This document shows, piece by piece, positions 1-64,000 of a DNA stretch of 64,000 nucleotides (positions within the stretch are counted from its first letter, which is position 1; each line of letters opens with the position of its first letter). The stretch is taken from contig CAXXFK010000012.1 of the NCBI GenBank assembly GCA_963663965.2, positions 1 to 64,000 of the forward strand, in the 5' to 3' direction. A program made the translations under genes and the position numbers. Source of the stretch: Sedimentisphaerales bacterium. GTDB lineage: Bacteria; Planctomycetota; Phycisphaerae; Sedimentisphaerales; SM23-30. The notes beneath the pieces were generated by a model that saw only the letters and a list, made by a program, of their open reading frames with translations, was not told the origin of the DNA and ran no database searches.

Positions 1-291
1 CACTCCCGACAAACTCAGACCTTCATTCATATCCAGAACATTAGCGGAACCAATCTGATCAACAATTGCGCCATCATAACGAAAAGTAAAATCTACCTTG
101 TTCATCGACGCCTGCTCGACAAACACCATAATATCCATATACCCATCCGTCACCGGTGATCGGTACCAGGACCCACTCGACCAGATATCCGGCCGGTAAC
201 GGGTGCCCAGCCATGCTTTTGGTGTTGCCCATACCGTCGAAACAAACAGAAGAACCAGACACATACCCAGCAATCTTGCATTACTCTTCAT
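1..291 (-). CDS. Secreted hypothetical protein, N-terminal part (runs off window)
   Basis: Read manually: GAGGA RBS, ATG at 291, 97 open codons MKSNARLLGMCLVLLFVSTVWA-TPKAW..., with a Sec-type signal peptide. Confidence 0.6.
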   Translation of the reverse strand, partial: MKSNARLLGMCLVLLFVSTVWATPKAWLGTRYRPDIWSSGSWYRSPVTDGYMDIMVFVEQASMNKVDFTFRYDGAIVDQIGSANVLDMNEGLSLSGV

Positions 292-723
292 AACATCCTC
301 GCTCAGAATCTAATAACCATTTCTCTGACAACTTAAATAGTTTCGTACCTTTCGATTAAAACTCGCTAGATACGATATCACTTATTAGTATCGCCTGATT
401 CTTGATATGAATTAACCAGAGATAAAAATAATCTCACCAATTACCGTCCGATAACCGGATTTTGCCCATAACTTGAGTTTGCCGACCATCTTGATGCCGT
501 TAACGATTGTTAATGCCCGATTCGCCGTGAAACAAGTCTTTTCCGAGTTAAAACTTGGCTTACGAACGACCAGACATTCCCTGACTCAATGAGTATAATA
601 AAGCTGGAAATCGATAACCATCCAGTGAGAGTGTCTATACCCTTTATGCCAAACCCAAAACAATCAACCCCTTTGACGGGGTGGTACAGCGTCAACTTTC
701 CCATGGTTCCCTTTTCTGAACCA

Positions 724-1266
724 TTACAACATCCCCCCCAATTGTTTCAGGGGGATACGCGTTTCCAGGGTAACATCGGGATCATCGAGAGCTAAGACAA
801 ATTCGCGATTAATCTCAAAGAACTTGCTGTTGAGTTCATCGATATCCAAAGTATTTTCCACCCCAAACTCCAATTGATCAGGATCGCTTTCTGCAAAATT
901 AAGTGGACAAAACGAAACCGATCGCTCAGCCGGTTCCACTTCATCATTCAAAAACACAATGGGCAATCCATGAGTTCGGCATATCAAAGGACGCTGCGGA
1001 TAAATTTGGCACAATCGATCCATCAGATACCCGCAACTGGCCGCCTCGTCAAAGGTGACCCGGGTTACACCTCTGGCTCGAAGCTCCCATAAAATGGCAA
1101 AAAATTCCACCGGAAACACAGTCAAATTCGTACAACAGTCACAACATTGCTGCTGGCATGTTATCTGATCGCTATGAATATCAAGCAAAATCTGAATTGT
1201 ACGGTCTGTTTGATCCCGTAATTCCCAGTATAACTGTATTAATCTGGCCACTTCTGATTCATTCAT
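724..1266 (-). CDS. YkgJ-family cysteine-cluster (CxxxCxxCC) metal-binding protein
   Basis: CQQQCCDCC, CGYL...CQIYPQRPLICRTHG motifs. Confidence 0.85.
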   Translation of the reverse strand: MNESEVARLIQLYWELRDQTDRTIQILLDIHSDQITCQQQCCDCCTNLTVFPVEFFAILWELRARGVTRVTFDEAASCGYLMDRLCQIYPQRPLICRTHGLPIVFLNDEVEPAERSVSFCPLNFAESDPDQLEFGVENTLDIDELNSKFFEINREFVLALDDPDVTLETRIPLKQLGGML

Positions 1267-1618
1267 TGGGTCATCATCGACTTCTTTTCATGGGAATAAT
1301 TGATAATAACCTGGTTTTACCCGATTTCTGACCGTTTCGAAAAATCGGCATTCAAAGCATTGCCAATAACCAGTTTACCTCACCTGAACCAATAAATAAA
1401 TTCTTAAACCCGACTGACCAGTGCTCTGACAGCCACTAAAAATCAAAATTATCACCACAAATCACCTTACGATATACACTTTTCTTAACTTAAATTAAAA
1501 TCAACAAAAAAAGACTGGTCAGAATGTTAGTAAAAGGTTATATTTTTCAAATCTGTGGTTAGTTAGTAATTATTGATAACAGGCACATTTAATAGTGGTT
1601 TTTGCAAGGAGTTCCGTT

Positions 1619-3544
1619 ATGCACGCATCGATAATGGCCCAGACGATCGGAATGGGTGAAATTTTTGTAGTCATGCTCTACCTGCTCATTACTGTCTTTT
1701 TGGGCTGGCTGGGCTTCAAACACACCAAAACAGCCGCCGATTATCTGATCGCCGGCCGCAAAGTCCATCCCTTTATCATGGCCATGAGCTACGGTGCCAC
1801 CTTTATCTCCACCAGCGCCATCGTCGGTTTCGGCGGCGTCGCCGGCATGTTCGGTATGAGCCTGCTCTGGCTGACTTTCTGTAATGTCTTCGTCGGCATT
1901 TTTATTGCCTTCGTGTTCCTCGGCGCGCCGACACGGCGGATGGGACACCTGTTGGACGCCCATACTTTCCCCGAACTGCTGGGTAAACGCTTCCAAAGCC
2001 GTTTCATTCAAATATTCGCCGGTGTGATTATCGCCGTGTTTATTCCGCTCTATGCCGCCGCAGTTCTTATTGGGGGTTGTGAGTACATTGCGATTCAGTT
2101 TGGCATCCAGTATCAGGTTGCCCTGCTGATCTTCTCGATTATCATTGCAGTGTATGTGATTATGGGCGGCCTTAAAGGCGTCATGTACAGCGATGCCCTG
2201 CAAGGCACCATTATGTTCGTCGGCATGGTAATCTTGCTGGTATTTACCTACATGAAACTGGGCGGCGTATATAACGCCAACCACGAACTGACCGAAATGG
2301 CCAAGTTGCCCTCGTTGTTCGGAAAAATCGGCTTTAAAGGCTGGACCGCTATGCCTGCCTTTGGCTGGGGCATTGCCCAGACCGAAAAAGGCCCCCAGCC
2401 CAACGCCTATGACCTCTGGTGGATTGTCGTCAGCACTATCGTTCTGGGCGTGGGCATCGGGGTATTGGCCCAGCCGCAGTTGGCGGTTCGATTTATGACC
2501 GTTAAAAGCAAACGTGAACTCAACCGCGCGGTGCTCATTGGTGGTATCTTTATCACGGTGATGACCGGTGTGGCATTTGTCGTCGGTTCACTGAGCAACC
2601 TCTACTTCTATAAATACGAAGTGATTACCGGCACGGTCGTTAAGAAGCTCGAAAATATTCCAGTTACAGTTAAGAAAGAAAAAGATATTAAAGCCGCTAT
2701 TCCCTGCGATCTTTTGCAAATTGACATCGACAATAATGGCATAGAAGATGTTACCATTATTGGTGAAGGTCATGACATCGTCAAAGACGGTAAAGTGGTT
2801 CTGCCGGGTTCAGTATTGATGCCCAAAGCCGAAATCACCGAACGCGATGACGGTCTGGTAGATATCCGGCCTAAAGCCACAGCGTATTTGCGGGCGCTGA
2901 CACTTACCAGGGAAGGCGAGTGGATGTGCAACTCCGACAGTATCATTCCCAGTTATGTTACCAGCGCTATGCCGTCCTGGTTCGGCATGCTCTTCTTGCT
3001 GACCTTGCTCTCGGCGGCCATGAGCACCCTGTCCAGCCAGTTCCACGCACTGGGCACCAGTATCGGCCGGGATGTGTACGAACAGATCGGCAGAGACCGC
3101 CAACCCTCTATTATGGTCACACGCGTCAGTATTATCATCGGAATTATCGGCGCGATGATCTTCAGTTACAACTTCCGCGGTGGCTACATCGTCGCGCGCG
3201 CCACGGCCATCTTTTTCGGCCTTTGCGCTTCCGCTTTCCTGCCCTCTTTCGTCGGCGGTCTGTTCTTCAAACGCATGACCAGACCCGCCGCGATCAGTTC
3301 CATGTTCGTTGGTTTTATTGTCACGGCGTTCTGGCTCCTCTTTATCAAAGACAAAGAAGCCCGCGCACTGGGAATCTGTTATGCCTTGTTCGAAAAACAT
3401 TCTCTCCTGCTGGATAAACCCAACTGGCCGGTAGTTGACCCATTGCTGGTCGCCCTGCCTCTCTCGATCCTGACGGCCATTATCGTCAGTCTTATCACCA
3501 AACCCAGTCCGGAAGACCATCTGAAGAAATGTTTCAAGAAATAA
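1619..3544 (+). CDS. Sodium:solute symporter (SSS family)
   Basis: DYLIAGR, SYGATFISTSAIVGFGG, GGLKGVMYSDALQG, SAAMSTLSSQ motifs and many TM segments. AAGGAG precedes ATG 1619. Confidence 0.93.
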   Translation: MHASIMAQTIGMGEIFVVMLYLLITVFLGWLGFKHTKTAADYLIAGRKVHPFIMAMSYGATFISTSAIVGFGGVAGMFGMSLLWLTFCNVFVGIFIAFVFLGAPTRRMGHLLDAHTFPELLGKRFQSRFIQIFAGVIIAVFIPLYAAAVLIGGCEYIAIQFGIQYQVALLIFSIIIAVYVIMGGLKGVMYSDALQGTIMFVGMVILLVFTYMKLGGVYNANHELTEMAKLPSLFGKIGFKGWTAMPAFGWGIAQTEKGPQPNAYDLWWIVVSTIVLGVGIGVLAQPQLAVRFMTVKSKRELNRAVLIGGIFITVMTGVAFVVGSLSNLYFYKYEVITGTVVKKLENIPVTVKKEKDIKAAIPCDLLQIDIDNNGIEDVTIIGEGHDIVKDGKVVLPGSVLMPKAEITERDDGLVDIRPKATAYLRALTLTREGEWMCNSDSIIPSYVTSAMPSWFGMLFLLTLLSAAMSTLSSQFHALGTSIGRDVYEQIGRDRQPSIMVTRVSIIIGIIGAMIFSYNFRGGYIVARATAIFFGLCASAFLPSFVGGLFFKRMTRPAAISSMFVGFIVTAFWLLFIKDKEARALGICYALFEKHSLLLDKPNWPVVDPLLVALPLSILTAIIVSLITKPSPEDHLKKCFKK

Positions 3545-3572
3545 ATTTACCCGCTTAAACTCTCTGATTCTC

Positions 3573-3608
3573 AACGGACGCTTCTACCGGAAAGCGTCCG
3601 TTTTTTTT
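3573..3608 (+). terminator. Rho-independent terminator after the symporter
   Basis: AACGGACGCTT/AAGCGTCCGTT stem followed by a T8 run. Confidence 0.9.
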
Positions 3609-3678
3609 AAAGCGCTTTTCCATGACCGGCAACTGTTTTCCGCCTGACATGCCATAAACCGCCTTTGAAGGAAATCCT

Positions 3679-4098
3679 TTGATAACATCATCCACGATAC
3701 CAGCCCGAACCAACGGCAATTGCGATATAATCGATCTGACCGGCAAAATTCGCGATGAACTTCATCGAAGCGGCCTGACCTGCGGCATCGCCGCCTTATT
3801 TGTAGTCGGATCAACCGCGTCCCTCTCCACGGTAGAGTATGAACCCGGCCTGGTCGATCACGATATCAAGGCCCTTTTCGAAAAAATCGCACCGGAAAAC
3901 GGTGTCTATCAACACGAACTCACCTGGCGCGACGATAACGGTCATTCCCACTTGCGGGCCACCCTGATGGGACCTTCGTTAACCGTCCCCTTTATCGATA
4001 ACGAACTCACCCTGGGCGCCTGGCAGCAGATTATTTTGATCGATTTCGATACCCGGCCGCGTGACCGGCAAATTATCTGCCAACTGATAGGAGAGTAA
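3679..4098 (+). CDS. yjbQ: YjbQ/UPF0047 family protein (secondary thiamine-phosphate synthase)
   Basis: EYEPGL, DNGHSHLRATLMGPS, LGAWQQIILIDFD motifs. TTG start. Confidence 0.9.
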   Translation: MITSSTIPARTNGNCDIIDLTGKIRDELHRSGLTCGIAALFVVGSTASLSTVEYEPGLVDHDIKALFEKIAPENGVYQHELTWRDDNGHSHLRATLMGPSLTVPFIDNELTLGAWQQIILIDFDTRPRDRQIICQLIGE

Positions 4099-4105
4099 AT
4101 TCCGA

Positions 4106-4465
4106 CTATTTCCCCCACGAAATCCATCCGGGCATTTCCTTGAGCCGATCCTTCATAAGTACGATCCGGTCATCCAGCTTATGCAACCTGATCAGGGATC
4201 GAATCACCAGATACCCACCCAATAATATCAAACCCAGGCAAAGCAATCCTATCACGACCAGCCACAAAATAACATGGGCAACGGTATAATATTTCGATGT
4301 AGCTATCAGAATACTAAACACCGATAAGGGCAGGGCAAACACGGCGATACCAGTCCGCATGACAGAAAGCGCTGTCCTTTTTTCGGAAAGCAAAAGTTCA
4401 ACTTCGCTGATTATCAACTGGGCATGAGATGGCTGGTCTGTATGATTTGTATTATCTTCTGCCAT
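4106..4465 (-). CDS. Small membrane protein, DUF202/YidH-like
   Basis: LSEKRTALSVMRTGIA motif plus hydrophobic segments. Start moved to ATG 4465 to avoid overlapping the neighbouring gene. Confidence 0.7.
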   Translation of the reverse strand: MAEDNTNHTDQPSHAQLIISEVELLLSEKRTALSVMRTGIAVFALPLSVFSILIATSKYYTVAHVILWLVVIGLLCLGLILLGGYLVIRSLIRLHKLDDRIVLMKDRLKEMPGWISWGK

Positions 4466-4499
4466 TTGTTCCGAATAGATAGGAAATAAATCCTGTTCT

Positions 4500-5255
4500 T
4501 TATTTAAAAAAGCGAAATCGCAATATGGTAAATATCGCTTTAACGCCATCTTTCCAGGTAATTTTTTTGCCTTCCTCATAGGTCCGGCCGCTATAGGAAA
4601 TACCCACCTCATAAATCCGCCATCGCCCCCTGGCGATTTTGGCAGTGATTTCCGGCTCAAAACCAAATCGATTGCAGCAGATAGTAATCTCTTGAATTAC
4701 CTCACGCCGAAAGACCTTGTAACAGGTCTCCATATCGGTCAGATTCAGGTTCGTACACATATTGCTTAACGTTGTCAGAAACCGGTTGCCCACGTAATGC
4801 CAGTAATAAAGGACCCGCTTCTCTTCGCTGCCGACAAAGCGTGAGCCATAAACGACATCAGCCCGCCCATCCAGCATGGGCTTGAGCAGCTTGGGATATT
4901 CGCGCGGATCGTATTCCAGATCCGCATCCTGAATTAAAACCAGATCTCCGGTAGCTTTTTGAAAACCACTGCGTAGCGCCGCCCCTTTACCCTGATTATT
5001 CTCATGAAAAACCAGTATCACCGAACCGGCAGGATAAGCCGCTTCGATATCCTTCATAATCGCCACACTGCCATCACGAGAAGCATCGTCTATCAAAACC
5101 AACTCTTTATCCAGCCCAGCTTCAACCGCAAAAACCCGGCGCACAATCTCCTTCAATGTCGATTCTTCGTTATAAACCGGCATCACAATCGACAATTTGC
5201 TGATCGCATTGGCCGGAACTTTATTATCGGAACTTGATACGGGTGGTTGATTCAT
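4500..5255 (-). CDS. GT2 glycosyltransferase (polyprenol-phosphate mannose synthase-like)
   Basis: [42 protein letters not shown]. Confidence 0.93.
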
Positions 5256-5332
5256 GCATCCATTTAATCAAAAACAGCCGCTTAATCCAACTAAAATCTC
5301 ATTCGTTGATGTTCTGATTCTTTCGCCAATTT

Positions 5333-6298
5333 TCAGTCTACGGGCAACCATTCACCGCCCTGATCGATATTAGCGGCTGTAAAAACACGCGACTGCAGGG
5401 TAATTTCTTTATCAATGGGCTCTTTGTTGAGGATCTTCAAGCCAATATCGATTGCCTCCTTGCCACCGGTTGGATATTCAAAGCTCGCCGATAGGATACC
5501 CTGCTTGACATACGCCTGCCCCTCCTGGGGCAAGCCATCAATACCGACAAAAAGTATATCTTTCTCCCTGCCGGCAGCCTGGGCGGCCAGCCAGGCGCCA
5601 TGCGCACCCGGATCATTATGAGCATAAACCAGATCAATCGCCTCAAAACGGGCCAGGGCCGATTCCATCTCCTTGCGGGCATCGGGTTCAAGCCATTTCA
5701 TATCCGCCTCAAATACAATCTCTAACCCACTACCCTCAATACCGGCACGAAAGCCGCTATGACGGTCCTGACCCGGGGTGGAGGTCATCAGACCTTTCAA
5801 CTCAACCACCTTGCCTTTCCCACCCAGCTTTTCGACAATCCATTTCCCGGCCGCCTGGCCGATTTTTTTGTTATCCGCGCCGATAAAACAGGTATAATCC
5901 TCACCCAGCACCCGGCGATCCAGCACTATGACTGGAATGCCTTCCTGGCAGGCACGCGCCACTACCGGCGTCAGCGGCGCCGCCTCTTTCGGCGATATGA
6001 TTATTAAATCGACTCCGGCGCTGATAAATTCTTCCATTTGGGTTTGCTGTTTTAGCGTGTCATTCTGGGCGTCCTTGAAAATCATTTTCATGTTGGCCAC
6101 CTTTTCAGCGGCCGCCTTAATATCGGCGTTCATTTGTACCCGCCATGGCTCACCCAGATTGCACTGACTCATCCCGATCGTCCAGGATGAACCAACGTCC
6201 GGATTCTGTGTCTGGGCAGTATCCTTCTTTTCACAACCTGTCATCATCAGGACCGCGAAAGTCGCCAGTAGCATTATCACCATTTGTGCCGTCTTCAT
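5333..6298 (-). CDS. Monosaccharide ABC transporter substrate-binding lipoprotein (RbsB-like)
   Basis: Lipobox MTGC, PVIVLDR, AHND, VGIDG motifs. Confidence 0.92.
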   Translation of the reverse strand: MKTAQMVIMLLATFAVLMMTGCEKKDTAQTQNPDVGSSWTIGMSQCNLGEPWRVQMNADIKAAAEKVANMKMIFKDAQNDTLKQQTQMEEFISAGVDLIIISPKEAAPLTPVVARACQEGIPVIVLDRRVLGEDYTCFIGADNKKIGQAAGKWIVEKLGGKGKVVELKGLMTSTPGQDRHSGFRAGIEGSGLEIVFEADMKWLEPDARKEMESALARFEAIDLVYAHNDPGAHGAWLAAQAAGREKDILFVGIDGLPQEGQAYVKQGILSASFEYPTGGKEAIDIGLKILNKEPIDKEITLQSRVFTAANIDQGGEWLPVD

Positions 6299-6312
6299 AA
6301 TAGGTTCCTTTC

Positions 6313-7308
6313 TTATTTTTTTCTTTGCAGCAGTACCGCCGCAACAATGATCGCGCCAGTCAGCATTAAACGCTTGTCCTCGCCCACGGCGTTAATACTG
6401 AGAATTTTTTCCAGATAACCGATCGTCAAAATACCAATTAAGGTAAGCAACACACTCCCTTTCCCCCCTTGCAGTGTAGTGCCGCCAATCACCACCATGG
6501 CGATAGCCGACAACTCATAAGCAACCCCGGCTTCCGGATCACCCTGGAATTCCTGTGAAGCCTGGCAAATCCCGGCCACCGCGGCAAAAAGCCCGCAGAT
6601 TCCATAGGCCAGGATCTTAATCCCAGTAACCGGCACACCCGACAATCGGGCGGCTTGCTCATTGCCGCCAATAGCATAAATATACCGGCCCTGGCGAAAT
6701 TTTTTCAATAACAGCCAGGCAACCAGAACGCAGATTATCAATATCACCGTAACGACCGTAATATTACCGCCCAGTATTTTTGCATTGATCGCGCTGAATA
6801 TTCCCGGCGTCTCTACATATTGGTACGTCCCATCAGGCTGCTGCACGGCAGTCGATACTTTCTGACCATGCGATACCCACTTGGCCAATCCCCGCGCAAA
6901 GACCATCATGGCTAACGTCGCGATAAACGGTTGTATTTTAAACTTGCCGATCAGAAATCCAGACAGGGCGCCACAGCAGGCTCCGGCCAGAATACACAAG
7001 CCAATCGCCAGAAAGGGCGCCCATTGCCAGTGAATCGTCATTAAAGAAAACATGACCGCGGTTAAAGCCAGTACACTGCCAACCGACAGGTCAATGCCGC
7101 CGGCGATGATGACAATCGTCATCCCGCAGGCCAGAATGCCATAGACCGATACGGCACGCAGCATATCTCGATGAGTGCCCCATTTATAAAAGGCCCCGTC
7201 AGCGTGAAAGATCAAACCCAGAATCACGACGACTATCAGCGCCGCCAGGGCGCGGGTAATGGGTGAATGCAATACGTCAAGGTGGCTTTTCCCTGTTCGG
7301 TCGGTCAT
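6313..7308 (-). CDS. Monosaccharide ABC transporter permease (RbsC-like)
   Basis: GGIDLSVGS, PFIATLA, YAIGGNEQAARLSG, YELSAIAMVVIGG. Confidence 0.93.
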   Translation of the reverse strand: MTDRTGKSHLDVLHSPITRALAALIVVVILGLIFHADGAFYKWGTHRDMLRAVSVYGILACGMTIVIIAGGIDLSVGSVLALTAVMFSLMTIHWQWAPFLAIGLCILAGACCGALSGFLIGKFKIQPFIATLAMMVFARGLAKWVSHGQKVSTAVQQPDGTYQYVETPGIFSAINAKILGGNITVVTVILIICVLVAWLLLKKFRQGRYIYAIGGNEQAARLSGVPVTGIKILAYGICGLFAAVAGICQASQEFQGDPEAGVAYELSAIAMVVIGGTTLQGGKGSVLLTLIGILTIGYLEKILSINAVGEDKRLMLTGAIIVAAVLLQRKK

Positions 7309-8834
7309 AACAACATTTCCTCTTCAATAACGCGTCCTAACGCGGCATTTAATATCTTTTCCTGGGTGGCTTCCTGACTGAAAAATTCGGCGGTTATCTG
7401 GCCGCGATGCATAACCAGAATACGATCACTCATTGCCAGCAATTCCGGCATTTCTGAGGTGATCAGCACAATCGCCAATCCGGCATCAGTCCATTGATTC
7501 ATGAGTTCATAGATTTCTTTTTTAGCGCCAATATCCACTCCCCGGGTGGGCTCATCCAGCAGCAGAACTTTCGGACCGGTTTCAATCCATTTGGCTAAGA
7601 CCACCTTTTGCTGATTGCCGCCGGAGAGTGTGTTAACCGGCTGATAGAGACTGTCTGCTTTTAGTCGGAGTGCTTGTAAAGTTTGTGAAAGAGCCCGTTT
7701 TTCTACCCCCGGATGCAGCCAGTCCAGGGATGAATATTTCTTCAGACACGCCAGAGAGGCATTGTAAATAATCGGCATCTCCAGAACCAGCCCGGTGCTT
7801 TTTCGGTCATTGGTCAGTAACGCGATTCCCTGTTGAATCGCCCTGGCGGGATTGGTAATGACCTGTTCTTTTCCATCGATTTTAATAGCGCCTTGAACCC
7901 GGTTGCCATAAGAACCGAAAATCCCATGCAACAATTGAGAATTACCGGATCCCTGTAATCCTGCCAAGCCCAGGATTTCTCCGGCATGAACCTGAAATGA
8001 AATATCTTGAACAACCGGAATCGGATTTTCACTGGTCCCGGGAATAGTAAAATAGGATACTTCTAAACGAACATCTCCCGGTGCTGATCGGTGTCTTGGA
8101 AACTGTTGATCCAGTTGCCGGCCAACCATCCATTGTACCAGAGTATCTGCCGGTAATTGTGCCGCAGTTTCAGTACCGATATACTGGCCATCCCGCAAAA
8201 CGCTGATACGATCGGCAATCTGATAAATTTCTTCCATTTTGTGAGAGATATAGATAATACCACATCCCTGGTCTTTTAACTGCTTAATAATCGCGAAGAG
8301 TTTGTCAACTTCCGGTTGAGTCAGCGCACTGGTGGGTTCATCCATCACGATAATCTTAGCCTGATAGGACAGGGCCTTGGCAATCTCTACCATTTGCTGC
8401 AGTCCGATAGGCAACTCCTCAACGGGCTGTTCGACATTGACTGTCAAACCCAATCCGGCTAACAGTTCCTTTGCTTGCTGCTTCATCAGACGATGGTCCA
8501 CCCAGGACCAGCGATGAGTTTCCCGCCCAAGAAAAATATTCTCATAGACACTTAATGATCCAACCAACGAAAGTTCCTGATGGATCATGGATATCCCGCA
8601 GCCGGCGGCATTCTGGACCGACCTGAAAGTAACCGGCTGGCCATCCCGGATGATGGTTCCAGAATAGTCGATCAATACACCACTGAGAATTTTCATCAAT
8701 GTACTTTTACCGGCCCCGTTTTCCCCCGCCAGAATATGAACTTCCCCAGGCATTAAATCAAAACAAACATTCTCTAAGACATTCACGGGCCCGAATGACT
8801 TACAGATATTCTTCATTTCCAGTAAGCATACCAT
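7305..8834 (-). CDS. Monosaccharide ABC transporter ATPase with two NBDs (RbsA-like)
   Basis: GENGAGKST, MDEPTSAL, LSGGNQQKV, LDEPTRGVD. Start placed at ATG 8834. Confidence 0.94.
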   Translation of the reverse strand: MVCLLEMKNICKSFGPVNVLENVCFDLMPGEVHILAGENGAGKSTLMKILSGVLIDYSGTIIRDGQPVTFRSVQNAAGCGISMIHQELSLVGSLSVYENIFLGRETHRWSWVDHRLMKQQAKELLAGLGLTVNVEQPVEELPIGLQQMVEIAKALSYQAKIIVMDEPTSALTQPEVDKLFAIIKQLKDQGCGIIYISHKMEEIYQIADRISVLRDGQYIGTETAAQLPADTLVQWMVGRQLDQQFPRHRSAPGDVRLEVSYFTIPGTSENPIPVVQDISFQVHAGEILGLAGLQGSGNSQLLHGIFGSYGNRVQGAIKIDGKEQVITNPARAIQQGIALLTNDRKSTGLVLEMPIIYNASLACLKKYSSLDWLHPGVEKRALSQTLQALRLKADSLYQPVNTLSGGNQQKVVLAKWIETGPKVLLLDEPTRGVDIGAKKEIYELMNQWTDAGLAIVLITSEMPELLAMSDRILVMHRGQITAEFFSQEATQEKILNAALGRVIEEEMLL

Positions 8835-9009
8835 TTGATCTACCTTAATGCCGCAGTGAACTGGTATCTGTCTGTATGGAAATTGAACCAAAGAATTCGA
8901 TAACTGTATAGAAAAATCGAAAACCTAAACCTAATTAAAAGTTAATCAAACCAAAAAATCAAGTTTTTTCTATATTTACCTGACTTGATACCCTGAAATC
9001 TCTTACAGA

Positions 9010-9660
9010 CTACAATCGTCCATAGATCTTCACTAATTGAGGCGCCTGTGTAACACCAAGCGGCGTAATCATCTCCCGGTCCAGCGGCAAAGTGGTTCGA
9101 CCCTCATATTTCAATATCGTCTCACGATACGGCTCCCAGTTCATCTCTCCCAGCTTCTTTAGCTGACCTAGCTCTTCTCCTGTTGCTTTTTGAAATCCTT
9201 TATAAACCAGCTCGGAACAATAGATAAAATCCTCATCCATATCATAATGAATATCATAGGGATGCCCCAGGTACCGCTCCATGGCCGCAATAAAATCATC
9301 GAGTTTACCTGTATAGTTGTTGTTCAATCGATAAGCTTCAAACCGTCCGCCCCGCCCACGCCTGACCCAGCGCGATAAATCCTCATATCGTACCTCACCA
9401 ATCGCCTCGATCACCATCCACTTGCCATCTCTATGCACGATTACACCACAATGCGAATAGGGAGATTCCGTTATACCCTCAATCGCGTTAACCAGGTCAC
9501 TTTTTGGTAACGATTGAAATACAATATCCCCAATTTGAGGTTGATATCGTTTCAAATATAGGTACGGCAATGCGTATGAATGGACAAATAGGCCACTCAA
9601 TACAAATGTTAAAAGCGCTAATCGTATTCTCTCTGATTTTTTTTTCGGCCATATTGCCAT
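9010..9660 (-). CDS. YiiX/YebB-like permuted papain (NlpC/P60) amidase, membrane-anchored or exported
   Basis: GDIVFQ, YSHCGVI (His) before YCSELV (Cys), i.e. the permuted order. Confidence 0.88.
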   Translation of the reverse strand: MAIWPKKKSERIRLALLTFVLSGLFVHSYALPYLYLKRYQPQIGDIVFQSLPKSDLVNAIEGITESPYSHCGVIVHRDGKWMVIEAIGEVRYEDLSRWVRRGRGGRFEAYRLNNNYTGKLDDFIAAMERYLGHPYDIHYDMDEDFIYCSELVYKGFQKATGEELGQLKKLGEMNWEPYRETILKYEGRTTLPLDREMITPLGVTQAPQLVKIYGRL

Positions 9661-9670
9661 TCTATCATCC

Positions 9671-10030
9671 TCAACCTTTTGGTGTGCAATACTTTTCCAG
9701 ACTTCCGGATTTACCTCTTAATATCAGAACACCGGATACCATCATTCGAATTCCCAATATAATGACAATAATCGCAGCAAATGGAATCAAAGACGCGCCA
9801 CGATCATCCTGTACCCACCAGTTTTGTAAATAATCAAAACCGATGATCATGATCGAGATAAATACCACACAAATTGTGACTCCTATCACCAGAAACAGCC
9901 ACGCTGTTATTTCAGCAATCTTTTCAAGCCACTCAATACCACATTGCGTACAAAGCCAATGCCGGCGAAACGGGAATACCATTCCTCGATATAAAACCTC
10001 TGTACTGGAACAGTCCGGGCATTCTATCAT
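9671..10030 (-). CDS. Hypothetical protein with Zn-ribbon and two TM segments
   Basis: CPDC...CTQC followed by two hydrophobic helices. Sits tightly in an operon. Confidence 0.65.
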   Translation of the reverse strand: MIECPDCSSTEVLYRGMVFPFRRHWLCTQCGIEWLEKIAEITAWLFLVIGVTICVVFISIMIIGFDYLQNWWVQDDRGASLIPFAAIIVIILGIRMMVSGVLILRGKSGSLEKYCTPKG

Positions 10031-10061
10031 TAAAGACGGCCCTGTTTAAAGATGAGTAGTG

Positions 10062-11420
10062 TTAATTAATCCCCAAACGCTTCATACGTTTATACAATCC
10101 TGCACGGGTCAGGCCAAGCTGCCGTGCGGCCCGTGCCTTATTACCTGCGGCTTGTTCCAAGGCCTCAATCAGTTCCTGCCTTTCATCCTGTGGATGAGTA
10201 TCTGATTTTTTCGGAGCTTCCAGTCTGGCTGTCATTTGACCCCCGGTAATCTCGACTGGCAACGCCTCCAGTTCAATCGCGTTTTTATCACGACCGGTCA
10301 CCACAAAGGCATGTTCTATGGCATGTTCCAGTTCCCGCACATTACCCGGCCACTGGTAACGCTCCATAAACGCCATGGCCTCAGGAACGCATCGCTCGAT
10401 CTGCTTTTTATACTTCAGATTGAATTTATTGATGAAACTGGCAACCAATTCATCAATATCCCCTTTACGTTCACGCAAGGCCGGCACCTGGATACTGACC
10501 ACCCGCAACCGGTAATATAAATCCTCACGAAACGTCCCCTCCCGCACCATCTCCTGCAAATTCCGGTTGGTTGCGGCTATAATCCGGACATCCACTTTTC
10601 TGGGCCGGGTATCGCCCACCCGGGTAATTTCCCCTTCCTGCAGGGCACGCAATAACTTGACTTGAGACAACAGCGACAACTCACCAATTTCATCCAGAAA
10701 CAATGTCCCGCCGGTTGCCGCCTCAAAACATCCCACCCGGTCACTCACAGCGCCGGTGAAAGCCCCTTTGACATGACCGAACAATTCCGCTTCCAGTAAT
10801 CCTTCAGGCAACGCCCCGCAATTAACCGCCAGAAAGGTTTGTCTGGCGCGTTCACTTTCCTGATGGATAGTACGCGCGACCAGCTCTTTTCCCGTTCCAG
10901 TCTCCCCTTCAATCACAACGCTGGCGTCGCTCTCGGCCACCATCCGTATCAATCCAAAGAGATGTCGCATCTGCTCGGAACGCCCAATCAAATCTCCCAG
11001 GCCACCACTTTCAGCCAGCTGATGTTTAAGCCGTCTGATTTCGTTACGGGCGTTTTTGATCAAACTCACATTAACCAGCGCTTCGATCGCGCCGGCCACT
11101 TCGCCGGCGGCATCATAAACCAATCGGCTGCGTCGCATTACCGGAACCACACTGCCATCCTTACGCATAAGTTCACATTCGGATTCGCCAATACGGTCCC
11201 CTGTGGTAAATGGACACATCGATTCGTCCACTTCCTGACCACCGCATAACCGTTGATAGACGCCCGCGCAATTAGTCCCGATGACTTCATCAGCCAATAT
11301 CCCGGTTAATTCTTCCGCCGAACGATTCCAGAAAATGACTTGACGATTCCGATCGATGATAAACACCGAACAGGGAATCGTCTCAAGCAACGCCGCTTTG
11401 AAATGATCTTCTAAATCCAT
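10062..11420 (-). CDS. Sigma54-dependent transcriptional activator (PAS-AAA+-Fis HTH)
   Basis: [31 protein letters not shown]-terminal HTH. AAGGAGG RBS before ATG 11420. Confidence 0.95.
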
Positions 11421-11473
11421 AACACCATTCCCCCCTCCTTTGTCTATCGGCACATCGTCCTTGTACGATAGGA

Positions 11474-12475
11474 TCAGGGCAAAAATTCATCACCCGGTTC
11501 AGGCATCTGGGTACCGTCGTAATGGTTCGTCCCGCGAATGGTATAGATATCATCATTGGATACCGGCAGCAAGCGACTGTTTGCGAACTGTACACCTAAA
11601 TCCCTGCGTAAAATATTCTGACCGCGATTCTGATGGTTAGTTGAATTCATTTCCAGAAACTGCTTCGCAATTCGTGAAATGTCCAGCATATCCTGATCCG
11701 CCAGACGCATATCGTCAAAAATAGGATTACGGTCAGAGATAATCAGATCACTGGCGCCGCCGTCCAGCCGGTCATTATGTTGTATGATCCGCACACTGAA
11801 TCCCAATGGAAACCCTTTGGGCAGATCCTGTTGATTCCGCATTTGATCCGCAGATAAAGTCGGAAACCGGTCGCCCTCGCGACCGGGACAAACCAGAGAT
11901 ACCGGCTGAACATGACCGTTTTTCACCAGCAGGTAAACACAACGGGTAATGACGCCGCGACTCTGTTCACTGGGACCGGGCTGCCAGGGCTTCACCTGGG
12001 GTCCGGTCGCCACAAAGGGCATCATTCCATCGTAACCGGCCGCGTACGAGCCAATACCCTGGCCAATGGCCTGCATATTCGAAGCACACTGATATTGCTG
12101 CGCCATCTGACGGACTTGCTGCAAGCCGGGTTTGCTGACCAGAAACACCAGCATCATAACAGCTGCAGTAGCAATCAAGTCGCGCATATTACCCAGCACC
12201 CAGGCCCATCGGCTCTCCCGTTCTCCCTCGCGCGCTAACCAGGCGCGCGCCTCTTCCAGAACAATTGTATTCGTACGATTCTGCACATGCCCCACGGTCC
12301 GATCTGTCAGACCGGCTGGTACATCAATATCCTGCAGAACATCGAGCTTTGACAAAATCAATCGCAATTGATCACGCGCCACATCCACGCGTTCATTACC
12401 GGCGTCAGCGCGATCCTGAGAAGTGGTTTCACCTTCCAGAATTGCATCAATTATCTCTTTGAGTTCCTTATCCAT
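11474..12475 (-). CDS. Putative anti-sigma factor with DUF1559/pilin-head-like extracytoplasmic domain
   Basis: Directly follows an ECF sigma gene. N-terminal helical domain (VPAGLTDRT), one TM, then QCASNMQAIGQGIGSY...NHQNRGQNILRRD. Confidence 0.7.
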   Translation of the reverse strand: MDKELKEIIDAILEGETTSQDRADAGNERVDVARDQLRLILSKLDVLQDIDVPAGLTDRTVGHVQNRTNTIVLEEARAWLAREGERESRWAWVLGNMRDLIATAAVMMLVFLVSKPGLQQVRQMAQQYQCASNMQAIGQGIGSYAAGYDGMMPFVATGPQVKPWQPGPSEQSRGVITRCVYLLVKNGHVQPVSLVCPGREGDRFPTLSADQMRNQQDLPKGFPLGFSVRIIQHNDRLDGGASDLIISDRNPIFDDMRLADQDMLDISRIAKQFLEMNSTNHQNRGQNILRRDLGVQFANSRLLPVSNDDIYTIRGTNHYDGTQMPEPGDEFLP

Positions 12476-12547
12476 AACGATATCTCCGCCATGGGCGGCA
12501 TAAAATTAAAACAGATTCATAACGTCGCTGGAATTTCCAGTCAGGTA

Positions 12548-13129
12548 TCATTTATTCGCTTTTTGATATAATCGGGCAAAAGCCGCTACTGCCGCGTGCA
12601 ACCTGGATTTAACTGTCCCTAACGGCACATCCAGTACTTCGGCGATTTCCTTATACGGCAACTGTTTAAAATAAGCTAGCATCAAAATCTCGCGCAAATT
12701 CTCCGGCATTTGAGCCACCACCTCTCTCACTATCTCAATTTCCTGATTACGGTCAAACAAGGTCGATGGCGTTTCATTATCCTGCAACAAAATTGACCAC
12801 AGATCAATCTGGTCGTCATCGTCACTTTCAATGGCCGATACATTAACCGTCGGACGCCTCGCCTGACTCCTCATAAAGTCACGGGCCTTATTTGAGGCAA
12901 TCGTATAAAGCCAGGGCCGAAAAGAGCGCGAAATATCGAAAGTGCCCGCTGATAGATGTACTTGCAAAAACGTATCCTGAAATACATCCTCAGCCCAGGC
13001 CGGATTGCCCAGAAACCGGACCAGATAACGGTAAATATCCTTTTCATAACGCTTTACCAGTTTCCTGAACGCGTTTTCATCTCCGGCTCTGAATTGCTCT
13101 ACGAGTTGTTCGTCACTAATTGTCTGCAA
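12548..13129 (-). CDS. ECF RNA polymerase sigma factor
   Basis: AEDVFQDTF, FRPWLYTIASN, YKEIAEVLDVPLGTVKSRLH. Confidence 0.95.
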   Translation of the reverse strand: MQTISDEQLVEQFRAGDENAFRKLVKRYEKDIYRYLVRFLGNPAWAEDVFQDTFLQVHLSAGTFDISRSFRPWLYTIASNKARDFMRSQARRPTVNVSAIESDDDDQIDLWSILLQDNETPSTLFDRNQEIEIVREVVAQMPENLREILMLAYFKQLPYKEIAEVLDVPLGTVKSRLHAAVAAFARLYQKANK

Positions 13130-13162
13130 TTGGTACGTTTACCCCTGGATGTGGGTTCAAAT

Positions 13163-14206
13163 TTACTGGTTTATTTTTTCGAGTTCTTTCTTAATTTTAC
13201 CTGCCTCAGATTCAGGATCTTCCGCCGCAATCACCGCCTGACAGACAGCCACTGCCGATGCTCCGGCTTCGATAGCCAGGCGGGCATTCTCCGGCACAAT
13301 CCCTCCAATCGCTACCATTGGCATATCTGTTAATTTCCTTACAGAGGCAATGAAATCCAGCCCAACGGTTTCAACATCCGGTTTGGTTGGGCTGCCAAAG
13401 ATCGCTCCTAACGCTAAATAATCGGCTTTCTGTTCGATAACCCTTTGAGCTTCCACAACATTATGTGTACTTCCACCTAAAATCATATTAGGGCCGCCCA
13501 GTCCTCTCGCCTGATGAATCGGCAGATCTCCCTGCCCCAGATGAACCCCATCTGCCCCTGCCAATAGTGCGATATCAATCCGGTCATTCATAATAAATAA
13601 CCCTCCGGCATCGTGACAAAGCTGACTGATCTCAGACGCCCTGTCCAGCAATTCAACATCCGACAATCCCTTCTCCCGCATCTGGATCGCATCCGCACCA
13701 CCAGCCAATACTCTTTTGACAGTTTCCCGCCAGGACAACCGGCATAAAGCCTCAGTTACCAGAACATATAACCGGATCCGCTGAAATTTCCCTACTCGAT
13801 TTATACGGGTAACCAGACACTGCTCCAGGGTATAACCCGTATAGCGTATCCGTTCAACCCCTCCGGCCAGACTGGATTCCTCCACTTTGAAGGCCTCTTC
13901 AATACACCTCAAGGCCTCGCTCAACCGCTTTCCAGCTGCAATAACTACATCACAAAGGCTTTTTCGGCACATTTCCGCTTGAGTGCTTATACCGGTACCG
14001 ATATCTCCTTCCGTATCTCGTGCTCCCAACAATTCCAGGATTCCAACCTTCGACAGCGCCGTGGACAAATCATGACGCATCTGTTTTAACCGGCCGCTCA
14101 ATTCACCATCATTCAACACGAACCGGGCGCTATCTTCCATCACCCGCAACGCTTCCCGGGCTCGATTAAAATTGGCATCCAGCAATCTCAAGATAGTTCT
14201 ATCCAT
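13163..14206 (-). CDS. thiE: Thiamine-phosphate synthase, long form with N-terminal helical domain
   Basis: RLLDANFNRAREALRVMED N-domain; QMREK, NDRID, GVHLGQGD, VAIGGI. Confidence 0.93.
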   Translation of the reverse strand: MDRTILRLLDANFNRAREALRVMEDSARFVLNDGELSGRLKQMRHDLSTALSKVGILELLGARDTEGDIGTGISTQAEMCRKSLCDVVIAAGKRLSEALRCIEEAFKVEESSLAGGVERIRYTGYTLEQCLVTRINRVGKFQRIRLYVLVTEALCRLSWRETVKRVLAGGADAIQMREKGLSDVELLDRASEISQLCHDAGGLFIMNDRIDIALLAGADGVHLGQGDLPIHQARGLGGPNMILGGSTHNVVEAQRVIEQKADYLALGAIFGSPTKPDVETVGLDFIASVRKLTDMPMVAIGGIVPENARLAIEAGASAVAVCQAVIAAEDPESEAGKIKKELEKINQ

Positions 14207-14423
14207 GTCCAGATTATAATACCCACCCTTATCTTTGCAAGCTATCTCCAGATAAACCGTTCCAATTTAATCTGTTACATATTACCCCCTCTCCAGCATC
14301 TCCTCTTGCGACTTCTTATTATACACAATGAATTTTATTTTGTAGACAATCAAAAAACAATGACTATGGGCCGCCCAATTGCTCCTTTGACACCATAAAT
14401 TAACTTTGCTAAAATATTTCGAA

Positions 14424-15299
14424 ATGAATAATCCAGACTCATCCAAACGACGCCTGCCCACCTGGCTCAAACGCCCCATGCCCAAAGGCGAAGCCTTTAG
14501 TCACGTTATTTCAATTCTCAAAGAAAAAAAACTCAACACGGTCTGCGCCAGCGCGGCCTGTCCCAATCAGGGCGAATGCTATTCCTGTGGCACCGCCACT
14601 TTCATGATCATGGGCGACACTTGCAGCCGGAATTGCGCCTTTTGTAATGTCAACCATGGTAACTTGCCACCCTTGGCCGAAGATGAACCCCAACGTCTTG
14701 CTGAAGCAGTAGTTGCCCTTAGCCTTAAACATGTCGTAGTTACCTCAGTTACCAGGGACGACCTCCCTGATGGCGGGGCCGCCCATTTTGCCCGAACAAT
14801 ATCCGCAGTCCGTAACGCAGCGCCTCAAGTGACGATTGAAGTGCTCACCCCGGACTTTCAAGGCCATACCCGCGATCTGGATATCGTTGCTGTCGCCGGC
14901 CCGGATGTCTTCAATCACAATATTGAAACAACCCGTCGGCTCACTCCTGAAATCCGCAGTGGAGCGGACTATGATCGATCACTGGCTGTACTCAATTACA
15001 TGGCCAATCATCAGGTAACCATGACCATTAAAAGCGGATTTATGCTGGGCCTGGGCGAGTGGGATTCGGAAATCGATGAAATGATCACTGATCTGCATGC
15101 CGTAGGCGTTCAAATGCTCACGATTGGACAATACCTCCGACCCAATACTTCTAATCGTGAAGTCCAGAAGTTTTATACCCCCGAAGAATTTCAGGCCATC
15201 GAAGCCCGCGCCCGTCAATACCCATTCAAACATGTCGCCGCCGGGCCGTTCGTACGTAGCAGCTATCACGCCGAACTTAGTCTTAAATCGCATCTTTAA
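14424..15299 (+). CDS. lipA: Lipoyl synthase
   Basis: CASAACPNQGEC and CSRNCAFC cluster motifs, C-terminal VRSSYHA. Confidence 0.97.
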   Translation: MNNPDSSKRRLPTWLKRPMPKGEAFSHVISILKEKKLNTVCASAACPNQGECYSCGTATFMIMGDTCSRNCAFCNVNHGNLPPLAEDEPQRLAEAVVALSLKHVVVTSVTRDDLPDGGAAHFARTISAVRNAAPQVTIEVLTPDFQGHTRDLDIVAVAGPDVFNHNIETTRRLTPEIRSGADYDRSLAVLNYMANHQVTMTIKSGFMLGLGEWDSEIDEMITDLHAVGVQMLTIGQYLRPNTSNREVQKFYTPEEFQAIEARARQYPFKHVAAGPFVRSSYHAELSLKSHL

Positions 15300-15360
15300 T
15301 TAATTCTCCCTGATTCAGAAAACCAGGATTTCGAATCTCAATCCGCAAATAAAAATCATT

Positions 15361-16110
15361 ATGCCGCTTCGACTTATTATCCATCCTCCCACTCCCGGCG
15401 CTGACAATATGGCAATTGATGAAGCCATTCTCACAACCGTCAACGACGGCAAGGCGCCGGCAACCCTTCGATTCTATCAATGGTCGCAACCCACGATTTC
15501 CCTGGGATACTTTCAGAAATTCGAAGAATTTACCTCTCAGGATCCCACCATCGCGAATCTGCCGGTTGTTCGGCGTCAGACCGGTGGTGGCGCCATCCTC
15601 CACGATGACGAACTCACCTACTCTCTTATCATTCCGCTTGATGGATCGGCGCCAGTAACTGATATCGAGCCGCTATATCAACTGGTCCACGATGCCGTGA
15701 TCGCCACCCTCGCCGATTATGGCGTCAATATTACTTACCGTGGCGGCGATGACCGCGGTAACGCCCAGCGCGGCCCGTTCTTCTGCTTCGCCCGCACCCA
15801 TCGCCTCGATCTGGTCGCCGGCCAACTGAAAATCCTCGGCAGCGCCCAGCGCCGCGTCAAAAACGCCGTCTTACAACACGGTTCCCTCATCCTCAAACGC
15901 CATTTCACCCAACAGGAATCCGCCGAACTGCTCACTCTTGTGCCTGAAAATTTTACATTGCCAGACTTCATTAACCAAACCGCATCCCGTATCGCAAAGG
16001 CTCAACATCTTAACATCACCTTACTGTCACTCCCCCCCTCTGAATGCGATCTGGCCCATGATATTCAATCAAGACGCTATAACAAAGACAATTGGAATCA
16101 ACTTCGATAA
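15361..16110 (+). CDS. Lipoate-protein ligase family / LipM-like octanoyltransferase
   Basis: NMAIDEAIL, LRFYQW, RRQTGGGAILH, KILGSAQRR, LQHGS. Adjacent to lipA. Confidence 0.88.
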   Translation: MPLRLIIHPPTPGADNMAIDEAILTTVNDGKAPATLRFYQWSQPTISLGYFQKFEEFTSQDPTIANLPVVRRQTGGGAILHDDELTYSLIIPLDGSAPVTDIEPLYQLVHDAVIATLADYGVNITYRGGDDRGNAQRGPFFCFARTHRLDLVAGQLKILGSAQRRVKNAVLQHGSLILKRHFTQQESAELLTLVPENFTLPDFINQTASRIAKAQHLNITLLSLPPSECDLAHDIQSRRYNKDNWNQLR

Positions 16111-16140
16111 TTTCTCAATTTGTCTTTGTGCATAGAAAAT

Positions 16141-16170
16141 ACCCATAACAATATGCGCATAGTTATGGGT
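16141..16170. terminator. Hairpin between convergent genes
   Basis: ACCCATAAC/GTTATGGGT perfect 9-bp inverted repeat. Confidence 0.55.
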
Positions 16171-16204
16171 TAATAGTATGATAAATAGATTGTGTTCAGA
16201 TAGC

Positions 16205-17881
16205 TTAAATTTTAAATTGCCCCACAAGCATTTCCAATTCCCCCGCCAGATGACTTAACTGTTCTCCGGCAATTTGGGTTTGATTGGCGCCTTGTGCAGC
16301 CTGTTTGACATTGGTATCCACTCCGGCCATTTTATGGGTTATTTCCTGACTGACCTGAGATGTCTGCCCGATACTATTAGAAACTACCTCCGCGGCAGAG
16401 GCGGCTTGTGAGATGCTGGCTGAAATCTCACGTGTGGTGATGCTCTGTTCTTCTACAGCAGAAGCAATCGTGCGGGATACTTCATTTACTCGGTGAATAA
16501 CCTCACCGATTTTCACAAGAGATTCCACCGATTCACCTGCCGAAACCTGAATTCCCAGAATACGTTTGCTGATATCTTCAGCAGCCTCAGCAGTTTGGCG
16601 GGCCAGTTCCTTTACTTCAGATGCCACCACAGCAAAACCTTTACCCGCTTCTCCGGCGCGCGCGGCTTCAATGGTCGCGTTGAGTGCCAGCAAATTGGTC
16701 TGTTCGGCGATATCCTGAATCACCTCTATAACTTTTCCGATTGCATCCGCGGCCTCACTGAGCATTCCCATTTTCTCGTCACTGGTCTTGGCTAACTCTG
16801 AAGCGCCATTGGCAATATTAGCAGCATTTTCAGCATTGCTGGCTACTTCCGTAATTGTCGTTGTCATCTCTTCAATAGCGGCAGCTACCGTTTTTACATT
16901 CTGGGACATCTGATTGGTTGAAGCAGCCATCTCACTCATGCTATTCGACATATCCTGAGCCGATGTGGCTACTGAAGAGGACTGGCTGGTCATCTCATCG
17001 GTTCCTTGTGCCATTTGAAAAGACGTTTTAGATAAATCATTGGCAGAACCGGCCAGTGTTTGGGCGGTGACGGAAATCTGTCGGATCACCCCTTGTAATT
17101 TATCCAGAAAGATATTAAACCATAAGGCCAGTTCTCCAATTTCATCCTTGCTTCTCGACCGCAATCGCCGGGTTAGATCGCCTTCACCCTGAGCAATATC
17201 CTTGAACATGGCTACTGTTTCTTTCAAAGGCTGACTGACACCTCGGGCAACAATGATATATACTACGAGGCCTGCGGTACCTAGCATAACAAAGAAAATA
17301 GCCAGATCGGCATAACGCTGTTTACGGGTACCGGCGCTGACCTCACTTAACATATTTCTCAATTGAGTCGCATAGTGTTCCGTCTGGCTTTCCAGCTCTG
17401 TTCGAATGGTTTCAGTTTGTTGCGCCAGCTGCGCCATTTGATCTTCGATCGATACCGACTTATCATTACTCTCGGAATCTTCACCAAGCGCCATAGAACG
17501 ATAAACTCGTCCCGCCTGCCCGGTAAACTGCTCAACCGCCTCCCGGATCGCCTGCACGGCATCTCGTTGTACGGGTTTTAAGTCAGGCAATGTGTTGATA
17601 TTGTCCAGTGCCCGCATGACATCATTATATTTGTCTTTCGCTTCATCCAGATAACTCTCTTCTCCGATAATGACAGCGTCGCTATACAATTTAATCTGAT
17701 TATTAAAAGCGTAAAATGCCGACTTACTTTCACGGGCTGCGGGATAAATAGTCTCTGATACTACCATCAATTGTTTCTCATTCTGGCCGCCACGCACAAA
17801 TCCGAGAATAATCGAAAAACTATAACCGGCAACAAGGATTGCTATACTTAACCAGATCTTTTGACTGACAGTAAATTTCAT
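16205..17881 (-). CDS. Methyl-accepting chemotaxis protein (TM-helical sensor-TM-HAMP-MA)
   Basis: [48 protein letters not shown]...DEIGELA. Confidence 0.97.
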
Positions 17882-17901
17882 ATGACCCCTCGTATACTAG
17901 C

Positions 17902-19272
17902 TTAAAAACTATATGTTACTTTGGCCGCGAAAACATACCAGCTATCTTCCTGATTGCTTTCATTGATACTTGAATTGTGATAGATACCTGTGCCATCAAT
18001 GTATTGAGTCTCGATTTTAAACATTAAATTATCCGTTAGGTCAAAGCGTGAATAAATCGAGTAATTATCAACACCATCACCGCTGCTTTCCTTGGCATAA
18101 CAATAATAAGTACCGCTTTCCAGCCAGTCGGTAAATCGATAGGCCGCATTGAAATAATAGCTCTCTAGCGTATATCGGCTTCTACGTAAGGTTACCACTC
18201 CCAGCAGCGGAACTTCGTCCGTTTCAATATCCATATCTGTCCGAATTCTCATATATTCTGATGACAACACTAGATCGCCCAGGGTATATTCCGCAGAGGC
18301 TACCCAGGCTTTCAGATTTCCCAGGCTGGATGACACCCCCGTTCCCGAAGGAATCGCTACTCCGGGTGCTACCGGAATATCACTATCCAAATTGCTGCTG
18401 ACACTCAGCTTCGAATTGACACTGGAAACTCCCAGTCTCAGGCCGTCAAGGGGCGTGTTCCAGACAATGGATCCCATATAAGCATATTTATCTGAAATGT
18501 CATTAACACTGCCGATACCTAAACCTTGCAGTTGTGACGCCAGACCCCCATCCTCATCAATGCCAATCGAGCCTCCCTGGGCGCTATAAGATATATCACC
18601 AAACATATCCATCGGAATATTTCCATAAACACCTCCACCCGATACATTCGATAACGCATCCCGGAAGAACTCATTATAAACACCTTGGGGTAAAAATATA
18701 CTGGAACGCAACAAATCGATATCACGCGTCTCATTATAAAAGCCAAACGGAGTACGGAGAATACCTGCCCGGAATCCCAGCCAGTCCTGCCAGCGGTAAT
18801 CGCCATACGCCCAGTCAACATAGACTTTATTATTACCAGTATCACCATAATCCCTGGAAAACAATTGTACCCCGGCTCGTAAACGGTCGGTTAGCTGAGT
18901 GGACAGATTGATGGCTAATTCATTAAATGCGAAACTGCCATCGCGGGAATCCTCAATCCAGTTATTACCGGTAGAGTGAATATACCCTTGCGAGATAAAT
19001 CCATGAATATCAATCTTCCCGAACGGGTCGTCATCGCTTGAGGTTTGTTCGGCCACTTCATCTTCAATCATCTCCCGGATCGCATCATAATCTTTTCGAG
19101 GAGTGCCCTGTTTCAACTCTGAGACTTCCTGCTGAAGGATCTTGATCTCCTGCGATTGTTTTTTAACCAGTTCCAGAAGTTCTTGATTGGTTAGATCCTG
19201 AGCTTGCATTTGAGAAGCAAACGCAATAATGACCAGAATGGAAACGATTCGACTGACTAAATTAATATTCAT
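17902..19272 (-). CDS. Outer-membrane beta-barrel (porin-like) with N-terminal coiled coil
   Basis: Signal peptide, coiled coil, IHGFISQG, VDWAYGDY, amphipathic strands, terminal YSF. Confidence 0.82.
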   Translation of the reverse strand: MNINLVSRIVSILVIIAFASQMQAQDLTNQELLELVKKQSQEIKILQQEVSELKQGTPRKDYDAIREMIEDEVAEQTSSDDDPFGKIDIHGFISQGYIHSTGNNWIEDSRDGSFAFNELAINLSTQLTDRLRAGVQLFSRDYGDTGNNKVYVDWAYGDYRWQDWLGFRAGILRTPFGFYNETRDIDLLRSSIFLPQGVYNEFFRDALSNVSGGGVYGNIPMDMFGDISYSAQGGSIGIDEDGGLASQLQGLGIGSVNDISDKYAYMGSIVWNTPLDGLRLGVSSVNSKLSVSSNLDSDIPVAPGVAIPSGTGVSSSLGNLKAWVASAEYTLGDLVLSSEYMRIRTDMDIETDEVPLLGVVTLRRSRYTLESYYFNAAYRFTDWLESGTYYCYAKESSGDGVDNYSIYSRFDLTDNLMFKIETQYIDGTGIYHNSSINESNQEDSWYVFAAKVTYSF

Positions 19273-19336
19273 ATATGCTCTCCTTGATAAATTCAATGAT
19301 CAAAAAATAATATTTTAATGTTTATTATTTCGATAT

Positions 19337-19798
19337 TCATTTCGTTTCGATTGTCTTGACCTTATCCTTATTTTCCTCTAATGTTGCTTTGCTGACATAC
19401 CCGATGGCTCCCTTTGTCTTGGCGACATAATCCAGCAGATCTTTCTCTTTTTTATAGGAATCGGGCATTTTACCCTTACCGGTAAATACCTGTTTCTTCC
19501 AATAGGAATCAAATTGAGATTTGGTTTTCCCTACATAATCTTTCAAAAAAGCTTCATGAACATCACCACTGTCGAGAATGACAAAAATAATTCCTTCGTT
19601 ATCGGACCACTTCGTCTTCTTGCCCAGAAAGATATTCTCAATATCATCCTTCTTCAACGTACCATCTTTCGCATCTTTATGCGCTATCACGACTACGTCT
19701 ACTTTTTCCGCCGCCTTCAAAAGCGATCCAATAATAGGCAAAATGATGATTACCGCAAAAATCCAATAAATGAGCTTTTGATTATTTTGATTTTTCAT
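19337..19798 (-). CDS. Small exported type-II periplasmic-binding-fold protein (PstS-like single domain)
   Basis: Signal peptide, VVVIAH, IFLGKKTKW, YWKKQVFTGKG, GAIGYV. Confidence 0.8.
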   Translation of the reverse strand: MKNQNNQKLIYWIFAVIIILPIIGSLLKAAEKVDVVVIAHKDAKDGTLKKDDIENIFLGKKTKWSDNEGIIFVILDSGDVHEAFLKDYVGKTKSQFDSYWKKQVFTGKGKMPDSYKKEKDLLDYVAKTKGAIGYVSKATLEENKDKVKTIETK

Positions 19799-19877
19799 TT
19801 CATTTATCTCCTTATGCCAGCACTTTTCAAAGTACATATGTTCAAGAAAAATTGGTTATCAGATGAATCTTAAGGCA

Positions 19878-19904
19878 TTATCGAATCGAACTGAATCTCT
19901 CTTA
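19878..19904 (-). promoter_or_regulatory. Candidate sigma28 (FliA)-type promoter
   Basis: TAAG-N15-TTCGATAA versus consensus TAAA-N15-GCCGATAA, upstream of an MCP-containing operon. Confidence 0.35.
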
Positions 19905-20318
19905 ATTGCGAAAGATCTAAAATCTCGAACTGGCAATGCACTAACCCCAATATTATACCCATTATTGTATGGCTTTTTTTATATTAATACCTGTTTTGAT
20001 AAATTAATATATGAACTCTATAAGTATATATGTTGAAAATCCTCCTGTTTGATATGATCAGTAACCAATTTCAATTGGGAATATGAATTGAAAGATATCG
20101 GACATTAAAAACCACATAATTATTCCCGCATATACTTGATTTGTTTCCTGATCAGACAGAAACATTATATAAATCACGCTTTGCAAATTTCAATCCATCC
20201 ACTATAACTAAGAGCCTTAACAATGGAGTTTGTAGCATGCTGAATCCATTGGGGATGCTTCAATTGCATTAGAATGTTCCTGGACTGTTGACAATGACTT
20301 ACATAAACATAATTAGCT

Positions 20319-20966
20319 ATGAATAAGATGGTTACGACCCTATATTCCAAATATTTTCTTGTTCTGCACTGTCTGCTGGCTATCATATTAATTATTACAT
20401 TTTCTGGCTGCGGCCCCCTCTATCAGAATCTTATCGATCCGATCATTCCCAAAAAACCTGTTCCGGCAGAATACGATCTGACCGGTAAAACTGTTTTGGT
20501 ATGGGTTGATCTCAATAGCACCAACACCAGTCACGGCCAGATCCGCCGGATACTGACGGATTCCTTGATTCGTGAATTAATGGCCAATCACGCCATAGGC
20601 TCAGCCATTCCCTACCGCCAGATAACCCAACTCAGATTATCGCCGGAACTGGTGGATATGAATATTGATGACCTGGGTCGGCAACTTAAAGCGAACGAAG
20701 TACTTTATGTCTTAATTAACGAATTTAGCTTACATCCGGAATCCACAACCGATATCTTTGATAGCAGTCTTAACGGCTATTGCAAAGTGATTCGTTCCGA
20801 AGATGGCGAGCGAGTATGGCCCGGTGAATCATTGTACCGGACTTTTAAAATTAAAGGCCGTTTTACCACGGAAAACAATCCGGATTTGGAAAATCAGCTG
20901 ACCCAGGAACTTTGTGATAAAACCGCTTCCCAGCTTGCCATGTATTTCTATGAACATAAACCCTGA
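20319..20966 (+). CDS. Hypothetical lipoprotein
   Basis: Hydrophobic stretch ending in lipobox FSGC. The exact start is uncertain. Confidence 0.75.
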   Translation: MNKMVTTLYSKYFLVLHCLLAIILIITFSGCGPLYQNLIDPIIPKKPVPAEYDLTGKTVLVWVDLNSTNTSHGQIRRILTDSLIRELMANHAIGSAIPYRQITQLRLSPELVDMNIDDLGRQLKANEVLYVLINEFSLHPESTTDIFDSSLNGYCKVIRSEDGERVWPGESLYRTFKIKGRFTTENNPDLENQLTQELCDKTASQLAMYFYEHKP

Positions 20967-21001
20967 CCTGCCTGAAGAAAAAAATCAATAAAAAGACGGT
21001 T

Positions 21002-21931
21002 ATGTCTTATATGATCAGCGATACATTACACATCCTGGATGATATTCGTGATCCTGCCTGGATCGATTATATCGGCATAACCATACCCGGAACGATGACA
21101 GTTAATTTACAGTCTGAATATCAAAGACCGGATATTCCCCACGTTAACGATGTGGCAGGCTGGCAACACTGGTTAAAAACACATCGTCCGGTTCAAGTCC
21201 GGCTCTGGCAACCCGGCCCCAGATCACTGGCGCTGCTATCCTGCTTAACTCTGCTGGATATAGAGACCCAGGCCGTAATTCTCCATCCACTCAATTTCTG
21301 TAATAACCTCTTATTAAACGGCCTGCGTTATTTTGTTTCCCGAATTATTTGCTATTCACCTCTTTCAGCTCATTGGCTGTCCGGGCAGGGTATCGATGCC
21401 TCCTGCATTCGTTTAGGTAGTTTAAATATCCTCCATAATCAAAATACCCCTTCTGGAACCGGTATTCCAGAACAAACTCCTCATAACATCCTGGCCCTGC
21501 CACTGCCGCTCACCAAACAAACCTTACTGAAAATTATCTGGGCCGCCACGCTGGCCTGGTATGCTCGTCCCGCGATAAAACTGACTATTGCAGGCCCGGT
21601 GGAATCTCGAATCCAGAAAGATATTACTGAATTAACAGAAACCTGGAATTGTTCTTCTCTAATCCAGTTTGATAACACCTCAACCTGGCAGGCCCTGTTA
21701 GCCAGAACGGATCTGGTCCTCGACAGCCGGTTTGCCGGATGGAATATGTTAAGACTTCAATATGCCTTGAATGCCCGGAAACCGGTAATTACCGCCGATA
21801 CCTCCTGCCGGAATATTGCCGGCTGTAATCCTCTGTTACACCTCCTCAATACCGATAAACCAAGGTTATTAGCCGGAACAATTCTAAAAACGATTGACTC
21901 AATATCTAACAATAATCCGGTTTCTGTTTGA
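21002..21931 (+). CDS. Hypothetical protein, possibly a degenerate GT-B glycosyltransferase fold
   Basis: Weak GT4-like pattern KLTIAGP...LLARTDLVL...LQYALNARKPVITAD. Confidence 0.55.
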   Translation: MSYMISDTLHILDDIRDPAWIDYIGITIPGTMTVNLQSEYQRPDIPHVNDVAGWQHWLKTHRPVQVRLWQPGPRSLALLSCLTLLDIETQAVILHPLNFCNNLLLNGLRYFVSRIICYSPLSAHWLSGQGIDASCIRLGSLNILHNQNTPSGTGIPEQTPHNILALPLPLTKQTLLKIIWAATLAWYARPAIKLTIAGPVESRIQKDITELTETWNCSSLIQFDNTSTWQALLARTDLVLDSRFAGWNMLRLQYALNARKPVITADTSCRNIAGCNPLLHLLNTDKPRLLAGTILKTIDSISNNNPVSV

Positions 21932-22052
21932 AATTGCTCTTGGTAATGCTAAAATAAAGCAATAATGAGTAAAATAGACTGATATCTGAAATTATTCTAA
22001 CCGGAGAGATTGCTCCGGTTTGCTTTTATACAGGAAAGTCGAGGCAACAGAC

Positions 22053-22505
22053 ATGCAGATTAGCGATATACTCGATCTCAACTGCGTCATTGTACCTCTC
22101 CAGGCAGACAATAAAACACAAGCTATCACCGAAATGGTTCGACATCTGGACAAAACCGGCCATATTCGTGATTTTAATATTGCCCTGAAAGCCGTCTTGG
22201 AACGCGAATCAGTTCGGAGCACGGGGGTAGGCCAGAAATTCGCCATTCCTCACGGTAAAACCAATGCCGCGGATAACCTGGTCATGGCAGTGGCCCGTAC
22301 CGAAAAACCCATTGAGTTTCAATCCGTAGATAATCAGCCGGTCGAACTGATCTTCCTGCTCATTTCACCCACCGGCCGTACCGGACCCCATATCCAGGCC
22401 CTGGCTCGTATTTCACGCATTATGACCGATCCGGTTCTGCATGACCGAATCTGGGCAGCCTATACTGCTGAAGAACTATATAATTGCCTCATTTCCAGTA
22501 ATTAG
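22053..22505 (+). CDS. PTS EIIA domain protein (PtsN/fructose-type)
   Basis: RESVRSTGVGQKFAIPHGK phospho-His motif, PVELIFLL, HIQALARIS. Confidence 0.92.
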   Translation: MQISDILDLNCVIVPLQADNKTQAITEMVRHLDKTGHIRDFNIALKAVLERESVRSTGVGQKFAIPHGKTNAADNLVMAVARTEKPIEFQSVDNQPVELIFLLISPTGRTGPHIQALARISRIMTDPVLHDRIWAAYTAEELYNCLISSN

Positions 22506-22796
22506 AGTTCCTCTATAAATTGCTTTTGAAGCGAAAACGAGGTTGATTTTTCTCTAGCCAGGAACAAAGAACCCCGCGATTTTTCTTCTTTTTTTTTAAC
22601 TATTCCCCCTCTGCGGTTGATTTTATCTATTTTAACACGTAAAATCTTAATGTAGTCTGTTTAAACATCGATCTGACAAATAGAATTATTTTTACGATTT
22701 TTGATAGTTTACACGCATTTATGACGTTAATCAGAGAGAGGCTTTCTTATTTCCTGCCTGTATAATGCTCCCTACTCTGAGCGGAGGATAGTTATC

Positions 22797-23813
22797 ATGA
22801 AATTATATTGGGTTATTGCTATTGTTTGTTCGCTCGTATTCACCAACAGCATTCCAGCCACCTTGATATCGCCAACTTTAACTGAATTTGTTGTTTTTTC
22901 AGAAGGCAAAATGTCATTCAATGCGGATGTGGCTATCGCCGGATCAATCGGGGCTGGTGATAAGTTCACTGTCGATAATAATTTAATTTTGCTTGGCAAT
23001 TTGTACGCCCGTTCCAGAGCTATCATAGGTTCCAATAGCGAAATCTCTGGGGCGGTTCTGGCCGATGATCTGGTCAAACTGAAATCAGACAGCCAAAGCG
23101 GTAATATTGAATCCGCTAAAATTTACCTCAAAGAAAACACCGTCGTATCTGGCGATGTCCAATACCAGAAAAAGTTGTCCAAACACAAAACCTCCGCTAT
23201 CATCGGAAACCAGCTTGGCCCGATCCAGCTGGCCCTGTGGCAGCAACCACAAATGTCTTTTGCGCCAATACTTCCACAAACCGAAACCGAAAATCAATAT
23301 TTCAAATCAGAATCCGAACATACCCTGGAACCAGGTAGCTACGACAAGCTTAAAGTCAAACCCTATGGCACCCTGTTCCTCTCCGCTGGCCAGTACAATT
23401 TCAATAATATCATTCTTTCCAAAGGGGTTCTCGTTGTCGCCGATACACGAAATGGCAATATCACCATCAATGTCACGGGTGATTTCAAATCCTATGATGA
23501 TGTCACTTTTGGAAATGCCGGGGGAGGACAGGTCACGATGAACGTTGGCGATAATCTGACGATCGGTAATGACAACCAGTTTTACATCAATTTAACCGCC
23601 TGGGATGATATTGTGGTTAAAAAAAGATCGTTGGTCGCCGGTACGATTCTGGGCAAAGACAAAGTCAAGCTCTATCAGGAAGTCCAGGTTAATCCGGCCA
23701 TGCAATTTTCGTATTCATTTCCGGAAGTACCTGAGCCCGCGGCCATCCTGTTCCTGCTGGTTGGCACCATTATCATCTTCCACCGGGGAAGCAAGATCCA
23801 CACTCATAAATGA
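22797..23813 (+). CDS. PEP-CTERM surface protein, beta-solenoid-like
   Basis: Signal peptide; C-terminal VPEPAAILFLLVGTIIIFHR. Confidence 0.85.
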   Translation: MKLYWVIAIVCSLVFTNSIPATLISPTLTEFVVFSEGKMSFNADVAIAGSIGAGDKFTVDNNLILLGNLYARSRAIIGSNSEISGAVLADDLVKLKSDSQSGNIESAKIYLKENTVVSGDVQYQKKLSKHKTSAIIGNQLGPIQLALWQQPQMSFAPILPQTETENQYFKSESEHTLEPGSYDKLKVKPYGTLFLSAGQYNFNNIILSKGVLVVADTRNGNITINVTGDFKSYDDVTFGNAGGGQVTMNVGDNLTIGNDNQFYINLTAWDDIVVKKRSLVAGTILGKDKVKLYQEVQVNPAMQFSYSFPEVPEPAAILFLLVGTIIIFHRGSKIHTHK

Positions 23814-23855
23814 TCTGAGTGCCACCTGAGCAGGATAAAATCACCTAAACCACTT

Positions 23856-25331
23856 TCAACTGCCTAATTTCCTATCAAGCAATTCACCTACCAGCTTGGG
23901 ATTGGCCTGCCCTTTAGTCTTCTGCATAACCTGCCCCATCAGAAAACCGCGGGCCTTGGCGGCTTTTTTACTGCCACTGACAGCCTCTTCCACTGCCACT
24001 GGATTCGATTTCAAAATCTCATCCAGTATGCCTTCCAATTCTCCGGTATCCGATTGCATGATCAGGTTATGCTTATCCGCCAGAGTCAGCGGATCGGAAT
24101 CCTCACCCAGCATCAACTCAAAAATCCTGGCCGCCGCCGAAGCATTGACTTGTCCATCATCAACCAACCGGGCCAGACCGGCCATGCGTTCAACCGAGAT
24201 GCCGATTTCATCCATCGAGCAACCCCGCTCATTCGCCACTTTCAAACCATGTTGACTCACCAGGTTTGCCGCCCGTTTCGGCGAGGCCCCCGCCTTCACC
24301 ACGGCGTCAAAATAAACCGCTGTTCCCTTATCGCCAGTCAAAACACCGGCGTCATACTCACTCAACTCGTAATCCTCAACAAACCGTTGCTTCATCGCCT
24401 GCGGTAGCTCAGGTAACCGGGCCTTGATTTCATCCAGCAACTCTGCCGAAACCACCACCGGCACCAGGTCCGGATCGGGAAAATAACGATAGTCATTCGC
24501 CTCTTCCTTCTCACGCTGGAACACCGTCTCGCCCTTGACATCATCCCAACCCCGGTTTTGCTTGCCGAAATTCACCAGGGTATAGGATCGGTTTTCTTTC
24601 CAGGCCTCCAACTGCCGCCATTGCTCATAAGCCACGGCCCTTTCGACCGAGCGAAAACTGTTCAGATTCTTCACTTCAACAATCGGCGTTTTATGCACCT
24701 TGCCCTCTTCATCAGTAATATGCAGATTGATATTCGGTTCGAACCGCATATGGCCCTTTTGCATATCCGCCTCCGAAACACCCAGATAACGCACAACCTT
24801 CTGTAACTCCATCGCCATAAGTCGGCATTCTTCCGGAGTCTCCAGATCCGGTTGTGTTACAATTTCTAAAAGCGGTGTCCCCGTCCGGTTCAAATCCACC
24901 CGTGAATGGGGCAACCCTTCGTGCTGGTTCTTGCCGGCGTCTTCTTCCAGGTGCGCCCGCAGGATACGGATCCGCTTCGTTGAACCATCCTCCATCGGAA
25001 TATCGATATAACCATCAAAACACAAGGGCAGGTCGTATTGGCTGATCTGATAGTTCTTAGGCAAATCGGGATAAAAATAGCTCTTGCGGTCCCATTTAGT
25101 AAACTCTGCGATCTGACAATTCAGCGCCAGACCCGCCAGAATCGACATCTCAACCGCTTTGCGGTTCATAACCGGTAACGCGCCCGGCAACCCCAGACAA
25201 ACCGGACATACGTGACTGTTCGGCGCATCGCCAAAGCCCAGTTCACACCCGCAAAATAACTTTGTTCGGGTTGCCAGTTGCACATGTATTTCCATTCCAA
25301 CAATTAATTTGGCTTCCATAGGTCCACTCAT
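23856..25331 (-). CDS. gatB: Asp/Glu-tRNA amidotransferase subunit B
   Basis: GMEIHVQL, RKSYFYPDLPKNYQISQ, HLEEDAGK, YRYFPDPDL. Confidence 0.98.
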   Translation of the reverse strand: MSGPMEAKLIVGMEIHVQLATRTKLFCGCELGFGDAPNSHVCPVCLGLPGALPVMNRKAVEMSILAGLALNCQIAEFTKWDRKSYFYPDLPKNYQISQYDLPLCFDGYIDIPMEDGSTKRIRILRAHLEEDAGKNQHEGLPHSRVDLNRTGTPLLEIVTQPDLETPEECRLMAMELQKVVRYLGVSEADMQKGHMRFEPNINLHITDEEGKVHKTPIVEVKNLNSFRSVERAVAYEQWRQLEAWKENRSYTLVNFGKQNRGWDDVKGETVFQREKEEANDYRYFPDPDLVPVVVSAELLDEIKARLPELPQAMKQRFVEDYELSEYDAGVLTGDKGTAVYFDAVVKAGASPKRAANLVSQHGLKVANERGCSMDEIGISVERMAGLARLVDDGQVNASAAARIFELMLGEDSDPLTLADKHNLIMQSDTGELEGILDEILKSNPVAVEEAVSGSKKAAKARGFLMGQVMQKTKGQANPKLVGELLDRKLGS

Positions 25332-25353
25332 TTATCTTAGATTTAACAGTTAA

Positions 25354-26826
25354 TCACAAAATCTCAGCCAGTCGATTATAATCCGTGGCTTTTTCAAACA
25401 TCCGGGCAATCCGCAGCAAACGGGCCTCCTCAAACGCTCCGGCCATCATTTGCAATCCAATCGGTAATCCGGCTTGCGTAAATCCACAGGGAATACTGAT
25501 AGCGGGAATACCTGCCAGATTGACGCCAATGGTATAAATATCCGATAAATACATTTTTAATGGATCATCGGTTTTTTCACCCATTTTAAAAGCCGGTTCC
25601 GGCGCCGTGGGACACAACAGACAATCGCATTGTTTTAAGGCATTATCAAAATCCCGACGGATCAGTGCTCGCACTTTTAATGCCTTCAGGTAATAGGCGT
25701 CGTAATACCCCGCGCTCAAGGAATAAGTACCCAGCATAATCCGGCGCTTGACTTCCGGGCCAAATCCCTCTTCCCGCGAAGAACAATAGACATCCAGATA
25801 ATCTTTGGGATCGGCCGTTCGATGGCCGTAATGCACCCCATCGTAACGCGCCAGATTACTGGAGGCCTCGGCTGTTGCGATCAGATAATAAGCCGCAATG
25901 GCATATTTCATATGCGGCAACTCCACCTCAATCAGTTGCGCGCCCAGTTGCTTGTAGGTGTCAATTGCCGCTTCAACCGCTGAACGCACTTCAGGATCCA
26001 AGCCTTCCGCCGCCATAAACTCTTTAGCGATTCCAATTTTCAATTTGTTTACCGGCTGATCGATCTCAGTCAGATAGTCAACCTTTGGAGCTTGCTTCTC
26101 ATCGACACTGGTGCTATCCCGGCGGTCATGACCGGCAATCGTGTTAAGCAGCAATGCCGCATCGCTTACTGTACGGGCAAACGGTCCGATCTGATCCAGA
26201 CTACTGCCGTAGGCCACCAGGCCATAACGGCTTACCCGGCCATAAGTCGGCTTGAGACCAACGATCCCGCAAAAACTGGCCGGCAGCCGGATCGAGCCGC
26301 CGGTATCGCTGCCCAGCGAACCGAAACACATCCCTCCCGCCACAGCAGCCGCCGAACCGCCGCTGCTGCCACCCGGCACACGGCTGGGATCCCACGGGTT
26401 AACTGTCTGTTTGAGACCGGAATTCTCACAACTGGAACCCATGGCAAATTCATCCAGATTGCACTTGCCAACCACCACTGCGTCAGCCTGCTCCAACTGC
26501 TCAACCACATGAGCGTTATACGGCGGACGATAATTGACCAGAATCTTCGACGCACAGGTGGTCGGAGCATAAGTCGTACACATATTATCTTTGAGCGCGA
26601 TCGGCACGCCTGCCAATGGCCCTACTGGACGACCATCCGCAATACTCTCATCCACTTCACGAGCCTTATGCAGCGCCTGGTCCCGGCAAACAGTGATAAA
26701 CGCGCCAATTGTCGGATCAACCGCGTCGATCCGGTCAAACACACACTTCACGGCCTCTTCACTTTTTATCGCACCCGAAGCGATACGATCCCGAAGCTCT
26801 TTCAAGGTTATTTCCGCAATATTCAT
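25354..26826 (-). CDS. gatA: Asp/Glu-tRNA amidotransferase subunit A
   Basis: GGSSGGSAA, GSDTGGSIR, EVKRRIMLGT. Confidence 0.98.
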   Translation of the reverse strand: MNIAEITLKELRDRIASGAIKSEEAVKCVFDRIDAVDPTIGAFITVCRDQALHKAREVDESIADGRPVGPLAGVPIALKDNMCTTYAPTTCASKILVNYRPPYNAHVVEQLEQADAVVVGKCNLDEFAMGSSCENSGLKQTVNPWDPSRVPGGSSGGSAAAVAGGMCFGSLGSDTGGSIRLPASFCGIVGLKPTYGRVSRYGLVAYGSSLDQIGPFARTVSDAALLLNTIAGHDRRDSTSVDEKQAPKVDYLTEIDQPVNKLKIGIAKEFMAAEGLDPEVRSAVEAAIDTYKQLGAQLIEVELPHMKYAIAAYYLIATAEASSNLARYDGVHYGHRTADPKDYLDVYCSSREEGFGPEVKRRIMLGTYSLSAGYYDAYYLKALKVRALIRRDFDNALKQCDCLLCPTAPEPAFKMGEKTDDPLKMYLSDIYTIGVNLAGIPAISIPCGFTQAGLPIGLQMMAGAFEEARLLRIARMFEKATDYNRLAEIL

Positions 26827-26899
26827 CTTACACCTGTTATGTATGCGATGGTTTCTATATCAATCTTACTAATTTAGCAGGAGCTGGGCCCGGTTTGGG

Positions 26900-27205
26900 T
26901 TATGCCCCGCCATCCCCCAGGACCTTGGGTACCGCGAAAAATTCGCCATCCCGCTGGGGCGCGTTACTCAGCGCCTGATCATTACTCAACGACCGGCCCG
27001 GCACATCCTCTCGAAAAACATTGTCCACCGCCAGACAATGAGCCAGTGGTTCAACCTGATCCGTATTCACCTCATTCAACTGCTCAACATATTCCAGTAT
27101 CGCGCTCAACTGGCCGGTGAATTCCTGAATTTCCGCTTCAGTACAATTCAATCGCGCCAGCTTGGCCACATGCCGAATATCCTGTTCTGTAACTTTTTTG
27201 CTCAT
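26900..27205 (-). CDS. gatC: Asp/Glu-tRNA amidotransferase subunit C
   Basis: HVAKLARL, FRED, NAP...FAVPKV. Lies upstream of gatA. Confidence 0.97.
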   Translation of the reverse strand: MSKKVTEQDIRHVAKLARLNCTEAEIQEFTGQLSAILEYVEQLNEVNTDQVEPLAHCLAVDNVFREDVPGRSLSNDQALSNAPQRDGEFFAVPKVLGDGGA

Positions 27206-27540
27206 AATAGGTTACCTTAATTAGCCTCTTACTGAGACTCATGTTCAATCTCCAGGCGCTTAAACGCCGTCAATCCATAATATAGAAACAACCAACCAGC
27301 CTGTCCAGCCTCTTCCACATTTAGCTCTCTGTCTGGATTCATCAGGAATCTGGCATGACCAGAATCGTCCGATAATCGCCCTGATCGTTATAGTCATCAT
27401 AAATTGCCAGACGATCTTCTTTATTTATCGGATTCCATCATACCTCCAATATTGCCGGCACAGAGAATAACCGATTTCCCCTACAGTTACCAGCTGAATT
27501 GGCCTTATTAATACAACCACCCCTTGGAGGATGGATAAAG

Positions 27541-28302
27541 ATGAAAATCTTCGCATGTTTCACGATGGTTTCGCTTTTCACTTTAAGCGCTCTGGCGACA
27601 GTCGTTCCAATCAGCAGTGTCACGACTTACGATTATTCGGCCCCTTTACCAGAAGACACTTCTCAATCTACTCAGGCTTACCAACTGGTCTCAATCACCG
27701 TTGGTAATACCTATATTCCTGCTTCCAGCCTCATGCTGGGCCAGTCACAACTCGAATCCGGCCAATACGCCAATGGTATTGAAACCGACTGGAGCCAGGT
27801 AACCGATCCGGCCGGAGTGGATAATTTTGATATCAATGATCTGGTCGCACGCGATTTCGGATCTCTTACCCCTGAGAAACAATGGATCATCACCCATATC
27901 GGCGGTGGAACCTATTATGAAAACATGAATGGTACTGCGCCGGATTTCCTGATATTCGCAGCCACCAATCAGGGAATCATCGACCCGGTTACTATTCAGG
28001 CTATTTTGCCCGCCAACTACCTCGGACAACCTCTCAGGATCGAGTCGGACAACTGGGGCGACACCGGTAAACCGATCACGGATCAAAACCAGAATAATGG
28101 CCAGGCCATTAAAGGAATCGCCTTCTCGATTACCGATCTGCTTGATCCTTACGGCGCCCCCCTGCAAGACTGGGTTGCTATTAAGGGATTGATCATCACC
28201 GGCAACAACCTCGATCCCACCCATTTCTCCGCAGTACCCGAGCCCATCCAATTTGTCTTATTAGGCCTCGGCGCCCTGGGTATCCGGCATCGCCGAAAAT
28301 AG
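27541..28302 (+). CDS. PEP-CTERM surface protein
   Basis: GGAGG RBS, signal peptide, C-terminal VPEPIQFVLLGLGALGIRHRRK. Confidence 0.88.
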   Translation: MKIFACFTMVSLFTLSALATVVPISSVTTYDYSAPLPEDTSQSTQAYQLVSITVGNTYIPASSLMLGQSQLESGQYANGIETDWSQVTDPAGVDNFDINDLVARDFGSLTPEKQWIITHIGGGTYYENMNGTAPDFLIFAATNQGIIDPVTIQAILPANYLGQPLRIESDNWGDTGKPITDQNQNNGQAIKGIAFSITDLLDPYGAPLQDWVAIKGLIITGNNLDPTHFSAVPEPIQFVLLGLGALGIRHRRK

Positions 28303-28379
28303 CCGCATCCCTTGACAAAAATTAAAGGCTATGTCCCGTTTCCAGGATCATAGCCTTTTTTTAACTGATCTCAAATCGA

Positions 28380-29777
28380 TTATTCGATCGGTTTTTCCGC
28401 AAGCTGCAATTTCCTGCGTTCTGCGTTATCCCTTTCAATTGCCTCTCGGAATGAATCAGCGGTCATCCGCTCTACATGGCCATCTAAAAATCCCGCCAGA
28501 TATGGCATCTTACCATCATCGATCTTTTCCCAGACCACAATCATCGGCTGGGATTTGCATTCTTTGGTCAAATCACTGCCGCGATATTGATACCCGCCGC
28601 TCTTTCCCATCGCCACCAGCGGAGAGGTCAGCATCTTCTTATCCAGATAACCTTTATCCGCGATCGCTGGTAAATCAGGCGGAGTCTTGCCATGATTGTC
28701 ATCCATATACATAACATATCCCAGCATTAACTGTTTGATTTGACTCATTGATACCGTCATCAGCGCCTGTTCGCGCGCTTCGCCGGTCGCGGCCAGAATC
28801 ATCGGCATAACAATGTTGTCAATATCTTCACCGGTTAATTGACGACTTAACCGGGATCCGTCTACCCTGGGATTGATGAGTTCGAATAACTTTTCAATAT
28901 CTGGGATTTCCTGAATTTGCTTTTCACGAGTCAGCAATTCTTTTTCCGCTTCGGTCAACAATTCCAATGCTTTACGAGCGCTGGCGCTGTCGGCAGATTG
29001 AACCAGATAGGTCAGTTCGAATTTTGGTGGAAAACTGATTTTCATAGTGGCCCAGTTAACCATATCCGCCAGCTCGTTGCCGTTGACATAGTGATCTCCC
29101 AGTTTCTCAGTGGCTATCGACTCTCGCAATGTCCGTTTCATGTTCTCCGAAATAAAAGCCATCGCTGAGATGCCGCTGCCATCCGCGGCCCCCCAGGCTT
29201 CCTTGAATCCGGATGGCGCCCCTTTATCGGGCGACGTTAATCGCTGGAGAATATCGTTGCGCCCGGCATAGATCACATCGCCAACCTGGCGCACCGTTTC
29301 GAAATTGACAAACATCTTCGCTTCCCGTTTGTCGATTTTGATCATATTTAACAATGGGAACAATGCCGATCCGTTTTTTCCCGGTTCGATAATAATCACC
29401 ACATACATCTGGGGTAGATCAATGCCGCTCATAATGACATAGATATCACGCGCGCCGACGGATCGGAACAAATCCAGATAACCCTGAAAAGCCAGCCAGG
29501 GCCCTCCCATCTCGTCAGGCATGGCATTGGTTTCACCGGGGCGATCTGGAAACAGAGTGATATACTGGGAAAATTTTTCGTAAATGGCTTTCAATTCGAT
29601 TTGATTGACTCCCAGCCGTGCGACCATGCAGGTATCCGATTCAATCCAGGGCAACAACGCCTGATAATCCTTTTCTGTACTCTCAACTTGCCCAACAGAA
29701 ATGCTGGATACGCACAAAATCGCTGCCAAAAAGATTATAACAACTGAATATCGCTTTGGGTTGATGGGTTTGTTCAT
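28380..29777 (-). CDS. Secreted protein with C-terminal DUF1559/H-X9-DG-like pilin-head domain
   Basis: Signal peptide; AREQALMTVSMSQIKQLMLGYVMY...PPDL...FLDGHVE. Confidence 0.8.
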   Translation of the reverse strand: MNKPINPKRYSVVIIFLAAILCVSSISVGQVESTEKDYQALLPWIESDTCMVARLGVNQIELKAIYEKFSQYITLFPDRPGETNAMPDEMGGPWLAFQGYLDLFRSVGARDIYVIMSGIDLPQMYVVIIIEPGKNGSALFPLLNMIKIDKREAKMFVNFETVRQVGDVIYAGRNDILQRLTSPDKGAPSGFKEAWGAADGSGISAMAFISENMKRTLRESIATEKLGDHYVNGNELADMVNWATMKISFPPKFELTYLVQSADSASARKALELLTEAEKELLTREKQIQEIPDIEKLFELINPRVDGSRLSRQLTGEDIDNIVMPMILAATGEAREQALMTVSMSQIKQLMLGYVMYMDDNHGKTPPDLPAIADKGYLDKKMLTSPLVAMGKSGGYQYRGSDLTKECKSQPMIVVWEKIDDGKMPYLAGFLDGHVERMTADSFREAIERDNAERRKLQLAEKPIE

Positions 29778-29815
29778 GACTGTGATTCCTTATATAATGG
29801 TATGATAAATGACCG

Positions 29816-31234
29816 TTATTTTAAGACTATCCGAAAGATTTCCATTCGCTTGGGATCAGGATCATATAACTCAAGCCGGGCCCCGGTTTCAGTCCGGACA
29901 TAATCAAATGGCCGGCCAGTCACTGGATTGTCAAGAATCGGCGCCATGCTGATGTCCTCCAGTCGCTCCGGTAGTTTGCCTTCCTGGGCGGCATACAAAC
30001 GAATCGCTTCCAGTGTACGCAGGCCGGCAATGGTACACTGTTGCCTGGTCATTTGCAAATAACATTTGGATAATGCCGGCATTAAATTGAAAAACAAATT
30101 GGTCATGATCTCGGCATTGCTCTCTCTCAGGATCGCCATCTTCTTTTCAATCTTTTCCAGTTCGATACTCGCGCGCGGATAATCGACCAGGAACCATTGG
30201 GCCGTCTCATCGCGGATCGGTACGTATTCGTTCCACTGCCACAACAGGACCGCCTGGGCGGCCGGAATCCGCTCCACCCATTCCGGATCGAAACCCTGTT
30301 CCAATAAACCCTTTTTAGCGCGCGTATAGCCTGCCAGCACGATCATGGTGGCTATTTTGGAGGATTGCCCCTCCGAAATCATGACAAACATCTCCTGAAT
30401 GGCCTGATTCGCTTCCTGGGCTGACATGATTTTTTTGTCAATGTCTTTAATACCCGGACAGAAATATTCATAAATCGACAGTTCGTTACTGACCGCCTGA
30501 CGGATATCGACCAGCGGATTGGGCAATGCCGCCAGGGTCCAGTATAAATTGGGACAATCCGGTTGCTGGATCATCTCTTCAATCTGGCCGGACATCAACT
30601 GGCCAATAGCAATCCCCACCAGATGCTGGATAAGCGTTTTTCCCTGACCCAGGTTTTTAGCCATCACAAATCCATACTTTAACGTATTAATGGCTTGATC
30701 GTAATCACTCTGAACCGCGTAATACCGGGTTTGTAATGCCAGCATTTTGGCAATGATTCGATATTCCGAAAGATTCGGTAACAACATGCTGAATCCATCT
30801 TCCAACGTCTCCTGCCAGTCACAATAATACCGGCTCGTAGCATGTTTAAGCAATACATCCTGGTAAACCATGACCTCACGGACCTCATCCAGGTGAGTCT
30901 TGAAAGTGTCACGATCCATATTCAGCAATTCATCGATCTTTTCTCGCTTTTTATCCCATTCATCATCCTTAGGTAACGATGAGACCAGATTGTTATAATC
31001 CAGTGCGGCATTGCCCGGCTTCAATTCGATTAAAGTCGGCATCAGCCGATAGCGCAGCGAAGGGATTGGCAATGGCTGCGCATGCAGGATGACATCGGTC
31101 TGCTTGACTTCAACTTGAGGTGGCGCTTTCTCGCCACCTGAGGGCTTTATTACGTTCACCTGCCCCATCAAGCCATTCCAGGCAAAAACCGAAACTAACA
31201 GAAAACTCCATAAATATCTATGCTTGTTGTTCAT
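29816..31234 (-). CDS. Secreted helical protein with GspG-like C-terminus
   Basis: Signal peptide; ends EAIRLYAAQEGKLPERLEDI...NPVTGRPFDY. Confidence 0.78.
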   Translation of the reverse strand: MNNKHRYLWSFLLVSVFAWNGLMGQVNVIKPSGGEKAPPQVEVKQTDVILHAQPLPIPSLRYRLMPTLIELKPGNAALDYNNLVSSLPKDDEWDKKREKIDELLNMDRDTFKTHLDEVREVMVYQDVLLKHATSRYYCDWQETLEDGFSMLLPNLSEYRIIAKMLALQTRYYAVQSDYDQAINTLKYGFVMAKNLGQGKTLIQHLVGIAIGQLMSGQIEEMIQQPDCPNLYWTLAALPNPLVDIRQAVSNELSIYEYFCPGIKDIDKKIMSAQEANQAIQEMFVMISEGQSSKIATMIVLAGYTRAKKGLLEQGFDPEWVERIPAAQAVLLWQWNEYVPIRDETAQWFLVDYPRASIELEKIEKKMAILRESNAEIMTNLFFNLMPALSKCYLQMTRQQCTIAGLRTLEAIRLYAAQEGKLPERLEDISMAPILDNPVTGRPFDYVRTETGARLELYDPDPKRMEIFRIVLK

Positions 31235-31426
31235 AAGAAATAACCTCTTTCTTGTTTAATCTGAACGCTCTATCAGGATATCAAATTATCCCGGCAGTAT
31301 TGTCAACATCAACGACTATTGATTGCATTTTTCAATGGGCTGACTATCAATCAATCTTTATTAAAATTCGTCATCAATCCCGGGAGTTTTATCGATAACG
31401 TATCCGTTTACTCATTGGTTTTTATG

Positions 31427-31849
31427 TTAAAGCGTATTGGTTCGCAAGCAATAAGCTCTGCTGCTGCCGTTCGATTCCGGCAGATCGTCCATATTCCCAT
31501 CAATAGCCAGTTCCCGCTGGGCCAGGTAGGTAAAAGGACTGTCATCGCTATTCAAAATAACCGGTTCGCCCTGAACGGTCTTTGGTAATGGATGAGTATT
31601 CTCCTGCTGTGCGATAGTATTGACTTCCGATCCGGGGACAGGCGTGATAGGATGGCTCCGTCCCATCAGTGACAATGATAAACACACCAGCAAAATGGCG
31701 CTGACGGCGACACTGCCTGCCTGCCACTGCCTCAAGGCGCGCCGGCCGGCCTGATAACCGGCCTGATAAATCAACGGCTCCAGTTTTAATTCGGAAGCGC
31801 TCGGACGCAGGGCGCTTAACGCACTTTCAAATTCACTGATCGGTTGCAT
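31427..31849 (-). CDS. Putative small single-TM anti-sigma factor
   Basis: Overlaps the end of the ECF gene; FESALSALRP...AGYQAG then one TM. Confidence 0.7.
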   Translation of the reverse strand: MQPISEFESALSALRPSASELKLEPLIYQAGYQAGRRALRQWQAGSVAVSAILLVCLSLSLMGRSHPITPVPGSEVNTIAQQENTHPLPKTVQGEPVILNSDDSPFTYLAQRELAIDGNMDDLPESNGSSRAYCLRTNTL

Positions 31850-32328
31850 GGTTGAATCTCCATTTGCTTACGCAAGATTTCCAAGGTATTCTGATAACTG
31901 CGATGCACGGTCGAAAGCGGCTGACCGGTCAACTCTGCGATTTCGCGAAAGTTCATTTGCCCCCACAATCGCAAGGTCACAACTTCTCGATCTGCCACCG
32001 GCAACTGCTCCAGTTTCTTCTGCAACAATTGTGCATCCAGTTGGTCATCGACAGCCGGCTCAAACCAGCTTTGCTGACCTGTTTTCAAATTTGTCACCGC
32101 GTTATGGTTAACGCGTTTTCGCCGTAACCGGGACAGGCATTCATTTCGAACCGTACGATAAAGCCAGCTTTTGATTTCGGTTGGCAACACGTTTTGTCCA
32201 AGTAGCCGGACAAAGGCCTCCTGTACCGCTTCCTCCGCCTGATTGGAGTCCAGCCATTGCCGGGCATACAGGCATAACGGGCTTGCCAGAAGTCTGAAAA
32301 ATTCGGTGATTTCGTCGATACGCTTCAA
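31816..32328 (-). CDS. ECF RNA polymerase sigma factor
   Basis: AEEAVQEAFVRL, WLYRTVRN, FREIAELTGQPLSTVHR. Confidence 0.93.
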   Translation of the reverse strand: MKRIDEITEFFRLLASPLCLYARQWLDSNQAEEAVQEAFVRLLGQNVLPTEIKSWLYRTVRNECLSRLRRKRVNHNAVTNLKTGQQSWFEPAVDDQLDAQLLQKKLEQLPVADREVVTLRLWGQMNFREIAELTGQPLSTVHRSYQNTLEILRKQMEIQPCNRSVNLKVR

Positions 32329-32624
32329 TCAATACCTGGTCAGTTTATTGTCATCAGTTTTAACGGGATAACTCATAAGTCTTTCACTTTATATGATGAA
32401 CAAACCAACCACTTTTCTAAAAGAAAATCATATTTTTTTTATTCTTTAGGGCTTCCTCTAACACAATTATACATAACCAACCATTCACAATGTAGTTATG
32501 GCATCATCCACAAAAACGTAACAGTGAATAATGCGTGTTAACCAAACCGTAACCAGCTCATTGAATCACACCCTTTTATACAAAAAATCACCTGTCTTAT
32601 CATCTCCTGACGATAGGGTCATAT

Positions 32625-33818
32625 ATGCAATCTGAAAACCCAATATCACCATCAGTTAACCCAAAGTCCGATAAAAAGCTGGCTGCCTGGCTCTTTCTAA
32701 TCGGCCTGGCAATCGCCTTACTCTGGCAACCATTTTTCCGTTTTATCTATCCCATCAAAAACGATTCACTGGTTCTGATCGGTTCTCTGGCGCTGCTTTT
32801 CTGGTTCTGCGCGCTGGTCTTATGGTTTCGCGCCGGGAAACCGGGAATCCGGGCCAGCCTGCTATTCTTCAGTTCTCTGATGATTTTCATGTTTATCCTC
32901 CTGGAAATCATCTGCCGGCTCTGGATCTGGGGTCCCACCGGCCTCAATCCCGCCAAAATGGCCAACCTCCATGAATACACCTACAACGCCGTTCTCGAAA
33001 AAGTAGAGGATCCTCAAATCCGCTTTCAAAACAAACCGGGATTCCATCATCAATACACCAATGCGACTGTCGATATCAGCGATCAGGGTCTGCGTGACCG
33101 CCATTACCGACAGTCAAAACCGGACAATACCTTCCGGATCGCCTGTATCGGCGATTCGTTTACCTTTGGCCTGGGCGTAGAACAGATCGACTTCTATCCC
33201 GCCCTGCTCACCGAATTATGCAAAGCGGATTCCAGCGATACGAACTATGAATGCATGAACTTCGGCGTAATCAGTTATTCGCTCGACCAGTATCTGGCAA
33301 CCATACAGAAGAAAGCCATGGCTTTCCATCCTGATCTGGTCATCGTCGGTTTCTGCTCCAACGATGTCTCACCGGTCGATTCCATGGTCGTGCAGGAAAA
33401 ATGCGAACTCATCTATCCCTACCAGTATTTCCACGCCTTTAAATGCTACAGCATTCAACTGGTAAAACGCGCCTTGTATCCCATCCTGGTTAAAAGCCGC
33501 TATTACGATGTCGATTCACCCGAAAAAGTATCTCTGCTGCAAAATGCCTTTCATGACTTCCAACAACTCTCCCAGGATACCGGTATCCCGATTGTCTTTT
33601 TCTACCTGTCCCATTACCCCGTCGACGCCCAGGGTGTCCAGACCATCGCCGATGAAAAGAATATCCCATTCCATGACCTCTCCCAGTTCTTCACCGGCCA
33701 GAATCCCATGCAATTCTGCATCAGCCGCGTCGACCCCCACCCCAACGCCCTCGCCCACCAGATCTACGCCAACCAGATGTTTCGATATCTCAAAGACAAC
33801 TATCTACTGGCCCAATAG
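32625..33818 (+). CDS. Membrane-anchored SGNH/GDSL hydrolase
   Basis: Three N-terminal TMs; GDSFTFG, NFGV, SND, DPHPN blocks. Confidence 0.9.
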   Translation: MQSENPISPSVNPKSDKKLAAWLFLIGLAIALLWQPFFRFIYPIKNDSLVLIGSLALLFWFCALVLWFRAGKPGIRASLLFFSSLMIFMFILLEIICRLWIWGPTGLNPAKMANLHEYTYNAVLEKVEDPQIRFQNKPGFHHQYTNATVDISDQGLRDRHYRQSKPDNTFRIACIGDSFTFGLGVEQIDFYPALLTELCKADSSDTNYECMNFGVISYSLDQYLATIQKKAMAFHPDLVIVGFCSNDVSPVDSMVVQEKCELIYPYQYFHAFKCYSIQLVKRALYPILVKSRYYDVDSPEKVSLLQNAFHDFQQLSQDTGIPIVFFYLSHYPVDAQGVQTIADEKNIPFHDLSQFFTGQNPMQFCISRVDPHPNALAHQIYANQMFRYLKDNYLLAQ

Positions 33819-34049
33819 CCAGAAAACCTGGATGATATAGCGCTTCTCCTTAATCCGAATTTCAAAACACCTCAAAAGGTCCTATAATATTAACATAAAT
33901 TAATAACTGACCATAAATCCAACTGGTTTTTTACTTGGTCATATAGTTAATTTTTGTTAAAATATATTATTAATCCCGCTGTAAATCTCGGCGGGTTCCC
34001 CTGTTTGAATTTTAAAAAAACAGCTTATTTGTTCCATGGAGTGTAGAAA

Positions 34050-37000
34050 ATGACCAGAGGTTTGCTATTTTTATTTTCACTATTTGTTATAACGGTCGTC
34101 GCGTCCAGCGCCTTATGGGCCCAATATTCCGGCGGTAGCGGTCTATCAGACGATCCTTGGCTGATCGCTAACGCGGTTGACCTGATTTTGTTGGGCAACA
34201 GCCCTGATGATTATGGTGACCATTTCAATCTGACCGCGAATATCGATCTGGCCGGCCAACCATATACTAGAGCAGTGATCGCACCGGACACCAACGATAG
34301 CAAACCGGGGCATCAGGGGCCGGTTTTTACCGGGCGTTTCAATGGGATGGGACACTCTATTTCCAATCTGACCATTACCGATGATGGCTCCAACCGCGAC
34401 TGTCTGGCATTATTCGGTAAAACTGGCGGCGGCGGACAGGTCTGGAGCCTGACCTTGACTGGGGTAACGATTGCCGGCAGCGATGATTCCGATTTCGTGG
34501 CCGGTTTGTGCGCCGATAACGAGGGTGAAATCAGTTGCTGCCAAAGCTCTGGTAGCGTAACCGGCAACGATTATGTCGGGGGGATGACTGGAATAAGCCA
34601 AGGGAGCCTGACCTTTGCTTCTGTAGAGGGCAATGTGAGTGGCTGCGATAGTTCGCAATATGTCGGCGGTTTGTGCGGCCTGAATACCGGCGATTGGATC
34701 GATGGCTGCCAGGCGATAGCAACGGTGACCGCTGGCGACCAGTCGCAGTATGTGGGCGGATTGGCGGGCTGCAATCGTGAGGCCGATATTTTCAGTAGTT
34801 TCGCGCACAGCGATGTCACTGGCAGCAGTCATATAGGTGGATTGGTGGGCTATAACGAGATCGGGCGCATCGGCGCTTGTTACTGCGTGGGCCAGGTGCA
34901 GGGTGATATCAAAACCGGTGGGTTATGCGGCCAGAACTACCGGGGAGTGGTTTATTGTTCCTATTGGGATCGCGAGGTGTGTGACCTTGAATACAGCGCC
35001 GGCGGCTGGGCCTTGACCACCGCACAGATGAAACAGGAATCCAGCTATCTCGGCTGGACGAGCGGAACCTGGGGCATTAACGAAGGCGTCGATTACCCCA
35101 TGATCGATCTGATTAACCAGCCAATCGATTACGAATATCCGCAAACCTATCCGGGTGACGGCCAGGATGAACCCTTTGTATTAGACAGCGTCGATGACCT
35201 GATCAGCTTCAGCCGCCGGCCCCGAGACTGGAATAAACAAGTCGCCCTGGGCGCTGATATTGATCTGACCGGCGTGCCGTTCCGCCCGATCGATTTGTTT
35301 GAAGGGCAATTCGACGGCCGGGGCCATACGATTACCGGCATGACGATCGATGCGGCGGAACTGGGATGCAATAACAATTTGGGGTTTTTCTGCGTGATGT
35401 ACGGCGCCGCCGTTATTAAAAATACCATTTTCGATCAGGTGACGATTACGGTTGGCGATGACGCTGAAACCATAGCCGGAATCTGTGCGGGAAATAAGGG
35501 CGCTATTATGAATTGCAATATATCCGGCGCCATCACCACTGGAAACGAATCTTACTATATCGGCGGCATTGGCGGAGGTTCATCCGGAACGATAATCGAC
35601 AGCTTTGCGGATGTAGATATCACTGGCAACGGCAATACTTACTGTGTTGGGGGGGTAATTGGCGCCAATACCGGTGAATTAATCAACTGTCATGCCGAGG
35701 GCGCAGTGTCGGGCTCTCTGCTTGTGGGCGGATTGGCCGGAGTTAGCAGTGGGCCTGTCAGCAATTGTTATGCGACAGGCTCCGTTACGGGCAGGGCGAT
35801 TGTTGGTGGTTTATGCGGAAAGAGTATAAGTTCCATAACCAATTGCTATGCCACCGGAACCGTTTTGGGCGAGGAGGGCAGCGTCGGCGGCTTATGCGGT
35901 CAGAATGCGGAAGAAACCGGCGTGATTACATCTTCTTACTCTAACAGCAATGTGACTGGAGGAGGAAATGAAATAGGCGGTCTCTGCGGGGCCAACTTCA
36001 ATGCGATCACGCAGTGTTATGCGACAGGTTCTGTCGAGGGCTATGATTATGTAGGCGGCTTCTGTGGGGATAATAACGGTGATATTACTGACTGTTATGC
36101 TAGCGGTTCGGTAAATGGATTCAGCGATAATGCAACGGGATATTTCTGTGACAAAGTCGGTGGTTTTTGTGGAAGAAATCGTTTCGGCTCTGTAATCAAT
36201 TGTTACGCGGCTGGACCTGTCAGCGGCAGTGACTATGTTGCCGGTTTCTGCGCGGTAACCGATGGCGGACCCGTACTGAACTGTTTTTGGGACAAACAAG
36301 TATGCAATGTTTTCAATGCCGATGAATTAGGTATGGGATTGAATACAAGGCAAATGCAAACAACCGCGTCATTCACCTATGCCGGTTGGGATTTTTCCGA
36401 TTCCGATGGCGACCCGGCCGACTGGCTGATGCCATTGTATAGTTATCCCCGTCTGGTCTGGGAAGATATGGACATCAACCCTCAAACCCCCTGGCGTCTG
36501 CTGACCCCCATGCAAATTGCCCGCGATCAATTTGCCGGGTGTGTGATTGACAACGCTATTTACGTCTTCGGCGGTAACGGCAATCCCGACGGTATGAATC
36601 TGCGTAGCGGCGAAAAATACGATATCCAAACAGGTACCTGGTCTCACATCGCCGATAACCCGCATATCGAACCCGGCTGGGGCGTCGAAGAAATCTGTGG
36701 TGTCGCCTTAAATGGCAAATTCTATGTCTTCGGCGCCTGGGGCGGCATCGGCGATAACGGCTACTACGGCGTTTTCAATTTTAACGAAATGTATGACCCC
36801 GCTACCGACACCTGGACCACGCTGGCGCAAAAACCCACCACCGCCGCTTCAGTCACCCCGGCAGTCTATAACGGCCGAATCTACCTATTCGGCGGCTATT
36901 ACGAAGATGAAGATCCCACCGGCCGGCGATACGACTACACCGTCGTCGAAGCCTACGATCCAGATTCAAATACCTGGCAATATATTACAAATATGCCCGG

Positions 37001-39065
37001 ATTACTGGTAGGACCGGTAATCGCCGTCTACGAAAATAGCGCTTATATTATCGGCGGATACGATCCCGCCCTGGGCGCCATTAGCGATAAAGTATCGGTT
37101 TATGACTTCACCACCAATACCTGGACCAATGATTATTGCCCAACTCCCGCAGAAGCCCGCCGAGTCTATCCCTACTCGGCCCCGGTTCCCGTTATCAATG
37201 GCAGGGTGATTCTGACCGGTGGTGTCGAAGGCTCAGAAGCGGCTCACTGGCCCAGTGATCGCCTGACCGTGTTTGATATCCCCTCCCAGACATTTACCTC
37301 AAAAGAACCAATGCCTGAACCACGCGATGGCCATCTGGTGCTCACTCACAATAGAGACCTGTATGTCCTGGGGGGCTTTATTGATGAAGAAGAGATCGAC
37401 CGGACCAGTAATAAAGTCTTTATTTATGACAACCTGCTTGATACGTCCGCCCTGAACCTGCCGGTCGTCAATATGGAAGCGTTTGCCGACATTTCCCGTT
37501 ACTGGGGTATGGACGCCTGTCAACCCGGCCAGCCTTGCAGTCAGTTCGATAAGAATCACGATGGCCGCATCGATATCTACGATCTGATAATGATCGCATC
37601 TGAATGGGATACCCCCATCAAAATCACAGATCATGTCTTTCGCGTCGCAATCGACAGCGGCATCGATTACGGCCGGCCGGATAACGATTCCGATACCAGT
37701 TGGGATTTCTACCTCGCTGTCAATACCGATGAAACCGTTGAAAAAATTTACTTCCAGACACCTGCCGGCAATGAATTTGGCATTTCCCCGGACTATGTTT
37801 CCCAAAGTTATCCACACGGCGAATTTGAATCCGAACGCAACTGGAATGACGACACCGGCCAGTACGAATGGGAATACGAATGGGACTTTTTCGATCCGCA
37901 ATACTTGAATGCTTACGGCGATGGCTGGTATCGACTCACCATCATTTATCAGGATGGCCGCTCCCAGCAGACAGCAGCCTGGTTTGGCATTCCCAACAGC
38001 GCCAATCCAATCCCTCAGGCCGTTCAGGTTCCGGTGATGACCAATATCGAGCAGGGCGGCGTCTATTCCTCCCCGCTGACCGTTGCCTGGCAGCCGGTGA
38101 CCGATCCCGCCATCGAACTGATTCATATCGGCTTTGAAAACCAGACGACCGATGAATGGATCGAAATGCTATATCCCGTTGACCTTACTGAAATGCCTAC
38201 CCCGCAAGCCCTGCTACCCGGCAACTGGGGTGTCGAACTGGGCTTTGGGGCCTTATATGATTCCGTCAATAGCGACGGAATTCCGCTGGAAGTAATAAAA
38301 TACACTCTAAGCACTTATGACATCCAGATCGCCCCAACCGATACTGTATCCGATCATGTCTCTCAGATCCTCATCCAAACCTGGAAAAACTTTGCCAACC
38401 CGGCTCTCGCCGAAGATGATCATATCGGTTTCGAAGTTGAAATTCTCACGGATGACCTCATCAATTCCATCGAAATCCTCACTCCCTTCGGATCCACTTA
38501 TACGATTCCCAACCAGCCGGTTTCTTCAGTTCCTATACCGGATGGCGCTCTGGAACGTGGCCGCGAATATGATCCGGATGATGACCTTTATGAATGGACT
38601 TTCGCCATCCAATTCAATCCCGACTACGAACCCACCGTCAGCACTCATGGTCAATATACCCTAACACTGACCTATACCGATGGCCGCACCGCCCAGACCA
38701 CCGCCTGGTATGGCGTCCCGGATACCTCCGATCCCATCCCCTATCCCACTCAGGCGCTACTGCTGACCAGTTTCGACAATAACGCCATACTGAACTCACC
38801 CATCAACCTGGCCTGGACTCCCTGTACCGACGAAAACGCCATCGATATCTGGATCAACATCGATGGAATTGATCATCCTTATTGGGATGTCTGGAATTTT
38901 GAATCCACCGCCACGGCATTGAACGAACCAGTCGACCTTCAGGATGGAAATTATGAACTCCTGCTGGGCTATACCATCGGGTATATCAGTACCAATCCCG
39001 ACGGTATCCGCCTGCTCGCCGGCCGCTATAGCGAAACCGACTACGTATTCAGTATCGTACCCTGA
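34050..39065 (+). CDS. Large secreted multidomain protein: GLUG repeats, Kelch propeller, dockerin/EF-hand-like motif, duplicated C-terminal domain
   Basis: Repeated VGGLCG.N..I.NCYA.G.V; Kelch IYVFGG...YD...W repeats; DKNHDGRIDIYDL...EW. Confidence 0.9.
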   Translation: MTRGLLFLFSLFVITVVASSALWAQYSGGSGLSDDPWLIANAVDLILLGNSPDDYGDHFNLTANIDLAGQPYTRAVIAPDTNDSKPGHQGPVFTGRFNGMGHSISNLTITDDGSNRDCLALFGKTGGGGQVWSLTLTGVTIAGSDDSDFVAGLCADNEGEISCCQSSGSVTGNDYVGGMTGISQGSLTFASVEGNVSGCDSSQYVGGLCGLNTGDWIDGCQAIATVTAGDQSQYVGGLAGCNREADIFSSFAHSDVTGSSHIGGLVGYNEIGRIGACYCVGQVQGDIKTGGLCGQNYRGVVYCSYWDREVCDLEYSAGGWALTTAQMKQESSYLGWTSGTWGINEGVDYPMIDLINQPIDYEYPQTYPGDGQDEPFVLDSVDDLISFSRRPRDWNKQVALGADIDLTGVPFRPIDLFEGQFDGRGHTITGMTIDAAELGCNNNLGFFCVMYGAAVIKNTIFDQVTITVGDDAETIAGICAGNKGAIMNCNISGAITTGNESYYIGGIGGGSSGTIIDSFADVDITGNGNTYCVGGVIGANTGELINCHAEGAVSGSLLVGGLAGVSSGPVSNCYATGSVTGRAIVGGLCGKSISSITNCYATGTVLGEEGSVGGLCGQNAEETGVITSSYSNSNVTGGGNEIGGLCGANFNAITQCYATGSVEGYDYVGGFCGDNNGDITDCYASGSVNGFSDNATGYFCDKVGGFCGRNRFGSVINCYAAGPVSGSDYVAGFCAVTDGGPVLNCFWDKQVCNVFNADELGMGLNTRQMQTTASFTYAGWDFSDSDGDPADWLMPLYSYPRLVWEDMDINPQTPWRLLTPMQIARDQFAGCVIDNAIYVFGGNGNPDGMNLRSGEKYDIQTGTWSHIADNPHIEPGWGVEEICGVALNGKFYVFGAWGGIGDNGYYGVFNFNEMYDPATDTWTTLAQKPTTAASVTPAVYNGRIYLFGGYYEDEDPTGRRYDYTVVEAYDPDSNTWQYITNMPGLLVGPVIAVYENSAYIIGGYDPALGAISDKVSVYDFTTNTWTNDYCPTPAEARRVYPYSAPVPVINGRVILTGGVEGSEAAHWPSDRLTVFDIPSQTFTSKEPMPEPRDGHLVLTHNRDLYVLGGFIDEEEIDRTSNKVFIYDNLLDTSALNLPVVNMEAFADISRYWGMDACQPGQPCSQFDKNHDGRIDIYDLIMIASEWDTPIKITDHVFRVAIDSGIDYGRPDNDSDTSWDFYLAVNTDETVEKIYFQTPAGNEFGISPDYVSQSYPHGEFESERNWNDDTGQYEWEYEWDFFDPQYLNAYGDGWYRLTIIYQDGRSQQTAAWFGIPNSANPIPQAVQVPVMTNIEQGGVYSSPLTVAWQPVTDPAIELIHIGFENQTTDEWIEMLYPVDLTEMPTPQALLPGNWGVELGFGALYDSVNSDGIPLEVIKYTLSTYDIQIAPTDTVSDHVSQILIQTWKNFANPALAEDDHIGFEVEILTDDLINSIEILTPFGSTYTIPNQPVSSVPIPDGALERGREYDPDDDLYEWTFAIQFNPDYEPTVSTHGQYTLTLTYTDGRTAQTTAWYGVPDTSDPIPYPTQALLLTSFDNNAILNSPINLAWTPCTDENAIDIWINIDGIDHPYWDVWNFESTATALNEPVDLQDGNYELLLGYTIGYISTNPDGIRLLAGRYSETDYVFSIVP
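37623..39062 (+). repeat. Two tandem ~241-aa protein-level repeats
   Basis: ITDHV...QTAAWFGIPNSANPIP... and VSDHV...QTTAWYGVPDTSDPIP...; unit starts 723 nt apart (37623, 38346). Confidence 0.8.
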
Positions 39066-39231
39066 AAGATCTTGTAACCGAACAAGTTCATTCTGACCAG
39101 AGATATGACATCGTAAAAAATAAATAGATATTTGCCATATTCATCCATAATTATCGTTCCTTAAATATAGATAAATCCGTTTCACTGTAATATTTCGGTC
39201 ATTCAGACCGCTAATTTAAGGATACGATTCG

Positions 39232-40396
39232 ATGAAAAAAAGCACTAACTTATTAGTTGTTCTGACTTTAACTTTAATCCCCACTGCGGCCCTCTTCGCC
39301 GAGCTCTGTGTCGGCAATTACCAGACCGAAGATCAGGCCAAAGCCCAACTGGCCCGCTTCGCCGCCTCCTATCTCAACCGCGCGGACTGGCAAAAACGCG
39401 CCGCCACCATCCGCCAGGGTATCCTCAATGGCGCCGGCCTGAATCCGCTCCCGGAAAAAACACCCCTCAATCCCATCATCCGCAAAAAACGCCTTTACAA
39501 TGGTTACTCCCGTCGAAAACGCCGCGTTCGAATCCTCCCCCGGCCTGTTCGTCACCGGCAGCCTCTATCGCCCCAACACCCAACCAGACCAGCCTCACTC
39601 CCGTCCCGCGGTCCTCTGCACCCACGGCCATTGGTCCAAATCGGATAATTACGGCCGCTATCGCCCCGAAATGCAGGCCCGCTGTGCCGCGCTGGCTCGT
39701 ATGGGCGCAGTCGTCTTTGCCTATGATATGGTCGGCTACGGCCAGATGGCCGAAGAACTCGGCTGGCAGCATAACTGTGATGAAGTACTCAAGTTGCAAC
39801 TCTGGAACAGTATTCGGGCCGTCGATTTTCTGCTGACTCTCGAAGATGTCGATCCCAAACGCATCGCGATTACCGGCGCTTCCGGCGGCGGCACCCAGAC
39901 CTTCCTGCTCACTGCGGTGGATGACCGCATTGCGGTTTCCGTGCCCTGCGTTCAGGTTTCCGCCCATTTCTTCGGCGGTTGCGTTTGCGAAAGCGGTATG
40001 CCCATACACAAAAGCGATCACCACGAAACCAATAATGTCGAAATTGCCGCGCTCGCCGCGCCCCGCCCCATGCTCATGATCAGCGATGGCCAGGACTGGA
40101 CCAAAAACACTCCCAAAGTAGAATACCCCTATATCCGTGATATCTACCGTTTCTTCGATGCCGAAAAAAATGTCCAGAACGCCCATTTCCCCGAAGAAGG
40201 CCACGATTACGGACCCAATAAACGTAATGCCCTCTATCTCTTCCTGGCCCAACATCTGCAACTTAACCTCAAAGCCATCACCAACACCGACGGCCAGATC
40301 GATGAATCCTTTGTTACCTATGAAAAACAAAAAGACATGTATGTCTTTGACAAGGACTGTCCCATCCCCGCCCATGCCCGCCGCGGAAATGGTTAA
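39232..40396 (+). pseudogene. Secreted acetylxylan-esterase-like alpha/beta hydrolase, split by a +1 frameshift (possibly an assembly error)
   Basis: Signal-peptide ORF 39232 joins ORF 39500 (GASGGG, GHDY) if one C is removed from 39509-39511, giving ...[12 protein letters not shown]. Confidence 0.8.
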
Positions 40397-40505
40397 TATA
40401 ACATGCTGACAAAATAAATTTGCTGATCGTTTTCAAGAAGATATAATATTCTATTAGTACTTTGATTAAACTTATTTTCTTCATCTTTTAGAAAAGGACA
40501 GGACC

Positions 40506-41459
40506 ATGATCAATCGCAGGGCATTTCTGGGTAGTTCCGTTGTCGCAGGATTAGCAACCGCCAGTGCCGCTCAAGCCCAACAATCCGAATCTCAAGACCG
40601 CCCCAATCGTCCCTCTCGAGGCGGCCGCCGTGGCAATCCCATCGCCATTTCAACCTATTCCTTCTGGCGCTTCATGCCTGATCAGAAAATGGGCATCGCC
40701 GAATGCATTCGCAATGCGGCCGAACTCGGTTTCGACGGCGTCGACGTCCTCCAGATTCAGATGGAAGGCGATGACAACAAATACCTCCAGGAACTGAAAC
40801 GAACCGCGCTGATTAACGGGGTAGACCTGTGCAATATGAGCACGCACCAGGGCTTTGTCACCCCCGATAAGGCCAAACGCCAGGAAAACATCGATCACAC
40901 CATCCATTGTATTGAACTGGCCTACAAACTGGGCATACCATGCCTGCGCGTCAATACCGGCCGCTGGGGCACATCCAAAGATTTCGATACCCTTATGGCC
41001 AATCGCGGCATCGAACCCCCACTCGAAGGCTATACCGAAGAGGATGGCTTCCCCTGGGTCATCGAGAGCCTGGAAAAATGCCTCCCTATCGCCGAAAAAT
41101 GCGGCGTCCTGCTCGGCCTCGAAAACCACTGGGGACTCGGCCGCACTCCCGAAGGCGTCATGCGTATCGTCAAAGCCGTCAATTCCCCCTGGCTCAAAGT
41201 CCTGCTCGACACCGGCAACTTCCTCGAAGACCCCTACGATAAACTCGAACAACTCGCCCCCGAAACCGTATTCATGCAGGCCAAAACCTACTACGGCGGC
41301 GGTCTGTGGTACTCCCTCGATCTGGATTATCCCCGCATTGGCGAAATCATGAAAAAAGTCGATTACCGCGGCTATATCAGCCTGGAATTCGAAGGCAAAG
41401 AAGACTGGAAAACCGCCATCCCCAAAAGCCTCTCAGTCCTGCGCCGTGCATTCAGATGA
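40506..41459 (+). CDS. Tat-exported sugar-phosphate isomerase/epimerase (xylose isomerase-like TIM barrel)
   Basis: NRRAFLG twin-arginine signal; LENH, DTGNF, ISLEFEG. Confidence 0.92.
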   Translation: MINRRAFLGSSVVAGLATASAAQAQQSESQDRPNRPSRGGRRGNPIAISTYSFWRFMPDQKMGIAECIRNAAELGFDGVDVLQIQMEGDDNKYLQELKRTALINGVDLCNMSTHQGFVTPDKAKRQENIDHTIHCIELAYKLGIPCLRVNTGRWGTSKDFDTLMANRGIEPPLEGYTEEDGFPWVIESLEKCLPIAEKCGVLLGLENHWGLGRTPEGVMRIVKAVNSPWLKVLLDTGNFLEDPYDKLEQLAPETVFMQAKTYYGGGLWYSLDLDYPRIGEIMKKVDYRGYISLEFEGKEDWKTAIPKSLSVLRRAFR

Positions 41460-41504
41460 GGCACTGACTCCTAATTAGATATATTTTATCTATATTTAAA
41501 TTTC

Positions 41505-41537
41505 ATTAGCGTCCGATAGTCAGGGCGCTAATTTTTT
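41505..41537 (+). terminator. Rho-independent terminator
   Basis: ATTAGCGTCC/GGGCGCTAAT stem plus T run. Confidence 0.85.
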
Positions 41538-41951
41538 GCCAAGTTTAGCCCACACCGAATTTTTTTTGACATAATTGTCATTTCAAACACTTTTTTTACC
41601 AAATTTTAAAAAAAGCGCTTTTAAATCCGACATTTTTATTTTTTCTTCTGGAATCACTTTCCGATTCATGTTAGGGTCAGGTTGTCAAATAATTATTGTT
41701 TACGCTCTTTGAATTCAGAATACAGAGATCTGTAAGCCGCTCTTATCTGATAACGGCTGTCAGATTGAGTAAACTCAGGATGATGACCTTTTAAAACATC
41801 GCAAGAAGCTCTCATCCTTGTTGTGTCCATTCTTTCCAATTGAATTTTCGGGTATAGCATTTTTCCATTATCTTGGATATCCAATCCGCAGAGATAATGT
41901 TGTTATTCCGTTAATGGCATCTATTTCTACTCTTACTTCATACATTTTATC

Positions 41952-43550
41952 ATGCACAAACAACGCGTTATCATCATCGGCATCGACGGTGGCACCTGGG
42001 ATGTTTTTAATCCAATGATCGAACAAGGCCTCATGCCTGATCTCTTGTCATTAAAAACAACCGGCTGCTCTGGAATCCTGATGTCAACCGATCCCCCTTC
42101 AACCCCGCCCGGTTGGACCACCCTGATGACCGGTATGCTCCCCGGCAAGCATCGTGTCATTGGCTTTGATGAATACGACCATCTCACCGATACCATGCGC
42201 TATACCAATTCCAGCTCAATCGCGGTTGAAACCATGTGGAGTTACTTAAGTCGTCTGGGTTATCGCGTGGCGTCTCTAAATATGCCCCAGACCTACCCTC
42301 CTTTCCAGGTGAATGGAATAATGGTTTCTGGTTTCGGCTGTCCGGGTATGGATTGTCAGTTTAGTTGGCCCCCTGCTTTTAAACAGAAAATTCTTGATTC
42401 GATTCCAGACTATGACCTTACCCTCGGCTGGAATGGCGGCCAGGATATGATCGACCCTCAGGCCTTTTCCCGGGCAATCACTACTACGATAAAAAGACTC
42501 GATTACGAACGGCAACTTTTCGATCTCGCCTGTCAGGAATGCGATTGGGATATCCTGCTTTTTCAATTGCACCAGATCGACTCCTTTCTGCACCGCGGCT
42601 GGGGCTATACTATTCCGGGCGCGTTATCCGATCGCCCCCATCTGCAAAGCCAACTGCATAAAATGTTTCAAGCGTTCGATAAACTGATCGGTTATCTCGC
42701 CGCCTCCTGCCAGCCCAACGGCTCAGTAATGATCGTCAGCGATCACGGCCACGGACCGGCCCCCAAAGCCCAGATCAAACCCAATGTCGCCCTCCGTCAG
42801 ACCGGCTATCTCAAAACCCGGCGCAGCTTAAAAAGAATCGGCAACCGGATTATTAAAAATTGCCGGAAACTGACAGGGAAAACTACCCACTTCCAATCCG
42901 GCGAGACCAGGATTCGCGAAAAATTGATGATCGATGCTCGCCATACCCGGGCATTCTGTATTAACGCCGTCGGTTATTGCTCGGTGGTCATCAATCTCAA
43001 AGGCAGACAAAAAGAGGGTATCGTAGAGCCGTCCGATTATCATGAGACGATTAATAACCTAAAACACTTGTTTGAATCTATTGAAGATCCTGATTCCGGC
43101 AATAAAATTTTTCAACGCGCCGTCACGCCCGCCGAACTATATGGGATCGACGCCCGCAATGACTGCCGTTTTGGCGATGTTATCTTCTTCCCATATCCCC
43201 AATACGGATTGAGCCGCTCAACCAAAGGCGATTCAATCCTGAAATATTCATCCAATCCCTATAAGGGTTGCCATCGCAAAGAAGGGATGTATGTCCTGAA
43301 CGGCCCTTCTTTCAAATCCGGTCTGAACCTGAATGCCAGTATTGCCGATATCGTTCCAACACTATACGGCATCATGCAGGTCGACCTTCCAGAAAATCTG
43401 GACGGCCGGATTCTTCACGAAGCGCTGAATTATAAACTGGAAACCCAATACACCAACTCTGCTCCAGTCACAGATACCGGCACCAAACGGTTGAGCGAAT
43501 CGGATGAAGCGCTGATCCACCAACGCCTGGTAAATATGGGATACCTCTAA
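41952..43550 (+). CDS. Alkaline-phosphatase superfamily (NPP/phosphodiesterase-like) protein
   Basis: IGIDG, PPSTPPGW, TGMLPGKH, VSDHG, IADIVPT. No signal peptide. Confidence 0.9.
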   Translation: MHKQRVIIIGIDGGTWDVFNPMIEQGLMPDLLSLKTTGCSGILMSTDPPSTPPGWTTLMTGMLPGKHRVIGFDEYDHLTDTMRYTNSSSIAVETMWSYLSRLGYRVASLNMPQTYPPFQVNGIMVSGFGCPGMDCQFSWPPAFKQKILDSIPDYDLTLGWNGGQDMIDPQAFSRAITTTIKRLDYERQLFDLACQECDWDILLFQLHQIDSFLHRGWGYTIPGALSDRPHLQSQLHKMFQAFDKLIGYLAASCQPNGSVMIVSDHGHGPAPKAQIKPNVALRQTGYLKTRRSLKRIGNRIIKNCRKLTGKTTHFQSGETRIREKLMIDARHTRAFCINAVGYCSVVINLKGRQKEGIVEPSDYHETINNLKHLFESIEDPDSGNKIFQRAVTPAELYGIDARNDCRFGDVIFFPYPQYGLSRSTKGDSILKYSSNPYKGCHRKEGMYVLNGPSFKSGLNLNASIADIVPTLYGIMQVDLPENLDGRILHEALNYKLETQYTNSAPVTDTGTKRLSESDEALIHQRLVNMGYL

Positions 43551-43555
43551 TCCAG

Positions 43556-44878
43556 ATGAAATCTAATCACTCAAAATTAATGGTATTGAGCCTCGATGGG
43601 GTACCTTTCGATTTTTTGCTCGAACAAACCCGCTCAGGCATGATGCCCAACCTGGCAGAACTCATAAAAAGTTGCCCATCCCAAAAAATGCGTTCGGCAC
43701 ACCCAACCGTCTCTTCCGTCGCCTGGTCAAATTATATGACCGGACGAAACCCCGGCAAACATGGCATCTTCGGTTTTGTCGAACGGCGCCCGGAAAGTTA
43801 CGAGATCTATTTTCCTAATTCTTCCAATATGTCCGGCCCTCATATTTGGGAAATCCTCAGTCATGCAAAAAAACGTGTGATCGGATTAAACATTCCCGTC
43901 ACATACCCACCTCGACCCATCAATGGGATTCTCGTTGGCGGATTCCTGGCGCCTGGACTGGAAAAAGCGGTCTATCCGCTGGAATGTCTTGAATTCCTGC
44001 GCCAGATGAATTACCGGATTGATATCGATACCCAATTGGCACGTCAGGATAAAACCGCCATGCTGCGCGATCTCCATACCGTTCTGGATAGTCGCATAAA
44101 AACCACCCTCGCATTACTGCGTAACGAAGAGTGGGATTTCTTCCATGTCCATATCATGGGAACCGACCGGATCAACCATTTTTTCTGGCACGATAAAGAC
44201 AATCCTGACTCACCTTATCACCCGTCATTTTACGAATTCTATCGTGAATTGGACCTGCAACTCGCTCAAATTCTCGATGAACTCCCTCAGGATACCGCTC
44301 TCATGTTATTGAGCGACCATGGTTTTTGCCCGATTCGTTACGAAGTGATGCTGTCACGTTTTCTGGTAGAAACCGGCTGGACGACACCAGGGACGCCAGT
44401 CGTCCAGCCATTATCGATTATCCCCGAACAATCACGGGCGTATTGCCTGATTCCCGGACGCATCTATCTCAATGTTCAGGGACGTGAACCCCATGGGATC
44501 GTTGCCCCTTCAGATTATGACAGCACGCTCGAACAACTCTCCAAAGACCTGACGGCATTAACCGATCCAGATACCGGCCAACCTGTTATTGACCGAATCT
44601 ACCGCGGAGAAGAACTATTCAGCCGGGCACATCTGGATGTTCCTCAACCACCCGATCTCCTGGTCTGTCCTCATAATGGTTACGACCTCAAAATGGGACT
44701 GACCGCGCCCCAGACCTTTGTACGCACTGAATTGCAGGGGATGCACACCTATGATGATGCGTTCTTAATGACTCGCGGATTCAATCCCGAATCGGATAAT
44801 CTCGAAATCAAAAACCTCGCTAAACTGATTTTAAAATTTTTCAACATCACCCCACCTCAACAACTCGATGAACGATGA
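43556..44878 (+). CDS. Alkaline-phosphatase superfamily (NPP/phosphodiesterase-like) protein
   Basis: SLDG, PTVSSVAW, TGRNPGKHG, DRINH, LSDHGF, GMH. Confidence 0.9.
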   Translation: MKSNHSKLMVLSLDGVPFDFLLEQTRSGMMPNLAELIKSCPSQKMRSAHPTVSSVAWSNYMTGRNPGKHGIFGFVERRPESYEIYFPNSSNMSGPHIWEILSHAKKRVIGLNIPVTYPPRPINGILVGGFLAPGLEKAVYPLECLEFLRQMNYRIDIDTQLARQDKTAMLRDLHTVLDSRIKTTLALLRNEEWDFFHVHIMGTDRINHFFWHDKDNPDSPYHPSFYEFYRELDLQLAQILDELPQDTALMLLSDHGFCPIRYEVMLSRFLVETGWTTPGTPVVQPLSIIPEQSRAYCLIPGRIYLNVQGREPHGIVAPSDYDSTLEQLSKDLTALTDPDTGQPVIDRIYRGEELFSRAHLDVPQPPDLLVCPHNGYDLKMGLTAPQTFVRTELQGMHTYDDAFLMTRGFNPESDNLEIKNLAKLILKFFNITPPQQLDER

Positions 44879-45678
44879 CAATGCAACGATTAGACGAACT
44901 CGAAAACCAGAGTATTTATATCATTCGCGAAGCCTGGTTCCATTTTAACAAACCAGCGCTTTTATGGTCCATTGGCAAAGATTCAACCACGCTGTTATGG
45001 CTCTGTCGTAAAGCGTTTCTGGGCAAAATCCCCTTCCCGGTACTCCATATCGACACCGGCTACAAATTCGACAAAATGTATGCTTTCCGCGACACCTATG
45101 CGAAACAATGGGATCTGGACCTGATCGTGGCTCGCAATGAATCAGCTATGGCCGCCGGTATGGCCCCCACCCAAAAACTCCAATGCTGTTCCGCTCTCAA
45201 AACCGAAGGCCTTAAACAAGCGGTACGGGAGCAGAACTTTGAAGCCTTATTGCTGGGTATTCGGCGTGATGAACACGGCGTTCGGGCCAAAGAACGTTAT
45301 TTCTCGCCGCGAAACGATAATTTTGAATGGAACTATATGGACCAGCCCCCCGAATTGTGGGATCAATACCGGCAATCGCTGGGAAGTGAAGACCATATCC
45401 GTGTCCACCCCCTGCTGCACTGGCGCGAACTGGATATCTGGCGTTATATCAAGCGCGAACAAATCCCAATTACGGACCTCTATTTTAGTCATCAGGGACA
45501 GCGCTACCGCAGTATTGGATGCGTGCCTGTTGCCAACCGGTCACCATCGCAAGCCCGGACAGTGGATGAAATCATCGCCGAACTGGAGCAAACCCGGGTT
45601 GCCGAACGATCCGGCCGGGCTCAGGATAAAGAAAACGCTTACACCATGCAAAAATTACGCGCGCTGGGTTATATGTAA
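44875..45678 (+). CDS. cysD: Sulfate adenylyltransferase subunit 2
   Basis: LENQSIYIIREA, SIGKDS, HIDTG, RRDE...RAKER, RVHPL, RYRSIGC. Confidence 0.95.
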   Translation: MTMQRLDELENQSIYIIREAWFHFNKPALLWSIGKDSTTLLWLCRKAFLGKIPFPVLHIDTGYKFDKMYAFRDTYAKQWDLDLIVARNESAMAAGMAPTQKLQCCSALKTEGLKQAVREQNFEALLLGIRRDEHGVRAKERYFSPRNDNFEWNYMDQPPELWDQYRQSLGSEDHIRVHPLLHWRELDIWRYIKREQIPITDLYFSHQGQRYRSIGCVPVANRSPSQARTVDEIIAELEQTRVAERSGRAQDKENAYTMQKLRALGYM

Positions 45679-45705
45679 TCCGACACGCCGGCAGAGGATA
45701 TTCAT

Positions 45706-46960
45706 ATGAGACAAGAAACGTACCCGACTCGTTATCACCGGACATGTCGACCATGGCAAAAGCACACTCATCGGACGCATCCTTTTCGATACCAATTCCC
45801 TCACCCTTGACAAAAAACAGGAGATAGAATCGCTTTGCAGCACACCCGATAACGACACCCCGGAATTTGCCGCGGTCATGGACAGCCTCAGTGAAGAACG
45901 CGAACAGAAAATCACGGTGGATAGTTCTCATATCGATTTCAGTTATCAGGGACATGAATTCTCTATTATCGATGCGCCCGGCCATAAACAGTTCATCAAA
46001 AATATGATCACCGGCGCTTCACAGGCAAATGCCGCTGTTTTACTGGTCGATGCCCGGGAAGGGATCCAGGAACAGACCTATCGCCACCTTTACCTGCTCA
46101 ACATTCTGGGAATTGATCGTATTATCGCTGCCGTCAACAAAATGGACCAGGTCAATTATGATTCGGCCGTTTATGATCGCATCAAACACCAGCTGCTGGA
46201 AATTGCCAAAAAGCTCGATTTCGAATTCGTTGCGATTATTCCGATTTCAGCGTTAAAAGGCGATCTGCTTGTCAATCCCAGTCCCAAAATGCCCTGGTAT
46301 CGAGGGACTCCCTTAATCGATCAACTGGTTGCTATCGATATCCAAACCAGGCCGCTCGGTGAGTTCCGGCTGCCAGTTCAGGGGCTTTTCAAACTGGATG
46401 ATACCGAGTATATATTAGGAACGGTTGCTTCTGGTGAAATCGCTCCGGACACTTCTGTCGCGATTTATCCAGGCAAACAATCGGCTCGAATTAAATCGAT
46501 TCAACAATGGCATCGCCAACTCTCACAGGCAACTCCGGGAATGGCGGTCGCATTGAATATTGAATTGGCCGATCCCGATGCGTCTCTGCCACAACGCGGG
46601 AATATTATCGGTCCTATTGACAATTCCCTGCTTTTAACCAATGTCTTTGATGCCACTCTATTCATCATGGACAATACCTTTATTAACGTGGATGAACCGC
46701 TCGAACTCTGCTGCTCCACCCAGAAAGTAAACTGCCGAATCGTTCGAATTACCCGTAAACAAAACGCCGCTAACCTGGAAATTATCGAAAACCCTGGCAC
46801 TCAACTGGCTGATGCTGATATTGCCGGCGTCGAAATCGCCACAGATCAAAATATCTGTATCGAAGACTTTCAGGATATCCCCACCATGGGCCGTTTTACC
46901 CTGCTAAAGAGCGACCATACCATAGCCGGCGGAGTCATCAATAAAACGAGCGGACTGTAA
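45706..46960 (+). CDS. cysN: Sulfate adenylyltransferase subunit 1 (GTPase), +1 frameshift near the start
   Basis: GHVDHGKST lies in frame upstream of the ORF-track start; DAPGH, NKMD, ISAL. GAGGA-ATG 45706 is one base out of frame. No CysC domain. Confidence 0.9.
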
Positions 46961-47108
46961 ATAACCAATATGTTTCATAACCTTCTTTAAAATAACAAGT
47001 TATCTAATCAAATGGATACTTGCATGGAAATGATCCTGTTTTCTATTGACCACAAAACTTGCGCCATCTAAGATTAATCATTTCTAACCATATATTAAGT
47101 AGCACTTT

Positions 47109-48725
47109 ATGGAAGATAAACCCATACCTCCCCGCCGTTATCTGCCCCGCATCGACAGCGACTTAATGGGCCAGCTATACACCGATACCGTCATTATTGG
47201 CGGTGGTATTGCCGGTTTGCGCGCGGCGATTGCCGCAGCAGAAACAGGCCGGGTCATTATCCTGGTCAAAGATAAAGTAAATCGCAGCAACACCTGGCTG
47301 GCCCAGGGCGGCATCGCTGCGGTCATTGAAGAAACCGACACGTTTGAGAGTCACATCGAAGACACCCTGCGGACCGGATGCGGTTTATCTGATCCCGACG
47401 TTGTGAATGAAGTCGTCCGGGCAGCGCCTGACCATATCCGTCAACTTCAGAACTGGACCGCCCCGTTCGATACCCTCAATGGCCGGCTCGCCACCGGACG
47501 AGAAGGCGGTCACAGCCAGTCTCGCATAATCCATGCCTATGGTGATGCCACCGGCCGCGCTCTGGCAGAATGCTTATTGAATCAGGTCCTCAACCACAAA
47601 AATATCAAAATATTCGAAGATTGTTTCTGCATAGATTTACTCACCGCGGAAAAGGATTGTGTAGGCGTCTGCTGCTGGCATCCCAAACACCGCATGCAAT
47701 GCATCTGGTCGCGCCAGACGATTCTGGCCAGTGGAGGCGCCGGTCAACTATGGCGCGAAAGCACCAATCCCTCCGGAGCCACTGCCGATGGACTGGCCAT
47801 GGCCTGGCGCGCCGGGGCGACTCTCGCCAACCTGGAATTCATGCAGTTCCACCCCACCACACTCTACATCGCCGGGGCCGACCGCTCCCTGATCACCGAA
47901 GCGCTCCGCGGTGAAGGTGCACGCCTGGTAGATACCCACGGCCATCGTTTTATGTCCGATTTTCACGAGCAGGGCGAACTGGCCCCTCGCGATGTCGTCA
48001 GCCGGGCTATCTATCACCAGATGCATCATACTGAAAGCACCCATGTCTACTTGGATGTTCGCCATCTCGGCAGCAAACTCATGCAGGAACGCTTCCCCAC
48101 AATCAGCGCCTTGTGTCAATCATTCGATATCGATGTTGACCACGATCTGATTCCCGTTCGGCCCAGCGCCCATTATATGATCGGCGGCGTCAAGGTCGAC
48201 CGGCTTGGCCAGACCAGTATTCCTAATTTGTATTGTTGCGGCGAAGCGGCCTCCACCGGTCTTCACGGCGCCAATCGTCTGGCCAGCAACTCCTTGCTGG
48301 AAGGGCTGGTCTATGGCAAAATTGTCGGCCAGCAGGTTGCCCGGATTCTGCAATCGAATCCCGGCCGCGCCGAACGCTATTCGATTGTGTTTGAAGTCCC
48401 CGAATCACCCCGTACCCGGTTGGATATCGTCGATGTCTACAACTCATTGCGCGCCGTGATGTGGCGCAACGTCGGATTGGTCCGTATCGGCGAACGCCTG
48501 GATGAAACCCTCGAAATCATCGATTTCTGGCGACGCTATGTCATGGACAAAGTCTTCGACGAACCCGCCAGCTGGCAATGTCAGAACATGCTGACCATCT
48601 CACGCCTGATCACTTCAGCGGCCTTGACGCGCCGGGAAAGCCGGGGCGTCCATTTCCGCAAAGACTTCCCGGATAACGATGATGCCAGATTCAAATACTC
48701 GATCGAAATGCAACTGCCGCAATAA
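47109..48725 (+). CDS. nadB: L-aspartate oxidase
   Basis: GGGIAG, AQGGIAA, REGGHS, QFHPT, HYMIGG, GLHGANRLASNSLLEG. Confidence 0.97.
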   Translation: MEDKPIPPRRYLPRIDSDLMGQLYTDTVIIGGGIAGLRAAIAAAETGRVIILVKDKVNRSNTWLAQGGIAAVIEETDTFESHIEDTLRTGCGLSDPDVVNEVVRAAPDHIRQLQNWTAPFDTLNGRLATGREGGHSQSRIIHAYGDATGRALAECLLNQVLNHKNIKIFEDCFCIDLLTAEKDCVGVCCWHPKHRMQCIWSRQTILASGGAGQLWRESTNPSGATADGLAMAWRAGATLANLEFMQFHPTTLYIAGADRSLITEALRGEGARLVDTHGHRFMSDFHEQGELAPRDVVSRAIYHQMHHTESTHVYLDVRHLGSKLMQERFPTISALCQSFDIDVDHDLIPVRPSAHYMIGGVKVDRLGQTSIPNLYCCGEAASTGLHGANRLASNSLLEGLVYGKIVGQQVARILQSNPGRAERYSIVFEVPESPRTRLDIVDVYNSLRAVMWRNVGLVRIGERLDETLEIIDFWRRYVMDKVFDEPASWQCQNMLTISRLITSAALTRRESRGVHFRKDFPDNDDARFKYSIEMQLPQ

Positions 48726-48728
48726 AAC

Positions 48729-49274
48729 TCATTTATCCAGATACCAGTTAAAATCACGCGGTGAGTCCCTCCAGCTTTTCTTCTCGTGCAATGCCCGCCA
48801 GGTTGATACAAACTCACGGCCGGCCTGATTGACCTGTTCCAAAGCATCTCGAAATGCCACAGGAAAACCCTGCCGGCCATCGGCCATCCGCTGATAACTG
48901 CCTAGCAATACCCGATACTTCTTTCGAATGCTCATCGAATAGGAATAAAGTTTGTTCAGCTCCTGGACCTGGCTGCGTGACAGGTTAAAGTTTGAACTCG
49001 CCCGGCTGCTGAAATAAGCGACTTGAGTCTGATCAATATTATGCAATGCCGTTAAATACTCCTCTTCAGGCTGCCCCGCCACTGGTAATGCCAGCATATA
49101 ATTAATACGGTTGACTAAGGGCTCCCAGAGCAGGAGTTGCTGTTGATACGCCTGATACTGGGCACGATTTATCGGCCCTTCCGACATCTCCTTCTCCGCG
49201 GTCGTTTTACATCCTGATATGACGATAACCAGAATAATTAATCCCGTCAGCAGACCATATTTTCGCGTCATCAT
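48729..49274 (-). CDS. Hypothetical helical lipoprotein
   Basis: MMTRKYGLL...ISGC lipobox. Start reassigned to 49274. Confidence 0.72.
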   Translation of the reverse strand: MMTRKYGLLTGLIILVIVISGCKTTAEKEMSEGPINRAQYQAYQQQLLLWEPLVNRINYMLALPVAGQPEEEYLTALHNIDQTQVAYFSSRASSNFNLSRSQVQELNKLYSYSMSIRKKYRVLLGSYQRMADGRQGFPVAFRDALEQVNQAGREFVSTWRALHEKKSWRDSPRDFNWYLDK

Positions 49275-49631
49275 AACTTGATTCCTGATCGTTAATGTCA
49301 TCATAATCGATACCAGTATTATAGTTTGACATATTTTATCGGTCCTGACAAGAATCGATTCCCTTACCCCTGCCCTGATATAGGACGAACCGGCTGGACA
49401 CACCAAACTTTTTATTCGCTAATCCCCTTACCTTCATCCAGTTACGAAAATGCTGAGATAATATTTACAAATCACTTATCACCGGTTTTTATCTGCCCGA
49501 ATACAGGTAACATGAGATCAAAATGGAAATTTAATAAAGACCGATAATAGACTCATCATTTAAATTTAAGTGTTACGCTCTCATAAAACTTTCTGCGAAA
49601 AAACGCATACACACACCCCCCTCATAGACGT

Positions 49632-49677
49632 AATCCGATCTTGCCGGAGTGTATCGGTGAGATCGGGTTCGTTTTTT
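49632..49677 (+). terminator. Plus-strand terminator-like hairpin between two minus-strand genes
   Basis: 14-15 bp stem with three G-U pairs valid only on + strand RNA, followed by T6. Confidence 0.6.
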
Positions 49678-49733
49678 GGGTCATCTCACCAGATTCGATC
49701 AATTCCACCTAGGCGATCCCCTCTTCCATTGCA

Positions 49734-50330
49734 TCACGGCCCGATCAGATAGCCGTTATCTACCGCTTTTTGGATCAAATCGACGGCAAACTGCCACAAG
49801 GCCGGCGCTCCTGCCGCCATATGCCGGTTTCTTTCACGAACCTGTTCCGCCCGGATCCCATGCTCTTGCCAGGCCCGGCCTTGAGTATGAAAATTATGCA
49901 TCATTGGCATCAACCGGTCTACCGCCGCGGCAAAACGCGATTCCGGTGTCGAACGCGACTCAAACTCTTCCCAGAGCGCCCAGATCTCCCGACATTGATC
50001 TGATGGCAATAAGGCAAATATCCGCTCTGCCGCCTGTCGTTCTCGCTCCGCCTTGTCCTGATACCCTTTCTCATCATAACAGAACGTATCCCCGGCATCG
50101 ATCTCGACAATATCATGAATCAATACCATCTTCAATACCTTGAAAATATCGATTGGCTCGGCGGCGTGTTCATGCAGAAACATAACCATAATCGCCAGCT
50201 GCCAGGCATGTTCCGCGTCATTTTCATGACGATCGGTCCCCGGAACATATGTCCGACGAAAAACATTCTTTAACTTATCCATTTCCAGAATAAAGTTGAT
50301 CTGCTGTTGCAACCGTTCGAAAGCTGCCAT
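49734..50330 (-). CDS. HD-domain phosphohydrolase (YfbR/HDDC2-like)
   Basis: ENDAEHAW, IHDIVEIDAGD, DRL. Confidence 0.92.
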   Translation of the reverse strand: MAAFERLQQQINFILEMDKLKNVFRRTYVPGTDRHENDAEHAWQLAIMVMFLHEHAAEPIDIFKVLKMVLIHDIVEIDAGDTFCYDEKGYQDKAERERQAAERIFALLPSDQCREIWALWEEFESRSTPESRFAAAVDRLMPMMHNFHTQGRAWQEHGIRAEQVRERNRHMAAGAPALWQFAVDLIQKAVDNGYLIGP

Positions 50331-50694
50331 AAATTGCCCCCTGAATTAATGCCGGGAGTTAAATGGGTACCTGAATTACACGGATACCCAGTTTTATCAC
50401 TGTGAAATAAGGCTGTCCAGACCAAAATGCGGATTATAACGATTTTATCTGGGGTATCAAAAATCCGTGGCGATATCCGATTAGGATACTTTTATCCATA
50501 ATAACAGTCGTATCGATTATAACAAATATGCCGATTCTCCTGATGATCGTTGAACGGATGATCACTTGGAGGATAATTCAAAAAATTGCTCTGGAGGCGC
50601 CCTAAAGTATTAATGCGATTAATAGGATAATAGTATATGGAATCAAGGGGTTGGGGAATGCCTGTCTGTCAACATGGAGTAAGACAAATATCCC

Positions 50695-53600
50695 ATGTCT
50701 AATCCGATAACAAATTATCGACTGTGTGCCGGACGAACAGGACTGATCGTGACAGTCATTTCGCTCAGCTTCCTGACCGTTGCCATGATCGGGTGGAACT
50801 GGCTGATCAGGGGAATTTTTACCGGCATCGACCATAATAACGCTCAGCAGAATATGGTCCGCATCCAGAACCATATCCAGGATCGAATGAATGCTCTGGA
50901 CCAGATCTGTGACCACTTGGCCAACTCAGCAACAAGGACACCCACACTTACGGATCAGAATATCGATCATATCCTGACCCATTTTAGAACGGAATCCTTT
51001 ATCGATGGATGCTATGATTACGTGGCAAAACTGAATTCGGACCTTACGATTGCCTGGAATCACATCCCTGCCAATCAATCGATCCCGGCAAACGAAACCC
51101 AATGGGCGGACTTGATCTACAGCCAGAACAATCTGACCGATTTAATCCAGCGACATCGAACCGGGTGCCATGGTATTTTCCCTCAAAATAATCATCTTTT
51201 CATTTTATCGTTCCGTCCCGTCATTAACGCCACAGAAGATTTGCCAGATCCGGAAATATTAATCGTTGGTCAGTTCCTTAATCCAAAAACCATCGCTCAT
51301 TTATTGCCTGAACAAAGCAATATCGCGATTCTGACAGAAGATCAGCTTGAAATGGAAACCGTCCGGCAACTGACGCCGGCAACGTCCACGGTGATCGATG
51401 ACCTTCCGGATAACCGACTGTGTACCACCGCGCTATTAAATCAAGTCTCCGGGGATAAACAACTCTATTTGCAATTACAATCGCCGGCCACGATTACTTT
51501 ACACTATTACCGGCCCTTACCAGGGATCCTCTGGACCTTCTGGTTTGCCTGGCTGTTATTAACCGCGTTGCTGGGATGGATTATACACCGGCGAATACTG
51601 GCTCCCATGCACGCTTTGGCAAAATGGTCTGGCCAGACTATCGATCCCAATGTCTCCGGCGATCTGATGCCGGTCCCCACTGAGCCGCTTGAAGTATTCC
51701 AAACCGCGCAAAATTTTGCCGGCCTGACAAAAAAATACCGGCAACTCGCGCGCAACTGGCAAATTGTTTCGGATAATGTCAATGTGGGTATTGTCCTGTT
51801 TGATCGCGATATGAAAGTCATCTGGGCCAGCGAACGCATCTGCCAGATTACTGAAAAAACCATTGACCTGTTGATCGGCGCTTCCTGCCATAATGCTTAT
51901 GGGAAATGTCAATGGCTCTGCCCGGGCTGTGATATCGTCAAAAGCGAAGCCTTCCGGCAGGAAGGTTATCAATTGGAAAAGGAAATTCAAAGCGGTCAAT
52001 ATTACCGGATCGTTTACAGCCCGGCCCTCTCAGCCAAAGGGTATTTGACTGGTTTTATTGCCTGTTTTTATGATATTTCAAAACAGGTGCTCCTGGAACG
52101 GGAACTCCGCGAAAGCGAAGAAAAATTCAGATCCCTGGTTGAAAATTCTCATGCGGCCGTCATTGTTGCCACCGATAAAATCGAATATTGCAATCACGCT
52201 TTCGCCTCAGCGATAGGTCATGACAGCAACGAACTCATCGGCTATTATAGCCTTGCGGATCTGGTTCATCCCGATATGCGCAGCTTTGTCGAACACATCC
52301 AGACTCATCAGTTGAAAAAACCTGGCGATACGGTCGATTGTGAAATTGAATGTCGCCATCGGGATGGTTCAAGTGTCTATTTCAATATTCACGGCACTCT
52401 GGTAATTCTCTACGATGAACCCTGTATGATTATCAGCGGTGTGGATATTACCCGTTTAAAACGTTCGCTCAAGGCCCTGTCCAGCCAAAACCTCCTGCAA
52501 GGTATCGTATTCGACATATCACGTCAGTTTTCCTTTATTACACCGGATAATATCGACCATACCATCCAGAAAGCGCTGCAGAAACTCGGCGAACATTTCA
52601 AAGTCGACCGCGTCTATCTCTATCGTTATCTCGAACATAAAAATATTCTGGTCAATTCTCATGAATGGACCGCCGGTGGGATTATCCCTATGAAACAGGC
52701 CAGCCCGGAATTTCTCTGCGAGAATATTCCCTGGTGGTTTAACCAGATGAATATCGGGCATACGCTTTGCTTGAGTCGACCGGACGAAATCCCTCAGGCC
52801 GCCACCGGAGTACATAAACTCTTTGCTGAACAGGGAATTACCTCTCTGATGGCTATTCCTGTCCGTAGCGCTAATACACTGATGGGCGTTATTGGATTTG
52901 ATTGTATTAAGCGCGAACACCTGTGGGAAACCCGGGAAGTTCGCACGCTCAATCTTATCTGCGACATGGTTTTTCGCGCCCTCGAAATGAATGAAAATGA
53001 AATGCGCGCCCGCGACCGGTTCCAGCAGCTCGAACAGGCCAATCGCGAACTGAGCCTGTCAAATCGACAGATGGATCATGGTAAGCCAATCGTCACAATG
53101 ACCCCGGATTATTTCGTTCGACTGGGACATGAAATTCAAGGCCCTCTGAATGCCATGGTCGGTTTCAGCAACTTATTGGCAGACCTGAACGACCAGCCTT
53201 CTGATGAATCGGAATATATCGATCAAATCCGGGCGAATGGCCGTAAATCCCTGGATCTGGTCAATGATCTGCTCGATCTGTCTCGTATCGAAATCGGCGA
53301 CTCTCTGATTCGTAAAGATCATTTCTCGGTTCGTGAATGCATCAGGGAGATCGAATTAACTATTCAACCCGAAATCCAGATGAAAGGGATCGCATTCATA
53401 TCGGTGATCGATGAACACATTCCCGATCTGATCTATTCCGATATCAACCGCCTGCGCCAATGCCTGCTCAATTTACTGCGGTTTTCTCTGGCGGATATGA
53501 AAGTGGGGATCATCAGACTCAATATTCGTCCGGAACTCAACCGGCGCGTCCGTTTCGATATCGGTGACAACGGACCCGGAATCGCATTGGAACGGCAGAA

Positions 53601-53829
53601 AACACTGTTTGATCCCCAGCGATCTCAACCGGGTAGACATTACGAGTCCAGCCTCAAAATGCTGGTTACCCGAAAACTGGCGCAACTCTTGGGTGGCAAT
53701 CTCTCCGTCATCAGCATGCCGGGACGGGGCGCCTCTTTTTCCCTGACCATTCTGGCCCAATCTCAGGACAGCCAGGTTCATGACACCTCTCCCCTTGAAA
53801 CAGAAGTCGGTTCCATCACCGCTCTTTGA
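50695..53829 (+). CDS. Membrane sensor histidine kinase-like protein (CHASE4-like, PAS x2, GAF, HisKA, degenerate HATPase)
   Basis: Two TMs, ESEEKFRSLVEN, DRVYLY...EW...GVIGFD GAF, HEIQGPLNA, DNGPGI. Confidence 0.88.
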   Translation: MSNPITNYRLCAGRTGLIVTVISLSFLTVAMIGWNWLIRGIFTGIDHNNAQQNMVRIQNHIQDRMNALDQICDHLANSATRTPTLTDQNIDHILTHFRTESFIDGCYDYVAKLNSDLTIAWNHIPANQSIPANETQWADLIYSQNNLTDLIQRHRTGCHGIFPQNNHLFILSFRPVINATEDLPDPEILIVGQFLNPKTIAHLLPEQSNIAILTEDQLEMETVRQLTPATSTVIDDLPDNRLCTTALLNQVSGDKQLYLQLQSPATITLHYYRPLPGILWTFWFAWLLLTALLGWIIHRRILAPMHALAKWSGQTIDPNVSGDLMPVPTEPLEVFQTAQNFAGLTKKYRQLARNWQIVSDNVNVGIVLFDRDMKVIWASERICQITEKTIDLLIGASCHNAYGKCQWLCPGCDIVKSEAFRQEGYQLEKEIQSGQYYRIVYSPALSAKGYLTGFIACFYDISKQVLLERELRESEEKFRSLVENSHAAVIVATDKIEYCNHAFASAIGHDSNELIGYYSLADLVHPDMRSFVEHIQTHQLKKPGDTVDCEIECRHRDGSSVYFNIHGTLVILYDEPCMIISGVDITRLKRSLKALSSQNLLQGIVFDISRQFSFITPDNIDHTIQKALQKLGEHFKVDRVYLYRYLEHKNILVNSHEWTAGGIIPMKQASPEFLCENIPWWFNQMNIGHTLCLSRPDEIPQAATGVHKLFAEQGITSLMAIPVRSANTLMGVIGFDCIKREHLWETREVRTLNLICDMVFRALEMNENEMRARDRFQQLEQANRELSLSNRQMDHGKPIVTMTPDYFVRLGHEIQGPLNAMVGFSNLLADLNDQPSDESEYIDQIRANGRKSLDLVNDLLDLSRIEIGDSLIRKDHFSVRECIREIELTIQPEIQMKGIAFISVIDEHIPDLIYSDINRLRQCLLNLLRFSLADMKVGIIRLNIRPELNRRVRFDIGDNGPGIALERQKTLFDPQRSQPGRHYESSLKMLVTRKLAQLLGGNLSVISMPGRGASFSLTILAQSQDSQVHDTSPLETEVGSITAL

Positions 53830-53852
53830 TTACGGCTTCGCGATCATCGGGA

Positions 53853-54818
53853 TTATAAATGACTGAACATCCCTTCAAACAACGGACCCGTCAGATATCG
53901 TTCCGCCGCGTCTGGCAAGATGACAACAATCGTCTTTCCCGCAAATTCCGGTAAATTCGCGATTCGCTCCGCCACACAGACTGCCGCGCCGCACGATATT
54001 CCCGCCAGGATCCCTTCTTCACTCGCCAGCCGGCGGCCATAATCTATCGCCTCGGCATTGGTCACGGTTTCCACCCGGTCGATCAGAGACAAGTCAAGGA
54101 CATCCGGGATAAATCCGGCGCCTATACCCTGTATCTTATGTGGTCCGGGCCGTAACTCCTCTCCGGCCAGTTTCTGAGTAATCACCGGGCTATCCGCAGG
54201 CTCTACGGCAATCGCGGTGAGGGTTTTTCCTTTGGTTGTCTTGAGATAACGGCTGATCCCCGTAATCGTACCGCCTGTGCCGACGCCCGAGATCAGGACA
54301 TCAACTTCACCATCGGTATCCTCCCAGATTTCCGGCCCCGTCGTCTTCTCGTGGATGGCCGGATTGGCAGGATTCTTAAATTGCTGCGGCATAAAATACT
54401 TCTCAGGATTGGACGCCACCATTTCTTCCGCCCGGGCTATTGCGCCGGCCATCCCTTTGGTGCCGTCTGTTAAAATAAGATCCGCCCCCAAAGCAACCAA
54501 CACCTTGCGGCGTTCGACACTCATTGTCTCCGGCATCGTCAGATGCACTTTGTAGCCGCGCGCCGCACCGACAAACGCCAGCGCGATTCCCGTATTCCCG
54601 CTGGTGGGTTCCACCATCTCCTTGCCCGGCTTCAATTGTCCGGACTTTTCAGCCTCCCAGACCATATTGGCGCCTATCCGACACTTGACGGAGTAAGCCG
54701 GATTCCGGCCTTCAATCTTTGCCAAGATTTTGGCGCCGCCGGTTGCACCGATTCGATTCAGCTTCACCAGCGGTGTCCTCCCAATCGAAAATGAATTGTC
54801 TTCGAAATATTTTGGCAT
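53853..54818 (-). CDS. cysK: Cysteine synthase A
   Basis: [33 protein letters not shown]. Confidence 0.97.
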
Positions 54819-54853
54819 GACTGTACTCCGTCAAATATCGGATTTTTTTAATT

Positions 54854-55012
54854 TATCAACTGAGTATGTCTTCGCGGGTACAACGCTCACCCTGATTAAG
54901 GATATCCTCATCACAATGGGCTAACCTGATTAACATAGATACATACTCTTTCAGGCTAATCCAGCTTGATCGTACCTGCTGGCCGAACCTGGCAACTCAG
55001 CATTATTTGATA
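54854..55012 (+). ncRNA. Candidate structured ncRNA, 6S-RNA-like rod with central bubble
   Basis: Nested helices TATCAA/TTGATA, CTGAGT/ACTCAG, TGTC/GGCA, TTCG/CGAA, GCGGGTAC/GTACCTGC, internal bubble, CCTGA/TCAGG. Confidence 0.35.
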
Positions 55013-55049
55013 GTATTTATCAAATTAACTGACTATGTTCTCATACTAA

Positions 55050-55078
55050 AAAATAGTCACGGGCTTTATTCAAGTCAA
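55050..55078 (-). promoter_or_regulatory. Candidate sigma70 promoter for cysK
   Basis: TTGACT-N17-TATTTT, overlapped by a TGACTAT/ATAGTCA inverted repeat. Confidence 0.45.
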
Positions 55079-55298
55079 GTGCTATTCACCCCATCTCCAC
55101 CTTCACCCATTTCCATCCTATCCCCCATTCTTATATACACAGTGTTAATTATTTTGTTGACAACCAAACAACCTTTACCTAAACATCTATTTTGCAATCA
55201 GTTACATTTTATTTCCATAATGCCGACCGTATTCAGTTCCGCTTAACAATATATCATTCTCTATTCACCAAATTGGTATGCCCAAACCGCCTTTCCCG

Positions 55299-56240
55299 TT
55301 AGATTTCTTTTCCTGTAATCAACGTTCCCCATCCACCTCGACCACTATTCCGGCCAATATTCCTGACAGTTCTCTCCATAGTGCTATTTTTATACCTCTC
55401 CACGGCCTTTTCCGGGACCATATTCACTAACTCGACCCGGTTGAATTCCTGCCATTCCTCCCGCGGCCTCAGCTCATCATCACCGGTCACCTCCCCCTCA
55501 CGACAATAGGGACACGCCTCCTGGCAGATGTCACACCCGTATCCTCGCTTTTGCATCCATATCCGATATTCTTCCGGACAATCCCTCAACGCTTCTGTGG
55601 TCCAGTACGATATACATTTTCGCGCATCCAGTTCTCGCTCTCCAACCAGAGCGCCGGTCGGACACGCCAGCATACACGCCTGACAATCCCCGCAGCGATC
55701 CAGGCCGGCCTGATCCACCTCCAATTCCAGATCCGCAACAATCTCACCCAGCAATATCCACGACCCATACCGTTCATTCAACAACAGCGAATGTTTTCCT
55801 ATCCATCCCAATCCCGCCTGCCAGGCGTAATATTTCTCTAAAATCGGCGCGCTATCGACATAACACCGCATTTGAACCGGCCGGCTTTCTTCAGCACGGA
55901 TCCTGTCCGCCAACCGTTTCAAGCGCTCTTTGATCACCACATGATAATCGCGAAACCGCCCATATCGCGCCACCGCCCACTCGCCCGCCAATTCCCGATC
56001 ATGATAATAATTCAAGCCAACACAGATCACACAACACCCCCCCTCAATCAGTCGTCCCGCCTCCAATCGCTTATCCAGATTTCGCCCCAGATAGCCCATT
56101 TCCCCATGATAACCCCGCCCCAGATACTCCCGCATCGCTTTTGCCACCTTATCCTGAACGGGCCCCGCCGAGGCAATGCCGCACATACTGAAACCGGACT
56201 CCAGCGCCAGGTTTTTTATCGTTTCACTGGTTATCGTCAT
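55299..56240 (-). CDS. queG: Epoxyqueuosine reductase
   Basis: YHGEMGYL, DYHVVIK, VDSAPILEK, CGDCQACMLACPTGA, CISY, GCDICQEACP. Confidence 0.95.
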   Translation of the reverse strand: MTITSETIKNLALESGFSMCGIASAGPVQDKVAKAMREYLGRGYHGEMGYLGRNLDKRLEAGRLIEGGCCVICVGLNYYHDRELAGEWAVARYGRFRDYHVVIKERLKRLADRIRAEESRPVQMRCYVDSAPILEKYYAWQAGLGWIGKHSLLLNERYGSWILLGEIVADLELEVDQAGLDRCGDCQACMLACPTGALVGERELDARKCISYWTTEALRDCPEEYRIWMQKRGYGCDICQEACPYCREGEVTGDDELRPREEWQEFNRVELVNMVPEKAVERYKNSTMERTVRNIGRNSGRGGWGTLITGKEI

Positions 56241-56506
56241 ACGTATACTGATTACAATTGAAAATGCTCGCTGGGCCGTGATATAAGTTCTTCATGAGTA
56301 AATACTTATCTTGCGAGCGATCGGGAATTTTCATACCCATTGGGTATAAAGGGTTCGCTTCCTCTCAGGGTATCATAGCCATATCCGGCATCCGGCAACG
56401 AATACCACGCCAAAGATTGGATCTGAATATAGATTGTATCATACCCTGATCCCGTTTCCCACCGTTAAAGCCGGAATCTCGCCAGCCAACCATTTCCTCC
56501 GGAAAA

Positions 56507-57151
56507 TCACGGAAGTGTTCGCCCGCCTTCTCTGACCCGCCGTCTTTGCCTGACTATCCCTGCCAGGCCCAGCGTCAATAGCCCCGCCGGTTCCGGCACA
56601 TAAGCCATTGCGGCAATACCGTGAGGATAAATGGCATCTCCCGTAAATCCTTCCCCGATGACACCCCCACGCAATTTATCTCCCGTGATCGTTACTTTAA
56701 CTTCTGTAGATTCATGATCCGGGCTCACCCGGAATCCAATCAAGCGCCGGTCCAGTCCTGGCGCCGGCTCTCCAGGGATAGCATCCCCATCTTCATCCAG
56801 ATACCCCATGCACACCCCAAAATAACGGCTGGGCAATACCGCAACGCCTGGACCATCCGGCGAACTCAATGGATGAGCGCCCTCACCCGGTAACTCCGTG
56901 GGAGTCCCAAAATCAATGTAATAGTCGATATACGCGTTAAATTCACTGTTCAGATAGGTCAGATCACTCACGCTTTCCAATACACCGCCTTGCAACGCCA
57001 CCGTCAGCGCCACGCCGCGCAAATGTTCTCCGCCGGTAACTTCATAGAAAATCGTGACTTCATCACCCAACGCCTCTGCTTTGATATAAACACTCCCATA
57101 CAATGGACTCGTAGAAAACAGAAATGTGATTATTGCCAGGAAACGTTGCAT
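56507..57151 (-). CDS. PEP-CTERM surface protein
   Basis: AAAGGAG RBS, signal peptide, VPEPAGLLTLGLAGIVRQRRR. Confidence 0.87.
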   Translation of the reverse strand: MQRFLAIITFLFSTSPLYGSVYIKAEALGDEVTIFYEVTGGEHLRGVALTVALQGGVLESVSDLTYLNSEFNAYIDYYIDFGTPTELPGEGAHPLSSPDGPGVAVLPSRYFGVCMGYLDEDGDAIPGEPAPGLDRRLIGFRVSPDHESTEVKVTITGDKLRGGVIGEGFTGDAIYPHGIAAMAYVPEPAGLLTLGLAGIVRQRRRVREGGRTLP

Positions 57152-57568
57152 AAATCGACTCCTTTCTTGACTGACCACTCACCAGTATTCGGCGCTGCCG
57201 GGCCCAACTCCAATATGTTATCCAATCCCCTGACATCGAATTTCAACCACAATCCCCGAACGTTACTATTATCGTACGGTCCATCAATTATCCCTGAATT
57301 TTTCCCCATATTCATCCGTGAAATGAATAGGCTTGTAACAATTATGCGGATAAATACAAACATCAATATGGCGTCTCTCCAAATCAGAACATTCTTTGAT
57401 TTCTTGCCTGTTATTCCTGAATCGGCCCGGACTGTAAACCGATAAAACTTGATAGATAATTGAGCCTATCCTGTTTCGTGACCGTTGCCAGGCAGGCCCG
57501 ATAACGTCATAACCAATAATGAGTTTCCAGACGATTGTATTCGCAATTAACTTACAAACCCGGCACAA

Positions 57569-59008
57569 ATGAATATTGGCGCTGATTCTACTACTGAAAT
57601 GATTTCAAACGAGCAGGCGGTTGCAAACAAAGCCTGCTTCCAGGAAGGCTACCTGCCTGTTCCCCTGCCTTATATCGCGCCTGAAAGCCTGCAAGGCCTC
57701 AAAATCTATCTCTACAACCCACCGGTCTACAATCTCTATAAAAGCCTCGATCTCAATTTTAGCCGCAAGGATTATAACCGCCTGATTGACGGTGGTATCG
57801 AAACCGTTTATATCCCCACCAGCGATCACCAGGCCTATTATCAGGCTGTCAGTGGACATCTGGATGACATTCTGGAAGACCGCAAAATCATCAAACAGAA
57901 AAAAAGCGATATCCTCTACGCCACCACCCTCTCCCTGGCCAATCAACTGCTCACCCAGCCCCCCGGTAAAAAACAGATCGATCAGGTCCGCCGGCTCACC
58001 GCTGCCACCGTCCGATATCTCTTTAAAGACCCCCGTTCTTTCAACCATCTCTTTGAAATCTCCAACCACGACTTCTATACCGCCACCCACATGACCAACG
58101 TCAGCACCATCATGGTCGCCTATGCCAACTACCTCGGCATCGACGACCCCGATATGCTCAACGACCTGGGAACCGGCGCGCTGCTGCACGACGTCGGCAA
58201 GATGTTTATCCCTCAGGATCTGCTCAACTGCAAAGATAAACTCACCCCCGAGCAGATACTCATGATCCAGAGCCATGTCCAGAAAGGCGTCGATCACCTC
58301 TCTTCGGTTACCGATCTGTCCGATAACATTATTCGCATGGTCGCCGAACACCACGAAAAAAACGACGGCACCGGTTATCCCCGCCATCTGTTGTGTGATG
58401 ATATTTCACTCATTGGTAAAATGACCTCAATGGTCGATTGTTACGAAGCCATGACCTCTGTCCGGCCCTATCGCAACCATGGGCTCTCCACCGATGAAGC
58501 GCTCGAGATCATCCAGGGCATGGCGCCCCATTGCTTCGAAAGCGAACTGGTCGAATCCTTTTCCCGGTTCGTCATGGATTCCATGAACAACCGCCCGGCC
58601 CATGATGTCTCCTCCGAGCATAATATTAAAATCCTCAAACGGCTGGGTCTGCTTAACGACCGCGATAATCCATCCGGCCGCCAGTTTCCCAGGTATTATC
58701 TCCGTGTCCGCTCCACACTCAGCATCATGCACAAAAACAATGGCAAATGGACCACCGGCCCGGAAGAAATCGTTATCGTTCATAACATGTCCCAGGGCGG
58801 AATGGGTATCCTGAGCCCCAAAGCCTTATCCAAAAACGCGATCGTCCGCATCCGGATCGCCTCCCGGCAACTCGACCGCCACGTGGACTACCTCGCCACC
58901 GTCGTCCGCGTCGTCAACCACGCCGATGGCTGGTACACCCTCGGCACCCGCTTCCTCCAATCCCAGACCTCCGACCACATCCAGACCCTCTACCAGACCC
59001 TCAAATAA
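57569..59008 (+). CDS. HD-GYP phosphodiesterase with C-terminal PilZ domain
   Basis: LHDVGK, HHEKNDGTGYP, RPYR; RQFPR...NMSQGG. Confidence 0.92.
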   Translation: MNIGADSTTEMISNEQAVANKACFQEGYLPVPLPYIAPESLQGLKIYLYNPPVYNLYKSLDLNFSRKDYNRLIDGGIETVYIPTSDHQAYYQAVSGHLDDILEDRKIIKQKKSDILYATTLSLANQLLTQPPGKKQIDQVRRLTAATVRYLFKDPRSFNHLFEISNHDFYTATHMTNVSTIMVAYANYLGIDDPDMLNDLGTGALLHDVGKMFIPQDLLNCKDKLTPEQILMIQSHVQKGVDHLSSVTDLSDNIIRMVAEHHEKNDGTGYPRHLLCDDISLIGKMTSMVDCYEAMTSVRPYRNHGLSTDEALEIIQGMAPHCFESELVESFSRFVMDSMNNRPAHDVSSEHNIKILKRLGLLNDRDNPSGRQFPRYYLRVRSTLSIMHKNNGKWTTGPEEIVIVHNMSQGGMGILSPKALSKNAIVRIRIASRQLDRHVDYLATVVRVVNHADGWYTLGTRFLQSQTSDHIQTLYQTLK

Positions 59009-59038
59009 TCCCCTCATCACCTGGTTTAGCTACCCATT

Positions 59039-59329
59039 TCATATCTCACCTGCCAGCCGCCGTTTCCGCTCTGCCGTAAACGACCACCATTCCCGCGTCT
59101 CACCCGTATCCATAAAATGGACCGCCGCCATCAGCACATCCAGCACACACGGATCCGGCCGCTTCCTCATCCGCTTGCCCAGCTTCTCATACAGCCGCAC
59201 CGCATCCTGCCCCGCCAGCTTCCCCGGCCGGTCAATCCCAATCAAACGCAACGCCCCGGCCATCGCCCCCCCCACATTCGGAATATCCTCCAGCTTCGTA
59301 ACCGCGTCTCGATCAACAGCTTTCATCAC
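59039..59329 (-). CDS. Helix-hairpin-helix protein, Cdd1/mitomycin-resistance-like family
   Basis: LEDIPNVG, DPCVLD, WWSFTAERK. Confidence 0.85.
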   Translation of the reverse strand: MMKAVDRDAVTKLEDIPNVGGAMAGALRLIGIDRPGKLAGQDAVRLYEKLGKRMRKRPDPCVLDVLMAAVHFMDTGETREWWSFTAERKRRLAGEI

Positions 59330-59393
59330 ATTGCCACTCCACCATAGTTTGAATAATCCATCTCCAACGGAACATTATAAACAAACACCACCA

Positions 59394-60797
59394 TCAATCC
59401 AACACCTTTTCCGCCTTGACAATCGCCACCCCCTCCTGAAACGGCTCCACCGCTACAATCCCCTCCACTTCCGTCTCAAAAGGAGTTTCGTTACCCAGGG
59501 TATCCACCACATATGACTTCCCTTCCCGCTTCCCCCAGGCCTTGCCCTCACTGAACGTCCCCAAGTACTGATAAATCGGCCGGATAACATCCTTTCGATC
59601 AAAATCACACACCCCATAACACCCATCTTTCCGGTATCGAATAAATTTCCCCTCCACAATCCCGCAGCAAAACATCCCATCCTCCCCTTTAAAAATAAGC
59701 TTCCCCTTCAGGTCAAATACCAGACTTTCCAGTGGCTCATCTTTAGCACATAAGATTCCCCATTCTGTCAATAATACCCGGTTATAAACAGGCTCAACAA
59801 TATAATGCCCCTTTTTATCGATAAAACCGCGTCTGGCCATGGCTCCAATTCCTGTTGACATTGTCAGTGGACTTGGCAAATCCGGCCGGTCCACCAAGAC
59901 CTCCGCCACGCCATATCTAAAAATTGGAACAAGTATGACCCGGTCTTTCAATTTGACAACCTCAAGCGTTTCGCAATTAATAAAGCCGGAATAATGCTCA
60001 TTGGGATCATCCCCATGATCTTTTGCATAAAAAGCAATCCCATTCTCGATAGTATGGATATAGGAATAGAACGGTTTGATCACCATTTTTCCCGTTTTAT
60101 CCATCAAGCCCCAATCCCAACAGGTTTCGTCAAAAAGACGTTCTTCCGGGGCATCGGGATGCAAATAGCCCACCGGACACAGCCCCGCGGAAAAATACCC
60201 GCTGGAATCCCAATCTCCCCTCAACACCACATTGCCTTTGGTATCCAGATATACGAGTTTCTCATCAATTGCTCCTAATGCCAATCCATCCTGAAATGGC
60301 TCAAGCCAATCATAAATAAAATCAACGATCTCTTTTCCCGTTTTATCGATTATGCCCCACTTACCCCCCTCCTTTTTAACCGGAGCAAAACCTTCCGAAA
60401 AGGATCGCGCTTCGTCATACAACAAAGGAATAATCAATTTCCCCTCGGTATCGATATACCCACAATACCCACCTCTACCTACTAACGCCCGGTCTTCGAT
60501 AAATCCTAACGCAGAGTCATATGGTAGCGAAACCACCACACTATCACGGACCATCATACAATTTTTCTTCCCACCCATAACTACATTGACTATGCCACCT
60601 TCTAAAAATCGAATAGAATCGTATTCTAATGGCAATACCCAATGCCCCCCGCTATCGACGATTCCATAACGATACTTACTGACATAGCGGGGCCGCGGCG
60701 GGGTATAGTCGTTTTTTTTGTCCGCATTGTCGCCCCCCGGCAACAAGCCAAAACATGACAGCAAGATATATTGAACGATTTTCGTTGTACTGTTCAT
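59394..60797 (-). CDS. Exported WG-repeat protein
   Basis: Repeats such as GYIDTEGKLIIPLLYDEARSFSEG and WGIIDKTGKEIVDFIYD. AAGGAG RBS. Confidence 0.9.
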   Translation of the reverse strand: MNSTTKIVQYILLSCFGLLPGGDNADKKNDYTPPRPRYVSKYRYGIVDSGGHWVLPLEYDSIRFLEGGIVNVVMGGKKNCMMVRDSVVVSLPYDSALGFIEDRALVGRGGYCGYIDTEGKLIIPLLYDEARSFSEGFAPVKKEGGKWGIIDKTGKEIVDFIYDWLEPFQDGLALGAIDEKLVYLDTKGNVVLRGDWDSSGYFSAGLCPVGYLHPDAPEERLFDETCWDWGLMDKTGKMVIKPFYSYIHTIENGIAFYAKDHGDDPNEHYSGFINCETLEVVKLKDRVILVPIFRYGVAEVLVDRPDLPSPLTMSTGIGAMARRGFIDKKGHYIVEPVYNRVLLTEWGILCAKDEPLESLVFDLKGKLIFKGEDGMFCCGIVEGKFIRYRKDGCYGVCDFDRKDVIRPIYQYLGTFSEGKAWGKREGKSYVVDTLGNETPFETEVEGIVAVEPFQEGVAIVKAEKVLD

Positions 60798-60875
60798 GAT
60801 AAACTCCTTCGGCAACAGTCTCTATCTCACGCGCTAATCGAGTACTTTCCATTAACTCCGATTGGCATAATCCCG

Positions 60876-62282
60876 TTATTTTGATCCATATTTTTGAAAG
60901 CTGTATTGATACAGCGGCAAATACGGATTCGCAGCCTGCCGCAACATCAACTCCACCGAAACATTCATTTTACTCAGATTCATAACAAAATCCGCCCGCT
61001 TCCGCGCTTCGTAGATTTCGACTGGATTAAGAGCCGCTTCGAGATCTTTGATAGAAATATTTTTTTCCTGTGCCCGGGCCATCAACTTGTCTGTTTTTAA
61101 TCGATCCCGCTTGTCATCATCCATAATGACATAGTACCATTTAAGCAATTCTATGGCATCCTTGGGTGGATATTTATACTCTGGTATTTTTCGAAACAAT
61201 TTGTCAACATCAACCATATTGGGGAGTAGATATTGCCACAACATTTCATATTGCGCTTTTTTATCCCCCAAGTGGGCCCCAAAGTATTTGGCCTCTGTCA
61301 CTAGTTGTTCATAATATTTCGGTCCTGCCAGATCAATTAGCAAATCGGGCCGTCTCGCCATCAAAGTATCCACATCATCCATGGAAATCGAGGTATTCGA
61401 CAACGACACATAGCGTAGATTTTTCATTTTTTCCAACTGATCCAGTATCGCTGGAGTAATCATGGTATGGTCCAGCGTGAGCACCTCAAGACGATCCAGC
61501 AGAATAATATTCTCAAGATGATTATCGGTAATATTACTGTTGGTCAGTAGCAATCTTATTATACCGCTTCCTGTCATATTATTTACAAAATCAGTTACCA
61601 GCGTTGTATGCTGCAAATCCAGCGTTTTCAATGCCCCCATATCCTTGACAATATTGAGGCCAGAACCTGTAATTTGCGTATCACTGCAATTGAGATATTC
61701 AAGCTGGCGTAACGACCCTATCGCTCTCAAGTCAACATCATTACAATCTTGAGGCAATCCCAGATAGCTTAAGCCTTCAAGCAATCCGATATCCTGCCAG
61801 GTCAGAGATGACATGGGAATGCTAAACAAATCCAGATACTGCATACGCTTGAAAGCTGCCAATGTTTGAATTGCCGGCATAGGAACTTTGTCAACTGGGC
61901 ATTTCTGAATAAATGACCAGTCATCTCCGGCGCTGATATGTATTGAATAAATAAATGACTCGATATGCCGTTGAGCAGATTCTTCTATTGGAGATAGCTG
62001 CACAAGAAGTATTTTGTCACAATCTAGAAATATTTCATTAGTAACCTTCTGGAACTGCTGCAGAACTGCCACTTCTTCATTATCCAAGCCAGATTCAGCC
62101 AATTCATTCGGTGCTCCATAAGGTGATATGCGAACAAATTCTCCGCACTCTGGTGTGACAACACCTCGTATATGATATTTTCTTTCAGGCGCATTCCAGT
62201 CCTCAACCCCATTGAAAACAATAGCGGACCAGAGAAATGATGGAGACTGAATAATTATGATCAATAATAGCATCAACCTCAT
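60876..62282 (-). CDS. Exported leucine-rich-repeat protein
   Basis: Signal-like N-terminus; ~24-aa LxxLxLxxTxIT repeats. Confidence 0.87.
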   Translation of the reverse strand: MRLMLLLIIIIQSPSFLWSAIVFNGVEDWNAPERKYHIRGVVTPECGEFVRISPYGAPNELAESGLDNEEVAVLQQFQKVTNEIFLDCDKILLVQLSPIEESAQRHIESFIYSIHISAGDDWSFIQKCPVDKVPMPAIQTLAAFKRMQYLDLFSIPMSSLTWQDIGLLEGLSYLGLPQDCNDVDLRAIGSLRQLEYLNCSDTQITGSGLNIVKDMGALKTLDLQHTTLVTDFVNNMTGSGIIRLLLTNSNITDNHLENIILLDRLEVLTLDHTMITPAILDQLEKMKNLRYVSLSNTSISMDDVDTLMARRPDLLIDLAGPKYYEQLVTEAKYFGAHLGDKKAQYEMLWQYLLPNMVDVDKLFRKIPEYKYPPKDAIELLKWYYVIMDDDKRDRLKTDKLMARAQEKNISIKDLEAALNPVEIYEARKRADFVMNLSKMNVSVELMLRQAANPYLPLYQYSFQKYGSK

Positions 62283-62284
62283 AA

Positions 62285-63337
62285 TTATCTCCTTATTACT
62301 CTAAATAAGATTTTTTTTCTACTGACACCAATCATATCATTATATTTTGACCAATCTTCTTCCCTACCAGTTCGATTATTACGGCCACCAGCATCGGAAT
62401 AATCAACATTGCTAATAATAGTTGCATCGATTTCTTGATTACAATTCCATGATATTTTGACTTTAAAATAACCTTCCGATATTAATTTACCTCCAAAATC
62501 AGGAACATTCCACTTTGGATATTTATAATCCGGATGAAGATATTCTGGGGTAGACAGAATTTCGGGGTATTCTTGATATGCATAGTCTTTATTAAGATAA
62601 TCGGCATCACCAAATACGGTATAATCCCCAGTAGAATACAAAGAAAATCGAGTATTTATTAAAATTGCGCCTTTCGAACAGCAATTGGATTGATTAACAA
62701 AATTTTTATCAATGAGAGCTGCATAGTAAGGTGATCGATAACTATTTTTCCATTTATTATCATTTTGACGAGTACTAATACGAACACCCGTAGGACCAGC
62801 CGCTTTATTCTCTTGAATCGTAATTGGAGGCAGATCATCAAACATTTCTTCAAATGTACTTGTAGTTCTCTCGAGCTGGCGAACAAAGGATACATTTTCA
62901 TATCGAGGTGATATTATGTAACTACTATCTTTACAATCCTTAACATACCAATATGCTGTTTTATTCATAACAGAATAAAGGCCTGCATTGTTATCAACAT
63001 CATCTAATACTGCCTGCTCTTTTTCATCCATTCTAAGGGCAGTACTCATCCAATATCCACTAATACACTTTTTCCCATCAGAACACTCAGTTAAATTAGC
63101 AACCGGTGTTCCAACCGCTTCAATCGTAAAAAATCCTAATGCATCCAACCGATTCAATGGCCGCTCTTGGACATAGCCATACAAATCCATCCCGTCACGA
63201 TACCCCATCTTGTCCCGCTGCATAAACCGGCCCTGCTCGGGATTGTACATACCATAACACCAGCCCTGACAGATCAACAGGACCAGAATAAGCCTGATCG
63301 CGGTTTTGCTTAATATCTTCATCTTCTGAATATCCAT
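62285..63337 (-). CDS. Signal peptide + Rhs-associated core motif + unknown C-terminal (toxin-like) domain
   Basis: YNPEQGRFMQRDKMGYRDGMDLYGYVQERPLNRLDALG matches the Rhs core C-terminal signature. No YD repeats. Confidence 0.85.
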   Translation of the reverse strand: MDIQKMKILSKTAIRLILVLLICQGWCYGMYNPEQGRFMQRDKMGYRDGMDLYGYVQERPLNRLDALGFFTIEAVGTPVANLTECSDGKKCISGYWMSTALRMDEKEQAVLDDVDNNAGLYSVMNKTAYWYVKDCKDSSYIISPRYENVSFVRQLERTTSTFEEMFDDLPPITIQENKAAGPTGVRISTRQNDNKWKNSYRSPYYAALIDKNFVNQSNCCSKGAILINTRFSLYSTGDYTVFGDADYLNKDYAYQEYPEILSTPEYLHPDYKYPKWNVPDFGGKLISEGYFKVKISWNCNQEIDATIISNVDYSDAGGRNNRTGREEDWSKYNDMIGVSRKKILFRVIRR

Positions 63338-63383
63338 TCATGCCTTCCTTAATATATCTGTTTTCAATACTTGACTTTGAACT

Positions 63384-63413
63384 ATTTTAGAGGCCACACC
63401 CCACATATATCAA
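63384..63413 (-). promoter_or_regulatory. Candidate sigma70 promoter for the mini-Rhs gene
   Basis: TTGATA-N18-TAAAAT; AAGGAAGG RBS downstream. Confidence 0.5.
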
Positions 63414-63452
63414 CGAGGCCGCTAGGCCGCCTTTTGCCCACGCAACCTTACT

Positions 63453-63851
63453 TTACCAAGTAAAATCAACATCATTTCTGACTTTTTCCGATAATTCCTT
63501 ATAACTTAAAATCGAACGCCTACCATCACCCCATGTTACCATGTACTTTCGGATAAAATATCTATTTATACTTCCAGGAATTTGGGAACATAATAACACT
63601 TGATCATTGGATTGCCATGCATCAGGGTAATACAAAATCTTTTTACTTGAAATATCTTGAAGCTGGTCAATGCTTTCGGGTACGCTTCCATTATTATCAA
63701 CAAAAAGCCTGATACCTGATACAAGTAAAGAATGATAAGCAGACATTGAATTGTAAATATTAGTTTGCAGTATAGGTACAATAAGTGCTCCAACAATTAT
63801 TATCACGATCAAACAAAAAATACTTTTTTTAATAACGCTATTCATATACAC
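63453..63851 (-). CDS. Small AT-rich single-TM hypothetical protein, pilin-head-like
   Basis: N-terminal TM, GIRLFVDNNGSVPESIDQL, VTWGDG. Confidence 0.7.
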   Translation of the reverse strand: MYMNSVIKKSIFCLIVIIIVGALIVPILQTNIYNSMSAYHSLLVSGIRLFVDNNGSVPESIDQLQDISSKKILYYPDAWQSNDQVLLCSQIPGSINRYFIRKYMVTWGDGRRSILSYKELSEKVRNDVDFTW

Positions 63852-64000
63852 CTTGAACTTTTGTATAATTATCCTACTATATCATTATTCAGAAGTACTT
63901 TTGGGAATATTTCGAATCAATAACATGTCCTAATTCCAACAAAAGTTACGATAAACTGCATCGCCCCAGCACATCAATAATATCGTATTTCTTTTTTTAT

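Follow-up and report, generated by a model that had tools for sequence, protein, structure and literature searches.

A shell-less mini-Rhs family in Planctomycetota, with a predicted signal peptide and half an Rhs core, is paired with a putative PF13369 cysteine enzyme

Rhs/YD toxins and TcC proteins (YenC2 4IGL, TccC3, Rhs1 of PMC8636562, the teneurin-like 9IFO) share a homologous core with two Asp motifs, followed by a variable C-terminal tip and a downstream immunity gene. PMC8455502 gives R650, D663 and D686 as the autoproteolysis residues of YenC2, and mutation of the equivalent Arg is described in PMC13018210 as reducing cleavage. Orphan Rhs-CT/immunity modules consist of a short core remnant with a tip, occur with immunity genes in tandem arrays and recombine with local long Rhs genes. 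In the Neisseria MafA-MafB-MafI system, as presented in PMC3482391, a signal peptide and a conserved N-terminal module (MAFB-N/DUF1020) precede a polymorphic tip, a non-polymorphic membrane-anchored partner, the lipoprotein MafA, is encoded directly upstream, and immunity is encoded downstream. Lasso-peptide leader peptidases, described in PMC10885120 as transglutaminase-like cysteine proteases (C96), are encoded beside a precursor with a conserved leader and a variable core, with an invariant Thr at -2. For PF13369 (Transglut_core2, SirB1-like), PMC10318531 states the function as unknown, and the transglutaminase domains mentioned in PMC3482391 are only inactive ones, in fusions with Rhs toxins. 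The literature searched, which has subscription papers outside its coverage, held no account of the architecture or the enzyme pairing described here.

The window, meaning the whole stretch of DNA analysed, covers the opening 64 kb of contig C12 in a genome of 7.24 Mb. Its query gene (Table 1) encodes a leader, the second half of an Rhs-associated core (here called the stub) and a variable tip; proteins of this build are called minis below. Model TIGR03696 scores 34.5 bits on the query (cut-off 32.5), with residues 30-68 on profile positions 37-75 of 76, a match that covers the second half of the core only. The motifs D42-K-M-G and D65-A-L-G have 19 residues between them, as a first-pass annotation had reported, and the D42-D65 spacing of 23 equals that of D663 and D686 in YenC2. 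Both motifs are degenerate, and Lys follows the first Asp in only 1 of the 137 library minis introduced below. The same annotation had read a signal peptide, about 280 residues of Cys-containing sequence and an absence of YD repeats, PAAR and VgrG, and these readings hold. The leader has a basic N-region, a hydrophobic peak of KD 3.2 (9-residue window) and C27/G29 at -3/-1, a pattern that predicts signal cleavage between G29 and M30; past the leader, a hydropathy scan detected no further hydrophobic segment. The frame is open from stop to stop, with only 29 residues and no YD repeats, PAAR or VgrG ahead of the core, and a Pfam search of the protein matched no family, MAFB-N/DUF1020 included. 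By comparison with the site in PMC8636562, the tip is predicted to be freed by a cut after D-A-L-G-F69.

Translation more likely starts at M1 (MDIQK...) than at M6, where the first pass had placed it, because AAGGAAGG is placed 5 nt ahead of the start codon ATG at 63337. The ribosome-binding site claimed for the gene is present; the promoter of its own claimed alongside is weak, because the scanned region is full of similar sites (33, against 25.1 +/- 4.3 in shuffles). The suggestion that the query is a fragment of a longer Rhs gene was considered and rejected, as the frame closes 29 codons ahead of the core and the next gene upstream is an unrelated 132-aa ORF.

Table 1. Coordinates of the query gene, its parts and its neighbours (window positions unless a contig is named).
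Feature	Position	Strand	Basis
Mini-Rhs gene, 350 aa (signal peptide, half core, tip)	62285..63337	-	ORF and TIGR03696
Predicted Sec/SPase I signal peptide, residues 1-29	63251..63337	-	family -3/-1 pattern, YenC2 alignment
Second half of Rhs-associated core, residues 30-69, with D42 and D65	63131..63250	-	TIGR03696
Variable tip, 281 aa, 6 Cys	62288..63130	-	one relative found (P0116)
Ribosome-binding site AAGGAAGG, 5 nt 5' of ATG	63343..63350	-	sequence
Sigma-70-like site, match 10/12, weak against background	63384..63413	-	motif scan
132-aa membrane-anchored protein; candidate immunity gene of the second mini-Rhs	63453..63851	-	ORF, locus layout
Second mini-Rhs, 279 aa, just outside the window	C12:64046-64885
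LRR protein with signal peptide, 468 aa; candidate immunity or accessory	60876..62282	-	Pfam
WG-repeat protein, last gene of the island	59394..60815	-	Pfam

The query lies in a low-GC island (GC 0.32-0.46, against 0.49 genome-wide) whose genes are, in order, an LRR protein (504 aa), the second mini-Rhs, the 132-aa ORF, the query, an LRR protein (468 aa) and the WG-repeat protein. A 96-aa gene of the Cdd1 family (PF11731, 59039-59329) is found right behind the island. The 468-aa LRR gene begins 2 nt after the query stop, and LRR immunity proteins are listed in PMC3482391. Its product is the best immunity candidate for the query; it is perhaps accessory, because LRR genes also occur upstream of minis at both loci.

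The query tip has a single relative, that of another mini-Rhs, P0116, which is 32% identical over the whole protein and keeps five of the six Cys. A word-index search with the query tip and a search with the P0116 tip returned self-matches only, an Atlas search with the query tip gave no usable match, and two metagenome scans gave no confirmed locus. For the structure search that the first pass had proposed for the tip, a PDB profile search gave 0 matches; a single-sequence AlphaFold model (pLDDT 31) was set aside.

Core matches in this genome number 32, and five of these (two on C12, three on C15) consist of a signal peptide, a half core and a different tip. Full-core true orphans are present in the same genome, and among the 32 matches no gene ending just before a stub, as would supply a shell in trans, was noticed. 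Two orphan cores (C40:177922-179064 and 183204-183908) share a near-identical in-frame insertion of about 30 residues, which follows the Y-Y-Y-R-L-R-M-Y strand and precedes the G-R-F motif.

Beyond this genome, a 16-sequence profile was run against 1.84 billion representatives; the best 150 matches were taken and 146 parsed. A hydrophobic region stands directly before the stub in 137 of the 146 (median length 271 aa), a count that shows the size of the family and not its share, because the search profile favours the mini architecture. These 137 library minis have Ala at -3 in 103 cases and Ala or Gly at -1 in 129. Fetched loci contributed 56 distinct minis and 135 canonical cores, after removal of 11 rows with short upstream context, and the two groups separate cleanly. 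The mini tips, 158 in all, form 119 BLAST clusters, and the many paralogues with divergent tips that the first pass had anticipated are thus found both in this genome and in the library. The minis thus have the conserved N-terminal module and hypervariable tip that mark polymorphic toxin systems.

Pfam families were found on only 18 of 121 scanned library matches, so toxicity is a prediction for most tips, and wholly so for that of the query. The assigned mini tips are peptidases (M35, M91, C25, TGL), Tlde1, cell-wall hydrolase, SLT, PG-binding, PLA2, DUF6765, AMOP and Lnb_N, and none of those assigned in the 121 matches is a nuclease. The 106 canonical tips include three HNH-type nucleases, along with envelope-acting domains. 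A close downstream ORF follows 51 of the 56 minis, 39 of these ORFs having a hydrophobic N-terminus, and in two clusters homologous tips have homologous downstream neighbours. At one locus (L024:323-8525), a mini-Rhs and its small neighbour lie directly upstream of a type II secretion-like cluster, in which an ATPase, a platform protein and pseudopilins were recognised by eye.

A free N-terminal Trp is required by the Het-C/phospholipase C/S1-P1 fold. The pattern W-x4-H occurs exactly at +1 after DPxG-x in 12 of the 158 mini tips, and at positions 2-30 in two. HxxxDxxxH, a motif that PMC3482391 ties to Het-C, phospholipase C and S1-P1 nuclease, is present in nine of these 12 tips against 2 of the other 146. 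Weak Pfam matches of W-x4-H tips are to DUF6765 (3/9) and Het-C (E 0.035). One W-x4-H mini was modelled at pLDDT 47, with nothing found by Foldseek at E<=0.001 and 0 matches in a PDB profile search; since the structure searches are empty, the phospholipase C/S1-P1 reading rests on the motifs and the weak Pfam matches.

Minis resemble Rhs/YD toxins in the homologous core (profile matches to known Rhs/TcC cores at E 1e-7 to 1e-5), the variable tip, the downstream immunity-like gene and the tip families in common. They differ in lacking the YD shell, the outer half of the plug and a T6SS adaptor, in having a signal-peptidase site where the catalytic Arg would be, and in having a dedicated partner enzyme. 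With neither shell nor Arg, they fall outside canonical Rhs. Orphan modules share with them the short core remnant, the tip, the tandem arrays with immunity-like genes and the recombination with local long Rhs genes; the minis differ in their conserved signal peptide, RBS, fixed mature N-terminus and obligate-looking partner gene. The purpose-built leader, present in 137 of 146 parsed top matches, places them outside this class as well.

In a profile alignment to YenC2 647-690, G29 of the query falls on R650 and D42 and D65 fall on D663 and D686; the R650 position is thus taken by the residue predicted to end the signal peptide (-1). Arg occupies this position in 124 of 135 canonical cores. 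The 56 minis have Ala (37), Gly (14) or Arg (5), and the 137 library minis have Ala (92), Gly (37), Arg (7) or Ser (1). Both Asp and the final D-x-x-G are kept in 135 of the 137. The site is probably still cut, because the final D-x-x-G is kept and W-x4-H tips start exactly at +1. P1 and P4 are distributed around it in minis as in canonical Rhs and do not separate the two, so the +1 register of the tips may have been inherited by recombination. A subgroup (L127, L140, L151, L124/L161, L063:7809, L207) keeps the Arg and has a signal peptide whose end lies three residues further upstream, with sequences such as A-R-G-R-M-Y and A-R-H-R-V-Y; these are possible intermediates that still self-cleave.

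Clustering of neighbouring genes brought out a single conserved gene, which immediately precedes the mini in 20 of 56 rows (18 whole, two fragments). Its product, of 300-500 aa, has an N-terminal membrane anchor, a PF13369 transglutaminase-like domain and TPRs; of 16 partner proteins examined, 15 matched PF13369 at E<=0.1, the best of them at 5.5e-9, and Atlas clusters agree. The triad C124/H150/E-D165, assigned by sequence pattern, is complete in 32/32 aligned proteins and in 120/120 top database homologues. The system outlined by the first-pass annotation was incomplete in missing this partner, which is not encoded in the window.

Searched alone, the enzyme is found in 42 of 301 genomes of the class, with 66 matches; the tally of 42 genomes includes G311, which enters no other count. 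Seventeen matches were already known from mini-selected loci and 42 were inspected, leaving out the own-genome fragment, G112, three contig-edge matches and two G311 matches. A stub-core gene, recognised 35 times by profile and six times by eye and regex, lies directly downstream at 41 of these 42 further Phycisphaerae loci, the exception being L237. The same holds at 10/10 strong enzyme matches in other Planctomycetota and at 2/2 enzyme matches in 301 genomes from the phylum to which a Verrucomicrobiae MAG belongs. Seven distant PF13369-like homologues had no stub-core cargo in the 570-1160 nt downstream (0/7); in one distant homologue that bears the Cys, an Rhs core lies on the upstream side instead. 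The partner clade differs from these seven in its association with stub-core genes, and from PF13369 at large in an extra N-terminal domain. In the reverse direction, 16 mini-bearing genomes among the matches listed comprise 13 with the enzyme, one with a contig-edge fragment and two incomplete MAGs without it; the enzyme search gave no match in mini-carrying G180 (88% complete), G187 (84% complete) and G614. At L234:334-3022 (- strand coordinates) an open frame of 896 codons ends with the enzyme; it may be a fusion, or else a long frame that is non-coding.

The genome of the query carries a single intact enzyme gene (C15:178132-179151, 339 aa), immediately ahead of a mini; the product of this gene groups with an enzyme from an Anaerohalosphaeraceae (Planctomycetota) MAG in a well-supported clade. 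The genome also has a second, truncated copy beside transposase-like genes; by eye, IS66-like transposase genes abut this copy at the end of the C15 array (L001, C15:171684-174808). No partner enzyme gene occurs at the C12 locus, so the query would be processed in trans. Eight matches to secretins and none to VgrG turned up in this genome, so Sec plus a secretin would be the route available to the query.

Enzyme and cargo vary together. Among 65 pairs, scored with labels set partly by eye and with 12 rows left out, 46 have both an enzyme anchor and a cargo signal peptide, 17 have neither and two are discordant (L160, L235), giving agreement in 63. Signal-less cargo often starts M-Y-D-P, M-G-Y-D-P or M-S-Y-S-P in the same register. 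Pairs of anchor-less enzyme and signal-less cargo (L224, L225, L226, L210, L211, L214, L215, L223 and others) look like a cytoplasmic version. On the enzyme tree, from a quick IQ-TREE search, signal-less pairs occupy several places (five changes); only two independent pairs sit on well-supported branches, both concordant, a test that is under-powered at p 0.5. One four-member enzyme subclade (SH-aLRT 100) goes with stubs that start R-D-P-G, and an enzyme clade with SH-aLRT 99 includes ultra-short stubs, R-Y-x-D-G-M-N, that lack the first Asp. A stub with neither Arg nor first Asp cannot be an Rhs autoprotease, which makes these stubs the strongest hint that the partner cuts.

The explanation we favour, and hold to be slightly on the probable side of even, is that the mini-Rhs is a Sec-exported, shell-less polymorphic toxin whose Rhs-core stub is a leader cut in trans by the PF13369 enzyme. 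The protein would be exported by Sec and lose its signal peptide, at G29/M30 in the query; the 40-residue stub would then likely serve as a leader bound by the membrane-anchored PF13369 and TPR cysteine enzyme, which would cut after DPxG-x and free the variable tip. Both minis at the window's locus would use the single intact C15 enzyme gene in trans, and the freed tip may leave the periplasm through a secretin. DNA homology retained between the stub and nearby long Rhs genes also allows tips to be exchanged by recombination. The lasso-peptide leader peptidases are a precedent for such an enzyme. Points against it are the missing enzyme gene at this locus, the mini-carrying genomes that gave no enzyme match, the two independent pairs behind the anchor and signal-peptide agreement, with L160 and L235 discordant, the P1 and P4 residues that look as in canonical Rhs, and the degenerate motifs of the query. 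The Sec-exported minimal toxin family of the first-pass annotation agrees with this as far as the widespread architecture in toxin-immunity arrays goes; its further statement that the family keeps only the self-cleavage motif is not supported, given the replaced Arg, the missing outer plug half and the members without the first Asp.

It is unlikely, to our reading, that the stub is still an aspartyl autoprotease in which the free alpha-amine left by signal peptidase or a partner residue stands in for Arg, while the PF13369 protein would do no more than chaperone or anchor the mini, as MafA does for MafB. Such a mini would explain why both Asp are so widely kept (135/137), why the mature N-terminus is fixed one residue past the Arg position even in signal-less members, why Arg persists in 5 of 56 minis and why some mini-bearing genomes gave no enzyme match. 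Self-cleavage is nevertheless doubtful because the Arg that it needs has been replaced by the -1 residue of a signal peptide. The upstream motif of the plug is present in 1 of 56 minis against 113 of 135 canonical cores, so that its outer half is absent, and the spacing between the two Asp exceeds 40 residues in 40 of 135 minis against 5 of 112 canonical cores. In one clade the first Asp is gone altogether, and a mere chaperone fits poorly with a triad complete in 120 of 120 homologues.

The triad does not, on sequence, tell a protease from a ligase. PF13369 lies within the transglutaminase-like fold, the partner is membrane-anchored with a TPR tail, and Zhang 2012 (PMC3482391) proposes surface anchoring for inactive Rhs-fused transglutaminase domains and for MafA; a transpeptidase or transglutaminase might thus join the mini or its tip to itself, the wall or a surface protein for contact-dependent display. 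We consider this quite improbable, as the 17 pairs of anchor-less partner and signal-less cargo fit wall display poorly and no conserved acceptor gene was seen among the neighbours.

Mini stubs are closest to the long Rhs cores of their own locus (ranks 1-2 of 112 at L108, an identical peptide at L011), as fits an exchange of tips by recombination. Together with the 11 tip clusters common to minis and canonical Rhs and the frequent position of mini arrays behind long Rhs genes, this closeness could mean that minis are an expressed reservoir or in-trans cargo whose tips count only once in a long Rhs. That is very unlikely, since a silent store needs neither conserved signal peptides nor a dedicated partner enzyme, and many partner and mini loci (L110, L017, L063) have no Rhs shell nearby. 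The long Rhs protein upstream of three minis at L108 (1314-7316, 2001 aa) has a hydrophobic N-terminus of its own, and proteins like it may be Sec-exported too. Least probable of all, a slim prospect, is that the tips are secreted enzymes that act on the envelope of the producing cell or serve in feeding, switched on by leader removal: the recognised mini tips are indeed peptidases, wall hydrolases and phospholipases without a nuclease, where canonical Rhs has 3/106 of HNH type, but hypervariable tips in tandem tip-small-gene arrays and low-GC islands, homologous downstream genes behind homologous tips, and tips shared with Rhs toxins fit toxin-immunity pairs.

Set beside the other known systems, the minis and their partner resemble a polymorphic toxin system and are closest in layout to MafA-MafB-MafI and closest in their proposed chemistry to the lasso-peptide leader peptidases. 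Minis share with Maf the signal peptide, conserved N-terminal module and polymorphic tip, the non-polymorphic membrane-anchored partner directly upstream and an immunity-like gene downstream. Where Maf has MAFB-N/DUF1020 and a lipoprotein, minis have an Rhs-core remnant as the module and a predicted cysteine enzyme as the partner, and anchor-less, signal-less versions exist. With the lasso system they share a transglutaminase-fold cysteine enzyme encoded beside a precursor with a conserved leader and a variable part, and an invariant residue at -2, which is Gly in minis. The mini partner differs in belonging to another Pfam family, in its protein-sized and mostly periplasmic cargo, and in an activity that is predicted; no RRE or cyclase was seen at mini-Rhs loci.

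More broadly, the chances seem evenly divided on whether planctomycetes have taken Rhs apart, dropping the shell and self-cutting, reducing the core to a 25-40-residue leader and adopting a PF13369 maturase for the tips. The same reading, held just as evenly, would include hundreds of interchangeable tips and both a periplasmic version (anchor and signal peptide) and a cytoplasmic one (neither). If true, an autoprotease motif would have decayed into a recognition leader for a separate enzyme, applying RiPP-style leader and peptidase logic to polymorphic toxins, and a bacterial PF13369 clade would gain its first testable function; a small leader and a specific protease would make a simple two-protein assay. 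The family would also offer a pool of more than 100 unassigned envelope-acting toxin domains with cognate immunity genes, and polymorphic toxins would have a new route of delivery and activation, in a phylum where systems of competition have received very little study.
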